Of a stretch of DNA of 43,311 nt, positions 1-43,311 are shown in pieces. This DNA comes from an uncultured cyanobacterium (GTDB lineage Bacteria > Cyanobacteriota > Cyanobacteriia > Leptolyngbyales > Leptolyngbyaceae): positions 1 to 43,311 of the forward strand of contig CAVYAN010000057.1 of NCBI GenBank assembly GCA_963766075.1. The letters are read 5' to 3'. The notes beneath the pieces were generated by a model. That model worked only from the letters and a program-made list of their open reading frames with translations. It searched no databases and was not told where the DNA came from. Made by a program: the position numbers and the translations under genes. The stretch's first letter is position 1. Each line of letters starts with the position of its first letter.

Positions 1-445
1 CTTGCTGGACCGCAATTCGGATCTCGAGAAGTTGCAGAGTCTCGCCGAAGTGATGAGTTATGTGCCCATGTCGCCCAGCGATCGCCTGCGGTATCTGACG
101 GACTTACGCCATTTCTTATCTGATTGGTCCCTGGCGTGCTGTTTTCATGTGGCACGGCAGGCCAAGTGGAGTTTGACCGCTGAGCAAACCCTAGCCTGTC
201 TTAAGCATCCCAAGGGCTTTGTGCGGGAGGCGGTGCTGTCTTACATTACGGTGGCTTCCCCTCGGGCTCTGCCGCAGATTTTGCCTATTATGGAGAGCGA
301 CACCGATCCGTTGGTCCAAGCGCAAATCCAAGATATTGTGCAGCGGATTTCGCAAGATTCCGTAAGGACAGCCCCACGGGAGGCAAAACGGGGCAATAAT
401 AATGTGATTGAATTTCCTAGGCGCATGGGTCCCGAACCGATTTAG
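1..445 (+). CDS. C-terminal part of a HEAT-repeat protein (probably the cyanobacterial MFS/NTT-like transporter-HEAT fusion); 5' end lies outside the window
   Basis: The frame is open from the window edge. It has HEAT-like helices (LKHPKGFVREAVLSY...DTDPLVQAQ) and lies directly upstream of a stand-alone cNMP-binding gene, an arrangement I recall from cyanobacteria. Confidence 0.65.
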   Translation, partial: LLDRNSDLEKLQSLAEVMSYVPMSPSDRLRYLTDLRHFLSDWSLACCFHVARQAKWSLTAEQTLACLKHPKGFVREAVLSYITVASPRALPQILPIMESDTDPLVQAQIQDIVQRISQDSVRTAPREAKRGNNNVIEFPRRMGPEPI

Positions 446-700
446 CTCTAAGCCAGTCTGAGTTCAATGAATCGGCGGCGCGGTGACTTCAGGAAAACCG
501 GATTGAATTAGACTAAATTAATTAGACTGAATTAAATTGAACTGGATTAAATCGGTCTGACGCGAATTGGACTTTTCCTGAAGCTCTTTTAAGGGTTCAT
601 CGTGCCATTCTGGGAATCTTGAACATAATGTAGAAATTTGGCGATTGGCTAATGGCGTGTCTGTTGGCAATTAGCTGACCCATCTCGGCGGCATCTTGTT

Positions 701-1183
701 ATGTTAACCAGCGTTGACCGTTTACTGTTTGTTCGGCAAGTCCCCATCTTCAAGGAGCTGAGGGATGACTTTTTGGTCCGGTTGGCTTCGGTGATGGAGG
801 AATTGTCCTTTCCCAACAACCACACGATTTTTACCGAAGGCGAAGAGGGTCGATCACTGTATATTGTCGTTTCAGGGCGCGTGCGGGTGCATATTGATGA
901 CCAAGAACTGGTCCAATTGGAGCGAGGAACGTGCTTTGGAGAAATGTCACTGTTTGATGCGGAGCCCCGTTCGGCTTCGGTGACGACGCTGGAATCCTGT
1001 GATTGTTTGGTGCTGACGCAGCAGCAGTTGTATGAGGCGATTGATGAAACGCCGGGGATTGCGGTGAATATTATTCGACTTCTGTCCCGGCGGATTCGAG
1101 AGTTGAATTTGAAGATTAATCCTCGGCAGGCCACAAAGTCGATTACACCGCCGTCTCGGCTGAAACCGGCCCGATCGCGCTAG
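701..1183 (+). CDS. Cyclic nucleotide-binding domain protein (no HTH)
   Basis: Canonical cNMP motifs IFTEGEEGRSLYIVVSGRV and FGEMSLFDAEPRSASV, followed by a C-helix; 160 aa. Confidence 0.9.
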   Translation: MLTSVDRLLFVRQVPIFKELRDDFLVRLASVMEELSFPNNHTIFTEGEEGRSLYIVVSGRVRVHIDDQELVQLERGTCFGEMSLFDAEPRSASVTTLESCDCLVLTQQQLYEAIDETPGIAVNIIRLLSRRIRELNLKINPRQATKSITPPSRLKPARSR

Positions 1184-1224
1184 TGGTCCTTAGCGTTAGT
1201 CCAGGGTGGCTTAGTCCGGGGTGG

Positions 1225-1416
1225 CTATGCGGTTTCTAACCAATCAAAGATGCGGTTGAGTTCGTCGAGGGTGACAAGGCCATACTGCCAGAGAATAATG
1301 GGCAGCAGGTTGGGAGTCAGGTTGGGGCTACGCTGGGCCATGGCGATCGCTGACGCGGGTACGGCCAGTTCTTCTTGAAGAAATTGAATTAAGCGGGCTT
1401 CGGAAGGGGTATTCAC
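1225..1416 (-). CDS. DUF2949 family protein
   Basis: The sequence LIQFLQEELAVPASAIAMA...LPIILWQYGLVTLDELNRIFDWLE is typical of the family. A GTG start at 1416 gives the usual ~63 aa; the track extends it to 1488. Confidence 0.85.
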   Translation of the reverse strand: MNTPSEARLIQFLQEELAVPASAIAMAQRSPNLTPNLLPIILWQYGLVTLDELNRIFDWLETA

Positions 1417-1730
1417 GGGACGTAAAAATTTTATTATTATGAGAAGTCTGCCCGTAAATCTTAGATTTGGCAACAAATCTTCAAACAATCAATGAAATGA
1501 ACCGATAGGGTCCATCTCAGTCTTTATTTTACTTATAAATTAAATAATAAACGCCTCAGGAATCGCCGTCCAATGCTCTAGCAAACGCCCTGGCTGGGGT
1601 GCACTTGATGGCTTTCCCGGTTTCAATCTTTACATCTTTCAATATTTTGGCCCGTTAGTTGGGTGAAAAACCCGGCATACTGGTTACAGCCTGTGAGCAT
1701 TGCTGTATAACCCTTTCGGATTATTAATTC

Positions 1731-2132
1731 ATGCTTAATTTTGTAAGTCTGCTGGAGTTCTCCCATACTCATTGTGTGGCGATTTGTGCGGTGTTGGTAC
1801 CGCTGAATTTGCTCGCGACTCTGGGAACGATGGGGTTGGTCGGACTCCAGCGCCCTGTGCGATACATTCGGGTGGCGGTGGCGATGGCGCTGCTGTTGGC
1901 ACTGGTTATGGTGCTACATGTGTTGACTTGGTTTGTGATTGGAGTGGTGCGGGTACCCACCTATGTGTTACTCGGGTTGGGAAGTTTGTGTTTGGTGATG
2001 AATTTGTGGGCGATCGTCCATGGTGTCAGTATGCAACGGCTACTGGCAGCACTGGTCCAGTGGGGACGACGGTTTAGCGGGCGCTTTGGCCTGAGCATTG
2101 TGCCGCTCACTCGGAGTGAGGCCAAGTCATGA
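1731..2132 (+). CDS. Conserved cyanobacterial membrane protein
   Basis: ATG start and about three hydrophobic segments (HCVAICAVLVPLNLLATL...MVLHVLTWFVIGVV). Confidence 0.75.
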   Translation: MLNFVSLLEFSHTHCVAICAVLVPLNLLATLGTMGLVGLQRPVRYIRVAVAMALLLALVMVLHVLTWFVIGVVRVPTYVLLGLGSLCLVMNLWAIVHGVSMQRLLAALVQWGRRFSGRFGLSIVPLTRSEAKS

Positions 2133-3021
2133 TCGATCCGTCGGGGGACCAACCCCTTGACCCATGGCCAAAGTCTGATGCGGACGGATCTCGCCGGACT
2201 CTGGCTCGGAGCGGATTGGCCCAGAGCAGACTGAATCGGAGCAGATTGAATCGGAGCGGACTAGCGTAGAACAGCTCGATGTGGAGCAGGCCGACGACGC
2301 GGCGTGGCAGGCTGTTGACGCAGAATTGGCGTTTTCTGCACGGGTGGCTCCCGCTGTGACAACCCAGGGTTTGGCGGAGTTAGGGGCACGAGTGCGCCAT
2401 GTGGATCCTGCCAGTCCTATTGTGATGGTGGAAACGGCGTTTTTGGCCAGTGCTTCTAGTTTGGTTTGGTTGATTAATTTTTATTTTCCGTTCCCGTTAT
2501 TTCGGTTATTTTTTCCGATTCCCATCGCGATTGCCTATTTGCGCTGGGGACCTCGGGCTGCTTGGATGGCCACTGTGGTCTCGGGCCTGTTGCTGAGTGT
2601 GCTGATGGGACCGGTGCGCAGTTTGTTGTTTATTATGCCGTTTGGTTTTTTAGGAGTGCTACTGGGGGTGCTGTGGCGGCGTGGGGCGCGCTGGGGAACG
2701 GCGATCGCCATTGGCGGCTTGCTCGGCACGATTGGATTTTTCTTTCGGATTTGGTTAAGCTCCATTTTGCTGGGAGAGGATTTGTGGGCGTACTCTACGG
2801 CTCAGGTGACGGATTTGTTGGAGTGGCTGTTTGTGCGCTTGGGGCTTCTGATTCAGCCCAATCTGGGCATGATTCAGGCGGCAATTTTGGGGATGGTGCT
2901 CCTGAATTTTTGGGTGTATACCTTTGTGGTGCATCTGATTGCCTGGATTACGCTGGATCGGTTGGGAAATCCGATTCCCCGTCCGCCGAAGTGGGTGCAG
3001 GTGTTGATGGACTACGAATAG
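2129..3021 (+). CDS. DUF2232 domain membrane protein; probable true start at 2129 with one indel near 2190
   Basis: The core (MVETAFLASASSLVWLINFYFP...RLGNPIPRPPKWVQVL) matches cyanobacterial DUF2232. The ATG at 2129 overlaps the upstream TGA (ATGA) and reads MIDPSGDQPLDPWPKSDADGS. The frame of ORF 2281 is open back to 2179. Confidence 0.8.
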
Positions 3022-3022
3022 G

Positions 3023-4144
3023 ATGACCACAGCCACGAGGGATGATGCCGTGTCGGTGCGGATCTATGCCCAGATAGCGCGTGGGCAGGCGTGGATGCAG
3101 CGCCATCGGCAGCGCCAGCCCGGGGTGGTCTGTGTCTTGGGGTTTACAGAGACGGGGCTGATGCCGGGAATTTCGGCGGCGGGGGCGACGCCACGGGATC
3201 GGCGGTATACGGCGATCGCCGATGCTGAATTTTTAGTGAATGGTCCTCAGCCTCAGCCGCGCTACCCGCTGCCGCCCTTGGCGGTGGGTGCTTCGCCGGT
3301 ATTAATTTCCCGAGCTGTGATTGAAGCCCTGCACTGGCCTGTGTCCTTGTTCAACGCCGGGTTGCCGATCCCGCCCTCGGTGGCCTGTGAGGATTTGGGG
3401 GGGATGCCCGCCCGCTGTTTGAGTGGGGGCAATGCTTTGGATCCGCCCGTGGTTCGGCATTTGCTGGATCAGGGTTGGTGTTGGGGCGAGAAATTAGCGG
3501 GGCGATCGCCCATGGACTATCTCATTCTGGGTGAGTGCGTAGTGGGAGGTACAACGACGGCTTTGGCCGTGCTGATGGGCCTGGGATTTGCCGCCCAGGG
3601 TAAGGTTAACAGCAGTCATCCGGCCTGTAACCATGGACAAAAATGGGAGCTAGTGCAGGCTGGATGGCATCGGGCGGGCCTAGGGCTACAGCCGCTTGAC
3701 GTGGTGGCGGCAGTGGGGGATCCGATGCAGGTGGTGGTGGCGGGGATGGTGCTGGCGGCGAGTCGATCGGTGGGGGTGCTGTTGGCGGGCGGCACCCAAA
3801 TGCTGGCGGTGTACGCCTTGGCGCGTGCCATTGCGGTGACTCAGGGATGGGACTGGTATCCAGATAATGTGGTGGTGGGTACGACCCGCTGGGTGGCGGA
3901 GGATCCGACTGGGGATACGGTGGGATTGGCCGAATTGATTGGTGATGTGCCCCTATTAGCGACTCAATTGAGTTTTGCAGAGTCGCGCCATAGCCAACTT
4001 CGAGCCTATGAGCAGGGGTTTGTGAAGGAAGGGGTGGGGGCAGGGGGCTGTGCGATCGCCGCCCACCTCTTCCAAAATTGGGGACAGAGAGAATTGTTGC
4101 AGGCGATTGATGGGTTGGGCGATCGCTATAGCCAACTTCAGTGA
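3023..4144 (+). CDS. cobT: Nicotinate-mononucleotide-dependent phosphoribosyltransferase CobT (TIGR00303/UPF0284 type)
   Basis: Motifs PGISAAGATP, LGECVVGGTTTALAVL, GDPMQ, LAGGTQM and YEQGFVKEGVGAGG. Confidence 0.9.
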   Translation: MTTATRDDAVSVRIYAQIARGQAWMQRHRQRQPGVVCVLGFTETGLMPGISAAGATPRDRRYTAIADAEFLVNGPQPQPRYPLPPLAVGASPVLISRAVIEALHWPVSLFNAGLPIPPSVACEDLGGMPARCLSGGNALDPPVVRHLLDQGWCWGEKLAGRSPMDYLILGECVVGGTTTALAVLMGLGFAAQGKVNSSHPACNHGQKWELVQAGWHRAGLGLQPLDVVAAVGDPMQVVVAGMVLAASRSVGVLLAGGTQMLAVYALARAIAVTQGWDWYPDNVVVGTTRWVAEDPTGDTVGLAELIGDVPLLATQLSFAESRHSQLRAYEQGFVKEGVGAGGCAIAAHLFQNWGQRELLQAIDGLGDRYSQLQ

Positions 4145-4339
4145 GGCTAAGGCATTGTCAAGTAATAGCATCAAGATATAGCTGCCTGAGCGGAGTCGAA
4201 GGGAGCGGTCGGTAGTTCGTGGAGCGGAATTGAAACGAACTGGAAACTAGGAGCTTGTTGTTTGACAACGGCTAAGCCAGGTCAAAGTTAAAAAATTTTG
4301 GCTAAGAATTTGTTTGACATTTTTTAAAGATGCGCAATT

Positions 4340-4378
4340 AAAAAAATCCAGCATAGCAACCTGCTAGTGCTGGATTCT
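4340..4378 (-). terminator. Rho-independent terminator for the 4419-4790 gene (possibly bidirectional)
   Basis: Stem AATCCAGCA-TAGCA/TGCTA-G-TGCTGGATT with an A-run on its left (a U-tract on the minus strand), between convergent genes. Confidence 0.7.
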
Positions 4379-4418
4379 TCAGAAGGGTTCACTCGGAAGC
4401 TTCCACCGCTCGCTTCGT

Positions 4419-4790
4419 CTAATGAACCCGCTTCAATAAGAGTTGCTCTTCCAATGCGGCAATGCGATTGTAGGCGGCTGTTAATTGTGCCGTCAGCCGT
4501 TGAATTTGAATCTCTGGAGACAACTGCTTTTCACCTTGGTGACTAATGGCATCCAAGCCATTCGACTCAACTAAAATGTCCTTATGATCCAAGGTGCCAT
4601 CCAGATGGGCATAGCCGCTGGAGGTGCGGTAACCGACGAAATGATTTCTATCGGTCTTTCCAGAAGGCTCAGAGCCAGCCTTGCACTCAACTACGACGTC
4701 CGAAATTCGCTGGCTCATTTGCTCAATTAGCCGTGACAGGGAATCGACTCTAGCGCTTAGGGTCTGAATTTCTGTATGGAGGGTGTCCAT
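4419..4790 (-). CDS. Conserved cyanobacterial hypothetical coiled-coil protein
   Basis: C-terminal LSPEIQIQRLTAQLTAAYNRIAALEEQLL motif and an HKDIL motif, both recalled from cyanobacterial hypothetical proteins. Confidence 0.8.
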   Translation of the reverse strand: MDTLHTEIQTLSARVDSLSRLIEQMSQRISDVVVECKAGSEPSGKTDRNHFVGYRTSSGYAHLDGTLDHKDILVESNGLDAISHQGEKQLSPEIQIQRLTAQLTAAYNRIAALEEQLLLKRVH

Positions 4791-5253
4791 TTAATAGCCC
4801 CATTTACCCTAAATTTACTCAACATTTATCTCTCATTATATTAGGCAATGAAATCGACCAGAACGAGGTTATTCCTGAATCATTTAACCTTTGATATTAA
4901 ATAAAAATAGTGGGTGAATCCGCGCTAATGGGAGTGAACTCATGATTAAGAGATGGGCAGAATTAAAGTTAGGATCACGGCAGGATGGACGATTCTGTCA
5001 GAAGGGCTGGCACAGTAAAAGCAGCCTGGGTTGGTCGTGAAAGCGGCTCTGGTGCAGGCAAGTGTTTTTTCTAAAAGGGGTAAAATGCAGACTTTGCCAT
5101 CGTTTAATGAATTGTCGTTCAGCGAATGGCGGTTGTGCAAGGCCCGTGCAAAGCCCGTGCAAAGCCAAGGTGGCGACCTACAATAGGACACGACTAATGA
5201 ACCCCTTTGTCCCTAACCATTGCGCCCTGTCATGACGGATCAAGTGCCCTCGA

Positions 5254-6459
5254 ATGTTTTACGATTGTGTCGATCGCGGTCGGCGATCGCTGCTGATCGG
5301 TCTGGCCAGTTTGGCGGCCAATGGGGCACTGGTGGGCTGTGCGGGCCAAAATCAATCGGCCTTGGCGGTGCGTTTGTTGAGTGGCTCTATCCCCCCTCAG
5401 ATTTTGGCGGAGTTTCACAAGGCACTGCAATCGTCCTTGGGTACTGTTCAGTTGCAATTTGCTCCGGAGACTCAGTTGCAAGCGTTGTTTGCGCTGCTGC
5501 AAACCTGGCAGCGGCAGGGGAAGCCGGGGAGCAAGTCGGGCTGGCAGTTGCCGGGTTGGGTGCCCTGGGTGGGCGATCGCGGCAAATCCATTCCTGACTT
5601 GGTGACGCTGGGTAACTACTGGTTGCCCCAAGCCATTCAGCAGGGACTGATCCAACCGCTGGATCCAACTCCATGGAAAGCCTGGGGATCCCTCGTTGCC
5701 GATGCCAAGTGGCAAACCCTCGTAACGCGCAATGATCGGGGCGAACCGGATCCCAAAGGTCAGGTGTGGGCCGCGCCTTATCGCTGGGGCAGTACGATGA
5801 TTGTTTATCGGCGGGATATTTTCCAAGAAAAGGGATTACGTCTGCCCACGGACTGGTCAGATTTATGGCGATCGGACCTGAAACGGCAGATTTCACTGCT
5901 CGATCAGCCCCGCGAGGTGATTGGCCTCACCCTCAAGAAACTGGGGCATTCCTACAACACGGCTGACCTGAAGGCGATCGCGCCGCTAGAGACAGAACTG
6001 GATGCGCTGCGACAGCAGGTCAAACTTTATAGCTCGACGACTTACCTACAGCCGCTCCTGCTGGGCGATACCTGGTTGGCGGTAGGTTGGTCTACGGACA
6101 TTTTGCCGTTGCTTAAGCGGAATTCTAAACTTGCAGCAGTTGTGCCCCAATCGGGTACAGCGCTCTGGGCGGACCTGTGGGCGTGCCCGCGCTTGGCCCA
6201 GCCCGACTTGCCCTTGGTGAATGAGTGGATTAACTTTTGCTGGCAGCCCGAGATTGCCGAACGCCTGTCGCTCCTGAGTCAGGCGGCCTCGCCCGTCCTG
6301 ATGGCCATGGCCCCGGCTCAACGGAGCCTAGACCTGCGGGGCGATGCCCTGCTGCTGCCCAGCCCGTCTATCCTGCGCAGCAGTGAATTTTTGCAGCCGC
6401 TGCCTGCGACTACCGTGCGGCAGTACCAAGATTTCTGGGTGCGCCTTCGGACGCAGTAG
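5254..6459 (+). CDS. Spermidine/putrescine-type ABC extracellular solute-binding lipoprotein (PotD/PotF-like)
   Basis: Tat-like RRSLL plus lipobox LVGC; motifs PYRWGSTMIVY, PTDWSDLW, WLAVGWSTD and PQSGTALWADLW. Confidence 0.85.
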   Translation: MFYDCVDRGRRSLLIGLASLAANGALVGCAGQNQSALAVRLLSGSIPPQILAEFHKALQSSLGTVQLQFAPETQLQALFALLQTWQRQGKPGSKSGWQLPGWVPWVGDRGKSIPDLVTLGNYWLPQAIQQGLIQPLDPTPWKAWGSLVADAKWQTLVTRNDRGEPDPKGQVWAAPYRWGSTMIVYRRDIFQEKGLRLPTDWSDLWRSDLKRQISLLDQPREVIGLTLKKLGHSYNTADLKAIAPLETELDALRQQVKLYSSTTYLQPLLLGDTWLAVGWSTDILPLLKRNSKLAAVVPQSGTALWADLWACPRLAQPDLPLVNEWINFCWQPEIAERLSLLSQAASPVLMAMAPAQRSLDLRGDALLLPSPSILRSSEFLQPLPATTVRQYQDFWVRLRTQ

Positions 6460-7135
6460 GCCGCCCGCCAAGGCCCGCTTTGCCCCGCGCATCGAGAATG
6501 ATGGTACAGGGTCCGATGTGCGGCCCCAGAGGGGGCACAACCACGATCGCCTTTTCAGGAGTCGGATCCACTGTCTGGAGGGCCTGGGGGCTAAATTTAC
6601 AGGTATAGGAGGCGATCGGTGGCTTGGTCCGGTCATCACTGTCTATCACCCGAATGTTGTAGCCATACTCGCGCGCCGTGGTGCCAAATTCATCGATAAA
6701 GGAATAGCGCTCCAGATAATCTAATAAACTCCATAACTGCCGGTTCACGATGAAGTCAATTTCTCCGGGTTGATTGGTTTGACCAGGGTAGGCGCGCCAC
6801 TCCTGCAAGAGCTTGCCGCCAAAGGGTTCCTTTTGGGCAAATTGCTGGGTGACCCACCACAGACTGGGGAGTGTTAGCCCGGTAGCCGAAAATGTTTTTG
6901 AGGTAATTGCGGGCTCGGGTTGATCGGGAATGGGTAGATTTTCTGCTCGCAGATTTTTATGGGGTGAGTGGGTTGGGGAGATTTCTGTGGCCGTGACTTT
7001 TGTGGCCGTGACTTTTGTGGCTGTGGCGTCTGTCGCTGTGACAGACCCTGCTGTACCTGCCCAGACGGCACCTATGGCGAGTATGCTGAACCCTGCGACA
7101 GACCGCGCTTGACGCCAATATATACCAATACCCAT
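6410..7135 (-). CDS. Conserved cyanobacterial exported hypothetical protein
   Basis: Signal-like N-terminus and ATKVT repeats; core TLPSLWW...IVNRQLWSLLDYLERYSFIDEFGTTAREYGYNIRV. Overlaps the potD-like gene tail-to-tail by 50 bp. Confidence 0.75.
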   Translation of the reverse strand: MGIGIYWRQARSVAGFSILAIGAVWAGTAGSVTATDATATKVTATKVTATEISPTHSPHKNLRAENLPIPDQPEPAITSKTFSATGLTLPSLWWVTQQFAQKEPFGGKLLQEWRAYPGQTNQPGEIDFIVNRQLWSLLDYLERYSFIDEFGTTAREYGYNIRVIDSDDRTKPPIASYTCKFSPQALQTVDPTPEKAIVVVPPLGPHIGPCTIILDARGKAGLGGRPTASEGAPRNLGTAAR

Positions 7136-7389
7136 GTTTTGACTCCGATTTTAACCAAGCGATGGTGGGGCTTTGCCCTGGGGATTGATAGGGCAGAGCG
7201 CTGGAGGCTTAGATGCAGATCCCACCCGATTTTGTTCCAGGCGATCGCCCGGAAGGGAGATCCCCATTCCGCCGCCGCTGCTGTTCCCTCAGTCTCCTTG
7301 AGGATCGATCAGGACTCAATCCTATGGGCAGCCGGTTGGGAGCCGCCCATGTTGACATTTTGCCCTGAATCCCGGTTTAATTCCGGTTA

Positions 7390-7875
7390 ATGCTGCGCAA
7401 TTTGGGATATTTCTATCCTCGATACTACCCCGTGAAACAGATTCCCTGGACTTCCCTCTTATTACTTTTAATTGCCTACATCAGTTTTGGTTGGTTTCTG
7501 TGCAATCCGGCGTTCCCCTTTTGGATCGTGGTCTGCGCCATGGCCTGGGTGGCGGTTATTTCGGCAGCGTTCATGCATCCGATTCTGGGGTTTAATCGGT
7601 TTATCACCCGCTGGTTTCGGTCGGATACGATCGCCTTTCTGACGATTTTTACCCTGGCTGGGTTGGCGGCTACAATTTTATTTTTTCTTAGGATTTTTCT
7701 GTATATCTTTACTATCCTGGCGACGGAATCCCTAGCCCGCATTGATATGCAAACTCTCGGCTACAGTGAAGTGCGGGCGTTTTGGATCTTAGTCTCTGCC
7801 TCCACCCTGGGCCTGAGCCTGGGCTGGGCCAGTCACTATGTGTTGCTGCATTCAATCTTGCTCAGGTTGGGTTGA
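7390..7875 (+). CDS. Hypothetical integral membrane protein
   Basis: Four to five hydrophobic segments (PWTSLLLLLIAYISFGW; WFRSDTIAF; LARIDMQ). The start could instead be the GTG at 7432. Confidence 0.7.
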   Translation: MLRNLGYFYPRYYPVKQIPWTSLLLLLIAYISFGWFLCNPAFPFWIVVCAMAWVAVISAAFMHPILGFNRFITRWFRSDTIAFLTIFTLAGLAATILFFLRIFLYIFTILATESLARIDMQTLGYSEVRAFWILVSASTLGLSLGWASHYVLLHSILLRLG

Positions 7876-8046
7876 AATCGCTGGAATTGTGCGGCTTGGG
7901 TCGTTGGATGCCCTTGGGCACTGCTGGGAGGGTGGCAGGGTAGCTCTCGTGGGAAGGTGTCTTCTTTGCTGCCGTGATTTGTTGCCGTGACTGTGTTGAG
8001 TTCCCGCTAGGGTTTTGGGGATCCGATCGCGAAATCCGGTGGAATA

Positions 8047-8898
8047 ATGGGGGCACAACGTCTTGGGGGTGCTGTGGGAACCATTTTTCGGTTTAGAAGC
8101 AAAGCGTGGGCGATCGCGATTCTGGCGATGGTGTTGATTGGGTGTACTTGGATGGCGCAGTTTCCTGCGGGGAGTGATGTGCATCTGACTCTGGGCAATC
8201 CCAGCAATGCCCGCAGCGATCGCAGCCAGCCCGACAACTATCTTATTCGGCGTCCGCAGTATGTCTTGTCCTACAACAACAGTACACACATTCCCAATTG
8301 GGTGAGCTGGCAGCTAAAGGCATCGTGGTTGGGGCCTGTCCCCCGCAGCAATGATTTTCGTCCGGATGACAGTTTGCCGTCTGGATGGGTGCGGGTGACT
8401 GCTGCGGACTATAACGGGAGTGGCTACGATCGCGGCCATATGACGCCAGCGGGCGATCGCAGTAATACGCCCGAGGATAATTCGGCTACCTTTTTGATGA
8501 CGAACATTCTGCCCCAGGCCCCGGACAATAACCGGGGACCGTGGGAGGCCTTTGAAAGTTATTGCCGTTATCTGGTGAAGCAGGGCAAGGAACTCTACAT
8601 TGTTTCCGGTGGCTATGGAGAAAAGAAACGCATTTCGCCAAGGAAGATCGTAGTGCCCAGCCATATTTGGAAAGTGGTTTTGGTGTTGGATCAGCCTCAA
8701 AAAGGACTGGATGGAGTCACGGAAAATACGCGGGCGATCGCGGTGGATATGCCTAATGATCAGGGCATTAAAGATATCCGCTGGACAACCTATCGGGTCA
8801 CGATTCAAGATTTGGAAGCGAAAACGGGGTATCGGTTTTTGGCGAATTTGCCCGAAGCTATCCAGCAGCGGTTGAAGAGTCGAATTGATGGACGTTAG
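8047..8898 (+). CDS. nucA: DNA/RNA non-specific endonuclease (NucA/Serratia family), predicted lipoprotein
   Basis: Catalytic GYDRGHMTP motif, TFLMTNILPQAPDNNRGPW and LGNPSNA; lipobox LIGC. Confidence 0.92.
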   Translation: MGAQRLGGAVGTIFRFRSKAWAIAILAMVLIGCTWMAQFPAGSDVHLTLGNPSNARSDRSQPDNYLIRRPQYVLSYNNSTHIPNWVSWQLKASWLGPVPRSNDFRPDDSLPSGWVRVTAADYNGSGYDRGHMTPAGDRSNTPEDNSATFLMTNILPQAPDNNRGPWEAFESYCRYLVKQGKELYIVSGGYGEKKRISPRKIVVPSHIWKVVLVLDQPQKGLDGVTENTRAIAVDMPNDQGIKDIRWTTYRVTIQDLEAKTGYRFLANLPEAIQQRLKSRIDGR

Positions 8899-8899
8899 G

Positions 8900-8942
8900 T
8901 ATCGTCTGGAGAGATATCGTCTGGAGAAGTATCGTCTGGAGC
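8900..8942. repeat. 15-bp tandem repeat (TATCGTCTGGAG core) x3
   Basis: Copies start at 8900, 8915 and 8930, immediately after the nucA stop. Confidence 0.9.
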
Positions 8943-9153
8943 CATCTGTGGCTTCGACCGTGTGCCTGATTTGACACCTTCATGGGTATCTGGTGATGGC
9001 TGGATGGGGTGGCATGTTCCCCGCACTACCGCAGTTTTTTATGTGGTGACCGTGGGGTAGTCACGGCCACCCAGAAGAGTTTGCCTTTGCCGTGGTAAAA
9101 TCTTCATGCTATGCCCGACGTGTTTGGTCCCCTACTTCCGATAGGCCCTGATT

Positions 9154-11355
9154 ATGGTGGAGCCCGTTGTTCAAGCTGCAGTGATCACCATTTCTAGCAT
9201 TGTCAGCCGTGTGGTGTATGAGCATGGCGGTAAGCTGTTGGGCTGGATTGATCGCAAGCTAGATGAAAAGACGGATCAACGGATTGCGCGTGCTGCTGAA
9301 AAGTATTTGCAGAATTATCGCGATCGCCACGGCATTTTAAAAGTGCTGGGTATGCGGGAGCCGGTGGACTTGGAGTCGGTTTACACGACCGTACAGTTTT
9401 TAGACCGGGCCGATCTGCGCTGGTACGAATCGGTGGAGACTCTGGAAAAAGCCTATCGTCAGGCGGGGCAGCGCACCTTTCAGCCCAAGGACTCCGCCCG
9501 CAGAGATGGGTTACAAGTGGCCAATGAAAAACAGTACCTGATGGTGCTGGGTGGCCCGGGTGCGGGGAAATCCACCTTTTTGCGGCGAATGGGATTGGAA
9601 GTGCTGAACGGCGCAGACTACCAGCATGAATGCATTCCGGTGCTGGTTGAATTGAAAAATTTCAGTGTGGGTGCCCTCTCGTTGGAGCAGGCGATCGCGG
9701 AAGAATTTCGGATCTGTGGCTTTCCCGATCCCAATATCACCACGGCCAAATTGCTTGAGCAGGGCAAGCTCCTCGTGTTGTTGGACGGCTTGGATGAGGT
9801 GCCTACCCGCAATACCGATGACACGATTCGGCAAATTCAAAACTTTGTTGATCACTACGATCAAAATCGGTTTATTGCCTCCTGCCGGATGGCGGCCTAT
9901 CGGCATAATTTTCGCCGCTTCAGCGATGTGGCCATGGCGGAATTTGACCCAGCGCAAATTTGTCAGTTCATTAACAATTGGTTTAGCTCCACGTCTGATC
10001 AGCAAATGAACACGGCCCAGAAGTGTTGGGAGCTGTTGCAAAAGCCCGAAAATGCCGCTGCTAAGGAGCTGGCGCAGACGCCTCTATTGTTGACGTTACT
10101 GTGTTTGGTTTACGATCGCTCCCAAAATTTTCCTACCAACCGCAGCAGCCTCTACCGCAAGGCCCTGCGGGTTTTGCTGGAGGAGTGGGCTGCCGAAAAG
10201 CGTATCCTGCGGGACGAAATTTACCAGGGGTTGAACACAGAACTGGAGGAGATTCTGCTGTCGGAAATTGCCTATGGTGGCTATGCTGCCGATCGCTTGT
10301 TTTTCCAAAAGCGGGATCTGGTGGCGCAAATTCGAGAATTTTTAACCACGAACTTGAATGCGCCGAAGCATCTGGATGGAGAATCGGTGCTCAGTGCGAT
10401 CGCCATTCAGCAGGGCATTTTGGTCGAGCGGGCGGAGGGAGTTTTTTCGTTTTCGCATCTGACATTGCAGGAGTATCTGACGGCGCAATATATTGACGAC
10501 CACAATCTAACCGGGCAATTGGTGGCGCGTCACCTCACCCATGAACGGTGGCAGGAGGTCTTTCTGCTCGTGGCGGGACTGATGCGATCAGGCGTTGATG
10601 AATTGCTGCTGCGCATGGAGCGGCATGCCCAAAAACTGATCAGTACGCCTCGGTTGCAGGCGCTTTTGGACTGGGCTGATGCCACGACGATGGGCAGTCA
10701 AACTGCCGTGCGACCGGTGGCCCGACGAGCAGCGGCACTATTTTTTGCGGTGAATCGCGATCGCGCCTTGGAAATTGTGCGGATTTTCCACACGGAGCTA
10801 GGGCGGGCGTTGGACTTGGTGCGGGCGCTGGATTTGCTGCGATCGCCCCTACCGATTGCCACGGCTGACCTAAGTCGTGCTGTCAATTTGGCGCGATCGT
10901 TTAAGCCGGAGATTGCCCCTGCCCGCGCCCAGGCCCGCAACCGAATGCTGGCAACGGCCACCAGTCGCACGGTTGCCAAGGCGGTCACGCGGGCCTTGGC
11001 GGAGGAATTCCAGAAAAATCCTGTATTTGAAGATGTGAACTTTACCAGTTTGATTGCGCGGTTAGAAACGCTAAAGCTGCGATCGCCCAGTGCGAGCAAC
11101 CCGCCGGAAATGCTAGAAGCGTTCCATGGGCGGTTGTCTGCGACGTGGCTGCAGGCGCTGCGTTTGGAGGCAGACTGGGTCAATCTGTCCCCGTCGGAGT
11201 TGCAAGCGCTGGAACAATACCTCTATATCCATTGGCTGATGGTGCGCTGTCGGTTAGCGGCAGTGCGCCTATCGCCCGCGACCTGGAACGCTATTGAAAC
11301 CCGGATGTTAAAGCCCCCCAAGCGCATGGAATCTGGACCAGGATGCGGGCCATAG
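9154..11355 (+). CDS. NACHT-family STAND NTPase
   Basis: Walker A GGPGAGKST, Walker B LLVLLDGLDEV, TPLLLTLLC, winged-helix FSFSHLTLQEYLTA and a cyanobacterial C-terminal helical domain (YLYIHWLMVRC...WNAIETRML). Confidence 0.92.
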   Translation: MVEPVVQAAVITISSIVSRVVYEHGGKLLGWIDRKLDEKTDQRIARAAEKYLQNYRDRHGILKVLGMREPVDLESVYTTVQFLDRADLRWYESVETLEKAYRQAGQRTFQPKDSARRDGLQVANEKQYLMVLGGPGAGKSTFLRRMGLEVLNGADYQHECIPVLVELKNFSVGALSLEQAIAEEFRICGFPDPNITTAKLLEQGKLLVLLDGLDEVPTRNTDDTIRQIQNFVDHYDQNRFIASCRMAAYRHNFRRFSDVAMAEFDPAQICQFINNWFSSTSDQQMNTAQKCWELLQKPENAAAKELAQTPLLLTLLCLVYDRSQNFPTNRSSLYRKALRVLLEEWAAEKRILRDEIYQGLNTELEEILLSEIAYGGYAADRLFFQKRDLVAQIREFLTTNLNAPKHLDGESVLSAIAIQQGILVERAEGVFSFSHLTLQEYLTAQYIDDHNLTGQLVARHLTHERWQEVFLLVAGLMRSGVDELLLRMERHAQKLISTPRLQALLDWADATTMGSQTAVRPVARRAAALFFAVNRDRALEIVRIFHTELGRALDLVRALDLLRSPLPIATADLSRAVNLARSFKPEIAPARAQARNRMLATATSRTVAKAVTRALAEEFQKNPVFEDVNFTSLIARLETLKLRSPSASNPPEMLEAFHGRLSATWLQALRLEADWVNLSPSELQALEQYLYIHWLMVRCRLAAVRLSPATWNAIETRMLKPPKRMESGPGCGP

Positions 11356-11463
11356 AAGCCTGCTCATCTGGCTGAAGATCTGGCTGAAGATCTGGCTCAG
11401 GAGGAGGCAGGCGATCACAATGGCTAATAGCCGCTTCTCTTGCTAATTTCCTATCCCTAAAGG

Positions 11464-12063
11464 CTACTGACGGGTCAAAAACCATTGCACAGACCGAAAC
11501 AGTGTGGCGAAGGGATCGGGATGCTCTTGCGGCGATCGCAACCATTTTTCTAGCTTAATACAAGGCAACTGGATGCCACTCACGGGGACCGAGGTCGGCG
11601 TCACCACCTGATAGCCACAGGCTTTGTACAGGGGTTCCCCAGTCAACGAAGCGGTGACGAAAATTTTGGAGAGGTGGCGCGATCGCGCATCGGCCTCTAA
11701 TGCCTGGACTAAGGCGCGCCCCACGCCCCGGCGGCACTGCTGAGGATGCACATAGGCCGCACAAATCGTATCCCAAATCAAAGCTGAAAATCCGATCACC
11801 TGCTCCTGCAATGTGGCGACAAAAACCACATCACCCCAGGATTTTATATTTCTATAGTGCAGCCCTTTACTGTTCAATAGCGCTTGCACCTGTTCCGGGG
11901 GATAGTCACCCGGACAAAGTACTGTAACAGACTCGACAAAGACATCCAATAGTGCTGGGCTGTCCTCCGGAACCGCCGGACGAATAAAAATAATATCGGG
12001 GCGATCGCCCTGGGTCATACACGCACGGGTTAAGCTCTGCCGTTGCATTATGCCACGGAGCAC
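11464..12063 (-). CDS. GNAT family N-acetyltransferase
   Basis: IRPAVPED, acetyl-CoA motif YVHPQQCRRGVGRAL, and ASLTGEPLYKACGY. The true start may be the ATG at 12018. Confidence 0.88.
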   Translation of the reverse strand: MLRGIMQRQSLTRACMTQGDRPDIIFIRPAVPEDSPALLDVFVESVTVLCPGDYPPEQVQALLNSKGLHYRNIKSWGDVVFVATLQEQVIGFSALIWDTICAAYVHPQQCRRGVGRALVQALEADARSRHLSKIFVTASLTGEPLYKACGYQVVTPTSVPVSGIQLPCIKLEKWLRSPQEHPDPFATLFRSVQWFLTRQ

Positions 12064-12132
12064 GCTACGGTTGACTTGTTCAGAAAGGACTGACCATGAC
12101 TGACGTTATTTGAGGCAAATATTAGGTGTGTT

Positions 12133-12972
12133 ATGAAGCGACGTAAACTGTTATTCACGGCCTCAACCCTTGCCTCTGCTTCGCTACTGACAGTGTTGAA
12201 CTCTCAAGTCGTGACGGCGAAACCACCCCTGAAACCCACCACAAAGCCCAAGCCTGGGACTCCCGGCACGCTGGTCACGCTGGCAGGCAAGCTGAAGGGC
12301 TACTATGCTGTCCCTCCCGGCAAAGGCCCCTTCCCAGCCGTAATTGTCCAAATGGAGGCATTTGGCTTGAATGGTCACATTAAAGATGTGTGCGATCGCT
12401 TTGCTAAAGCGGGATATGCGGCTTTGGCCCCCGATTTTTACGAGGGAGCGACCTTTGCCTATACCGATGTCGCTAATGCCGTCGCTAAGCTGAAAACCAT
12501 CGATGATGACCGAGCCATGGTCGCAGTGGGGAATGGCCTAGACTTCCTCGCAGGTCGCCCGGAAGTGGCCTCGGGCAAAGTGGCTACCATCGGATTTTGC
12601 ATGGGCGGACGGCTGGCCTTTTTGGCGGCGATCGCCCATCCCACCCGCCTCAAGGCCTCTGTCTGCTTTTATGGCGGGGGCATTGCTGCCAATCCCGATT
12701 CCCTGGGGCGCAAGGCATTGTTGGATCGGGTTGCGGCGATTCAAGCCCCTCTCCTGCTGCTCTATGGCGCAGAGGATGGGCTGATCGCCGCTGATGAGCA
12801 TGAACGAATTGTCCTGGCCCTCTCCAGCCAGAAGAAGCGCTACACCTTGAGTGTTTTTCCCAAGGCGGGCCATGGATTTTTCTGTAACGAGCGGGGCAGT
12901 TATGCCCCGGCGGTGGCTGCCGAAGCCTGGGAAACCACGCTGACGTTCCTGCGGCGGGCTGTGGCAGGTTAA
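12133..12972 (+). CDS. Dienelactone hydrolase family protein with Tat signal
   Basis: GFCMGG nucleophile elbow, EAFGLNGHIKDVCDRFA and AGHGFFC; N-terminal MKRRKLL. Confidence 0.92.
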   Translation: MKRRKLLFTASTLASASLLTVLNSQVVTAKPPLKPTTKPKPGTPGTLVTLAGKLKGYYAVPPGKGPFPAVIVQMEAFGLNGHIKDVCDRFAKAGYAALAPDFYEGATFAYTDVANAVAKLKTIDDDRAMVAVGNGLDFLAGRPEVASGKVATIGFCMGGRLAFLAAIAHPTRLKASVCFYGGGIAANPDSLGRKALLDRVAAIQAPLLLLYGAEDGLIAADEHERIVLALSSQKKRYTLSVFPKAGHGFFCNERGSYAPAVAAEAWETTLTFLRRAVAG

Positions 12973-13020
12973 GGGGCCTGGGTTCATCCATCTCATATCC
13001 ATCTTAGGGGGAGGCAGTTT

Positions 13021-14349
13021 GTGTTCGGGTTGACTTTGACCACGATTTGGCGCTGGGGTCAGTGCTGGGGGCGGGCTTGGCAGCGGTATGGCCGCACGGC
13101 ATGGTCGCGCGATCGCCGCTTCACGCCTTGGCTGCTCAGTGTCATCTGGATGTCGGGTCTACTCAGCGGCTGTGCCCTTCCCAAAGTCACCGCCGAGGAC
13201 CGCCTGTTCCTGAATGTATCCTTGGATTTTCTGGGGGAGTATCAACTGCCCAAACAGCAGTTTGCGGGTGCGCCTGTCGGCGGTTTGTCGGCGATCGCCT
13301 ATGATCGTCCCCGCGATCGCTTCTATGCCCTCTCCGATGATCGCAGTACCCTAGCCCCGGCCCGCTTCTACACCCTGAAACTAACCCTCGATCGAGCCAC
13401 TAGCCGCCCTCAGAAGGTTGACATTGAGCGTGTCACCCCCCTGCAAGATGCAACGGGCCATCCCTATGCTCCGGGCACCCTGGACCCCGAGGGCATTGCC
13501 TTGACCTCGGCGAATTCAGTTTTCATTGCCAGCGAAGGGGTGACTCGCGATCGGATTCCTCCCTTCATCGCGGAATTTGATTTATCCAGCGGCAAGTTTC
13601 GGCGCAGTTTGCGGTTGCCACCCCAGTACCTACCGGCGGCGATCGCCCCCAATGCGGCCAAATCCGATACGGCCAAACCTGGCGCGGATCAATCGCCTGT
13701 GCCTAACCTGATGCCCGCCAACGATGCCCCCCCGACTCAAGGCGTTCAGGACAACTTGGGCTTTGAAGGACTGACCCTGAATCCCCTTAGCTCGGCGGGA
13801 GCTAGTCCCACTGGGGACGTTGAACCCTTTCGATTGTTTGCCATTACGGAATCGGCTCTGATTCAAGATATTGACCCGACGGCGATCGACCAAAGTGCGA
13901 CTAGTCGGATGTTGCACTATCAGCTCGACGGTAAGCGATCGCTCCTGATTGCAGAGCATGCCTATCCTATTGACCTTGGCCCTCTGGGCAGTCGCACGGG
14001 CGTTTCGGAACTATTGGCGATTGATCAAGGCGGTCATTTTCTGACCCTGGAGCGATCGTTTGCCCCCACGGGCTTCAGCGTGAAACTCTATCAAATCACG
14101 CCTGCCGGAGCCAGTGACACCTCGGGCTACCTGTCTCTCACCAAGACCCTACCCAACACTCAGCCCATCCGCAAGCAACTCTTACTAGACCTCAACACCC
14201 TGGGTATTCGCCTCGACAATTTGGAAGGCATGGCCCTAGGTCCCCAATTGCCCGATGGTAGCCACAGCCTGCTCCTGGTCAGCGATGACAACTTCCGTCC
14301 CGAACAGGTGACCCAGTTTCTCCTCTTCCGTCTGCGAGGCTTGAAGTAA
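13021..14349 (+). CDS. Esterase-like activity of phytase family lipoprotein
   Basis: Motifs GGLSAIAYD, YALSDD, DPEGI, NLGFEGL, LDNLEGM and LVSDDNF; lipobox LSGC. Confidence 0.9.
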   Translation: MFGLTLTTIWRWGQCWGRAWQRYGRTAWSRDRRFTPWLLSVIWMSGLLSGCALPKVTAEDRLFLNVSLDFLGEYQLPKQQFAGAPVGGLSAIAYDRPRDRFYALSDDRSTLAPARFYTLKLTLDRATSRPQKVDIERVTPLQDATGHPYAPGTLDPEGIALTSANSVFIASEGVTRDRIPPFIAEFDLSSGKFRRSLRLPPQYLPAAIAPNAAKSDTAKPGADQSPVPNLMPANDAPPTQGVQDNLGFEGLTLNPLSSAGASPTGDVEPFRLFAITESALIQDIDPTAIDQSATSRMLHYQLDGKRSLLIAEHAYPIDLGPLGSRTGVSELLAIDQGGHFLTLERSFAPTGFSVKLYQITPAGASDTSGYLSLTKTLPNTQPIRKQLLLDLNTLGIRLDNLEGMALGPQLPDGSHSLLLVSDDNFRPEQVTQFLLFRLRGLK

Positions 14350-14782
14350 TGGGTCCGGGCCTAAAGGTAATCTCGATACTGGGCTGGTAATCCCGATACA
14401 TGGCCGGAAAATCTCTCTCCTCAGCCCGCCCCTGCTGAGATCTTCTGGAAAATTTGTTAAGTTTGGTAAAGTTTGGTAAACTTATTTTGCGTCATTACGC
14501 CTCTCCTAGGAGTTGGTACCTGGGGCGACGCGGCTGAACACGGGTGAAACCTGTTTGTTTTGGAGATCGCCCCTAATTTTTGGCCAGGAATTTCAAGACC
14601 GGAGTTTTGGTTCATCCAGAGATTGACACAAGCTTGGCCAGTTTTATCACGTCCATTTAGCGATAGTGTTGGTTTAGCGGGTTGACAAGCCTATGCCAAG
14701 TTGAGGCGGCGCTATGTCGTTTTCGCTGACCTTTCTTGATTAACCATGCTGTTTTCGTTTATTCAATAATTTAGGTGACTCT

Positions 14783-15743
14783 ATGGTGTATTCAGTTGAC
14801 TCTGCTCGTAATATTTTCCCTGGAACTTTGTCGGCGGATGCCGTGCCTGCAACCCTGGCCCGGTTTGAGCTGCTAGGTCCCGAAGACCAACTGGCGCTGA
14901 TTTGGTTTGCCTATTTGGAAATGGGCAAAACGATTACGATTCGCTGCCCCAGGTGCCGCTAACATGATTTTTGCTGAAGCAACCTTGAGTGAAGTCAAGA
15001 AAATGACTCCTCAGCAGCAAACCCAAGTGATGTGTGATTTGGCCAATCGGGCTGATACGCCGATTTGTCGCATTTATTCCACGTGGACTTCTAACATTAA
15101 ATTGGGGTTCTGGTATCAACTCGGCGATTGGATGGTACAGGGTTTGGTCTCTCCGATTCCCGAAGGATATCAGCTCTCGGCCAATGCGGCTGCCGTGTTG
15201 CAAGCGGTGCGAAACTTGGAATCAGGGCAGCAGATTACGGTGTTGCGCAGCATGGTGGTGGATCTCGGCTTTGATCCGAAAAAGCTGGGCGAGTACAAAA
15301 CCGTTGCGGAACCTGTCGTAGCCCCTCAAGAACAGGCAAATCGGGTGCTGGTGAAGATTGCAGGCGTTGATAATCCGACGGTGCTCAGCTACATGGACAA
15401 TCTCAATGCCAACGATTTTGATGCGTTGATTGCGCTATTCGCGCCCGATGGGGCATTGCAACCTCCCTTCCAGCGCCCCATTGTGGGTAAAGAGGCGGTG
15501 CTCCGGTTTTTCCGGGAGGAATGCCAAAACCTGAAGCTCTTGCCTGAGCGCGGTATTGCCGAGCCTGCGGAGGGTGGCTATACCCAAATTAAAGTGACGG
15601 GTAAGGTGCAAACTCCGTGGTTTGGTGCAGGTGTGGGGATGAATATGTCCTGGCGCTTCCTGCTAAGCCCGGATAACCAGATCTTCTTTGTGGCGATTGA
15701 TCTGCTGGCCTCGCCGAAGGAATTACTGAACCTAGCCCGTTAG
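14783..15743 (+). CDS. ocp: Orange carotenoid protein (full-length OCP, 319 aa after removing one extra base at ~14941)
   Basis: The ATG at 14783 reads MVYSVDSARNIFPGTLSADAVPATLARF...EDQLALIWFAYLEMGKTITI, then shifts +1 into AAPGAANM...KLGFWYQL...VTGKVQTPWFG...DLLASPKELLNL. Span is 961 bp = 320 codons + 1. Confidence 0.95.
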
Positions 15744-15782
15744 TTCTGTAGCGGTTTGCGATTTAGCCCTGCTCTGATCCCT

Positions 15783-15816
15783 CCGTACTGAGGCCCGAAA
15801 TCGGTCCTTGGTACGG
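15783..15816 (+). terminator. Stem-loop after ocp (terminator or mRNA-stabilising hairpin)
   Basis: CCGTACTGAGGCCCGA-AA-TCGGTCCTTGGTACGG imperfect stem with a weak U-tract. A second hairpin, GGCGCTGCTT-GAAA-AAGTAGCGCC, lies at ~15886-15909. Confidence 0.55.
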
Positions 15817-15988
15817 TTAGTTATGGGTATGGAAATTTTAGAGGAATGCTTGCTGACGGGCATTCCAGCCGATCGCTACGAGTAGGGCGCTGCTTGAAAA
15901 AGTAGCGCCTCTTGCTTGGGATTTCTGGGGAAATCCAGTAGAATAAAGCACATATAAGCGAAACATATCATTAGATTTAGGTTGAGCA

Positions 15989-16315
15989 ATGCAAGTGGCG
16001 AATGCGGACTGGACAGAGACGGAACAATTGGTTGCTCGGCAAGCGTTTGATAAGGCCCATGAGCGGGAAATTAATGCGTTGATTTTATCGGTGCGGGCCC
16101 AAGCGTCGGCGATCGCTGCGCCCGAAGATATGTGGCAACTGCACGACTTTTTGAGCAGTCGGCGGCACGAAGTGGATGGGAAGTATGACTATCGCTATTC
16201 GGGCCTGGTGTTTGTCTTTGCACGGCTGGTGAAGGAAGGCTGGTTGCAGGTGAATGAACTAGAAGGGCTGTCCACTGATAAGTTGGCCAAGGTGGCGGCA
16301 CTGTCTCGAATGTAG
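15989..16315 (+). CDS. frp: Fluorescence recovery protein
   Basis: WTETEQ...AFDKAHERE...WQLHDFLSSRRHEVDGKYDYRYS...LVKEGWL...KVAALSRM; directly downstream of ocp. Confidence 0.95.
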   Translation: MQVANADWTETEQLVARQAFDKAHEREINALILSVRAQASAIAAPEDMWQLHDFLSSRRHEVDGKYDYRYSGLVFVFARLVKEGWLQVNELEGLSTDKLAKVAALSRM

Positions 16316-16386
16316 CGGTGTTGGGGCAAGACGGGGCGGTCCGCTTGTTCTACAATCGTTTCTGTCGTTACATTCCCGGTTGACCC

Positions 16387-16998
16387 ATGACGCATCCGAC
16401 CGATCTGGCCACCCTGACCCGCTGGATGGCTGCTGACTTTAGCAATCAAGCGCAAGCGTTTGACAATCCCCCTCTGTTTGCCCATATTCGGGTGTGTATG
16501 CGTCCGTTGCCTGCGGGGGTTTTAAAGGGCGTTAGCTTGCTGCTGGAGCAAGCCTATGACTTTATGCTGAATCAGCCCTATCGGGTGCGGGTGCTGCATC
16601 TGTTTGAAAAAGAGGGGCGGATTGAGTTGGAGAATTATAAGATCCAGGATGAAAGCGAATTCTATGGTGCGACGCGCGATCGGAATCGGTTGTCTGCGTT
16701 GACAGGCGATCGCTTGGAGCATATGCCGGGTTGCAATATGCATGTGGAATGGACCGGGGACAGCTTTCGGGGGCGGGTGGAGCCGGGTAAAGGCTGCATT
16801 GTGGTGCGGAAAGAAAAAACCACCTACTTGGATAATGAGTTTGTCGTGAATGGCGATCGCTTGCTCAGCTACGATCGCGGGCGTGATCCCGACACGGATG
16901 AATTGCTGTGGGGGTCGATCGCGGGGCCTTTTGAGTTTGAGCGCCGCACGAGCTTTGCCGCAGAAGTCAGCGAGGCGTTGATTCACCCACAGGATTAG
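16387..16998 (+). CDS. cpcT: CpcT/CpeT-family phycobilin lyase
   Basis: MTHPTDLATLTRWMAADFSNQAQAFDNPPLFAHIRVCMRPLP, EQAYD, PYRVRV, DRGRDP and WGS. Confidence 0.92.
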   Translation: MTHPTDLATLTRWMAADFSNQAQAFDNPPLFAHIRVCMRPLPAGVLKGVSLLLEQAYDFMLNQPYRVRVLHLFEKEGRIELENYKIQDESEFYGATRDRNRLSALTGDRLEHMPGCNMHVEWTGDSFRGRVEPGKGCIVVRKEKTTYLDNEFVVNGDRLLSYDRGRDPDTDELLWGSIAGPFEFERRTSFAAEVSEALIHPQD

Positions 16999-17069
16999 GC
17001 TCAGCGTTTAAGATACGGTGCGGGATGGGGCTGTTGATGGATGGGAGCTTTGGTTTCAAGGAGCCGATT

Positions 17070-18052
17070 TCAAGGAGCCAGTAAGCAGGCCAGGGGAAAT
17101 AGCCCGTATTCCAGAAAAAATAATTTCCAGATGAATTGATAACACTGGGCGATCGCCTGCTGGTCTTGCAAATCCACTTGGGCGGTGCGCCACCACAGTA
17201 AAGCCAACGCCAGACCATGGGTGACCACGAGGATCGTAGAGTTGACCTGGGGCAATCCCAAAATCCCGGCGATGATCATGCCGCCATAGCCCAGGGTAAT
17301 GGTCCATTTGGCCAAATCAAACACGGCTTTGCGCCCGAGGCGCAGGCTAAAGGTGGTGATGTGATAGCGGCGATCGCCCTCGGTATCGGGAATATCCTTG
17401 AAAATGGCGATCGCAAACGTGAACACCAAAATAAAGGCCGTTAAAGCCCAAACCGACGGTGGCGTGGCTAATTGGTGGCTGTAATGCGCGTACAGGCCCA
17501 AATTGACAATCACTCCCCGCACTGTAAAGATGCACAACGAGGCCCAGACTGGAAATCGCTTCAGCCGGACTGGGGGCAGCGAGTAGAGCGTGCCAATCAC
17601 CAGACTCACGGCGATGGTGGCGAACAAAAAGGGTGTCGTTGCCAAGGAACTAAGCAATAGAGCCAAGACACCAGCGATCGCCACAATGCCAATGCCCTGT
17701 TGGTGCGAGAATTCCTGGGAGGCCAGCGGTAAATGGGGCTTGTTAATCCGGTCAATGGCCACATCTTCCAGTTGATTGAGGCCCACAATGTAGATGTTGC
17801 CACTCAGACAGGCGGTCCACGCCAGTATCAGGGATGATAACGGTGGCATCCAGGCCACGGTGCCCCCTGGCGGTGCCCCGGCGTGCTGTTCTGCGAGGGC
17901 GATTAAATACACCCCGATCGCACTGAGGCTGGTGCCGATGACGGTGTGGGGGCGGGAAAATTTCCAAAATGCATAGAGCCAAGGCACACGGTGCTTGACC
18001 CAATGCGGTGGGCGGGCAGACGGGCGGGGCGATGGGGAGAAATTTGGTTCAT
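17070..18052 (-). CDS. hpt: Homogentisate phytyltransferase (UbiA family, tocopherol synthesis); probable start at 18052 with a -1 homopolymer indel near 18035
   Basis: FWKFSRPHTVIGT, NIYIVGLNQLEDVAIDRINKPHLPLAS, KDIPDTEGD and YQFIWKLFFLEY. Adding one C after MNQISP gives MNQISPPSPRPSARPPHWVKHRVPWLYAFW, in frame. Confidence 0.92.
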
Positions 18053-18153
18053 GAAAAAGTTTAGCTCATGAAGGGCCTGCTGTGGGGGAAGAACACGGTC
18101 CCTGTATCAAGCTACTGTATCAAGGGCTTGAGGGAATTGACTACCATCCCCCA

Positions 18154-18933
18154 TCAAGCCCCCATGCCCGAATACTGCCGTAAGCCTCTTCGCCAGAGCG
18201 ATCGGTACGCTCCAATAAACACTCCAATCCAGATCAGCATGACCAGAATCCCCCGTCCCACATCTACAGGCAGGCCCACCAATAGACTGGCAGGAAAATG
18301 GATTAGATATGGAAATGGTGTCCACAGAGCCAGTTCGCGGATTGCGGGAGGAAATACATTTAAGGGGGCAATGTAACCTGAAAGAAACAAATAAAACAAA
18401 AACCAGAAATTCTCTAAGGCACTAGCACGCTCTGTCCAAAAGGCAAACATGGCTAACGTGTACTGCATCAGAAAGCGCAGGAAAAATGCTAGAACAATCA
18501 CGACTGCAAATAGCCCTAAATTCAGCAGATTGGGAAACCATAACGCCTGGGGATATAATCCAAAAAATAGTCCAATCAAAATGACTGAAAATGGCAGACG
18601 AGCCAATCGTTCGGACCAATGAGTTGTGAGATGATGCCAAATTGGATCTAGGGGTTGCAACAGTCGAAAGGACAGCTTGCCTTCTACGATTTCGCGCTCA
18701 AATTCCCAAATTACCCAAACTACGGTACATTGGCGGGCGATAAATGTTGCTAAAAAGTAGCGGGCAAATTCGACGGGCGAAAGACTAAATTGCCCGCCTT
18801 GCGCTGCCTGCATCCAGACCCCCATCAGGATCAGTGGCAGAGAGCCAGAGAGCACCCAAAAAATCAACTCAGCCCGATATTCCACCATATAGGCGTAGTA
18901 GACAACGGAAAGCGTGCGGAGGATACGAAACAT
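18154..18933 (-). CDS. ABC-2 type transporter permease (DUF990-like)
   Basis: MVEYRAELIFW, EIVEGKLSFRLLQPLDP, LSGYIAPLNVFP and LWRRGLRQYSGMGA. Confidence 0.9.
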   Translation of the reverse strand: MFRILRTLSVVYYAYMVEYRAELIFWVLSGSLPLILMGVWMQAAQGGQFSLSPVEFARYFLATFIARQCTVVWVIWEFEREIVEGKLSFRLLQPLDPIWHHLTTHWSERLARLPFSVILIGLFFGLYPQALWFPNLLNLGLFAVVIVLAFFLRFLMQYTLAMFAFWTERASALENFWFLFYLFLSGYIAPLNVFPPAIRELALWTPFPYLIHFPASLLVGLPVDVGRGILVMLIWIGVFIGAYRSLWRRGLRQYSGMGA

Positions 18934-19096
18934 AAAATTTTAGAGTTTAGATTGACACTGTTGCATGAAGCGGGGTGGCCGAAGGGAGAGTCAGGGTTAA
19001 GTTTCCAGGGTCAGTTTGAATGGCCATACCAAAGCTGGCCATGCAACCTCAGTATGGCATCTGCAACTGGTCTGAGTATAACGCTGGTCTGAAGCA

Positions 19097-19304
19097 CTAT
19101 CCAGGAACCTCTGTTATTCGGGCAATCTTAGTATTCAAACGGCTCAAGTGATGGGGATTGAGCGTCAGTATTCCAGCGGCCTCTGTCTTGAGCGTCGCTT
19201 GGGCAATTAGAGCATCAAAGATTCCACCACCAGGAAGGTTGAGTGCAGCCATTGGGGCGATCGCGGCTCGATAGTCTTGTGTTGTGAATAGTCTTGTGTT
19301 GTGA
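19097..19304 (-). pseudogene. C-terminal remnant of a PIN-domain (VapC-like) toxin
   Basis: 19276->19097 translates DYRAAIAPMAALNLPGGGIFDALIAQATLKTEAAGILTLNPHHLSRLNTKIARITEVPG*, with PIN-type DALIA and LTLN motifs. The N-terminal half is absent and a 17-bp duplication (19271-19304) breaks the frame. Confidence 0.75.
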
Positions 19305-19378
19305 ATGCAGGGCTTTGTATTCAGTGTTCAGGATTCACCGACACCGCATTTCCGGCATCACAGGCCAGTAGACTGAGG

Positions 19379-19624
19379 CTAGTCAGACAAAAAACGGCGC
19401 TGAAATTTTGGATCTCGCCGATCGCCTTTTCGGGAATTGCAGCTTTGGCACAGGGTATGGAGGTTGCTCAGGTCGTTGCTGCCGCCTTCTGCCAAGGGAA
19501 TGATGTGGTCGATGGTTAGTTTTTCAGTGGTGCCGCATTTTTGGCAGGTGTGATGGTCGCGATCGAAGACGTACAATCGCGCTGCTTCCGGGATTTCGAT
19601 CCGTTTGGTTTTCCGGGGTTGCAT
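19379..19624 (-). CDS. Small HNH endonuclease (zinc-binding, 81 aa)
   Basis: VFDRDHHTCQKCG...TIDHIIPLAEGGSNDLSNLHTLCQSCNSRK; GGAG RBS 9 nt upstream of the ATG. Confidence 0.92.
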   Translation of the reverse strand: MQPRKTKRIEIPEAARLYVFDRDHHTCQKCGTTEKLTIDHIIPLAEGGSNDLSNLHTLCQSCNSRKGDRRDPKFQRRFLSD

Positions 19625-19637
19625 GGGGATTGCTCCG

Positions 19638-20037
19638 TTAGCCCTCTACGATCTCAGTCTGGCGGAGCGCATCCAAAGGCGAATCGTCAGTTGCGGCTGC
19701 TTGAGAGTCTGCGGCTGATTCTTGTTCCGGTGGAATATCGGGTTCAAACTCAAATTCAAAGATAACTTTGACAGCAATTGTACCCTTTTGCCACCCTTTG
19801 CCATTGGGCTGCATCACTTCTCCACGAATCGGAGGATGAAAAGAGGGTCCTTATCCGGAATCCTTGCATGACCCTCGATTGCATAGATAATTGAACTGAT
19901 TTGGGCATAATCTCATACTTGAAAATATTCTCGAATAGCCGTGTCCAGTTGGTCAATTTTGAACACCCATTGACCCCAATTGAATCACGGTTCCTGGAGT
20001 TTGCACTGGGTGTTAAATCAATTTTTTTATCGCTCAT
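19638..20037 (-). CDS. KGK-domain protein 3 (several indels: sequencing error or pseudogene)
   Basis: Manual reconstruction: MSDKKIDLTPVQTPGTVIQLGQWVFKIDQLDTAIREYF...HPPIRGEVMQPNGKGWQKGTIAVKVIFEFEFEPD...DSPLDALRQ...EG*. The GWQKG, EF.PD and SPLD.LRQ hallmarks are present. Confidence 0.75.
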
Positions 20038-20177
20038 ATAGTTTTGCTCCATATCATTTAGCGTCAACAATCCCATTCAGAGTGCCCAACTTTAGAATCT
20101 TGCCATCTAGAATCTGAGCCCTGGTCCTGCTAGTCCAAGATCGGGATGCTGTCTCTAGGGCAAAATCGCAGCTCATC

Positions 20178-20532
20178 CTAGGTCTCCCCGTCAATAGCTT
20201 GACGCAAGCTATTTAAATCAGACTGTTCGGATTTTGTAGCATTAGAGATAGTGGGTGGGGCCTTGGGCGAAAACTCTAGCTGGAGCCGGACTAAACCAGA
20301 CTGCCAGCCTGTGGTATCTCCCCCACTTCTAAGGACTGCGCACTCAATCCCACGGCTAAACCAGTAGTACTTAACTTGGGACACATCGATGACTTAACTG
20401 GCTAAGTGCGAAAGTATGTGTAAAGCGTCCAAAACCAAAAACGATGAATCGCTCATTAAATTCAATTCTGACTCAACACTACATATGTCTTGCTCTGCTA
20501 GAGAAAACTGTTGTCGATATTTTGTAACTCAT
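20178..20532 (-). CDS. KGK-like domain protein 2 (one indel near the start and an in-frame TAA at 20394-20396)
   Basis: MSYK/YRQQFSLAEQDICSVESELNLMSDSSFLV...LAS*VIDVSQVKYYWFSRGIECAVLRSGGDTTGWQSGLVRLQLEFSP...SDLNSLRQ. Confidence 0.7.
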
Positions 20533-20803
20533 CTGAATTTTGATTTGGCTGCAAATCCCACATTTAGGCTAATTCGTCCCTTCTTGCCAACCGGTAAGAT
20601 TATGGTCTGATCGTAGAACTTTGGCTTCTATTCCTTCCCAATCCAGGAATATCTTCGTATCTGAAGAGAATAAATTTTGCACGATGTATCGGAGAGATGT
20701 CAGTAATTCAGAAGCCTTCATACAAAGTGGTTGCTTAGACTAGAACATGCGCTCCATGGTCGAGTCTAATCACATCTTCATCGGAAAGGGAGTAAAAATT
20801 CAT
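20529..20803 (-). CDS. KGK-like domain protein 1 (frameshifted; could be the N-terminal domain of a tandem-KGK protein)
   Basis: Fragments MNFYSLSDEDVIRLD / KQPLCMKASELLTSLRYIVQ...IFLD / EGIEAKVLRSDHNLTGWQEG / RISLNVGF. Starts 42 bp after the dynamin stop; its TGA overlaps the next ATG (ATGA, 20529-20532). Confidence 0.6.
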
Positions 20804-20845
20804 GGTTTTGACAATATAAGTTGAATGGTTGAAACAAGGCTAAGA

Positions 20846-23263
20846 TTAGGCGCTCAAAGACGATTCATAGAGAAGCGGGTCGCTGGGTTGAATCTCAATT
20901 AGCGGTAGCTTTTGTCGATCGCACCCCATCACTTCCAAGCAGGCATTCACCCCCGCGATCGCCGTGTTATATCGGCTCATATCTTGCTCAAGTTCGGCTA
21001 AAAGACTTTGGGAATTCCGCAGCTTCTCCTCCGCCTCCTTCTGCAACACTGCTGCCATGTATTGCCGTGCGCGATCGTACTGCTCTGAAATCACCTCCAC
21101 CTGCTGTCTCACCGCGGGTAACAGGTGGATATTCAGGGTTTGGTTGATTGTTTGTCGAAAGGTTTTCATTACGGTGGTCGAAACCTTTTGCTCAAAATCC
21201 ATTTTCAGCAATTGCCGAATCGCCGGTTCTGTATCGATCATGCTTTGGTAGTCATAGCCCTGACAGGCTTGCTGCAAGGTGGCTTGCAACTGAAACAGCG
21301 AAGCCGTCTCATCCGCAAAAAACTCTGGGCATTCCCGCACATAGCGATCGCACTCCGTTTGGGCCGCACTGACCAAGGCGTGCAATGTGTCCTGTTCGAC
21401 GCGATCCAGCAGGGCTTCGATGCCACTGTCATTACCCAACATCCGAAATAGATGGCGATAGTAGGGCTGCTGCGGAATCTGATCGCGCAATTGCTGAAAA
21501 AATAGTTGTGCCAGCGCTTCCGAAGCCCGCATCAACTCCTCTTCCAACCCATTGGCCAAATAGTAAAATGCCTCAGCTAAAATTCCCAACAACGGCACTA
21601 CGGAATTCCGCCGATGGCTACTCTGCGCCCGCCGATGCACTTCCCCCACCGAAAATCCCTTCAGGAGCTGATCAAGTTGTTGCACCATCGATCGCTGTAA
21701 TGCCACAAATTGCTTCTCAAACCCTTGATTTTGATTACTGGAAACCACTTGGTTGATTTCTTTTTCCAAATGCCGCTGAAATTCCTGCCCCACCTGTTGC
21801 AAATCCAGGCTGAGTTGTTTCAGTTCCTGGCCTTTCAGCGCTTCAATATCCGTGGGCTGGGCTTTGAGGCGATCGTACTCCTCCAGTAGGGCCTTCCGCA
21901 ATTGAATGCAAATCGGCTGAAGATCATCGGCTAAATTCACCAGCAAAAGGGGACGCTTCTCCTTCAGCAAATAATGGGTAATCGCAGTCCGAAAGGATTC
22001 AATCCCGCTGTCATGAATCAGTTGATCAATTAATGCCTGACCTTGTTCGCCCAAAATCCGCGCATAGTTCTGATTTGGGCTTTCATAGCTGCGGACATCA
22101 ATCCGAAACTGCTCAATCGGCAGCTTGCCCGAACTCGCGCAGTAGCGATTAAACTCGTTCACAAATTGCGGCGTATCTTCCTGGCCATCGCCGGATTGCA
22201 GCGAATTCGCAAACAGAGAGTCCAACCCAAAGCGATCGCCCGGTCCTGTTTGCCGCAATTGACTCCCCCAAAAGCCCAGCAGCCCACTGGTTTTATACAC
22301 CCGACTGGAATCGCGAAATTGTCTGTGAATTAATTGCTCTAGCCGCTGCCGCAGTTGGGTGTTGTACCAGGATTCATCGACGCGATTGAACGCATAGAAA
22401 ACCCGATCGCGAATCCCCGGATTGCGCCGCATCGTTTCGAGCAGTTCTGTCTCCTCCGTGGTCATATCCCCTGCCGATGCCACCTTAAGCACACAAACTA
22501 CCGCCGACGTTTCTGGATCTTGAATCTTCCCATAGGTTAGCTCAGCATCCTTACGCACCGGGGCATCAATACCGGGCGTATCAATCAAAACATTGCCATC
22601 CTGGAGCAGCGGATGGTGGCAGTAGTACTCAATGCGCTTTAGCACAGCGCTATTGACACCCCGACGGGCATAGCTGGCCGCCTCTTGCAAATCGGCAAAA
22701 TTAAGCTGCTCCATCGAAAGCGTACAATTGGCCTGCGGTTCAATGTGGGCCTGATTGACCTGAAAGCCCTGAATTAGGTACTTCAGGGCCGTCGCTTGTT
22801 TCGCGCGATCGGACTTGCTTTCGCCACCTTCGGCTTGAATGATGGCGATCGCCTCTGCCAACAGGACTGGCAAAATCTCCGGGTGCGGGTTAGAGAGATC
22901 CACCGTCAAGGCAAGGCGCTCAGCGATCGCGGCCACCTGTTCCCAGATTTCACGTTCTGACAGAAATGTCAGGACAACCCGCTCGGCATCGGCCTCAGCA
23001 TGGGCAATGCGGCATTCCGTCCCGGTCGCGTGGCCCTCCGCACTATAAAGCAATTCTCGCTCTAGCAGAGCATTGATCAACATCGACTTACCCGCACTAA
23101 ACGCGCCCGCAAACACAATGTCGAAACTGGGTGCGATCGCCTTTTTGAGCGAAGCCCGTACTGTACTGGTATCAAAGGATTGTAGTCGTGGCTGCTGGGC
23201 AACAAGCTGTAAAAGTTGATCGACACTGGGCTGTAGAGGCTGACATGGCGAGGGAGGATACAT
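20846..23263 (-). CDS. Bacterial dynamin-like GTPase, SynDLP (Slr0869)/KGK clade
   Basis: G1 FAGAFSAGKSMLINALL, G2 HATG, G3 DTPGID, G4-like NRVD and a long helical stalk. Cys7, Cys775 and an HRRN loop at 550 correspond to SynDLP features. Confidence 0.92.
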   Translation of the reverse strand: MYPPSPCQPLQPSVDQLLQLVAQQPRLQSFDTSTVRASLKKAIAPSFDIVFAGAFSAGKSMLINALLERELLYSAEGHATGTECRIAHAEADAERVVLTFLSEREIWEQVAAIAERLALTVDLSNPHPEILPVLLAEAIAIIQAEGGESKSDRAKQATALKYLIQGFQVNQAHIEPQANCTLSMEQLNFADLQEAASYARRGVNSAVLKRIEYYCHHPLLQDGNVLIDTPGIDAPVRKDAELTYGKIQDPETSAVVCVLKVASAGDMTTEETELLETMRRNPGIRDRVFYAFNRVDESWYNTQLRQRLEQLIHRQFRDSSRVYKTSGLLGFWGSQLRQTGPGDRFGLDSLFANSLQSGDGQEDTPQFVNEFNRYCASSGKLPIEQFRIDVRSYESPNQNYARILGEQGQALIDQLIHDSGIESFRTAITHYLLKEKRPLLLVNLADDLQPICIQLRKALLEEYDRLKAQPTDIEALKGQELKQLSLDLQQVGQEFQRHLEKEINQVVSSNQNQGFEKQFVALQRSMVQQLDQLLKGFSVGEVHRRAQSSHRRNSVVPLLGILAEAFYYLANGLEEELMRASEALAQLFFQQLRDQIPQQPYYRHLFRMLGNDSGIEALLDRVEQDTLHALVSAAQTECDRYVRECPEFFADETASLFQLQATLQQACQGYDYQSMIDTEPAIRQLLKMDFEQKVSTTVMKTFRQTINQTLNIHLLPAVRQQVEVISEQYDRARQYMAAVLQKEAEEKLRNSQSLLAELEQDMSRYNTAIAGVNACLEVMGCDRQKLPLIEIQPSDPLLYESSLSA

Positions 23264-23526
23264 AAAAGATCGGGGAAGGCAAAATTATCTGACTCCAGTG
23301 TAAGCAAAAAACTTAAAAGCAGCCCGCCATGTCAGAGCAGCCACTCCGTATCCAGAGCTGCCCCATGTGACTAATTGCACTCCCCATATCTAGGTATATT
23401 GCGGTGTTAGGGCAACGTAGCGAAGGGGAGCTTTAACTGAAACAGTGATTTTTGCAGAGCACTTGGTTTGACGCTCAACCGGGCTTGGTGGAGATCGCCG
23501 CCGGGGATCTGAAATGCCGGGGATCT

Positions 23527-23581
23527 GTTGCTTCGTGCGATCGCACCGTGACCCAGAAAAGTTGCGATCGCACGAAGTAAC
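23527..23581. repeat. Inverted repeat with HIP1 in both arms
   Basis: GTTGCTTCGTGCGATCGCA ... TGCGATCGCACGAAGTAAC (18/19 complementary). The 23561-23580 arm is also inverted relative to 23801-23820 (18/20). Confidence 0.85.
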
Positions 23582-23586
23582 CTCAG

Positions 23587-23859
23587 CGCGTTACTCAGTT
23601 TGATCGGCGTGTTAGTGAGTTTGATCGGCGTGTTAGTGAGTTTGATCGGCGTGTTAGTGAGTTTGATCGGCGCATTAATAATAAAATTTTATGCTGATCT
23701 AAGTGAAACATTAACGTTACTCGCTAACATCCGCGCACTCATAATAAAATCTTACGTTGATTTAAGTAAAACATAAGCGTTACTCAGTAACAGGCTGATC
23801 TAACTTTGTGCGATCGCAACGTTACTCGCTAACATCCGCGCATTCATAATAAAATCACG
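23587..23859. repeat. Array of 13 contiguous 21-bp modules
   Basis: CGTGTTAGTGAGTTTGATCGG x3 perfect (23608-23670) plus a variant at 23587. AACGTTACTCGCTAACATCCG occurs at 23713 and 23818; CGCA(T/C)T(A/C)ATAATAAAAT-type modules occur at 23671, 23734 and 23839. All are in exact 21-bp phase. Confidence 0.9.
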
Positions 23860-23886
23860 GTTCGGCGCGTTCAAAACCCTGATGAA

Positions 23887-23920
23887 AGATCCCCGGGATT
23901 TCTAAAAATCCCGGGGATCT
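23887..23920. repeat. Perfect 15-bp-stem palindrome (REP-like; possibly also the gltB terminator)
   Basis: AGATCCCCGGGATTT-CTAA-AAATCCCGGGGATCT. Related CCGGGGATCT half-copies occur at ~23501-23510 and ~23517-23526. Confidence 0.85.
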
Positions 23921-24002
23921 GCGTTTGCAAGTTCACTCTGCCCGCCAACGGCATCATTGCTCTAGTCCTCAGCTCTGCTCCTAGAACTGGGAGTAGGCCA
24001 AC

Positions 24003-27000
24003 CTAACTTCCCCCAATCCGGGCCACATCCCGAGCATTCGCTTCAAACGCTGCCGTCAGCGCATCATCCCCGCTCAGGCCATCCTCCAGCGCCTGCTTCA
24101 GCGCCTGCAACACCCGCTTGTAGTCCTTCGGCATCACCTTCACAAACTGGGGCACCTTTTCCTCCCAGGTCGCCAGCACCTGCACCGCCTTTTGGCTGCG
24201 GGTATAGTTCGCATGCTGCTGAATCATCTCCCGCAGATCCGCGATTTCCTCCCCATCCTCCAGCTTCTCCAGACCCACCATTTGCTGATTGCAGCGCGTA
24301 GCAAAGTCCCCGGCTTCATCCAGAATATAGGCCACCCCACCGCTCATCCCTGCCGCAAAGTTGCGTCCCGTCAGACCCAAGACCACTACCTTGCCCCCGG
24401 TCATATATTCGCAACCGTGATCGCCAACGCCTTCGACAACGGCATTGACACCCGAATTGCGAACGCCAAAGCGTTCCCCGGCCATACCGCGAATGTAGGC
24501 TTCACCGCGCGTCGCGCCGTAAAAAGCCACGTTGCCCGCAATCACATTCTCCTCCGCCACAAAGGTGGAGGACTTGGGCGGATAGAGAATCAGTTTGCCG
24601 CCGCTGAGGCCCTTACCTAGATAGTCATTGGTATCCCCCTCCAATTCCAGCGTCACCCCTGCCGGGACAAAAGCCCCAAAGCTTTGGCCCGCACTGCCCT
24701 GGAAGTGCAGATGCACCGTATCCTCCGGCAAGCCTTCCCAGTGGCGCTTGGTGATTTCGTTGCCCAGGATGGTGCCCACCGCGCGATTGATGTTCTCGAA
24801 TCGGCAACGTCGCACTGACCGGGGTCACCGTTTTCAATCGCAGGCTGGCACAGATCCAGCAGTCTGGTGATGTCAAGGGATTTTTCCAGACCGTGATCCT
24901 GGGGAATCTGGCAGTAGCGTCCCACTTCAGGACCCGCTTCGGGCTGGTAGAGAATCTTCGAGAAGTCGAGGCCCTTAGCTTTCCAGTGGGCGATCGCCTG
25001 TTTCGGTTCCAGCACATCCGTCCGACCAATCATCTCATTCAGCGTGCGGAAGCCCAGTTGGGCCATCAGTTCCCGCACTTCCTGGGCAATAAAGGTCATA
25101 AAGTTGACCGTGTGAGCCGGGTCACCCGTAAAGTTCTTCCGCAGATAGGGATCCTGAGTCGCTACGCCCGACCGGACAGGTGTTCAGGTGGCAGACCCGC
25201 ATCATAATGCAGCCCAGGGTCACCAGCGGCGCAGTGGCAAATCCGAATTCCTCCGCCCCCAGCAATGCAGCAATGACCACATCGCGCCCCGTTTTCATCT
25301 GGCCATCGGTTTCGACTACAATCCGGCTCCGCAGATTGTTCAGCACCAGAGTTTGATGAGTTTCCGCCAAGCCCAATTCCCAGGGCAAGCCCGCATGCTT
25401 AATCGACGTTTGCGGTGACGCACCGGTGCCGCCATCAAAGCCCGAGATCAGCACCACATCAGCATGGGCTTTGGACACCCCTGCCGCAATCGTACCCACA
25501 CCCACTTCCGACACCAACTTCACACTGATGCGGGCGTCTCGGTTGGCATTCTTCAGGTCATGAATTAGCTCCGCCAAATCCTCAATCGAGTAAATATCGT
25601 GGTGTGGCGGTGGCGAAATCAAGCCCACACCGGGCGTGGAGTGGCGCACCTTGGCAATCCAGGGATACACCTTTTTCCCGGGCAACTGGCCGCCTTCCCC
25701 CGGCTTTGCCCCTTGGGCCATTTTGATTTGAATTTCCCGCGCCTGGGACAGGTAGAGACTGGTCACCCCAAATCGGCCCGAGGCCACCTGTTTGATAGCG
25801 CTGTTTTTGGAGTCGCCGTGCTCGTTCGTCCAGGTGTAGCGATCGGGGTCTTCGCCGCCTTCTCCCGTGTTGGACTTGCCACCAATGCGGTTCATGGCGA
25901 TCGCCAAGGACTCGTGCGCTTCTTGGGAAATCGAGCCGTAGCTCATCGCCCCGGTTTTGAAGCGCTTCATAATCGCCTCAACCGACTCCACCTCCTCAAT
26001 CGGGATCGCTTGACTCGGCTTAAATTCCAGCAGACCGCGCAGGGTAAAGTGCTGATGATTCTGCTCATTCACCAAGGCCGAATACTGCTTAAACAAATCG
26101 TACTTGCCCTCCCGCACCGACTTTTGCAGCGTGTGGATCGTTTGGGGACTAAACAGGTGGGCTTCGCCATCCTTGCGCCACTGGTATTCGCCACCCACAT
26201 CCAGGGTGTGATCCTGCACATCGCGATCGGGGAACGCATGACTGTGGCGGGCGATCGCCTCCTGGGCAATCACCGCCAAATCCGCTCCTTCAATCCGAGA
26301 CGCAGTCCAGGTAAAGTAGCGATCAACCACCGCTTGGTTCAAGCCAATCGCTTCAAAAATCTGCGCGCCGCGATAGCTTTGAATCGTGGAAATCCCAATT
26401 TTAGACGCGACTTTGACCACGCCCTTGGTCGCTGCTTTGACATAGTTTTTGCAAGCGGTGGCGAAATCTACATTCACCAGTAAGCCCTCGTCGATCATGT
26501 TGGCGATTGATTCAAAGGCCAAATAGGGATTAATTGCGCCGCAGCCATAGCCAATCAGGGTAGCGTAGTGGTGGACCTCACGCGGTTCCCCCGACTCCAG
26601 GATCAGGCCAACGCGGGTGCGGGTACCCGTCCGAATCAGATGATGATGCAATCCAGCCACGGCCAGCAACGCCGGAATCGGCGCGTGATCGGCATCAAGA
26701 CCACGATCGCTGAGCACAATCAAGCTCACACCCGCCGCAATCGCCCGATCCGCCTCAGCACAAAGGCTGGTCATCGCGGCTTCTAGCCCCGCGACACCTG
26801 ACTTCGGATCAAACAACATCGGCAACGTCACCGCTTGGAAGCCGCCCGTATTCACCTGTTGCAGCTTGGCTAACTCGGCATTGGTCAGGATCGGCGTTTT
26901 CAGCTCGATCAGGTGACAGCTTTCCGGCTCCGGCTTCAACAGATTGCGCTCCGCCCCAATTGTCGTTTCCGCCGAAGTGATAATTTCCTCCCGAATCGAG

Positions 27001-28598
27001 TCAATCGGCGGATTCGTCACCTGGGCAAACAACTGCTGGAAGTAGTCGTAGAGCAACTTGGGCCGATTGGACAGCACCGACAGCGGCGTATCCGACCCCA
27101 TCGCCCCCACCGCCTCTACCCCATCCCGCGCCATCGGGGTGAGCAGCATCCGCAATTCTTCAAAGGTATACCCAAAGGCAGTTTGACGTTGGGCCAGAGA
27201 AGCTGCGCTGACGGGTGCCACCGTGGCCGCCTCCGGCAATGCGGCCAGCTCCACCATATGTTGATTAATCCAGTCGCGATAGGGCTGGGCCGTCGCGATT
27301 TGGGTTTTGATTTCCTCATCGGTAATAATCCGCCCCTGGGCCATATCCACCAGGAACATGCGACCGGGCTGCAGGCGACCTTTGTGGGCCACCCGTTCCG
27401 GCTCAATCGGCAGCACCCCCGCTTCCGAAGCCATAATCACCAAATTATCGTGGGTGACGTAGTAGCGGGAAGGCCGCAGCCCATTGCGATCCAGTACGGC
27501 GCCCATCATCGTGCCATCGGTAAAGGCAATGGACGCGGGACCATCCCACGGCTCCATTAGGCAGGAATGGTATTCGTAGAACGCTTTTTTCGCATCGCTC
27601 ATGGACTCGTGGGCGGTCCAGGGTTCCGGGATCATCATCATCACGGCGTGGGGCAGCGATCGCCCCGCCAAGGTCAACAATTCCAAGGCATTATCAAAAA
27701 TCGTCGAGTCGCTGCCCTCGACGTTGATCACCGGCTGAATTTTCTTGATGTCCTCGCCAAATAACTCCGACTCAAACATAGACTGCCGCGCAATCATCCA
27801 ATTGATGTTGCCCCGCATCGTATTGATTTCGCCGTTGTGGGCAATGTAGCGGTAGGGGTGCGATCGCTCCCAGCTCGGAAACGTATTCGTACTAAAGCGG
27901 GAATGCACCAAGGCGAGGGCGCTTTCCATATCGGGATCCCGCAGATCCGCCGCATAGTACTGTCCCACCTGGGCCGTCATCAGCATGCCCTTATACACCA
28001 TCGTCCGGCAGGACAAACTGGCAGGATACCAGCAGGGATCGATCCCCGCCACGCGAATCGCCGTGTGGCTCAGCTTGCGAATCACGAACAGCTTGCGCTC
28101 AAAGGCCAAATCATCGGTCAAGTCTGCGCTGCGCTGGATAAACACCTGCTGCATAAACGGTTCGCTGGACTTGGCCGTATTGCCCATGGAACTGTTGTCC
28201 GTCGGCACATCGCGCCAGCCCAACACTTTTTGCCCTTCCGCCGCCGCAATGGTGGTGAAGATTTCGCGGGCCTGCGATCGCGCCTCGGCCATCCGGCGAC
28301 CCGTAGATCATGCCTACCCCGTATTCCCTGCTGGGGGCAACGTGATCCCCACTGCCGCCGCCACCTTGGTCAAAAAGCGGTGCGGCACTTGAAGCAGAAT
28401 ACCAGCCCCATCCCCCGTATTGGTTTCACAGCCACAGGCTCCCCGATGCTCCAGGTTTTCCAGCATGGCCAACCCCTGCTGGACGATCGCAGAGGACGGC
28501 TGTCCTTGCATGTGGACAATGAACCCGACCCCGCAGGCATCGTGCTCGAACTGTGGATCGTACAAACCCTGTTTGCGTGGCAGCCCGTTGCTATTCAT
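24003..28598 (-). CDS. gltB: Glutamate synthase large subunit (NADH-GOGAT GltB type), ~1530 aa after repairing five single-base indels
   Basis: [16 protein letters not shown] amidotransferase N-terminus, [49 protein letters not shown] and GXGXG C-domain. Indels at ~28327, ~28290, ~25168, ~24822 and ~24800. Confidence 0.95.
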
Positions 28599-28800
28599 GG
28601 GTAATGACCTATCAAAAACGAAGAGAGGATGGACAAGCGCCCCCAGCGCCTGAGAGTCCAACGGAAACTGGGTGACTGGAACCGGGGAAAGGAGCGCTGA
28701 GAGATTCAGACAAATCCGAAGTATTCCGGAGTATACCGCTCTGGGGAGATCGCATTGTGTAATGGAGAACGGGAGGAGCGCGTCGGTCTTAATCAAATTG

Positions 28801-29775
28801 TTAGATCTGGGCCAGATTTGGGTCCGATCCGGGTATGATTTGGCCGGGAAATCCTGACTTTGTTGCGTTTTGTAGCGGAGTCATTGGCTTTTCGACGCTG
28901 GGCGTCAGTGAGATCAAATCCGCCAAGTTGCGCCGCATTGTCGTACAAATCGCGTCCAGAGGTAAATCATTGGCATCTCGGCCAAAGGGATTCTCAATTT
29001 CCACCCCGATCGCCTCAATCCCAAACAGGGTAAAGCTGACCAGAGCGACAATGGGTCCGGTCCACCAGCCCACATTGCCCACCACCTGAAACGGCAACGA
29101 CAGGCAATACAGCAGCAGCAATTGCTTCAGGTGAATGGAGTACGCCACCGGAATCGGCGTCTTCAAAATGCGTTCACACCCCCCCAGGGCATCCACCATG
29201 GCGTTGAGCAACTGCTGCATCTCCATCAGTTGGTGAGATGTTCAGACTTCTGCTGATCGGCCTGCTGCTGCAAATAATCCCCAATCCAAAAGGCAATTTC
29301 CAAGGGTGGATGGTTCATTTCCCGCAGGGTATAGTAATTCTCCGGCGGCAGCAAATCTTCAGTTCCGGCGATCAGTGGGTTCCTGCCGCAAATGCAGCTT
29401 GGTCGCGACACAGAAGGCCACCAACATCCGCATGGCCGCTATTTTCTGGGTCGCGATCGCTGCTGCGGTAACGGCGATCGCAATCCAGATTTGCCGCGCC
29501 AAGTTGCGCACGAATTGATCAACACGCCCCAGCATCTTCCGTCCCTCCCAAAACCGCTCATAGGCGGTATTCGTCCGAAATACCAGCAGCAACCCCAGCA
29601 CAATATTGGGAATGAAACTCACCAAAAACGGCAGTGCCACTGGCACATTCAAAGCAAATAAGCCCGACAACACCACCCCAAACAGCCCACAGAGCAGGGT
29701 GCGGCCCATGACCACAGGCAGCACCGACCCTTTCAGTTGCAGGGCCACCCGAAACCACCGGTTTTTCTCACTCAC
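28801..29775 (-). CDS. Bestrophin family (YneE-like) ion channel, frameshifted
   Basis: [52 protein letters not shown] and [15 protein letters not shown], spread over three ORFs. Confidence 0.9.
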
Positions 29776-30006
29776 TGGCGTACACTCGCTTCCTTACACT
29801 GGCGGCACGACTCGCACCCACGCACCCGGCGCACGCCGACTCCTTGCCGACCCACTCCTGAGGAGCCGACCCATTCCTTCAGCCAGGATAGCACTCCGAT
29901 CCCACACCATTCCCACCGTACCCGTTTCCGGAATTCCCCTGAACTTCCCTGTTGTGATTGGGTAGGCTAAGGTTGAATGGACTAAATTATTCTGGAGGAA
30001 GAAGTA

Positions 30007-32082
30007 GTGCTGCGTCGAATGTCTTTATCCGTGTTAGCGGCCACCGCGATCGCCCTGCCAGGAGCTGCTACGGCTCAGCCTGCTACTCAACCGAGTCAGC
30101 CCCCTTCAACCGTCACACCGAGCGTTACGCCGACCGTCACGCCGGTCGCCACACCGACGCCCGTAGCACCATCGGTCACGACGACACTCACGCCGTCCAT
30201 CACAACGGTGCTCCCCGCAGGCAGTGCTGCTGTCGTGATGATGAATACTGACCCGGCAGCCTGGGGGGAACTCAATCGCTTCAACCCCTACATCAACCAA
30301 TCTGGAGACTTGCCGTTTGGCATTCCCTTTAGCCTGACGATGCTCCTTCAGGATTTTGACTACGCTCGGGATATTCAGTCCTGGCTGGGCGATCACGTCG
30401 GCGTGGCCCTGCTGCCCCTCACGTCGCCCCAGGACACGCTTCTGTCGAATCTGGTGCTGTTGATTCCAACCACGAACGCCGAAAAATCCAACGCCCTGCT
30501 GGAAAAGGCCAAGGAGTTGGCCAAGCCCACTGCCGAGCGCAACTACAAAGGCATCACCATCCTAGAGTGGACCGCCCCGACCCCTGAAGAGGGCGCAACC
30601 CCGGAGCCGGGTGCTCCCATGCCGCAACCTATCCCCCCCGCCAAAACGATTCCCCATAAACCCGGTCATGAAGCGGTCCTGCCCCTAGGCACAGGTAGAA
30701 CCACTCTGATGCCGACGGTCGGTCAGGCCGCTGCCGCTGCCGCTGATCCCACGCCCAGCCCCGGCGACACGGCTCCTGCCGCTGATCCCCCGATCTCACC
30801 CGACGAGAACGGCCCCGTGCCGCCCTTTGCCAACATGGGTAAGCAATTTGCGATCGCCCTGCTGCCGGGTCAAATTGTCCTGGCCGCCGAGCCCATTGCC
30901 TTGGAAAAACTCATCGATGCCCAATCGGAAACCACCACGGGCAACACCCTCGCCCAAACGCCCGCTTTTCAGCGCACCCTCAGCCATCCCCAATTCCAGA
31001 AATCCCTGCTGGTCAGCTATGGCGACTATGGCAACATTCTGAAGCTGATTAACCAAACGGTGCCCATGCTTCCGGATCCCAGCAAACCGGACGCTCCCAA
31101 ACACCCCCTCTTCACCCAGCGCCAACTGGACCTGATCACCCAGCGCTACAGCACCTTTGACGGGCTCACCTGGGTTCGCCCCAACGGCCTCCACTCAGAA
31201 ACAAACGTCTATTTCACCAGCCCCCAACCGCAACGGGCCACAGCGAATCGCCCCGATGCCAATCAAATTTTGACCCGCTTGCCCGCCGCCACCTATGCCG
31301 CAGGCAACAGCCGCAACCTTAAAAAGCAGTGGCAAGAACTTCTAGAATTTTACGAAGGCGATCCCCAAACCCAGGAGGTGCTGAAACGCACCAAGCTGGA
31401 ACTGACCAAAGCCACTGGCCTGGATCTGGAGAAAGATGTGATCGATTGGATGGACGGCGAGTATGCGCTGTTCTTCTATCCCACCCAGGAGGGATTCTTT
31501 AACTACATCGATCCGCGTTTCAATCTGGGCGTCGGGCTGCTGATTCAAACCAGCGATCGCCCCCGTGCCGAAGCCACCCTGCAAAAGCTCGATCAAACCC
31601 TCAAAACCGCCACCGCCAAAACCTCTAGTCCCGCTATGATCGCCAACCGCCCAGTCAAGGGCCAATCTGTCACCAGTTGGGAAGTCAAAGATGGCAAGCG
31701 CCTACTCAGTATTCTTTCCCACAGTTGGATTGCCCCCGACACAGTGCTGATTACCACGGGCATTGGTCCCACGCGGGAACTCACCCCCAAACCCTATTTG
31801 CCCCTGAACCTAAATCCCACCTTTACCGAGGCCACCGATGGCCTGATTAAACCCAACGATGGCTTTACCTACGTCAATATGGGGGCAACCCTTTCCTTTG
31901 TTTACAGCTTGCTGCGATCGTGGGTGCCCATGGATTCCCCCTACGCCCAAGAAACCCAGCGGCTATTGGGCACGATTCGCAGTATGAGCACGACCCAAAC
32001 CACCACTCCTGAAAAAATCCAGGCGGAGTCCCTGTGGGTGCTGGGCACCTACACCCCCAAGCCCCCGGAACAGCAACCCTAA
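30007..32082 (+). CDS. DUF3352 domain exported protein with Pro/Thr-rich linkers
   Basis: Signal peptide, DYARDIQSWLGDHVGVALLP, GLDLEKDVIDWMDGEYALF and LLIQTSDRPRAEATL. Confidence 0.8.
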   Translation: MLRRMSLSVLAATAIALPGAATAQPATQPSQPPSTVTPSVTPTVTPVATPTPVAPSVTTTLTPSITTVLPAGSAAVVMMNTDPAAWGELNRFNPYINQSGDLPFGIPFSLTMLLQDFDYARDIQSWLGDHVGVALLPLTSPQDTLLSNLVLLIPTTNAEKSNALLEKAKELAKPTAERNYKGITILEWTAPTPEEGATPEPGAPMPQPIPPAKTIPHKPGHEAVLPLGTGRTTLMPTVGQAAAAAADPTPSPGDTAPAADPPISPDENGPVPPFANMGKQFAIALLPGQIVLAAEPIALEKLIDAQSETTTGNTLAQTPAFQRTLSHPQFQKSLLVSYGDYGNILKLINQTVPMLPDPSKPDAPKHPLFTQRQLDLITQRYSTFDGLTWVRPNGLHSETNVYFTSPQPQRATANRPDANQILTRLPAATYAAGNSRNLKKQWQELLEFYEGDPQTQEVLKRTKLELTKATGLDLEKDVIDWMDGEYALFFYPTQEGFFNYIDPRFNLGVGLLIQTSDRPRAEATLQKLDQTLKTATAKTSSPAMIANRPVKGQSVTSWEVKDGKRLLSILSHSWIAPDTVLITTGIGPTRELTPKPYLPLNLNPTFTEATDGLIKPNDGFTYVNMGATLSFVYSLLRSWVPMDSPYAQETQRLLGTIRSMSTTQTTTPEKIQAESLWVLGTYTPKPPEQQP

Positions 32083-32098
32083 CGATTCCAAAATCAAA

Positions 32099-32141
32099 CC
32101 CCGGACAGCGCTGGATGCACTACAGCCTGTCCGGGGCTTTT
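32099..32141 (+). terminator. Rho-independent terminator
   Basis: CCCCGGACAG...CTGTCCGGGG stem followed by CTTTT, 16 bp after the stop codon. Confidence 0.75.
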
Positions 32142-32233
32142 GCTAATCGACCAAGGCAGCAGCGGACAAGACCAAAGCTAGAGACGGGCCCAAGCAGGCC
32201 ACAGGCAAACAAATATCGCTATCAAGATTTTTC

Positions 32234-32908
32234 ATGCAATCCAGCCTCCGCAGTGGAACGTTGACAAAATGGCACGATGATCGGGGCTTTGGCTTCATTC
32301 AGCCCGTTGATGGTAGCCCAGAAGTTTTTTTGCATATTTCCGAACTGAAGGATGTCACCCGTCGTCCACAGGCAAACGACACAATTTACTATTACTCTGT
32401 AGTAAACTCAGACGGTAAAGTCCGGGCCATTAACGCCTTTATTCTAGGGGCAAGAAGCAAGTCAGTTACTCCCTCAATGTCTTCTTCAATGCCTTCCTCA
32501 ATATCTTTGGGCAGAGACACAGGCCCCAATGCTAAGTCCAGCGCCAGCTTTCCGATCGCCGAGGTAATCCTGCTATCAATTTTGCCTTTGTTTGGGGCTA
32601 TGCATTTTACTTGGATGACGCGCAATCCCCTGCCGCTAATCCTTTATCCCACCATGAGCATAGTGACTTATGCACACTATGCGGATGATAAGTCTCGTGC
32701 AAAACGCAAGGTCTGGCGAATCTCAGAGAAAAGGTTACATCTTTGTGAGCTATTGGGTGGATGGTTGGGCGGCTTCATAGCCCAACGCATCCTTCGCCAT
32801 AAGAGTCAGAAAGCGTCTTATCAGAATATGTTTTGGGCCATTGTTATTTTGCATCACGGCGTGTGGGTGTTTTGGTTATTGCAAAAAAGCCAAATGCTTA
32901 GGTTTTAG
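32234..32908 (+). CDS. Cold-shock domain + DUF1294 membrane protein
   Basis: GTLTKWHDDRGFGFI...VFLHISEL (CSD) and YADDKSRAKRKVWRISEKRLHLCELLGGWLGGFIAQRILRHKSQK (DUF1294). Confidence 0.9.
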   Translation: MQSSLRSGTLTKWHDDRGFGFIQPVDGSPEVFLHISELKDVTRRPQANDTIYYYSVVNSDGKVRAINAFILGARSKSVTPSMSSSMPSSISLGRDTGPNAKSSASFPIAEVILLSILPLFGAMHFTWMTRNPLPLILYPTMSIVTYAHYADDKSRAKRKVWRISEKRLHLCELLGGWLGGFIAQRILRHKSQKASYQNMFWAIVILHHGVWVFWLLQKSQMLRF

Positions 32909-33065
32909 TGCTGATTCGGTCACCGTCAAGTACTGATTTACATTCCCACTCAGGGATTGCAGGGGTTGATCCAAAGTGAGGGGCTACCGCTGAGTGATTT
33001 GCAGGGAAACGGTTTGGGCGATCGCAGGCTGTACCATGGCGATTTATGGCGATTTACTGTGGCCA

Positions 33066-33809
33066 TCACCTGCCCCTGGGATGTCCCCAAGTACTTTCCA
33101 TCAGTTGATAGCCCACGGGATCATACTGCTTCAATTCCGCACGGGTGAATGGATAGAAGTCATTCTGCCCGAAGAAGGCTTCTGACAGTTCCGCAAAGTA
33201 CTCCGTGGCATTCGTTAGAGCATAGGCTTTCTGCTTGCCGCCATGGATGTAAGCAACGGCAGCATAGAGTTTCCGCTCCACCGCATGCTGGTAGGCCGCC
33301 TGGATACCGGGGTGGTACTCGCCGAGGACCGTGTAATGATACGCATGGGAGAGTTCATGCAAAACCATCCACGGTTGGTCAGTCCGGGACCACTGAATGA
33401 AGTTGCGGGTGTTTGACAGCTCGACGTCACCCGCCTTTTCGGGATTGTAACCATTCTGTGCAAGCCAGACCGCAGAAGGATGGAAGGCGGCGGCTCCACG
33501 CGGTTGTTTTTCCCATTCAACCCAGATGCGCACTCTTTTTAGGGCGGACAGCGGGTTGGCAGGCACCACACGGGCAATCTTGGCCAGTTGCGAACGCAAT
33601 TCTTTGCGCATCTCCTGGGCATCTTGCTTGTGCTTCAAGACCTGGGGATTGATCAGCACCGTGAACCCTTGGCATGATTCCTGCTTGTAGGTTGCAGTCG
33701 GGTCATACGGTCGTTCCTGGGCCAGGGTCTGGCCTGCGGTCACCGCGATACCCATGACGATCAGCGCGCACTGAATTCTCATAGCAAGGGCCTCTGCGAT
33801 TAGACGCAT
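33066..33809 (-). CDS. Secreted zinc-dependent metallopeptidase (HExxH; lethal-factor/M90-like)
   Basis: WMVLHELSHAYH, YALTNATEYFAELSEAFFGQNDFYPF and LKQYDP; signal-like N-terminus. Starts 1 bp after the SDR stop. Confidence 0.8.
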   Translation of the reverse strand: MRLIAEALAMRIQCALIVMGIAVTAGQTLAQERPYDPTATYKQESCQGFTVLINPQVLKHKQDAQEMRKELRSQLAKIARVVPANPLSALKRVRIWVEWEKQPRGAAAFHPSAVWLAQNGYNPEKAGDVELSNTRNFIQWSRTDQPWMVLHELSHAYHYTVLGEYHPGIQAAYQHAVERKLYAAVAYIHGGKQKAYALTNATEYFAELSEAFFGQNDFYPFTRAELKQYDPVGYQLMESTWGHPRGR

Positions 33810-33810
33810 T

Positions 33811-34575
33811 CTATTGCGCTGTCATCCCCCCATCGGCGGTGATAATGGAACCCGTCATAAAAGAGGCCTCATCGGAAGCGAGAAAGAGGGCAAGATGGGC
33901 AATCTCGCGGGGTTCGCCGGGGCGACCAATGGGCTGAAACGAGTCGATACTGGCATAAACCTTATCCAGTCCGCCCAGCATTTCAGCATGGGCATAGTTG
34001 ATGGGAGTATCCACCCACCCCGGACAAATCGCATTACAGCGGATCTTTTGCTTAGCATAGTCCAGAGCCACGCCTTTGGTAAGCATCACCACCGCCCCCT
34101 TGGACGCGGAGTACACGGCTAAAAATGGCTCTGACACCAATCCATTGACGCTGGAAATATTGACAATTGAACCGCCACCCTGACGCAGCATATGGGGAAT
34201 CGCCGCCCGACAGCCGTAGATGGCCCCTTTAACGTTGACATTTAAGGTCTTGTCAATCACTGCATCCGAGACTTCATGCAAGACACCGGGAATATTGACG
34301 CCAGCATTGTTGACCAAAACGTCAATGGCTCCGTATAGTTCCACACAACGATCCACAAAGGCATTGACCGCTGTAGCACTACTGACATCCCCGACAAAGG
34401 CTTCTGCCACCCCGCCTGCCTGCTGAATTGTAGCCACGGTCTCAGCGATCGCCGTGGCATTAATATCCACACAGACAACCTTGCCGCCCTCTTCCGCCAA
34501 CCGCAGCGCAATCGCCTTCCCAATGCCGGATGCGGCCCCCGTGACAACGCACGCCTTGCCTGTAACTCTTCCCAT
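33811..34575 (-). CDS. Classical short-chain dehydrogenase/reductase
   Basis: TGAASGIG, NNAG, YSASK and NAICPGWVDT. The ATG at 34575 (MGRVTGKAC) is preferred over the track's 34602. Confidence 0.92.
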   Translation of the reverse strand: MGRVTGKACVVTGAASGIGKAIALRLAEEGGKVVCVDINATAIAETVATIQQAGGVAEAFVGDVSSATAVNAFVDRCVELYGAIDVLVNNAGVNIPGVLHEVSDAVIDKTLNVNVKGAIYGCRAAIPHMLRQGGGSIVNISSVNGLVSEPFLAVYSASKGAVVMLTKGVALDYAKQKIRCNAICPGWVDTPINYAHAEMLGGLDKVYASIDSFQPIGRPGEPREIAHLALFLASDEASFMTGSIITADGGMTAQ

Positions 34576-34744
34576 CACCTGTTCTCTTAAAATCGTTTTC
34601 AAATGTGAATCACGTTCAAGTCAACCGCTTTCAAGTCAATTGCTTTCAAATACTATGCTGGGAAAGCAATGACGTGCAAAAGTCAGGAATCAAGAGCCCT
34701 AGGACTCCTGACTCCTGACTTCTAACATTCCACTTCTCCCTAGA

Positions 34745-36332
34745 CTAGTCCACTTCACTCAGAACACGTTCTTCTTCGGCAATTTCGGCCTGTCGCTGTT
34801 GAATCATCACCCCCTGAGGCGGACCTTGAAAGCGCCGTTGCTCGTAGATAAACCAAATGGCAGCCGTCGCCACGAGCGCCCCAAAGGTAACACCGAGGGC
34901 CTTGTCATTGGGGGGTCGGACCCCAATAAAGATCAATAAACCACAGATCAACACACACAGACCTGCCACCAGGGGAAACCATTTGCCAATCGTCCAGGGA
35001 CCCATTTGCGTCCAAGAGCGCCCATAGGCAAACAATCCCAACGCCGATGGAATCACGTAGGAGATGTACAGGAAGATCACACAAACGGCGGTAATGGTGG
35101 AATAAACCGGGGTATAAACCGTGAAGGCGATCGCCATCAATGAAACCGCCCAAATCGCAAACACAGGCGTGCGGTACTTGTGGCTGATGGTGCGCAGCTT
35201 ATGGGAAAGCGGCAACCCGCCATCTCGGGCAAACGCAAACGCCATCCGCGAGGTGGACGTCACGGTGGCCAAACCGCAAAGATACTGCGATACCCCAATC
35301 CCGAAGAACAGCAAAAGCCGCAGGGGCGTGGGCAACACAGTATTCATCAGCCAATAAAACGCATTCGGCCCTTGAGCTGCGGCATCATTCATGTTGGGGA
35401 AGGCCAGAACAACGGCACACAGCATAAACCAGCCAAACACCCCCGACCACAATACCGAATAAACAATCCCTCTGGGCACGCGACGAGCCGCTCCAATGGT
35501 TTCCTCAGAGGTATGGGCAGAGGCATCAAATCCAGTAATGGTATAGGCCGGCAGCATCAATCCCACTAAAAACAGCAAGAACAGATTACTCGTTTCAGGC
35601 CAAACATTGCCCCCAGCCGGACCACTGTAGTTCGTAAACGTCACAAGACGGGACAGATCCAAGCCATTCTTAAACGAAAAGAACAGCAATACCAGCGTCA
35701 ACGCTGTCGATACGCCAAAAATCAAGTACCCACTCAAATCAGTTAGCTTGGAGGTTAAGCGGATGCCGAAATGGTTGAACAAGGCCTGGGAAAGGGTAAT
35801 CACCGCCACCCCAATGGTCTGCACCAGCAGTACTGTACCGGCATCCAGTTTCGTGGGGTCAAACCCGACGAGCGGCCCAAAAGCCCCAACAAAGAACAGG
35901 TAGGTGCCTACGTTGATGGCTGCCAACACCGTAACCAGACCCACCAAATTAAACCAGGCCGTCGAGCCACCCCCAGCCTTTACCCCCCAAAATCGAAGCC
36001 CAGTGATATAAACCACCCGCCGTTGGAAAGGCCGAGGCAATTTGGGCCATTGCCAGGGCCACCAACAGGGACAGGACACAACTGAATGCCCAACCAATCC
36101 CAATCGCAGCACCACCCACGCTACTCAGCCCGAGGTGAAAGGAGTTGATCCCGCCGGAAAGGATACAAATGATCGAAAAAGAAACAGCGAAGTTAGAAAA
36201 CCCACTCATTTGCCGCAGCAGTTCCTGGGCGTAGCCAAGGTTGTGCAGCGTTTTCACATCTTCTCTAATGAGCGATTCTTCTGACTCTGGTAGGGCCGAC
36301 GGCGGCGGATCGGACGACGGGTGGTTTCTCAT
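34745..36332 (-). CDS. APC-superfamily amino acid/amine permease (one +1 indel near 35966)
   Basis: LGYAQELLRQMSGFSNFAVSFSII, SAFPTAGGLYHWAS, GFDASAHTSEET and SRMAFAFARDGGLP, joined across ORFs 35949-36332 and 34745-36115. Confidence 0.9.
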
Positions 36333-36351
36333 GCACTTCTCCTGTAACGAT

Positions 36352-36397
36352 GTCCTGGAACGAGGCAGGTTTAAGTCCTGGAACGAGGCAGGTTTAA
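36352..36397. repeat. Perfect 23-bp tandem duplication in the permease leader
   Basis: GTCCTGGAACGAGGCAGGTTTAA at 36352-36374 and 36375-36397. Confidence 0.95.
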
Positions 36398-36552
36398 AAG
36401 ATTGCTGTAAATTTTAACTTAATGAAGGTGTGATAAAGCTATGACTTAATTAAAAAAAACACAGGAGATTTCAGCGATCTAGCCATAGGGGCACGCGCGA
36501 TCGCTCCTCGCCGGAGAAACGCCGTAGAAATGAACTGCCGACCGATCCGGTT

Positions 36553-37575
36553 TCAGGTGCTGCTGACCTGGGCGATCGCCCCATAGGTTAATCCCAATTG
36601 TTTGAGCCATTTACGATAGGCCAGAGACGCGCGATCGCTGGGCAAATGAAATTCCATCTGGGGATCGAGGGGCAACCGCTTGGGATTGTGGGTTTCCAAA
36701 TTGGCAATATCTTGCCCGATCACCCGATTTTGAAAGGCAATCAAGTCGGCTTCTGATAAATCTGGCGCGTAGTTCAGCGCTCCCCATACCCACCCCAGAC
36801 AGGACTCTTCCGTCACGGGGGTCACGCTAAATAACAACACCATCTGGTTGCCACTCCCCAGGTACTTCCGCAGCGCCACGGTCAGGGGCCGCAGCGTCCA
36901 GTAGTCATAGGTAGCCATGCCACCCTGACCCGTGCCATCTGGATCGGGTTGCCAGAGCTGAATATTTTTCATGGCAATCCCGCAGTCCGTGGGGGTAACT
37001 TGATAATCGGCGATCGCGGCTTGATCGGCACTGCCCAACAGATCACCATGGAGAAACGGCAAATGGGCCACATCCAAAAAATTCTCAATGGCCCGCAGTC
37101 CGCTACAGTGGCAGGCATGACCATAGCTCAGATAGGTGCGAAAGCTGGGATCTTCCCACTCCGAAAACTGGACAATGTCCTGATGGGGAGTGCCTAGGCA
37201 GACAAAAATCACCCCGTAGCGCTCCTGCACCGCAAAGGACTTGACCCGCGACTGCGGCGGCGGCACATAGCCGGGATGCGCTGGTACCTTGACACAGGCC
37301 CCCGTTACGTCATAGGCAAGACCGTGGTAGGGACAAACCAAAGTATTGCCCCGCACGGTGCCTCCAGACAGTTGCACACTGCGGTGTGGACACCGATCCG
37401 GCCATGCCATGACTTGGTGGTCAGCACTACGCCACAGCACCAGATCCGTACCCATCAAGCGCGATCGCTGCACGGTTCCCAAGGGCAAATCCAGCGATCG
37501 CAGGACTGGATGCCAGTCATCAAACAACACAGAATCGAGGGGCTGCGGGTCAAATTCAGTACTACAAGCAGTCAC
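36553..37575 (-). CDS. Rieske non-heme iron oxygenase alpha subunit (VanA/NdmA demethylase-like)
   Basis: Rieske ligands DRCPHR...CPYHG, mononuclear Fe motif ENFLDVAHLPFLH and C-terminal SDRASLAYRKWL; GGAGG RBS before the GTG. Confidence 0.9.
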   Translation of the reverse strand: MTACSTEFDPQPLDSVLFDDWHPVLRSLDLPLGTVQRSRLMGTDLVLWRSADHQVMAWPDRCPHRSVQLSGGTVRGNTLVCPYHGLAYDVTGACVKVPAHPGYVPPPQSRVKSFAVQERYGVIFVCLGTPHQDIVQFSEWEDPSFRTYLSYGHACHCSGLRAIENFLDVAHLPFLHGDLLGSADQAAIADYQVTPTDCGIAMKNIQLWQPDPDGTGQGGMATYDYWTLRPLTVALRKYLGSGNQMVLLFSVTPVTEESCLGWVWGALNYAPDLSEADLIAFQNRVIGQDIANLETHNPKRLPLDPQMEFHLPSDRASLAYRKWLKQLGLTYGAIAQVSST

Positions 37576-37766
37576 AATGCCCTCCGACAGAGATCATGTT
37601 AGGGTGTATGGAGATTTAAGGGTTTTGCCAGCAGCTTAAAAATCAGCTTGAACTCGCGCCAACGCCGCCTTAACAAGGACTTGATCAGCAAAATTAATGC
37701 CATTAGTGATGGCATTTTAGCAACAACCTGGGCCGAGAACGCGGGAGTTTTGTCGCTGCTGCAAAA

Positions 37767-40121
37767 TCAATGGGTGGCCGCGCTCAGGATTTGCATAGGC
37801 AGTTCAATAATAAATTGTGTGCCCACAGAAAACGGTGTGACCGCACACGGCATAGCCCCTTCTGCGGGCAAGCGATCTCCCGGACCCGGCTCCACCCTGG
37901 CGGCAGCGGTGCGAGAATGATACGTCAGTTTGCCCCGATGCTGTTCGACAATAATTTGATAGGCGATCGCCAATCCTAAGCCAGTGCCTTGCCCAACCGA
38001 TTTTGTGGTAAAGAAGGGATCGAAAATACGCGATCGCACCGTCGCTGGAATGCCACAGCCATTGTCTGTGATCGCAATTCTGACCCAGCCTTGGTCCAGC
38101 TTAGTGGTTTGAATAGTAAGGGTGGGAGACTGAGAGCTTGCTGGGGTGGCCAGCGTGGAAACATTTTCAACGGAAATTCCGGTAGCCGTTTCCACAGCAG
38201 TCTCGGGAGCATAGCTGTGATCAAAGGCATCAATCGCATTGGTCAGAATGCTGAAAAAAGCCTGATTCAATTGCCCCGCAAAGCAGGCGATCGCGGGCAA
38301 GTGGGCATCATAGACTTTGGTGACAGTAATAGCCGGACGCTGGGTAGTCGCCTGCAAGCGACGATTCAAAAAAACCAGGGCATTATCAAGGCCAAGATGC
38401 AAATCGACAGTTTTCAAATTTGACTCATCCATGCGGGAAAAATTCCGCAGAGAAAGCACAATTTTATGAATCCTCTGAGTTCCCGTTTGCATTGACCCAA
38501 TCATTTTCATTAGATCTGTCTGCAAAAATTCTAAGTCAATCGTATCGAGATATCGTTGGATTTCCGATGGTGGGCTAGGAAAATAGTGATGATAAAGCTG
38601 AACTGCTTTCAGAAGTTGTTCCGTATATTGCTGTGTGTAGCCTAAATTACCATGAATAAAACTGATAGGATTATTGATTTCGTGGGCAATGCCAGCCACG
38701 ATTTGCCCCAACCCTGACATCTTTTCTGTATGGACCAGTTGAGCCTGGGCAATTTGCAAATCCCGGAGGGCCTGGGAAAGATCCTGGGTGCGCTCCTCCA
38801 CCCGTTGCTCCAACTGGTGATTGGTCTGGGCTAAGGTCTCGAAGGAGTCGCGCAACTGCTGGGCCATGTAGTTAAACGATCGCCCCAACAAGCCCACTTC
38901 GCGAACACCGGTAACAGGTACCGACTGCTGCAAATCCCCCGCGGCGATCGCCGCCGACGCCTGCACCAAACGGGTGATCGGCTGGGTCATCCACCGCGTG
39001 GTATAGAGGCCGAGCAAGACGGCTACGCTCAAAGCCAGCAGACACAGGCCAATGGTCTGGCGCGTATTGGCTTGAATCTGGGCCATAAAGTCAGCTTCGG
39101 GCACCGTAATCACCACCAGCCAATCCAGCCCAAGGGGATCTTTCCAAGGCGTCACCTGGACAAATTGCCGCTCACCGTCCAGGGAAAATTCCAACTGCTG
39201 GGACGTGACCACCCCCTGCAAGGTCGGGAATTGTGCCGTGAGGTGCTGGGCTGTGGCCTGAATGAGGCGATCGCTACTGGCTAAGGCCGAGCGCCGCTGG
39301 AACTGATTTTTCCGGCTGGTGTAGAGCCGTTCGTGGGTGGAGGTTGCGACCAACAGCCCGTTGCGCTCGATCACAAACACCTTGCCGTGGGGGCTGACCT
39401 CTAACCGATGCAAAAAATCACTAATATTGGACAGGATGAGGTCAATTCCTAGGGCTCCAATCAGCCGCCGCTGGCGATCGTACAGCGGCGTTGTGGCCGC
39501 AATGGAAATATTTTTATCCAGGGTGCCATCCCAAATGTAAATCTGACTCCAGGTGGGTTTGCCTACCCTGAGGGCGTCCTGGTACCACGCTTCGCGGCGA
39601 TAGTCATAGCTTGGATCCGGCGTGCTGGTAGTGCGATTGCCCTGGGTATCGGTGCTGTAGTCGCGCAGGATATTCCCAGTGGCGGGAGACAATTCTGCGA
39701 TCTTGAGAATGGACGCCGATCCCTCCTCTACATAGCCCACACCCAGGTATTGCCCATTGGTCAAGCCATAGTTGACATAGCCCAGGTCAAACAAGCGCAC
39801 TTGCTGCCAAAAAAATTGGCCCAGTTCTGATAAATTCTGGGTGTCCAACTGCTGTCGCTCAATGGCATGGGCATAGCTTTGGGTCAGCTTTTGGGGAACG
39901 GTCAAGTAGGTATCGAGGTGCTGATCCACGCGATCGCTGATTTCTAGGCGCAGCTTCTGGGCCAGCGCGTTCACGGCTTCTTGCCCATTCCTCAAGGACA
40001 AATACCCGGTCAAGCCAACGGCACTGCCGATTTGCACCACAAACGGGACCACCAACAATAGTTTGAGCGGAATGGGCTGTTTGAGGAACCGAAAAATAAA
40101 TCGCAATGCTTGCAATCCCAT
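37767..40121 (-). CDS. Membrane sensor histidine kinase (TM-dCache-TM-HAMP-HisKA-HATPase)
   Basis: Cache-like WYQDA...PTWSQIY, HAMP PITRL...EVGLLGRSFNYMA, H-box VAGIAHEINNPISF, and NAIDA, DNGCGI, FDPFFTTK and GTGLGL. Confidence 0.92.
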   Translation of the reverse strand: MGLQALRFIFRFLKQPIPLKLLLVVPFVVQIGSAVGLTGYLSLRNGQEAVNALAQKLRLEISDRVDQHLDTYLTVPQKLTQSYAHAIERQQLDTQNLSELGQFFWQQVRLFDLGYVNYGLTNGQYLGVGYVEEGSASILKIAELSPATGNILRDYSTDTQGNRTTSTPDPSYDYRREAWYQDALRVGKPTWSQIYIWDGTLDKNISIAATTPLYDRQRRLIGALGIDLILSNISDFLHRLEVSPHGKVFVIERNGLLVATSTHERLYTSRKNQFQRRSALASSDRLIQATAQHLTAQFPTLQGVVTSQQLEFSLDGERQFVQVTPWKDPLGLDWLVVITVPEADFMAQIQANTRQTIGLCLLALSVAVLLGLYTTRWMTQPITRLVQASAAIAAGDLQQSVPVTGVREVGLLGRSFNYMAQQLRDSFETLAQTNHQLEQRVEERTQDLSQALRDLQIAQAQLVHTEKMSGLGQIVAGIAHEINNPISFIHGNLGYTQQYTEQLLKAVQLYHHYFPSPPSEIQRYLDTIDLEFLQTDLMKMIGSMQTGTQRIHKIVLSLRNFSRMDESNLKTVDLHLGLDNALVFLNRRLQATTQRPAITVTKVYDAHLPAIACFAGQLNQAFFSILTNAIDAFDHSYAPETAVETATGISVENVSTLATPASSQSPTLTIQTTKLDQGWVRIAITDNGCGIPATVRSRIFDPFFTTKSVGQGTGLGLAIAYQIIVEQHRGKLTYHSRTAAARVEPGPGDRLPAEGAMPCAVTPFSVGTQFIIELPMQILSAATH

Positions 40122-40385
40122 GTTTGCCGCTGAATAAAATGCACCTTGTCAATTTTTATCTTGATAGTTTCTTTAGCTTGCCCACAATGGTACGGCAGCA
40201 ATCGTCGATACTATAATCACACCATCAACTCATACAAACTCCTCATATTCCCCACACAAAAGTTATCTTCACGCAAAATGGCTCACCGCTGCAACCAGGC
40301 AACGGCAAGCCAGAGAGGAGAACCGGAGAGGGGAACCCCGTGGGAGGATCAGTCGTCGAGACTGGGTAGACGAAACTGGGTAGAA

Positions 40386-41751
40386 TTAACCCGGTTCAAC
40401 GAGCTGTTGGGCCAAACGGTTATGCTTTTCCAGGAGACTCGGCAAATCGAGGGTAGTCAAGCGCCCCTGATCAACCACCCGTTTGCCATTGATGAAGCTA
40501 TAGTCAACGGTTTCAGCATGGCAAAAAATGAGGGCCGCGACAATATCGTGATGGGCTCCGGCAAATTGGGGCCGATCCAGATTCATGGCAATAAAATCAG
40601 CGGACATGCCAGGGGCGATCGCCCCAATATCATCCCGGCCCAGCACCCTGGCCCCGCCCAAGGTTGCCATTTCCAAAATCTCCCGCGCCGACATGACCGT
40701 GGGATCACAGTCGCGCACCCGCGCCATCAAAAACGCTGTGCGCGCTTCCAGAAACAAATTGCTGCTGTCATTTGAGGCAGAACCATCTACCCCCAATCCC
40801 ACCGGCACCCCATAATCCAACATTTTGCGGATCGGGGCCATGCCACTGGCAAGGCGCATATTGCTACAGGGACAGTGGGCAACGCCAGTCCCCGTTCTGC
40901 CAAATTTTTGAATCGAGTCGTCGCTCAGTTGCACACAGTGGGCGTGCCAGACATCCTCCCCCAACCAGCCCACAGATTCGGCATAGTCACCGGGGATCAT
41001 GCCAAAGTTAGCCAAACTGTAGCTGACATCGGTCTGGTTTTCAGCGAGATGGGTATGCAGGCGCACCCCTTTGTAGGCACGGGCCATGGCCGCCGACTCG
41101 CGCATCAAATCCCGTGACACCGAAAAGGGGGAGCAGGGTGCAAGGGTCATCCGCAGCATGGCGTGGCGGGAATTGTCATGGTACTGTTCGATGAGTCGCT
41201 GAGAATCCTGGAGAATTGCGGGCTCTGACTCGACGAGAGTATCTGGAGGGAGTCCGCCTTGACTCTCCCCTACACTCATACTGCCCCGACTGGCATGGAA
41301 GCGCAGGCCAATTTCTGCGATCGCGGCAATTTCGTCATCCAGCGGGCAGCCATTGGGATAAATGTACAAATGGTCACTGGCCGTGGTGCAGCCCGACAAC
41401 ATTAATTCCGCCGCCGCAACTTGAGCACTAACTGCAATCGCTTCGGGGGTTAAGTTGGCCCAAATCGGATACAGGGTTTGTAACCAGTTAAACAGCGAAC
41501 AGTTCTGCGCGGCTGGAATCACCCGAGTCAGGGTTTGGTAAAAGTGATGGTGGGTATTCACTAGGCCGGGAAGGACCGCGTGGCGATCGCCTGAAATCCA
41601 GCACATCATCAGCGGTCGACGGCAGTTCGGCAATCGTGCCCACCTGCTCAATGACATTATCTCGCACCAAAATTGCCCCATGCCGAATTTCGCGGCGGTG
41701 GGCATCCATCGTCACTAGCGTATGAATGTTTTTAACCAACAGAGTAGTCAT
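40386..41751 (-). CDS. 8-oxoguanine deaminase-like amidohydrolase (one +1 indel near 41595)
   Basis: MTTLLVKNIHTLVTMD...ADDVLD joins GDRHAVLPGLVNTHHHFYQTLTR; also LHTHLAE, HCPCSNMRLASG and GVDGSASND. Span is 1366 bp = 455 codons + 1. Confidence 0.88.
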
Positions 41752-41847
41752 GCGATCGCCCGCGTAGGTTTAAGTAGATAAATGATGGGTTACTATATCA
41801 CCCCGGACCCACAGACTCCATGGGAAAACAGGATTGGGAAAACGGGA

Positions 41848-43289
41848 TTATTTCTCTAAGTATTTCTCTAAGGGAACAGACTCCAAAGTCGGCCCCTCTA
41901 AACAGCCTGAAACGGCACAGTTATTCCCCAGGGTATTCCCCATGGGCATCACCAAACTTAACCCCAAGGCACAGAGCGATCCCGCACAAATCCCCGATTG
42001 CAGCACACTTCTTGCCCCCAAGGGCAGGGGAGCCAGCACTTCGGGAAAGAACGTCACCCCCAGGCCCGCCGCCAAGGAAATGGCCAAAATCACTAATTGC
42101 CGATTGTCCATATCAATTTCCTGAAGGATGTTCCATCCCGCCGCCACCACCCGGCCAAACATGAGCATTAGCGCTCCACCCACAACTGCCGTGGGCAGCG
42201 CTAATAGCCCACCACCAGCACCGGGCATAGACCTAAACCCATGAGAATGGCCGCAATGTAATAGCCAACATAGCGACTGCCTACGCCAGTCAGTTGAATA
42301 ATGCCGTTGTTCTGGGCTGGGGTAACAACCGGGAAAGTCCCACAGCAGGCGGCGATTAAGGAGTTAATTCCATCGCCCAACACCCCAGCCTTCAGGCGTT
42401 GCATATAAATCGGTCCGACAATGGGTTCACCCGACACGAGGGAGGTGGCCGTTAAATCGCCCAAGACTTCCAGGGTCAGCGTGATGTAAACAATCGCAAA
42501 GGAGAGAAACGCCGCCCAATCAAAATCCAACCCCATATGGAAGGGTCGCGGCAAATTCACCCAGGGTAATGCGTCAACCGCTCTGAAGTCAGCCATGCCC
42601 CATGCCATCGCCACCCCCGATCCCACCCCCAAACCGATGATCACCGATCCCATGCGTAAATAGCGATTCGAGCTGGCACTACACATTCCAACCAAGACAA
42701 ACACCAGCACCGCTAACGCCCAATTTTGCCAACTGCCAAAGGCCAGTGGGCTGTCCGGCATCGTGATGGCGATCGCCCGTGCTTTAGCACCGCCCGCCAT
42801 GTAAAACATGCCTTCCTTGAGTAAGCACAGCCCAATTAGAGTCACCGCTGTCCCGGTAACCAATGGCGTAAAAATTCGGCGCGTCAGGTGCAAACAGCGA
42901 CTCATGATAATCGGAATCAAAGAACCAAAAAAGCACAGCCCCAGCACCAGCGCTAGCGCTTCCTCAGGAGTTTTGCCTTTACTGAGCGCGGTATCCACCA
43001 CCGCTAAAATCGGCGTTACGAAGGCAAAACTCGTGCCCTGCACACTGAGCAATCCAGAACCAATCGGCCCCACCTGATAGCACTGAATAAACGTACCCAA
43101 TCCCGACACAAACAGAGACATGCCCATGATGTAGACAGCACTCTCTCCCGACACGCCCAGCGCACTCGTAATCAACAATCCGGGAGTGACCACGGGAATC
43201 AAAATAGCGCACACATGCTGCAAAGCGACTAGCAAGGCATCCCTAGGGGGCGGTTGATCGTTCAAGCCATAGACTAGATTAGACCGCAC
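41848..43289 (-). CDS. NCS2 nucleobase:cation symporter (xanthine/uracil permease), frameshift near 42215; start may lie beyond the window
   Basis: ALQHVCA, GSGLLSVQGTSFAF, EVLGDLTATS, NAT-like motif AQNNGIIQLTGVGSR and PTAVVGGALMLMFG. Confidence 0.9.
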
Positions 43290-43311
43290 TTTCGCGATTT
43301 CGCGATCGCTT

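Follow-up and report, generated by a model that had tools for sequence, protein, structure and literature searches.

Among bacterial dynamins, the closest described relatives of the locus analysed here are the KGK-clade dynamin-like proteins (DLPs) of cyanobacteria, represented by SynDLP/Slr0869 (PMC5827413, PMC10104851; PDB 7zw6, 9em7-9). SynDLP was described by Gewehr 2023 as the closest bacterial relative of dynamin, Drp and Mx proteins; it is non-essential, yet expressed under standard growth, its authors expect accessory proteins that restrain its GTPase, and membrane repair under phage attack or stress was suggested as its role (PMC10104851). In a lexA mutant, slr0868-0871 are induced together 6-16x (PMC4759255 Table 1). 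Both SynDLP papers name one neighbouring KGK gene of unknown function (PMC5827413, PMC10104851), as the earlier note on this DNA stated; the dynamin-KGK link is already published, and the HNH nuclease partner is in print only via supplement rows, being the next gene, uncommented, in 3 of the 19 KGK-clade rows of the Jilly 2018 supplement (PMC5827413). The HNH gene is absent from both main texts, which also leave array size, turnover and two-domain KGK forms undescribed (PMC5827413, PMC10104851). In the literature outside subscription journals (supplements: that of Jilly 2018), nothing describing the three-part cluster was found beyond Jilly 2018 and Gewehr 2023.

Here, a window of 43,311 nucleotides from an uncultured cyanobacterium of the Leptolyngbyaceae was compared with these systems. 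It shares with the KGK-clade loci the G motifs, the disulfide cysteines and KGK sequences downstream of the DLP gene, and differs from the published description in that its KGK genes are broken: in this genome the dynamin and HNH core is intact and the KGK array has decayed (Table 1). The minus-strand order of DLP, KGK-like material and HNH proposed in the earlier note was borne out with its spacings, since an ATG lies at 20803, 42 bp past the DLP stop, and 13 bp including the GGAG (19636-19633) separate the last KGK stop (19638) from the HNH ATG. The five units do not stand as genes, as the KGKs have no open frames and DLP and HNH alone are intact. No Rfam match was found, and promoter and terminator scans stayed at chance level. 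A broken PIN-like relic lies 3' of the HNH gene, and gltB, OCP, bestrophin and two permeases of the window are also split.

Table 1. Features of the DLP-KGK-HNH locus in the window
Feature	Coordinates	Strand	Remarks
SynDLP/Slr0869-type dynamin-like GTPase (DLP)	20846..23263	-	805 aa, intact frame
Broken KGK relic A (KGK1 + KGK2 domains)	20178..20803	-	colinear with intact 204-aa L022/P0151
Broken KGK relic B (KGK3, single domain)	19638..20037	-	frameshift-aware alignment and PF08872 fragment
GGAG RBS-like motif	19633..19636	-	8 nt 5' of HNH ATG; sequence only
Stand-alone HNH (HNN-type) nuclease	19379..19624	-	81 aa, intact; HNH_5 match

The DLP gives a Dynamin_N match (E 3e-15) and aligns as a full-length orthologue with Slr0869/7zw6 (940 bits, residues 6-789). 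Its motifs G1 (GAFSAGKS, with K60), G2, G3 (DTPG) and G4 (NRVD) are all kept, Cys7 and Cys776 align with the cysteines C8/C777 of the SynDLP BSE disulfide, and the HPRN site reads HRRN, a variant present in 21 of the 88 aligned orthologues. Full-length similarity, G1-G4, the disulfide cysteines and the KGK relics downstream, all judged from sequence, place the protein among the KGK-clade cyanobacterial DLPs; no second dynamin was found at the locus. The open HNH frame matches HNH_5 (E 6e-18), and its zinc site (C27/C30/C59/C62) together with D39-H40, N54 and N63 is conserved in 85-86 of 86 orthologues, so that the beta-beta-alpha-metal motif (DH...N...N/H) and the zinc cysteines mark it as a predicted HNH nuclease. 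Outside the family to which the window belongs, its HNH and its DLP share one near relative.

The KGK domain profile PF08872 matches only two C-terminal fragments (20178-20393 and 19638-19850), and frameshift-aware profile alignment recovers three KGK domains, with scores of 65, 122 and 143 vs 19-28 for shuffles. All three domains are hit by the 4-5 frame changes and 3 stops of this 1.17-kb stretch, and no open frame spans the ~110-aa domain. Relic A is broken by frame changes near 20737 and 20583 and stops at 20531-20529 and 20396-20394 (in an alternative reading, by 4 frame changes and 1 stop); in relic B, which carries an acidic linker and an SPLDALRQ tail, the frame changes 2-3 times from ~19970 to ~19895 and a stop follows at 19851. 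The letters ATGA by which KGK1 and KGK2 were said to overlap are present at 20532-20529. However, their ATG opens just 17 codons in a frame differing from that of the KGK2 body, and a single frame, interrupted only by the TGA of ATGA, runs from the last KGK1 strand through the linker into the KGK2 body. KGK1+KGK2 (208 codons) aligns end to end with L022/P0151, an intact 204-aa two-domain KGK gene that takes the same place in the closest relative (score 200 vs 25-30 for shuffles). KGK1+KGK2 is thus probably one ~208-codon two-domain gene, which makes the overlap likely spurious, and the three domains most likely belong to two broken genes rather than three open ones. A fourth relic in 20180-20000 was rejected (score 28.9, shuffles up to 34). 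Since its KGK genes are broken, the locus holds no working sensor or scaffold as assembled.

At this locus only, the KGK breaks could also be assembly errors in a poorly polished, strain-variable stretch, the genes being intact in the cell, which we regard as unlikely though far from negligible. The assembly carries a background of 30 frame changes in conserved genes over 299,622 bp, other genes of the window are split as well, extra bases make up the majority of the KGK breaks, and contigs of run X3, from a close relative, show gaps exactly here, which at the 20737 break amount to a net single base. Yet 4-5 frame changes fall within 1,165 bp where 0.12 would be expected (P 7e-6 to 2e-7), an excess that holds at an assumed background of 0.25/kb (P 2e-4 to 1e-5), and they are joined by the in-frame stops, whereas DLP and HNH are free of breaks and the PIN-like relic after HNH is broken too. 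Furthermore, the X3 contigs differ by ~12% substitutions in the KGK stretch vs ~2.5% in the DLP, as expected for neutrally decaying DNA. An insertion bias is absent among the background errors (14 vs 13); as a mark of sequencing error it was rejected as not diagnostic.

Rarity of HNH genes next to the dynamin in other genomes had been set beforehand as a refuting result for the proposed grouping. This HNH lies co-oriented downstream of the DLP in 84 of 117 loci and 45 of 56 genera (HNH within 6 kb of DLP; loci followed by >=5 kb of sequence were counted), and because this refutation fails, the coupling is real. By genome, 111 have both genes, 24 DLP only, 10 HNH only and 255 neither, i.e. HNH occurs in 111/135 genomes with DLP vs 10/265 without it; these counts include kin, and related genomes are not independent. 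Where the genes are not adjacent, HNH is found elsewhere in the genome for 17 of 33 loci. The DLP and HNH distances are correlated (Mantel r 0.52, p 0.002, n 83), HNH proteins are 98% identical where DLPs are >=95% identical, and the DLP tree mostly follows families. This HNH is missing from 24 of the 135 DLP genomes, and no Pfam KGK match was obtained in 17 of the 111 genomes with both DLP and HNH; therefore, no partner is obligatory. Searches for related loci yielded 6 and 3 loci. The DLP-(KGK)0-7-HNH cluster of cyanobacteria is old and has been passed on mostly by vertical descent; its dynamin and HNH core is constant, while the small acidic KGKs in between turn over fast.

Turnover of the array is seen at several levels. 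Between DLP and HNH, 0-7 KGK copies are present, with a median identity within arrays of 24% and a maximum of 55% (139 pairs), and KGKs form 1773 clusters at 50% identity. Among loci with DLPs >=95% identical, 32 of 111 KGK comparisons lack a counterpart at >=50%, and in some pairs synonymous divergence reaches 0.39-0.59 for KGK vs 0.06 for DLP. GC content is lower than that of the DLP for KGK in 76/77 loci and for HNH in 39/83. Purifying selection acts on intact KGKs, least strongly on the N-half (dN/dS 0.32; core 0.12, DLP 0.08); no dN/dS >1 was found. The 29 partial KGK matches in 23 other loci include both true relics and divergent N-termini, so they were not counted as pseudogenes. The KGK tail is kept where this HNH is absent (g43, g84, g57), and 6 of the 8 KGK matches listed for genomes without a DLP lack it; a tail count of 151/162 was set aside as circular because the rows had been chosen for full profile coverage. 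The predicted KGK structure (pLDDT 79.9, pTM 0.60) has its last strand badly placed in the monomer. In a PDB/BFVD fold search the model gave a best Z of 2.5 and nothing at E<0.001, the KGK profile matched no solved structure, and an Atlas search gave no usable match. Tandem KGK forms recur naturally, which suggests that KGK domains may pair with each other; a search of 7999 scored candidates turned up no longer fusion, though this counts as weak evidence.

The DLP of the window resembles LeoA over the GTPase motifs only (E 2e-7 across 29 residues) and scores 34.5 bits with the DynA model, vs a cut-off of 1600. Eleos/LeoABC and B. subtilis DynA are dynamin-family GTPases like this DLP, and Eleos has an anti-phage role. 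Neither the Eleos/LeoABC nor the DynA system is known to have a KGK array or HNH. Identity with Eleos/LeoABC was rejected, as the matches are at P-loop level only and LeoB, LeoC and a second dynamin are missing from the locus; an anti-phage role of DynA is cited in PMC10104851. Septu (PtuAB) likewise has a small HNH 3' of an NTPase, and the PtuB profile matches weakly (E 4e-5); this identity was also rejected, the neighbour being a dynamin GTPase rather than the AAA/ABC ATPase PtuA and the 81-aa HNH having no extra domain. The NTP-dependent conflict systems of Kaur 2020 (DO-GTPase/GAP1 etc., PMC7159879) are alike in design, combining a constant GTPase switch with fast-varying non-enzymatic proposed sensors. 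Unlike them, the window cluster has no GAP1, EAD or vWA part, and its kind keeps one nuclease and changes its adaptors; neither 'KGK' nor 'dynamin' appears in that paper.

The sensor-scaffold-effector idea of the earlier note gains from the real HNH coupling and, as to its divergent accessory domains, from the varying copy number and turnover of the KGKs, and loses from the broken KGKs of this window, the dispensability of HNH and of KGKs in some lineages and the failure to find plasmid or phage carriage or defence-island neighbours, the usual marks of defence. We infer, with about even odds, a constant dynamin and nuclease core with swappable KGK adaptors used in conflict, since DLP and HNH are coupled, catalytic residues are invariant and the array is variable. 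Such a cluster would act against invaders, as a module that combines a constant switch with variable non-enzymatic sensors: the variable N-terminal helical half of a KGK would bind a changing foreign ligand, the conserved beta-core (G-x-x-C...W-x-x-G-K...EF-x-P) would pair KGK domains, and the acidic linker with the LDDIR helix would dock on a partner that stays the same, for which the dynamin filament is the likeliest candidate. Ligand binding would then free or stimulate the GTPase, leading to membrane remodelling or sealing, and recruit HNH for DNA cutting; a strain with obsolete KGKs would drop them and retain the core, as in this genome. More tentatively, cyanobacteria may have an Mx-like immune system built around SynDLP, in which swappable KGK adaptors of apparently unsolved fold give specificity in trans and a dedicated HNH is coupled. 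Were the cluster defensive, it would tie a bacterial relative to the antiviral function of Mx-type dynamins, and bring with it a modular way of altering specificity.

Against use in conflict stand the lack of plasmid and phage matches (none for DLP among 72,556 plasmids; none for one KGK, that of L039, in 50,697 phage records), the small number of defence genes around the cluster, the absence of dN/dS >1 and the mostly vertical tree, although TA, RM and Uma2 inserts do lie inside the DLP-HNH interval. In the DLP-locus flanks, the scope of the scan, PADLOC at 1e-20 found among 145 ORFs of 57 loci 1 type III methyltransferase, 7 Uma2/PDC-S03 and 4 look-alike ABC/GlgB matches. KGKs also occur in housekeeping-looking settings, with a solo KGK in 60/60 genomes of the window's family (beside ccsA in G000) and four-domain KGK proteins adjoining a GvpL/F gene in 11/14 loci, and no partner is obligatory. 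The vertical tree, the missing plasmid, phage and island signals and the housekeeping-looking KGK settings, with the published membrane-repair proposal and the joint induction with salt-stress genes when lexA is mutated (PMC10104851, PMC4759255), would also suit a housekeeping stress module. In it, SynDLP would repair or remodel thylakoid membranes, KGKs would be generic regulators damping its GTPase, HNH would clear or repair DNA under that same stress, and duplication and loss at similar 3' ends would let the array drift; tail-coding DNA is indeed 89-95% alike over ~40-50 nt between some array members. We hold this to be a rather unlikely account, because strains whose DLPs are 95-99% identical would have no need to exchange the regulator of a GTPase conserved at 60%, nor would such a regulator need to be AT-rich or to form 1773 clusters. 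Moreover, a conserved LexA/SOS box 5' of DLP was rejected (0/128 vs 1/640 controls); a looser form occurs in 8/128 vs 12/640.

Improbable, in our judgement, is a third reading, in which KGKs form an immunity or antitoxin array against HNH or rival-cell toxins, parked between conserved genes like orphan polymorphic-toxin immunity arrays. It would account for the charge of the proteins (median pI 4.8, acidic, for KGK; 9.4, basic, for HNH), the last KGK ending <=30 bp from the HNH start in 36/70 loci, orphan arrays in which KGKs alternate with an uncharacterised 150-aa protein, and the TA pairs, Uma2 and RM pair also inserted in the DLP-HNH interval. But HNH is not polymorphic, tracking DLP and occurring without Pfam KGKs as noted above, KGK arrays persist without this HNH, and HNH stays intact beside the broken KGKs of this window.

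The conserved nuclease partner and the diversifying array are candidates for the accessory proteins that the SynDLP authors expect, and the cluster offers a real lead to the job of SynDLP, which may be defence. To this the present locus adds that dynamin and HNH stay intact while KGKs decay; as a damaged specimen it is unsuited to cloning, for which the intact loci, including L039, L100 and L056, are better.

The cluster joins a known clade of dynamins to a real, under-described third partner, the HNH nuclease, and to a hypervariable array of KGK (PF08872) genes; its anatomy and evolution are established. The KGK clade of dynamin-like proteins (DLPs) was defined in PMC5827413, where a table of 19 members records an adjoining KGK gene in 9 and an adjoining HNH gene in 3, without comment. 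The accessible text of PMC10104851 covers the structure of SynDLP, its link to dynamin/Drp/Mx and the questions still open. The available parts of PMC9950537, PMC12454622, PMC8875361 and PMC11381338 have nothing to add on KGK or this HNH, and literature searches found no account of the three-part DLP-KGK-HNH cluster. The present analysis adds the decay of the window's copy, a probable KGK fusion, the quantified turnover of the array and the wider KGK family.

Among 401 genomes of the class, DLP occurs in 136, PF08872 in 189 and HNH (E<=1e-18) in 138. For the neighbourhood check proposed in the earlier note, 136 DLP loci from 135 genomes other than the window's were compared, and HNH adjacency proved common: a small, co-oriented HNH gene lies within 6 kb of DLP in 84 of the 117 loci for which 5 kb or more of downstream sequence was available (45 of 56 genera). 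These figures and the genome counts below are inflated by kin, and the pattern spans most families having DLP. HNH never lies upstream of DLP within the upstream sequence fetched (up to 4 kb). Among the matches listed in frames of at most 140 aa (leaving aside 16 unlisted matches and 8 genomes with none listed), 111 genomes have both genes, 24 DLP only, 10 HNH only and 255 neither, and in 17 of 33 loci without an adjacent HNH the gene is found elsewhere in the genome. DLP and HNH distances are correlated (Mantel 0.52), and the nuclease and zinc residues of HNH show little or no variation across 86 orthologues. A FastTree phylogeny of one DLP subset mostly agrees with family boundaries, apart from a few apparent misfits; one of these is the window's DLP, which pairs with a DLP from another family.

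In the window, DLP aligns with Slr0869/SynDLP at 940 bits (aligned residues 6-789). The spacings noted earlier (a 42-bp gap, the letters ATGA and a 13-bp gap with GGAG) are each found in the sequence. The three KGK units had been taken for genes, and none is an open frame; Pfam matched two C-terminal fragments in this region and nothing more. The KGK material itself was recovered as three domains by frameshift-aware alignment with a profile from related loci (scores 65, 122 and 143 versus 19-28 for shuffled DNA).

Features of the window, with coordinates and strand
Feature	Position	Strand	Remarks
DNA/RNA non-specific endonuclease gene, then 733-aa NACHT-NCH2 protein	8047-11355	plus	
Orange carotenoid protein gene	~14900		split
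Broken relic, presumed PIN/VapC-like gene	19097-19380	minus	directly after HNH
HNH, 81 aa	19379-19624	minus	intact
DLP, 805 aa	20846-23263	minus	intact; Dynamin_N match
Four tandem copies of a 21-bp unit; 63-bp repeats	23583-23856		between gltB and dynamin promoter region
gltB	24003-28796		split, 4 pieces
Bestrophin gene	28801-29775		split
Amino-acid permease gene	34745-36332		split
Xanthine permease gene	41848-43289		split

The KGK breaks might reflect a badly polished variable stretch of the assembly (5.05 Mb, 126 contigs, 84.9% complete), a possible explanation given that several housekeeping genes of the window are likewise split; those splits, in gltB, the orange carotenoid protein, bestrophin and both permease genes, are probably assembly indels. 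In the window's genome alone, 259 conserved genes (299,622 bp) contain 30 frame changes, or 0.10 per kb, so that 0.12 would be expected in the 1,165-bp array, where 4-5 are needed in addition to three stops (P 7e-6 to 2e-7). In DLP, the contigs of a close relative (run X3) differ from the window by ~2.5% and show no gaps; in the array the difference is ~12% and gaps are numerous. We consider it probable that the decay in this genome is real.

Domains 1 and 2 together comprise 208 codons and can be aligned over their whole length with an intact two-domain KGK protein of 204 aa (P0151; score 200 versus 25-30 for shuffled DNA), whose gene sits at the corresponding place downstream of the most similar dynamin (locus L022, DLP 74% identical, source label Leptolyngbya foveolarum). 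A single frame runs through the last part of domain 1, the linker and domain 2, interrupted solely by the TGA of 'ATGA', and the ATG of this overlap, proposed earlier as the KGK2 start, opens 17 unrelated codons. Judged from these alignments, KGK1 and KGK2 rather likely formed one fused gene. Two coupled genes are the less favoured reading, which would require an equal number of lesions. Half-length relatives (P0159, P0160, P0162) are known.

Across 86 loci, the number of KGK copies between DLP and HNH is 0 in 17, 1 in 26, 2 in 19, 3 in 15, 4 in 3, 5 in 4 and 7 in 2, and the median identity within one array is 24%. Where DLPs are at least 95% identical, HNH is 98% identical, and 32 of 111 KGK comparisons (overlapping pairs, full-length single domains only) have no counterpart at 50%. 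Pooled dN/dS (13/16 close pairs) is 0.08 for DLP, 0.12 for HNH and 0.25 for KGK (N-part 0.32, core 0.12, tail 0.21), nowhere above 1; intact KGKs are thus functional. The synonymous distance of KGK is in some pairs many times that of DLP, which points to allele exchange. The GC content of KGKs is below that of their own DLP in 76 of 77 loci, which does not hold for HNH, and the family forms 1773 clusters at 50% identity. Other insertions in the DLP-HNH interval include TA pairs, Uma2 genes, an RM pair and transposases.

In the predicted structure of an intact KGK protein (locus L039; pLDDT 79.9, pTM 0.60), a flexible acidic linker connects a small alpha/beta domain to a short terminal helix (LDDIR); the model matched none of the solved and viral folds compared. 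Two-domain and four-domain forms recur (profile match 96.7% for the four-domain family), which suggests that KGK domains pair. All 60 genomes analysed from the window's family carry a solo KGK match away from DLP, although most lack dynamin; one such copy, intact and tail-less, lies downstream of ccsA (L001:1339-1767, minus strand; G000:C72). Proteins of 545-766 aa, encoded in fourteen loci (L211-L224), combine a weakly MazG-like N-terminal hairpin with as many as four KGK-like domains, and a GvpL/GvpF gene adjoins them in 11 of these loci. A two-domain relative follows HNH in L064, a position held by partial KGK matches in L054, L056, L057 and L069. In L225-L230, KGK is fused to an extended acidic tail, which terminates in a conserved motif containing PWD, and orphan arrays (L181-L183, L193) alternate with a 150-aa protein without Pfam or NCBIfam match. 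Lineages g43, g84 and g57 (L049, L051, L058, L146, L150) retain dynamin together with as many as 7 tailed KGKs, and this HNH was not found in the 5 genomes searched; the tail is absent from 6 of the 8 KGK matches listed from DLP-negative genomes. It is suggestive only that the tail may be associated with DLP more than with HNH. In L187 (2472-4303), a dynamin 3' fragment and three KGKs stand alongside an unannotated 493-aa gene, on another contig than the remainder of that genome's dynamin.

With respect to function, dynamin and nuclease may form a constant core that would act against invaders, with specificity set by swappable KGK adaptors, a proposal that is our leading one and that we regard as evenly balanced; every binding and activation step of this module is one that we infer. 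Counting against defence are vertical descent, the loss of each partner in some lineages, the failure to find any DLP copy on plasmids or any phage match for the KGK tried, and the few defence neighbours in the flanks (8 plausible of 145). A stress or membrane-repair module is a doubtful alternative, and KGKs serving as an immunity array are more improbable still. The accessible part of PMC4759255 reports slr0868-0871 to be up 6-16-fold without LexA, and that of PMC7159879 describes a constant-core/variable-module design in other systems.

Elsewhere in the window, the endonuclease and NACHT-NCH2 genes possibly constitute a separate defence pair. The relic behind HNH, which we take to be PIN/VapC-like from a motif, gave a weak DUF1375 match in Pfam and nothing else, and carries a 17-bp tandem duplication near 19270-19303.
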